The notes under the pieces are model-generated. The model was given only the letters and a program-made list of their open reading frames with translations. It was not told the origin of the DNA and made no database searches. DNA of 13,062 bases from the NCBI GenBank assembly GCA_016184305.1, contig JACPCX010000084.1, forward strand, positions 1-13,062, written 5' to 3'. Of this stretch, positions 1 through 13,062 are shown piece by piece. This stretch comes from Candidatus Rokuibacteriota bacterium (GTDB taxonomy: Bacteria > Methylomirabilota > Methylomirabilia > Rokubacteriales > CSP1-6). The position numbers and the translations under genes are program-made. Position 1 is the first letter of the stretch. Every line of letters starts with the position of its first letter.

Positions 1-389
1 GCCTTCTCGACCCGGTCACGGCGAGCCGTACCCGGAGACAGGATCTCCACGATCAGATCCGGGGCGCCCCGGACCCCCCGATCGGTGACGATCCCAGAGC
101 GCGCCAAGGCGACGAACAGCAGGTCCGGCACGACCACGGAGGTCTCCTCGAGGATGACGTCGAACGGGGCGATGAAGACCTCGCCGAGTCCACGGGCAGT
201 CACGAAGGGCTTGAGAGAGACAAGCAAGTTGGCGGCGAACCGCTGATGGGCGACACTCGGCGAGGGCGTCATGTAGAGCTCTCCGTCCAGGATCTCGTAG
301 CGACGGCCGTCGTCCGGCAGCGCGCAGTAATCCTCGTAGGTGAGGACGATGCGCCCCGCCGGGGGGTGTTCTCGCGCGTCTGTGGGCAT
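1..389 (-). CDS. Uma2 (DUF820) family PD-(D/E)xK endonuclease-like protein, 3' end outside window
   Basis: Not in the ORF track; translated by hand from ATG at 389-387 with GAGGGAG just upstream: MPTDAREHPPAGRIVLTYEDYCALPDDGRRYEILDGELYMTPSPSVAHQ...VVPDLLFV...GAPDLIVEILSPGTARRDRVEK. These are typical Uma2 motifs. Confidence 0.93.
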   Translation of the reverse strand, partial: MPTDAREHPPAGRIVLTYEDYCALPDDGRRYEILDGELYMTPSPSVAHQRFAANLLVSLKPFVTARGLGEVFIAPFDVILEETSVVVPDLLFVALARSGIVTDRGVRGAPDLIVEILSPGTARRDRVEK

Positions 390-411
390 GGCTCCCTCGA
401 TGGGCCTCCCC

Positions 412-2280
412 CTAGTCCTGGGGGATGGTCATGATGATCTGGGTCTCGCCGGCTGTCCTGAAGATGTTGGTGAAGCGGACCACCGAGGCCACGAGGCTGG
501 GCTGGTTGGCGTCGTCGGTCCTGAACGCGCCGACCCCGGTGATGCCCCCCTCGAAGCCCGAGTCGATGGACTGGAGGCGATACCCCGCCGGCCCCCTGAA
601 CACCACCGCGAGGAGCCCTTCCTTGACCAGGTTCTGCGGGACGATGAGCTCCTCGATCCCGTCGCCGTCCAGGTCCACGGCCAGCGGCATGGGCTCGATC
701 TTGTAGAACTTGCTCCGGCCACCCCGTATGTCCTCGAGCACGTGCTCGACGGTGAGGTAGCCCCCGCCCACGGAGGTCGAGGATCGCCACAGGTCCTCCC
801 CCTCCGAGGAGATCTGCAGGCGATTGAACTCGTCCACGTGCGCCAGCACGCGCGTGCCCTTGCCGGAGATGTTCGAGAACGCCGCGCCCATGGGCCTGAA
901 GCCGGCGGGCACGCGGACTGGCTTCTCCACGACCACGCTGCCGTCCCTGATCACCACCTGGCTAGCCTGCCCGGCATTGAAGAAGCGCTCCGGGCTGTAG
1001 GCCTGGGACCAGAGAGTCTGCTTGACCCCCTCGCTCTTGCCGTCCACCGCGAAGAGGAAAGAGTCGATGCCCTCGACCAGGTACCTGGGCTTGGCGTCCT
1101 TGGCGGTGATGACGAAGGCGTTGACCCCGCTCTTGGGATGGAAGCGGTTGCCCACGACCTCGAACACCCCGTCGCCGTTCAGATCGGCGAGCTGGACCGA
1201 GATGACCCGGCCGGCCGCCCGGACCGAGAAGGTCCAGTCGGCCTCGAGCTTCTGGCCGACGATGCGGTACTGGTAGACACGCTCCCCGTCTGTCACCACC
1301 ATGCGGGGGATCTTGTCCTTCGGGGCCACCGACACGTCGATGGCCAGGACGGGGAAGCCGAAGCGCGCGACCTCCCTGAGGGGAATCGTGGACTCGCCGG
1401 TGGAGTAGCTCCCGGCCTCGAGGTCGCCGCCGAGGAGCCTTGCGAGCAGAGAGCGCTGCTTGGCCTGAGGGCGGTTGCCGTCCCGCCCGGAGGAGGAGAA
1501 CTGGGCGGCGGACGAGGCGGCACGGATGGAGGGCGGCACGAAGAACGCGGTGCTGATAGCGGGCTCGATCGCCGGCAGGGAGAAGAAGCGCACCTCCATG
1601 AAGGGCCGGTTCTGGACGCGCTTGAAATGGACGGCCAGGAGGTTGTCCATCTTGAAGCGCTGGGCCGCTTCCTTGACGCCCTTGCCCTGGAGGAAGTCCT
1701 CGGGCTTGATTCCTTCCTGGGCGAGGAACACATTGATCGGGTCCCCCATGGTGACCTGGAAGCGGCCGGACGCCGAGAGCCGCTCCACGAGCTCGTGAAT
1801 GGCCGCCTCGACGAGCCCCTCCTTGACCCCACCGAGAAGGGGCAGCAGCACGAGCCTGATCTTCCCGGACGAGAGGCGGAACCGGTCCCCCGGCTTGACG
1901 TCGCTTCCCTGGGCGGCGGTGGCGAGGGAGAACGCCTCCTGGACTTCGGTCACCGTCACACGCCCGAGGGCCTGCTCCGCCCGCCCGAGCACCTGTCCGG
2001 TCCTGGGATGCTTGATCTCCCGCCCCTCGCGGAAGACGGTGAGCTCGAGGCCCGGCCGCAACCCATCCTTGCGCCCGACGTCCAGCGTGAGCGACTGGCC
2101 CCGGACCTCGAGGACTTCCCCCTCGACCTTGGGGAAAAGGTCCACCAGCTGGTTGACGAGCACCGTCAGCGGGACGGCGGGGCCTGGGGGTTCGCTCTGC
2201 TGCTGGGCGTGAGCGGGCGAGATCGTGAGAACGATCAGGAACGCCAGGATCACGCCGCAGACGCTCTGCCGGGACGCCAC
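412..2280 (-). CDS. Exported protein: FlgT-C-like beta domain, alpha/beta (CsgG/TolB-N-like) domain, and FG-GAP/VCBS-type C-terminal region
   Basis: ORF 412..2346. Start moved to GTG 2280, 5 nt after the upstream stop and preceded by AGAGGGA. Signal peptide ends in PAHA. Contains HPRTGQVLG and the Ca-binding-type motifs DLNGDG and DLDGDG. Domain names are from pattern recognition only. Confidence 0.8.
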   Translation of the reverse strand: MASRQSVCGVILAFLIVLTISPAHAQQQSEPPGPAVPLTVLVNQLVDLFPKVEGEVLEVRGQSLTLDVGRKDGLRPGLELTVFREGREIKHPRTGQVLGRAEQALGRVTVTEVQEAFSLATAAQGSDVKPGDRFRLSSGKIRLVLLPLLGGVKEGLVEAAIHELVERLSASGRFQVTMGDPINVFLAQEGIKPEDFLQGKGVKEAAQRFKMDNLLAVHFKRVQNRPFMEVRFFSLPAIEPAISTAFFVPPSIRAASSAAQFSSSGRDGNRPQAKQRSLLARLLGGDLEAGSYSTGESTIPLREVARFGFPVLAIDVSVAPKDKIPRMVVTDGERVYQYRIVGQKLEADWTFSVRAAGRVISVQLADLNGDGVFEVVGNRFHPKSGVNAFVITAKDAKPRYLVEGIDSFLFAVDGKSEGVKQTLWSQAYSPERFFNAGQASQVVIRDGSVVVEKPVRVPAGFRPMGAAFSNISGKGTRVLAHVDEFNRLQISSEGEDLWRSSTSVGGGYLTVEHVLEDIRGGRSKFYKIEPMPLAVDLDGDGIEELIVPQNLVKEGLLAVVFRGPAGYRLQSIDSGFEGGITGVGAFRTDDANQPSLVASVVRFTNIFRTAGETQIIMTIPQD

Positions 2281-2285
2281 GAGGC

Positions 2286-3023
2286 TCAGTCCCTCTGGCC
2301 CGGACCTTCGAGATTGGATCGGTCGGCGCTGCGACGCCGATCCCACCCGATGACGGCCTTGAAGGTCGTGGGGCCCGGCGGGTTCTCTACGAGGATGTAC
2401 ACCCAGTCCCCGAAGGACGGGTTCTCGTTGATCCCGACCACGGCCGCGATCCGGTCAGCCAGCGCTGTGGTCTTGCTCAGATAGCGGTCCCAGAGCGTCC
2501 CCTTCTCCTCGTAGAAGCGGAGGAACTGGAGCGAGTAGGAGATGGCGACAGCGGGCCGCGGCCTGAAGGAGACCGTGTACGGGATGTGGTAGCGGAGGGG
2601 GCCCGTGCCCTTGAGCGCGACGTGGATCACCTCCTGGTCCCGGGTCGTGAGCGGGCCGACCACCCAGACGCTGCGCTCGCCTGGGCGGCCCTCCCAGGCC
2701 ACTTCCTCCCAGCGCCTCCCGTCCTCGGCGGGCTTGACCTGTCCTCGGTTGGGGATCGCCCCGAAGGCCCGGGCCGAGCCGGCCGGCACCGGCTGGAAGG
2801 TCCGATCGTAGAGGAGGGCCCCCTTGGGGAGGACGGCGCCGTCGAGCGAGCGCTCGAGTCGATCCAGCGTCAGCTCCCCCTCGCCGCGGCCGATCTTGCC
2901 GTCGAGAAAGTGGGCGAAGCTCGTGTCGAAGAGATTCGCCACCTGGAGGCGGTACTCGGCCGCCTGGGCCGGCGCGTTGACGGCGAGGAGAAGGGCGATG
3001 GCTCCGAGGGCTTCGCGCACCAC
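2286..3023 (-). CDS. Secreted hypothetical protein (~245 aa)
   Basis: ORF 2286..3116. The listed start lies inside the porin terminator, so GTG 3023 (or 3020) is preferred. It gives the signal peptide (M)VREALGAIALLLAVNAPAQA. Composition is protein-like; no family recognised. Confidence 0.8.
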   Translation of the reverse strand: MVREALGAIALLLAVNAPAQAAEYRLQVANLFDTSFAHFLDGKIGRGEGELTLDRLERSLDGAVLPKGALLYDRTFQPVPAGSARAFGAIPNRGQVKPAEDGRRWEEVAWEGRPGERSVWVVGPLTTRDQEVIHVALKGTGPLRYHIPYTVSFRPRPAVAISYSLQFLRFYEEKGTLWDRYLSKTTALADRIAAVVGINENPSFGDWVYILVENPPGPTTFKAVIGWDRRRSADRSNLEGPGQRD

Positions 3024-3030
3024 GCATTCG

Positions 3031-3059
3031 ACTATAGCGCCCGGACGCGGGTCAGGCAA
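3031..3059 (-). promoter_or_regulatory. sigma70-type promoter TTGCCT-N17-TATAGT
   Basis: Minus strand -35 at 3059-3054 and -10 at 3036-3031, 17-nt spacer, 7 nt before GTG 3023, directly downstream of a terminator. Confidence 0.7.
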
Positions 3060-3087
3060 CCAATCGGAGCCTCCGGGCCCTCCGGAG

Positions 3088-3123
3088 AAAAAAGCGGGGC
3101 ATGGAGGAGACCCCATGCCCCGC
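3088..3123 (-). terminator. Rho-independent terminator of the porin gene
   Basis: Perfect 11-bp stem GCGGGGCATGG/CCATGCCCCGC (3094-3104, 3113-3123), 8-nt loop, followed by T6 on the minus strand, 23 nt after the stop codon. Confidence 0.9.
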
Positions 3124-3146
3124 CCGACTACCCTCTGCTGCTGAGA

Positions 3147-4676
3147 CTAGAAGCTGAAGCGCACCCGAGCGGCGCCCGTGTAGACGTCCTTGGAGTCGCG
3201 CTTCGTCGCCACGCCATTGGCCACCTGGGTGGTGTCCAGCGCATCGCCCGCGAACAGGTAGGCGCCCACCAGGTCGAAGGTGAGGCCAGGGGCAAAGCGC
3301 CAGGTCAGGCCGAGATCGGCCTCGGTGCCGATATAGCTGGAATCCCCGCGGCAGCCAGCGCCCTGAGGCAGGGCCGCGCTGTTCGTCGTGCTGGCGTTGC
3401 AGTTGATCGCCGGGCTCACGCTATAGGTCCCCTTGAAGCCGAACTGCTGGCGCCCATAGCGGTCCAGGCCGATGCCCGTGCCCAGGGTCCGGAAGGCGCC
3501 GTTGAAGTAGTCGATGCCGAGGGCCAAGATATTGCCCCAGCCGTCGGCACCGTAGGAGGTGTCAGTGTTGATCGGCTGGTAGTAGTTGGTGTCAACGCTC
3601 AGCTGGTCCATGGGCCGGTTGCCCGAGGTGTACATGTAGCGCGCCTCGAGGAGCACCGGGCCCACGCGGTAGCCGGCCTTCAGGTCGAAGAGCCAGGCCG
3701 AGATGTCAGACTCCCTGATCAGATCGGTGGTCCCGGTCGCGAACGGGTTGTCCATCTCCCGGGTGCCGAACTGGTAGAAGAACGTCGGCTCGATGGAGAT
3801 CGGGCCCGAGCGCCAGCGCGAGTCGATACCGATCGTGTGCCGCCACTCCTCGTGGGTGGCCACGCCGCCGGCGCCAACCGGCTTGGCGACGAAGGTCGGG
3901 GTGCCGCCCTGGAGGGGATTGCCCCCGACGCCCACGCGCGCGTTACCATGCGTTGCACCCTGGGCCCACAGGACAGCGTAGGTGGGCCGCAGGTCGAGGC
4001 CCTTGATGGGCGTCACCTCGAGGCTCGTGATGATGGCGAAGTCGTCACCGCGGACGAAGGCGGTTGCGCCGGTGCCGCCGGTGCTGCCGCCGGTGACCTC
4101 CTCCTCGATCTGGACGTACGTGAAATTGCTCTTCACGTTGGGCGCCCAGGTCGTCACGAGGTTCACCCCCGCGAAGTCGCCCGTGGCCAGGGTGGCCAGC
4201 TTGTAGGTCGTGGCGAAAGGCTGGGCGCCGATCCGCATCCGTGTCGGGAAGGGGATCAGCGGAACATCGTACTCGACGTACAGCCACTTGACCTCGATTA
4301 CGCCGCGGGTGTCCGTGTTGAGGTCAAAGGCGCCGTTGGTGGCAGCACGCTGGGGGGTGCCGCCCGCACCGGCGACGCTGTCGGTGCCGCTGACTTGGCC
4401 CCAGGCCTCGTCGATCTCCAGCCGCAGGACACCGATGGCCGTCCCGACCTTGCCGTCGATCTCGAAGATGCCTCGGTTCCTCGTGTACCACTCTTTGTCG
4501 CCGACCCGCGTGAAGTTGGTCTCACGCAGGTTGTGGCTGGCCGAATTGACCGTGTCGATGAAGCCGGTGATCTTGAACGTCGGGGCCGGTGCGGCCGGTG
4601 CCTGGGCGTCGGCGCCCGGGGCAATCATCCCGACGAGGCCGATCACGGCGAGAGCAAGGACGAAAATCCTTCTCAT
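3147..4676 (-). CDS. Outer-membrane beta-barrel (porin-like) protein
   Basis: ATG with strong SD GAGGAGG, signal peptide MRRIFVLALAVIGLVGMIAPGADA, many amphipathic strands, C-terminal ARVRFSF beta-signal with terminal Phe, and its own terminator. Confidence 0.88.
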   Translation of the reverse strand: MRRIFVLALAVIGLVGMIAPGADAQAPAAPAPTFKITGFIDTVNSASHNLRETNFTRVGDKEWYTRNRGIFEIDGKVGTAIGVLRLEIDEAWGQVSGTDSVAGAGGTPQRAATNGAFDLNTDTRGVIEVKWLYVEYDVPLIPFPTRMRIGAQPFATTYKLATLATGDFAGVNLVTTWAPNVKSNFTYVQIEEEVTGGSTGGTGATAFVRGDDFAIITSLEVTPIKGLDLRPTYAVLWAQGATHGNARVGVGGNPLQGGTPTFVAKPVGAGGVATHEEWRHTIGIDSRWRSGPISIEPTFFYQFGTREMDNPFATGTTDLIRESDISAWLFDLKAGYRVGPVLLEARYMYTSGNRPMDQLSVDTNYYQPINTDTSYGADGWGNILALGIDYFNGAFRTLGTGIGLDRYGRQQFGFKGTYSVSPAINCNASTTNSAALPQGAGCRGDSSYIGTEADLGLTWRFAPGLTFDLVGAYLFAGDALDTTQVANGVATKRDSKDVYTGAARVRFSF

Positions 4677-4750
4677 TACCGCCTCCTCATCTGTGGTTTC
4701 ACTGTCTGCTGTTCTGTCGATTTCCCGAAGTGAGTCGTACGCGCAACCAC

Positions 4751-4782
4751 GGCGCTACAGGCGGGAGTGGGCGCTACGTCAA
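4751..4782 (-). promoter_or_regulatory. Candidate porin promoter region: TTGACG -35 plus GTAGCGCC direct repeat
   Basis: TTGACG at 4782-4777 on minus; 8-bp direct repeat at 4751-4758 and 4770-4777. No consensus -10 found. Confidence 0.35.
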
Positions 4783-4784
4783 GG

Positions 4785-4812
4785 AAAAAGAGCCCGGGAG
4801 AGCCTCGGGTCC
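4785..4812 (-). terminator. Weak or imperfect terminator-like hairpin after the TPR gene
   Basis: Minus strand GGACCCGAGGCTCTCCCGGGCTCTTTTT: an imperfect GC stem followed by T5. Confidence 0.35.
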
Positions 4813-4842
4813 ACCTTGACTGTGAGCAATGCTGACAGGGAC

Positions 4843-5484
4843 TTAGCCACCATCCCCGAGGGCCTTGAGGACTTCCACGGCCGAGCGGCCGATGATGGAG
4901 CCCGGATCGAGGTCGCGGGCGGTCCTGAGCGAGCCCTTGGCCTCCTCCCGGCGGCCCGACTCCACGAGGACGACACCCAGCCAGTAATGCGCAGAGGCTC
5001 GCTTCGACTCCAGCTGGATGGCCAGGCGGAATGCCTCCTCGGCCTCCTTGAGCTTGCGCAGGTTCAGGTAGGCGTAGCCCATGTTGTGATAGGCCAGGTC
5101 GGGTGAGGCGTAGGTCGGCTGGACCAGAGCCTTGCGGTAGAGGGCGACGGCCTCCTCGAACCTGCCCTGCTCGGCATGCGCGAGGCCCAGGTTGTGCTGG
5201 GCTTCGGCATAGGTCGGATCCAGCGCCAGGGCCTTCTCGAACTGCTCCTGCGCCTCCGCCTTCCGGCCCAGGTCCAGGTTCACGACGCCGAGCGCATTCC
5301 GGTAAAGGGGGTTGTCAGGGTCCAGCGAGACGGCCTCCTGGAGCGAGGTGAGGCCCAGGGTCACCCGCTTCTCGCCGAGGCCCTTGATCCCCTGCTCGTA
5401 GGCCGCTCGGGCCTGGAGGCGGCGCACCTGCTGGTCCTCGGCCGAGCGACACCCTCCGGCGAGGACGAGGAGAGCCAGCACCAC
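4843..5484 (-). CDS. TPR lipoprotein, PilF/PilW/Tgl (type IV pilus pilotin)-like; start uncertain
   Basis: Lipobox-like LAGG-C, several TPR repeats (YRNALGVV, AQHNLGLAH, AYHNMGYAY, AHYWLGVV), and the ALVQPTYASPDLAYHNMG segment reminiscent of PilF/Tgl. The true start may be upstream (see findings). Confidence 0.85.
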   Translation of the reverse strand: MVLALLVLAGGCRSAEDQQVRRLQARAAYEQGIKGLGEKRVTLGLTSLQEAVSLDPDNPLYRNALGVVNLDLGRKAEAQEQFEKALALDPTYAEAQHNLGLAHAEQGRFEEAVALYRKALVQPTYASPDLAYHNMGYAYLNLRKLKEAEEAFRLAIQLESKRASAHYWLGVVLVESGRREEAKGSLRTARDLDPGSIIGRSAVEVLKALGDGG

Positions 5485-5513
5485 GGTGAGCCATGTCGCC
5501 GGAGGCCGTCGGC

Positions 5514-5542
5514 TTGACAGGCAGAATTTTCCCCTGTATCCG
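5514..5542 (+). promoter_or_regulatory. sigma70-type promoter TTGACA-N17-TATCCG for the FmdB-family gene
   Basis: Perfect -35 at 5514-5519, 17-nt spacer, imperfect -10 at 5537-5542, 8 nt before GTG 5551. Confidence 0.55.
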
Positions 5543-5550
5543 TTGAATGC

Positions 5551-5904
5551 GTGCCTACCTACGAATACGAGTGTCAGGGTTGCTCCAGGGTCTTCGAGGT
5601 GCGACAGCGGATTTCCGAGCCGGCGCTGACGACCTGTGACGAGTGTGGTGGTCCCGTTCGCCGCCTCATCGGAGCAGCCACGTTCATCCTGAAGGGCAAG
5701 GGGTGGTACGTCACCGACTACCCCTCCGAAGCACGGAAGAACGCGATGAAATCCGAGTCATCGTCGACACCCACCTCCGGAACCGACGGACAGTCTAGCA
5801 CGGCGGGAAAGACCGACTCTCCTTCTTCGGCGGCCTCGGCACCGGTAACTGGCTCCTCGTCGGGGACCACCAGCACGGGCAAGGACAGCACCAGCAAGGC
5901 CTAG
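5551..5904 (+). CDS. FmdB-family zinc-ribbon protein with Ser/Thr-rich tail
   Basis: MPTYEYECQGC...CDECGG...FILKGKGWYVTDY is the typical FmdB signature (two CxxC). GTG start; low-complexity C-terminus. Confidence 0.93.
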   Translation: MPTYEYECQGCSRVFEVRQRISEPALTTCDECGGPVRRLIGAATFILKGKGWYVTDYPSEARKNAMKSESSSTPTSGTDGQSSTAGKTDSPSSAASAPVTGSSSGTTSTGKDSTSKA

Positions 5905-6051
5905 CAGGCCGCTGAAAAAGGCCCATCTGCTTCGTTGGCTCGGTCGCTCCTCGCTCAACGTACAGCGAGTACGCCTCGCTCGTCGCATCCCTCGCCACCT
6001 TGCATCTGGACCTTTTTGAGCGGCCTGCGGAGTTTTTCAGCAGCCTGCTAG
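5901..6051. mobile_element. Non-autonomous MITE/REP-like element with 15-bp TIRs flanked by CTAG
   Basis: CTAG (5901-5904), CAGGCCGCTGAAAAA (5905-5919) ... TTTTTCAGCAGCCTG (6033-6047; 14/15 inverted match), CTAG (6048-6051). A third, internal copy of the right end lies at 6013-6027. No coding capacity. Confidence 0.8.
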
Positions 6052-6833
6052 GACACCCTCGCCCGGACCGGGGTGCCCCGCCGGGCGCCGAGGATGGCCC
6101 GGGCGCTCCCTTCCCGGACGAAGATCTCGAGACGGCCCTGCGACCCGATGATGGGCGCCGGCACCCCCGGCTCGCCCCCGGAGTAGAAGGCCTTGAGGGG
6201 CCCGAGTCGCCTGTCCCCCACCTCGACCTCGACCGTCGCCCCCCCGGCCAGCCGCGCCATCCCCTCGGCCATGAGCGAGGTGATGAGGTTACCGAAGCGA
6301 TCCTCCGCGATCACCTCCCCCACGAGCGCCCCTCCCTCCTCCCGGGCCGCCGGAAGATCGAGGCGCACGGGGTCGAGCACCGGAGAGCCGAAGTGCTCGA
6401 GGCGCACTCCCCGCGCGAGATGGGCCGCGGCGGGGGCAAATACATCCCGCCCGTGAAAGGTCTGGCTCACGTGTGGCCGCCGGTAATGCTCGGCCGTCAG
6501 GCTCACCGCGGTCCACCCGGTCGTCTTGAAGGCGAAACTCAGGAGACCATTGTCGGGACCGACGAAGCACTGTCCTGCGGATTGGACCGCCAGCGCCCTC
6601 CGGGCGCTCCCCACCCCGGGATCCACGACAGCCAGGTGGACAGTCCCCACGGGAAAGAAGGGAACCGACGACTCGAGGGCGAGCTGGGCGCCGAGAATGT
6701 CCTGCGGGTCGATGTCGTGGGTGAGGTCGACCAGGTGCGCCTCGGGGCAGATGCCGAGGATCACCCCCTTCATCACCCCGACGAAGGGATCGCGCAGCCC
6801 GAAGTCCGTGGTGAGCGTGACGATCGGCGGCAC
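6048..6833 (-). CDS. SAM hydroxide adenosyltransferase (DUF62; SAM-dependent chlorinase/fluorinase family)
   Basis: Start set at GTG 6833: (M)PPIVTLTTDFGLRDPFVGVMKGVI, VVDPGVGSARR, FVGPDNG, SQTFHGRDVFAP, DRFGNLIT. The extension to 7199 overlaps the upstream gene and is spurious. Confidence 0.93.
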   Translation of the reverse strand: MPPIVTLTTDFGLRDPFVGVMKGVILGICPEAHLVDLTHDIDPQDILGAQLALESSVPFFPVGTVHLAVVDPGVGSARRALAVQSAGQCFVGPDNGLLSFAFKTTGWTAVSLTAEHYRRPHVSQTFHGRDVFAPAAAHLARGVRLEHFGSPVLDPVRLDLPAAREEGGALVGEVIAEDRFGNLITSLMAEGMARLAGGATVEVEVGDRRLGPLKAFYSGGEPGVPAPIIGSQGRLEIFVREGSARAILGARRGTPVRARVS

Positions 6834-6849
6834 CGCCCGCCCCCCCCGG

Positions 6850-7878
6850 TCAGCGGTCGCGGCCGACCACGAAGTCAGCGATGAGCGCCAGGGTTTCCTT
6901 GTCCTCGCAGTCCTCGAACGGGCCGAGGTCCTCCTTGGCCGTCTGGGCGTAGGCCTGGGCCCGCTGAAGCGCGTAGTCCACGCCCTCGTACTTGACCACG
7001 ACCCGCCGGATCTCCTCGACCTCGGCCGGCGACGGACCCCGGCTCGTGAGCACCACCTGGATCCGCTGGCGCTCGGCCGGCGCCGCCCGCTCCAGCGCAG
7101 CGATGAGCGGCAGCGTGCGCTTGCCCTCCTTGAGGTCGGCACCGATGGCCTTGCCCAGCCGCGCTTCGTCGGCGACGAAGTCGAGCGAGTCGTCGGCAAG
7201 CTGGAACGCGATGCCGATGTCCAGCCCGTAGCGCGTCAGCGCCTCGAGCCGCGCCCCATCGGCCCGAGCCAGCAGGGCGCCGATGCGGCAGCACGCCGAG
7301 ATGAACGAGGCCGTCTTCTGGGTGATGATCCGGAGATAGTCGGCCTCGGTGGTGGTGCCGGTGCGCTTCCGCTCGAGCTGGAACACCTCCGCCTCGGTCA
7401 TGGAAACCGTGGCATGGGCCAGGGTGTCGAGCACGGCGGGGTCGCCGTCCCTGACCATCAGCGCGAAGGACTTGGAGTAGAGATGGTCGCCCACAAGGAC
7501 GGAAGCGTCGTCGCCCCAGCGCGCATTGGCCGAGGGCCGGCCCCGCCTCAGCGGCGCCTGGTCCACCACGTCGTCGTGGATGAGGGTGGCCGTGTGGAGC
7601 AGCTCGACCACGCAGCCGAGATGGACGGCCCGGGGCCCGCTATAGCCCGCCAGGCGCCCCGCCATGAGCAGGAGAATGGGGCGGAGACGCTTGCCACCGG
7701 CTCCGGCGATGAACCCGCCCATCTCACGAATCAGCTCGACCGGCGAGTCGAGCTCCCGGGCGATCTCCGTCTCGATGGCGGCGAGCTCGGAGCCGATGAG
7801 GAGTCCCACGCGCTCCTTGAGGAGCGTCTCGAGCGAGGTGGGCGAGGTGAGCGGCGCGCGCGGCGCGGGAACGGTCAA
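6850..7878 (-). CDS. ispB: Long-chain trans-polyprenyl diphosphate synthase (IspB/HepT-like)
   Basis: GGKRLRP, first Asp-rich motif LIHDDVVD...RRG, QKTA, second motif FQLADDSLD, GADLKEGKRTLP. TTG start overlaps the upstream TGA (TTGA). Confidence 0.92.
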   Translation of the reverse strand: MTVPAPRAPLTSPTSLETLLKERVGLLIGSELAAIETEIARELDSPVELIREMGGFIAGAGGKRLRPILLLMAGRLAGYSGPRAVHLGCVVELLHTATLIHDDVVDQAPLRRGRPSANARWGDDASVLVGDHLYSKSFALMVRDGDPAVLDTLAHATVSMTEAEVFQLERKRTGTTTEADYLRIITQKTASFISACCRIGALLARADGARLEALTRYGLDIGIAFQLADDSLDFVADEARLGKAIGADLKEGKRTLPLIAALERAAPAERQRIQVVLTSRGPSPAEVEEIRRVVVKYEGVDYALQRAQAYAQTAKEDLGPFEDCEDKETLALIADFVVGRDR

Positions 7879-8600
7879 CGGACGACGACCCGGTCCTTGA
7901 TCTTGATCTCCGCGCCCTGCGACGGCCCCTGCACCTCGATCACGGAGAACTTCTCCCGAACCTCGGTGACCCGCCCCGTCGCCACCTCCTCGTCCAGCTC
8001 GCCGAGCAGCTCCCCCGTGATGGGGTGGACGATGGGGATCTTGTCCCGGCGCAGGCTCACGATGGCGCCCGGGCGGACCCCGTCGCGGGCGGTGAGATCG
8101 ATGACGACGCGGTTGGTGTCCACGAAGACGACAAAGCCCCGTTGCGGTGTCGGGGCAGGCGCCGCCGGCGCGCTCGCGCCCCGGGTTGCGGGTGCCGACG
8201 GTGGTGCCGGCTCACGGGCCTGAGTCGGCTGGCGCTGCGGGTCCTCCGCCTGGTACGGCATCTTCTGGCGCGGGCTGATGCGTCCGCCGCCCGGCGGCGA
8301 GCCGTACTTCGCGACGACCTCGGGCGTCGCCAGGAGCGAGGACTTGCCGAACACCAGCGACTTGAGCGTGGTGGGAAGCTTGTCCTCCTCCACCCAGATG
8401 TACTCGGGCTCACTCGCGACATCCCCGAAGCGAGGGTTCTTGATCAGCAGCCACCTGGACTCCGCGCTCCTGATCTGCACGCTGGGATCGTTCTGCGCCG
8501 GCAGTCCCAGCACCTCCCGCGCGGTTCCGCAGCCGGACAGGAGGACGCCCGCAACGAGCGGGATGAGGCAGAGACGTGCGGTCGTTCCGAGGCTCATCAC
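7875..8600 (-). CDS. Lipoprotein with Pro/Ala linker and C-terminal FlgT-C-like domain
   Basis: Lipobox LLSG-C, Pro/Ala/Gln-rich linker, and C-terminal RGFVVFVD...DGVRPG...HPITGELLG...VTEVREKFS. Start is GTG 8600 or ATG 8597. Confidence 0.85.
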   Translation of the reverse strand: MMSLGTTARLCLIPLVAGVLLSGCGTAREVLGLPAQNDPSVQIRSAESRWLLIKNPRFGDVASEPEYIWVEEDKLPTTLKSLVFGKSSLLATPEVVAKYGSPPGGGRISPRQKMPYQAEDPQRQPTQAREPAPPSAPATRGASAPAAPAPTPQRGFVVFVDTNRVVIDLTARDGVRPGAIVSLRRDKIPIVHPITGELLGELDEEVATGRVTEVREKFSVIEVQGPSQGAEIKIKDRVVVR

Positions 8601-8606
8601 CGGATC

Positions 8607-8615
8607 AGCATAGCA
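8607..8615 (-). promoter_or_regulatory. Candidate extended -10 internal promoter TGcTATGCT
   Basis: Lies in the 27-bp intergenic gap, 6 nt before GTG 8600. No clear -35. Confidence 0.5.
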
Positions 8616-8627
8616 GATCGGCGCTTG

Positions 8628-9440
8628 CTAATCCTCCGGCCGGGGCTCCCATGGGAAACGCTGGTCCGTGGCCGCGTCGGCCCGCGTGAGGACCATCCGG
8701 CGGGAGAAGAGCGGCGTCCCCGTCACCGCCGAGATCCAGGTGACGTCCAGGTAGGTGGCCCCGCGCCGATCGAGCAGCACCGGGACGAGCCAGCCGGCCA
8801 CCTCCAGCGTCTTCCCCAGCGCCACGGCCTTCTCGGGCCGGACCAGCAATTCCTCCACGCGGTTGCGGTGGCTCAGGAAGAGCTCCTGGACCGCGGAGGG
8901 GTCCACGGCCTGGAAGCGCTTGGTCTGCTCCAGGCCCAGCGCGAGCATGAACGGGACGCGCCGCAGATCGGCCCGGAGCTTCGTGAGATCCACGGGCGGG
9001 ACCACCGCGACCTTGATCCGGCCCCGCGTGATGCGAACACCGTCTTCCGCTCGGACCGCGGGGGCGTTCGGCACGGGGATGAAGGCCGCCTCAGAGAAGC
9101 GCGGGAGGACGCGCTGCACCTGGGCGTAGCCGAGGATCTCCTCGAAGCGCCCCAGGGGCTTGTGCGTCATCGGGTGGCGAAAGACCTCCCCCTTGCGGAA
9201 GACCGTGAGCTCCTGTCCCGTCTGCGCTCCCTCCTTCTGGGTGAGGTCGAGGTAGAGGCGGTCACCGTCCACGCTGACCACGAGGCCCTCGATGGGCGGA
9301 AAGGCGGCCACCACCTCCTGGAGCAGGAGCCCGAACGTGGCGCCCACCTGGTCTGCGAGGCCCGCCTGGGCGGGCGCGGCCCCCATGAGCAGCGCGATCG
9401 CCAGGGACAGGCGCGCCAGCCACGGAGTCGTGCGCACCAC
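8628..9440 (-). CDS. Exported protein: FlgT-C-like domain plus alpha/beta (CsgG/TolB-N-like) domain
   Basis: C-terminal 270 aa of ORF 8628..11183. GTG 9440 overlaps the mutase stop (TAGTG). Signal peptide (M)VRTTPWLARLSLAIALLMGAAPAQA; contains HPMTHKPLG; collinear similarity to the N-terminal half of 412..2280. Confidence 0.85.
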   Translation of the reverse strand: MVRTTPWLARLSLAIALLMGAAPAQAGLADQVGATFGLLLQEVVAAFPPIEGLVVSVDGDRLYLDLTQKEGAQTGQELTVFRKGEVFRHPMTHKPLGRFEEILGYAQVQRVLPRFSEAAFIPVPNAPAVRAEDGVRITRGRIKVAVVPPVDLTKLRADLRRVPFMLALGLEQTKRFQAVDPSAVQELFLSHRNRVEELLVRPEKAVALGKTLEVAGWLVPVLLDRRGATYLDVTWISAVTGTPLFSRRMVLTRADAATDQRFPWEPRPED

Positions 9441-11110
9441 TAGAAGACCACCGAGGGCTGATGGACCCCGAACACCCCGCGCAGCGTCGCGCAGATCTCG
9501 CCGAGGGTCACGGACGCCTTCACCGCGCCCAGGACGAGCGGCAGGAGATTGTCCCGGCCGCGCGCCGCCCGGTCGATCGCCTCGAGCGCCCGCTCGGCGC
9601 GGGCCCGGTCGCGTGTCCGGCGGAGCCGATCGAGCCGCTCGGCCATGGCGGCGGCCACCTCCGGGTTCACCTGGAACAGGTGGCCCGGAGGCGGCTCGTC
9701 GATGACGAAGTCGTTGACGCCCACCACGACCCGGGCCTTGCTCTCGATCTCTTGCTGGTAGCGGTAGGCGGATTCCTGGATCTCCCGCTGCATGAACGGA
9801 ATGGCATTGACCGATCCGCCCAGGCCGTCGATCTTCGCGATATAGGCCTCGGCCTCCTCCTCGACCTGCCGGGTCAGCCGCTCGATGGCGTACGAGCCGC
9901 CCAGCGGATCCACGGTGTCGGCCACGCCGGACTCGTGGGCGAGGATCTGCTGGGTGCGAAGCGCGATCCGCACGGCCTGCTCGGTGGGAAGCGCAAGGGC
10001 CTCGTCCATGGAGTTGGTGTGGAGCGACTGGCAGCCTCCGAGGACCGCCGCCAGGGCCTGCAGCGTCACCCGGACGATATTGTTCTCCGGCTGCTGCGCG
10101 GTCAGCATGCTGCCCGCCGTCTGGACGTGGAAGCGGAGCGTGAGCGATCGCGGATCGCGGGCGCCGAAGCGGTCGTGCATGATGCGGGCCCACAGCCGCC
10201 GGGCGGCGCGGTACTTCGCCACCTCCTCGAGGAGGAGGTTGTGGGCGTTGAAGAAGAAGGAGAGCTGTGGCGCGAACTCGTCGACCCGGAGCCCGGCCTC
10301 GAGCGCGGCCGTCACGTAGGCGATGCCGTTGGCGAGGGTGAAGGCGACTTCCTGGGCCGCCGTGGACCCGGCTTCGCGCATGTGGTAGCCGGAGATGGAG
10401 ATGCTGTTCCACCGCGGCACCCGATCCTTGCAGAACGCGAAGGTGTCGGTGATGAGCCGCATGGAGGGCGCAGGCGGGAAGATGTAGGTGCCCCGGGCGA
10501 CGTACTCCTTCAGGATGTCGTTCTGCACCGTGCCCGACAGCCGCTCGGCCCCGACCCCCTGGCGCTCGCCCACCGCGATGTAGAGGCACAGGAGAATCGC
10601 GGCCGTGGCGTTGATCGTCATGGAAGTGGACACGCGGTCGAGGGGGATCCCGTCGAAGAGGTCCAGCATGTCCTCGAGACTCGAGATGGCGACCCCGACC
10701 TTGCCCGCCTCGCTGCGCGCCACGTCGTGATCGGCGTCGTACCCCATCTGGGTCGGCAGGTCGAAGGCCACGCTGAGCCCCGTCTGGCCCTGGTCGCGCA
10801 GATACCGGTAGCGGTGGTTCGTCTCGGCGGCCGACCCGAACCCGGCATACTGCCGCATGGTCCAGAAGCGTCCGCGATACATGGTGGGCTGCACCCCGCG
10901 CGTGTACGGGAACTCCCCCGGGAAGCCCAGGTCGCCCAGGTAGTCGAGGTCGGGGGTGTCCGCCGGCGTGTGGACGGGCGGCAGCGGCGCCCCGCTCGAT
11001 GTGGCGAAGAGGCCGGGACGCTGAGGCGACCTCTCGCGCGCCGGCGTCAGCGCGCGGGCCTCCCAGACCCGCCGCGCCTCCTCGATGCGCCGCCGCGCCT
11101 CCGGAGTCAT
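9440..11110 (-). CDS. Methylmalonyl-CoA mutase large (substrate-binding) subunit, split form
   Basis: ATG 11110, 11 nt after the pccB stop. Motifs [70 protein letters not shown]. 556 aa with no C-terminal DxHxxG cobalamin-binding domain. Confidence 0.96.
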
Positions 11111-11121
11111 GTCGGGCGGGG

Positions 11122-12672
<1,551 letters not shown>

Positions 12673-12723
12673 GGACAGCCGGCTCCTTCCTTATGACACC
12701 GGGCGGGTATAGTCGGCTCCTGC

Positions 12724-12753
12724 AGTATAGGGATCCGCGACGTGGAAAGTCAA
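12724..12753 (-). promoter_or_regulatory. sigma70-type promoter TTGACT-N18-TATACT for the pccB operon
   Basis: Minus strand -35 at 12753-12748 and -10 at 12729-12724; both near consensus. Confidence 0.8.
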
Positions 12754-12782
12754 TGAATGCAGGGCATTTCCCTTTCACCGTG

Positions 12783-12812
12783 TTGACTTGCGCAACACCC
12801 CTCTGCCATACT
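12783..12812 (+). promoter_or_regulatory. Divergent sigma70-type promoter TTGACT-N18-CATACT with TGn extension
   Basis: -35 at 12783-12788, TG at 12804-12805, -10 at 12807-12812, 9 nt before GTG 12822. Confidence 0.7.
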
Positions 12813-12821
12813 CAAACCGCC

Positions 12822-13062
12822 GTGAGTCCCCTCGCCCAGATCATCGTCGGGATTTGCGTCGTGGCCGTCGCCGCGGCGCTGGTGTCCGCGCTCCTGACGC
12901 TCAAGAAGACCGCCACGCGGGCGGAGACCGTGCTCCATCTGCTGGAGCGGGAGATCCGGCCCCTGGCGAGCCAGATCGGGGCTCTCGCCGAGGAGCTGCG
13001 CGGCCTGTCCCGGCAGGCGACCCGAGAGCTCGAGCGGATCAGCGTCGTGACCCGCCGCGCCG
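12822..13062 (+). CDS. DUF948/YoxC-like membrane-anchored coiled-coil protein, 3' end outside window
   Basis: Not in the ORF track; translated by hand from GTG 12822: MSPLAQIIVGICVVAVAAALVSALLTLKKTATRAETVLHLLEREIRPLASQIGALAEELRGLSRQATRELERISVVTRRA. One N-terminal TM helix followed by a heptad-like helix. Confidence 0.78.
   Translation, partial: MSPLAQIIVGICVVAVAAALVSALLTLKKTATRAETVLHLLEREIRPLASQIGALAEELRGLSRQATRELERISVVTRRA

Follow-up and report, generated by a model that had tools for sequence, protein, structure and literature searches.

The DNA analysed here, called the window below, is a stretch of 13,062 nucleotides from the genome of a Candidatus Rokuibacteriota bacterium (G000: 3.2 Mb in 239 contigs, 88.8% complete, 70% G+C). 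Two of its genes are convergent—one for a zinc-ribbon protein on the plus strand, the other for a SAM hydroxide adenosyltransferase on the minus strand—and between them lies the hairpin-forming element whose parts are listed in Table 1. The element is an insertion of 147 bp, positions 5905–6051. G000 reads CTAG, then 143 bp, then CTAG again, and in the congener G002 the flanks of the element abut at a single CTAG. A second congener, G003, is also empty, and its site reads TTAG. At the empty site the TAG stops of the two genes overlap within the palindrome, and insertion into CTAG therefore leaves each of the convergent genes with a stop.

Table 1. Parts of the element in the window and the genes on either side of it (window coordinates)
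Feature	Coordinates	Strand	Remarks
Zn_ribbon_8 (FmdB-type) gene, 117 aa	5551..5904	+	PF09723, E 5e-16
Left CTAG	5901..5904		Target tetranucleotide; TAG at 5902-5904 is the stop of the plus-strand Zn-ribbon gene; single CTAG at the G002 empty site
L arm, outer stem	5905..5930		Conserved block ends CCCATCTGC; its TC (5926-5927) is the outermost minus-strand G.A step
Linker and one inner-stem arm (G/A-rich variant)	5931..5963	-	3' arm on minus, five GA steps
Apical loop	5964..5968		AGCGA on plus; differs among copies
Other inner-stem arm and linker	5969..6001	-	5' arm on minus
R1 arm	6002..6027		Pairs and covaries with L arm
R2 tail	6028..6047		Repeats the end of the L arm in part, inverted; no covariation with L; absent in some subfamilies
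Right CTAG	6048..6051		CTA at 6048-6050 gives the SAM hydroxide adenosyltransferase gene on minus its TAG stop
SAM hydroxide adenosyltransferase gene (SAM_HAT_N/C)	6048..7199	-	Flanks the element

The original prediction had described a hairpin at this place in which every GA of the minus strand faces another GA, with Watson–Crick spacers between, and that hairpin is real. TC occupies all 12 of the plus-strand positions named for it (5955/5976, 5951/5980, 5948/5983, 5944/5988, 5940/5992 and 5926/6005), the loop reads TCGCT on the minus strand, and the outer stem, 5904–5930 against 6002–6028, has 23 Watson–Crick pairs out of 27. Its extent, however, had been drawn too short. The structure reaches 5901–6051 with CTAG at both borders, at its right end part of the arm is repeated, which had been overlooked, and the whole is a member of a repeat family rather than a single-copy structure. 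Folded about the loop, the minus strand forms 40 Watson–Crick pairs, three G.T wobbles and 12 G.A or A.G cells (six tandem steps), with one bulged T. When the inner arms are aligned under a rule that counts 5'-GA-3' opposite 5'-GA-3', they score 38, against 5.5 +/- 4.7 (maximum 22) for 5000 dinucleotide-preserving shuffles of both arms; none of the 5000 comes as high, and so the G.A hairpin is not a product of chance. The score falls to 11 when the G.A rule is withdrawn, and the plus-strand arms score 2. Over 171 nt (5890–6060), ViennaRNA gives -87.1 kcal/mol for the minus strand (z -5.4) and -67.1 kcal/mol for the plus strand (z -3.3). A kink-turn has a three-nucleotide bulge beside tandem G.A pairs; the G.A steps of the window hairpin have a bulge of zero or one nucleotide, and we do not read them as kink-turns.

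Copies in the source genome, which the original prediction had proposed to look for, are plentiful: a 166-nt stretch finds 53 matches in G000, and nhmmer profile searches find 83 non-overlapping loci. About 71 of these belong to the hairpin family. The other 12 we read differently, eight as solo copies of a nested 62–66-nt repeat and four as a second family that shares the core. Thirty-four copies are intact at both ends, 14 of them about 153 nt long and 20 about 215 nt, and many more are truncated. The long form differs from the short one by an insertion in the apex, the 62–66-nt repeat, which is also found solo and in tandem; copies of the element itself can form clusters or tandem arrays. 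The layout is constant—CTAG, L arm, a linker with two alleles, inner stem, apical module, R1, R2, CTAG—and the apical module (CGTAC/GTACG with a GAGG/TTGA internal loop) occurs in other repeat families of G000, too. Members of the common form have a Watson–Crick inner stem of 10–11 bp with G.A steps only at its two ends. The window copy represents a minor subfamily, five copies strong in G000, whose inner stem is G/A-rich on the minus strand and consists of tandem G.A steps alternating with Watson–Crick spacers of 1–3 bp. Like a MITE, the element is small, multicopy and non-coding, with terminal inverted repeats formed by the L and R1 arms; only three of the 83 loci lie inside called genes, and all three are solo copies of the nested 62–66-nt repeat.

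Beyond G000, the element occurs in 16 of 41 related genomes (a tally that includes the unpublished G012), scattered over five families of the order. The exact 19-nt arm motif is present in at least 123 stretches of public genomes, and among the matches listed most are in metagenome-assembled genomes labelled NC10, Rokubacteria, Rokuibacteriota or Methylomirabilota; the few under other labels we take to be binning noise. Contig depths summed over the element come to 14,000–32,000 in two metagenomes, where its flanks have about 10–100. A literature search for repeats or MITEs of Rokubacteria turned up no description of such repeats among the top-ranked matches, and a search for tandem G.A pairs in transposable elements found none.

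Insertion is not confined to the window. We compared 29 congener loci with G000, and six elements of G001 proved to be missing from G000. Three of the six G000 counterparts read CTAG, one reads GTAG and one CGAG, and the last, at G000:C76, retains an 11-nt remnant. The flanks of the two genomes are 95–99% identical at these loci, and so the differences must be recent; since all six elements are of the G/A-rich subfamily, that subfamily is itself mobile. The copies on C139 and C25 yielded no informative empty site: one locus is occupied in G001, and the intergenic region of G003 is not homologous.

For comparative work we aligned 65 distinct short-form copies from ten genomes, all taken as the minus strand, on a structure of 54 pairs. 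The copies are related, not independent, and all the counts of covariation, strand and G.A steps given here therefore overstate the number of independent events. Read in that light, the alignment establishes covariation: 32 of the 54 pairs have changed on both sides, against 14.3 in shuffles (none of 500 as high), and standard pairs fill 80.9% of cells, against 74.1% in shuffles. Cells with two-sided changes number 170, against 42.9 in shuffles and 16–44 when partners are slid by one to three columns. The outer helix is paired in 97.6% of cells, with 14 covarying pairs, and the apical helix in 97.7%. Over roughly their last 15 nt, L and R1 vary from one subfamily to another yet remain complementary; the sub-terminal blocks and the apical module are constant across subfamilies, and changes in R2 do not track those in the L arm.

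The G.A steps are conserved in the same alignment. The outermost, CAGATG opposite CAGATG, has its G.A in every one of the 65 copies and its A.G in 63 of them; at the apical step 63 copies have A.G, and 47 have G.A, with G-C instead in 17. Nine inner stems of the G/A type were scored, from five genomes (G000, G001, G022, G024 and G028) belonging to four genera. Set against 1000 shuffles of its own arms, each of eight is never equalled and the ninth is equalled once, and without the G.A rule the nine score -1 to 13, which is the chance level. The expectation that other copies would keep GA opposite GA, and change their spacers in compensation, is borne out: four G.A steps stay in register across the genera, and the spacers between them swap compensatorily. 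Between steps 1 and 2 the spacer is GG:CC, CC:GG, A:T, C:G or G:C; between steps 3 and 4 it is C:G or G:C; after step 4 it is GC:CG, CC:GG, C:G, G:C, GT:CA or GG:CC. Cross-pairing of arms from different subfamilies was judged by eye.

The two strands are not equivalent. That the minus strand folds better, as originally claimed for the window, holds throughout the family: with RNA parameters it does so in 65 of 65 copies (mean -86.0 versus -73.3 kcal/mol), and with DNA parameters in 61 of 65 (-44.6 versus -41.1). Three columns are fixed as G.T on the minus strand (in 57, 56 and 50 of the 65 copies), with G-C or A-T in some subfamilies, and there are no fixed A.C columns. Sporadic wobbles in the outer and apical helices, on the other hand, are symmetric, with 21 G.T cells and 17 A.C, and the asymmetry thus belongs to the founders of subfamilies rather than to drift in single copies. 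The G.A steps and the three fixed G.T wobbles pair on one strand only, they are kept across genera, and the spacers covary; from this we infer that the master copies are selected to fold as a single strand. Some points sit awkwardly with this reading. The strand asymmetry could be an inheritance from a few founders, and the better-folding strand contains one fixed mismatch, a C.C.

Where the element inserts, and which way round, says something about how it might move. At the left end of the 34 intact copies in G000 the tetranucleotide is CTAG in 26, GTAG in four, CCAG in two, and ATAG and CTGG in one each; at the right end it is CTAG in about 20 of the 34, as judged by eye, and decay of CTAG to CCAG or CTGG has occurred repeatedly. 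Gene contexts in G000 were assigned with a home-made caller based on codon usage. Among the intact copies a stop codon lies at the L end alone in 17, at the R end alone in nine and at both in two (p = 0.17); the window copy enters this count under R alone, its Zn-ribbon gene having escaped the caller. Replication strand, judged from GC skew, gives no signal in G000 (20 versus 15).

Orientation is clearer in G041, the complete chromosome OY970067.1, which has 59 occurrences of the arm motif on each strand. Forty copies were sampled there, half from each orientation class. In 26 of them, 13 per class, a co-directional gene has its stop codon immediately before the L end; the corresponding arrangement at the R end occurs in two (p = 3e-6). 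The tetranucleotide before the L end is NTAG in 22 of the 40, NTAA in six and NTGA in four; one of the remainder has TGA a base further upstream, and seven have no stop codon. The L end, we conclude, is joined on the coding strand just after a stop codon, which in most cases is TAG. This preference also explains a second bias. The origin of G041 lies near 1.7–1.9 Mb and the terminus near 4.0–4.2 Mb, as estimated from sampled GC skew and gene orientation, with 1.3–1.9 Mb ambiguous. Among the 100 copies listed, a hand count gives 26 plus and 11 minus at 1.9–4.05 Mb, and 22 plus and 41 minus elsewhere, which makes the odds ratio 4.4 and places 67% of these copies in the direction of replication. 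A Fisher test gave p = 0.0005, but on a miscounted table (29/11 and 22/40). In sampled windows, about 79% of the coding sequence is on the leading strand. The replication bias is thus real but no stronger than the gene-strand bias, and since the stop-codon preference is equal in the two classes, gene orientation accounts for it. In the favored orientation the weaker-folding strand lies on the coding, lagging-template side; a simple IS608-like scheme in which the G/A-rich strand is the active one predicts the opposite.

The borders are unequal, too. A hand tally finds 14 copies in which the left tetranucleotide is a variant (GTAG, TTAG, ATAG) and the right one CTAG, against two with the mirror arrangement (p = 0.004), an imbalance that a symmetric duplication of TA does not predict. 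GTAG/CTAG, TTAG/CTAG and similar pairs are common, and for one GTAG/CTAG copy the empty site is verified as GTAG; such pairs contradict a strict 4-bp duplication. In some copies, though, the same odd tetranucleotide stands at both sides—CTAA/CTAA, TTAG/TTAG and ATAG/ATAG—and these resemble the true 4-bp duplications made by a DDE enzyme.

Might the hairpin serve its host as RNA? It could act as a 3'-UTR stabilizer, a terminator, an RNase target or a small RNA, made from the G/A-rich strand, and in the window that strand is the 3' end of the minus-strand operon. Pieces of the element also appear in two sediment RNA libraries, at summed depths of 962 and 93 compared with about 4–5 on a neighboring gene, but these depths come from contigs only, strandless and with possible DNA carry-over; they show presence, not strand or ends, and allow no conclusion about expression. 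The family as a whole points elsewhere. The original prediction had offered the structured 3' end of the operon mRNA as one purpose, and as a purpose of the family this does not hold up: flanking genes at the 83 G000 loci are (+,+) in 16 cases and (-,-) in 16, with (+,-) in 13 and (-,+) in three, so that co-directional genes meet the element equally in its two orientations. In G041 the preference (26 against two of the 40) puts the weaker plus strand, instead, into read-through transcripts. Presence and absence differ between close genomes, and many copies are truncated. Rfam returned no family at the gathering threshold (best E-value 0.87, scores far below threshold), a scan for consensus promoters found none, and between 5600 and 6400 there is no site resembling an intrinsic terminator, the runs of five Ts being in the stem or 5 nt beyond it. 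An RNA element kept by selection on the host is therefore improbable, and we think that the fold does not serve the neighboring genes.

A more familiar explanation is that the element is an ordinary MITE, IS5-group-like or IS630-like, moved as double-stranded DNA by a DDE transposase, with the G.A and G.T asymmetry an accident of its founders. Covariation of the arms would then follow from the need of both ends to suit a single transposase, or from conversion of one arm by the other. Much of what has been described suits this well: CTAG on both sides of the element and a clean single CTAG at empty sites, the copies with identical odd tetranucleotides, the 11-nt remnant at G000:C76 that could be an excision footprint, and the symmetry of the sporadic wobbles. 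The literature is in keeping with it as well, MITEPsy1 having CTAG/YTAA as its target and a terminal-repeat block, CTGAAAAAGCC, near the block of the L arm (Table 3 of PMC3189936), and IS630 preferring the TA in CTAG, according to the title of a paper cited in PMC2170065. But a symmetric cut-and-paste reaction predicts both orientations at stop codons, where 26 and two are seen, and nothing about a protein that binds duplex DNA requires G.A steps to stay in register across genera with covarying spacers.

Such a MITE should also have a parent, and none came to light. Of the 84 L ends at 80 public loci, 79 have an R1 arm no more than 400 nt away, the other five are degenerate small copies, and not one leads into a transposase gene. 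IS630-type DDE_3 (PF13358) was not found in the element-rich genomes G000, G001, G002 and G006 (79–94% complete), and neither were PF13586 and PF13359; the search for IS427-type and Harbinger-type families yielded nothing related. IS630-type loci do exist in relatives, but the 15 seen have no arm motif and different terminal repeats, and the 12 DDE_3 matches in G041 have unrelated terminal repeats. Matches to DDE_Tnp_1 (PF01609) are likewise unrelated to the element; in G041 they form a 25-copy, 1520-bp insertion sequence with other terminal repeats and 5-bp duplications. At six DDE_3, six Y1_Tnp and 12 DDE_Tnp_1 loci fetched from G041, the exact arm motif appears only as one small copy (L361). 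On balance, we regard a conventional DDE MITE as unlikely.

The element might instead be REPIN-like, moved as folded single-stranded DNA by a RAYT-like protein (HUH, Y1). It has the long hairpin, the compensatory changes and the clusters or tandem arrays described for REPINs (PMC3116915); the hairpin also has a conserved tetranucleotide at its foot, and joining is asymmetric beside a short target. An ORF of 299 aa at G000:C13 is RAYT-like, with a HUH-type motif, and the complete and repeat-rich G041 carries 14 weak Y1_Tnp paralogs, which may be suggestive. As a cognate for the element, though, the RAYT-like gene fails. It is present in 11 of the 41 genomes and the element in 16, the two do not co-occur, and the four genomes that have both are G000, G002, G003 (fragments only) and G028 (gene broken). 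G001, with its recent insertions, has no RAYT-like gene at 94% completeness, and no element motif adjoins the RAYT-like genes. Movement by a protein of this sort we hold to be rather unlikely. Other candidates of the HUH kind were set aside: the sole IS200-type tnpA-tnpB unit found (G001:C7) has unrelated ends, and IS91-type Y2_Tnp, present in 13 of the 16 genomes with the element and in 12 of the 25 without it (a hand tally that includes the unpublished G012), has unrelated ends and flanks other than CTAG. The original prediction had offered the hairpin as a possible recognition site for a mobilizing enzyme, with transposase or HUH genes to be looked for beside some copies; neither a HUH nor a DDE transposase with matching ends or matching distribution was found, and this want of an enzyme tied to the element tells against our preferred reading.

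What, then, is the element? Our preferred reading, which we consider probable but by no means secure, is that 5905–6051 is a non-autonomous mobile hairpin of the MITE/REPIN sort whose master copies have been selected to fold single-stranded. An enzyme acting in trans would move it. The L end attaches immediately after a stop codon of the coding strand and the right end brings a CTAG of its own; in the window, the element entered a CTAG in which two convergent genes shared their TAG stops, keeping both. In the minor subfamily, tandem G.A steps and short spacers replace the Watson–Crick inner stem. The repeat family, its insertion and target, the covariation and the strand asymmetry are what the data show; the single-stranded stage and the enzyme are inferred, and it is during propagation that the master copies might be selected to fold as a single strand, either of DNA or of RNA. 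The suggestion, made from the window by itself, of a selected single-strand structure linked to mobility gains support from the covariation, from the retention of G.A steps across genera and from the polymorphic insertions. The odds that propagation depends on the G/A-rich strand in single-stranded form, whether as DNA or as RNA, we put at about even. Bolder, and to our minds doubtful, is the idea of a new class of elements that home to stop codons, in which one strand is zipped by sheared G.A pairs and the steps signal that strand to a single-strand-specific enzyme, possibly a RAYT-like HUH paralog.

The interest of the element lies in its G.A-zipped stem, which gives a handle on the movement of hairpin elements that have no parent. 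In Rokubacteria/Methylomirabilota, an uncultured phylum that is abundant in soil and groundwater, the intergenic space is full of small hairpin repeats, which also break assemblies; this one accounts for many of the CTAG-bounded hairpins at gene ends, where gene callers should treat terminal TAGs with care. It is also a natural experiment, a single scaffold with either a Watson–Crick or a G.A inner stem, both forms of which have moved recently. Should the G.A steps prove necessary for movement, a parentless miniature element of bacteria would have been shown to use a strand-specific folded intermediate, and the mobilization of orphan MITEs such as ERIC and Correia would become directly testable. 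ERIC and Correia elements are not known to have conserved tandem G.A steps.

Among known systems, insertion sequences of the IS200/IS605 group and their small derivatives insert in a fixed orientation directly 3' of a short specific sequence, and require folded single strands. The orientation bias of our element fits this pattern and the apparent duplications in some of its copies do not; IS200/IS605 elements have a separate small hairpin for each end and no flanking repeat. By target and end, the closest characterized relative is MITEPsy1, an IS5-family MITE of Pseudomonas syringae that duplicates CTAG or YTAA (PMC3189936). Both are non-coding, about 100–150 bp long, with inverted repeats that contain a CTGAAAAAG(G)CC block, a CTAG (or YTAA) target and a tetranucleotide at both sides. 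For MITEPsy1, however, ISPsy2 is a plausible parent and the duplication is strictly of 4 nt, whereas for our element no parent was found and the left tetranucleotide is often unlike the right. Our element is set apart, too, by its strong orientation bias relative to the stop codon and by G.A steps with covarying spacers.

REPINs and REPs are extragenic hairpins with compensatory changes, found in clusters and devoid of an internal transposase, and folding as single-stranded DNA or as mRNA has been proposed for them (PMC3116915). The element resembles them in these respects, but no co-occurring or adjacent RAYT was found for it, it has a defined target with a clean empty site, and it consists of a single long hairpin with an additional tail on the right, where a REPIN is two REPs. 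ERIC and Correia elements are similar to it as well—orphan hairpin MITEs of about 127–155 bp, parent not known, often at gene ends—and their RNA hairpins are RNase substrates, according to a review (PMC10969869). They belong to another host phylum and differ in sequence, and no promoter or IHF-type features were seen in our element. What is new here, next to all of these, is the comparative test of a G.A stem, by covariation, by retention of G.A steps across genera and by strand asymmetry.

Families that share the innermost part of the hairpin element recur in the source genome (G000). One repeat family combines the element's core and apical module with ends (GGGTACTGGGTCAATT...) that are very unlike those of the element; its lower stem is compensated, and it shares with the element two of the G.A steps, in which tandem GA faces GA. 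It therefore looks as though the core is exchanged as a module among element families. The apical module also occurs with a different loop, ACCCA, in a third family; this version is present at seven sites across the genome.

The element itself varies in length. A C/T-rich repeat of 62–66 nt, distinct from the hairpin element, is found in the same genome both singly and in tandem, and it is the insertion of this repeat into the short element that gives the 215-nt long form. Miniature derivatives, which are either CTAG-bounded remnants of 26–45 nt or copies without the core, are products of internal deletion. In G000, in its relative G001 and in the complete chromosome G041 (OY970067.1), the flanking CTAG has decayed repeatedly, to CCAG or CTGG; where it acts as a gene's stop codon, that copy is kept intact. 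The Zn_ribbon_8 gene beside the window copy has a low-complexity tail, rich in Ser, Gly and Thr; its codon usage is atypical, with a log-odds score of −13.7, and the gene went undetected by a codon-usage gene caller.

Coordinates of repeats and genes, by genome and contig (C) or fetched locus (L)
Feature	Genome	Position	Strand
Second repeat family	G000	C77:24679-24771; C46:18406-18472; C204:8546-8612; C36:19312-19364	
Third family (apical module, ACCCA loop)	G000	C193:16575-16700; C197:24522-24650	
62–66-nt C/T-rich repeat	G000	C76:60899-61022; C10:21259-21328; C18:7235-7319; C193:16575-16652; C197:24522-24592; C215:63962-64037	
Miniature derivatives	G000	C37:56-89; C120:37060-37115; C73:2115-2208	
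Zn_ribbon_8 gene	G000	window 5551-5904	plus
RAYT-like HUH protein gene, 299 aa	G000	C13:34221-35117 (L097:961-1860)	minus
1520-bp insertion sequence, example copy	G041	L364:903-2422	

The G041 chromosome houses 25 near-identical copies of an insertion sequence of 1520 bp, with 18-bp terminal repeats, target duplications of apparently 5 bp, and an ORF of 483 aa that matches DDE_Tnp_1 weakly. The gene-strand bias of G041 is very strong: in sampled 20-kb windows the leading strand carries ~79% of coding sequence, and both the GC skew and the direction of the genes change over near 1.7–1.9 Mb and 4.0–4.2 Mb.

The RAYT-like HUH protein of G000 bears a C-terminal extension; its gene is broken in two related genomes, G003 and G028, and intact in some other relatives. 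Weak Y1_Tnp paralogs number 14 in G041. IS91-type Y2_Tnp genes, copies of which are adjoined by a tyrosine-recombinase-like gene, give nine matches in G001, and occur in 25 of 41 genomes of the order, a tally that takes in the unpublished G012, versus none of 14 control genomes.
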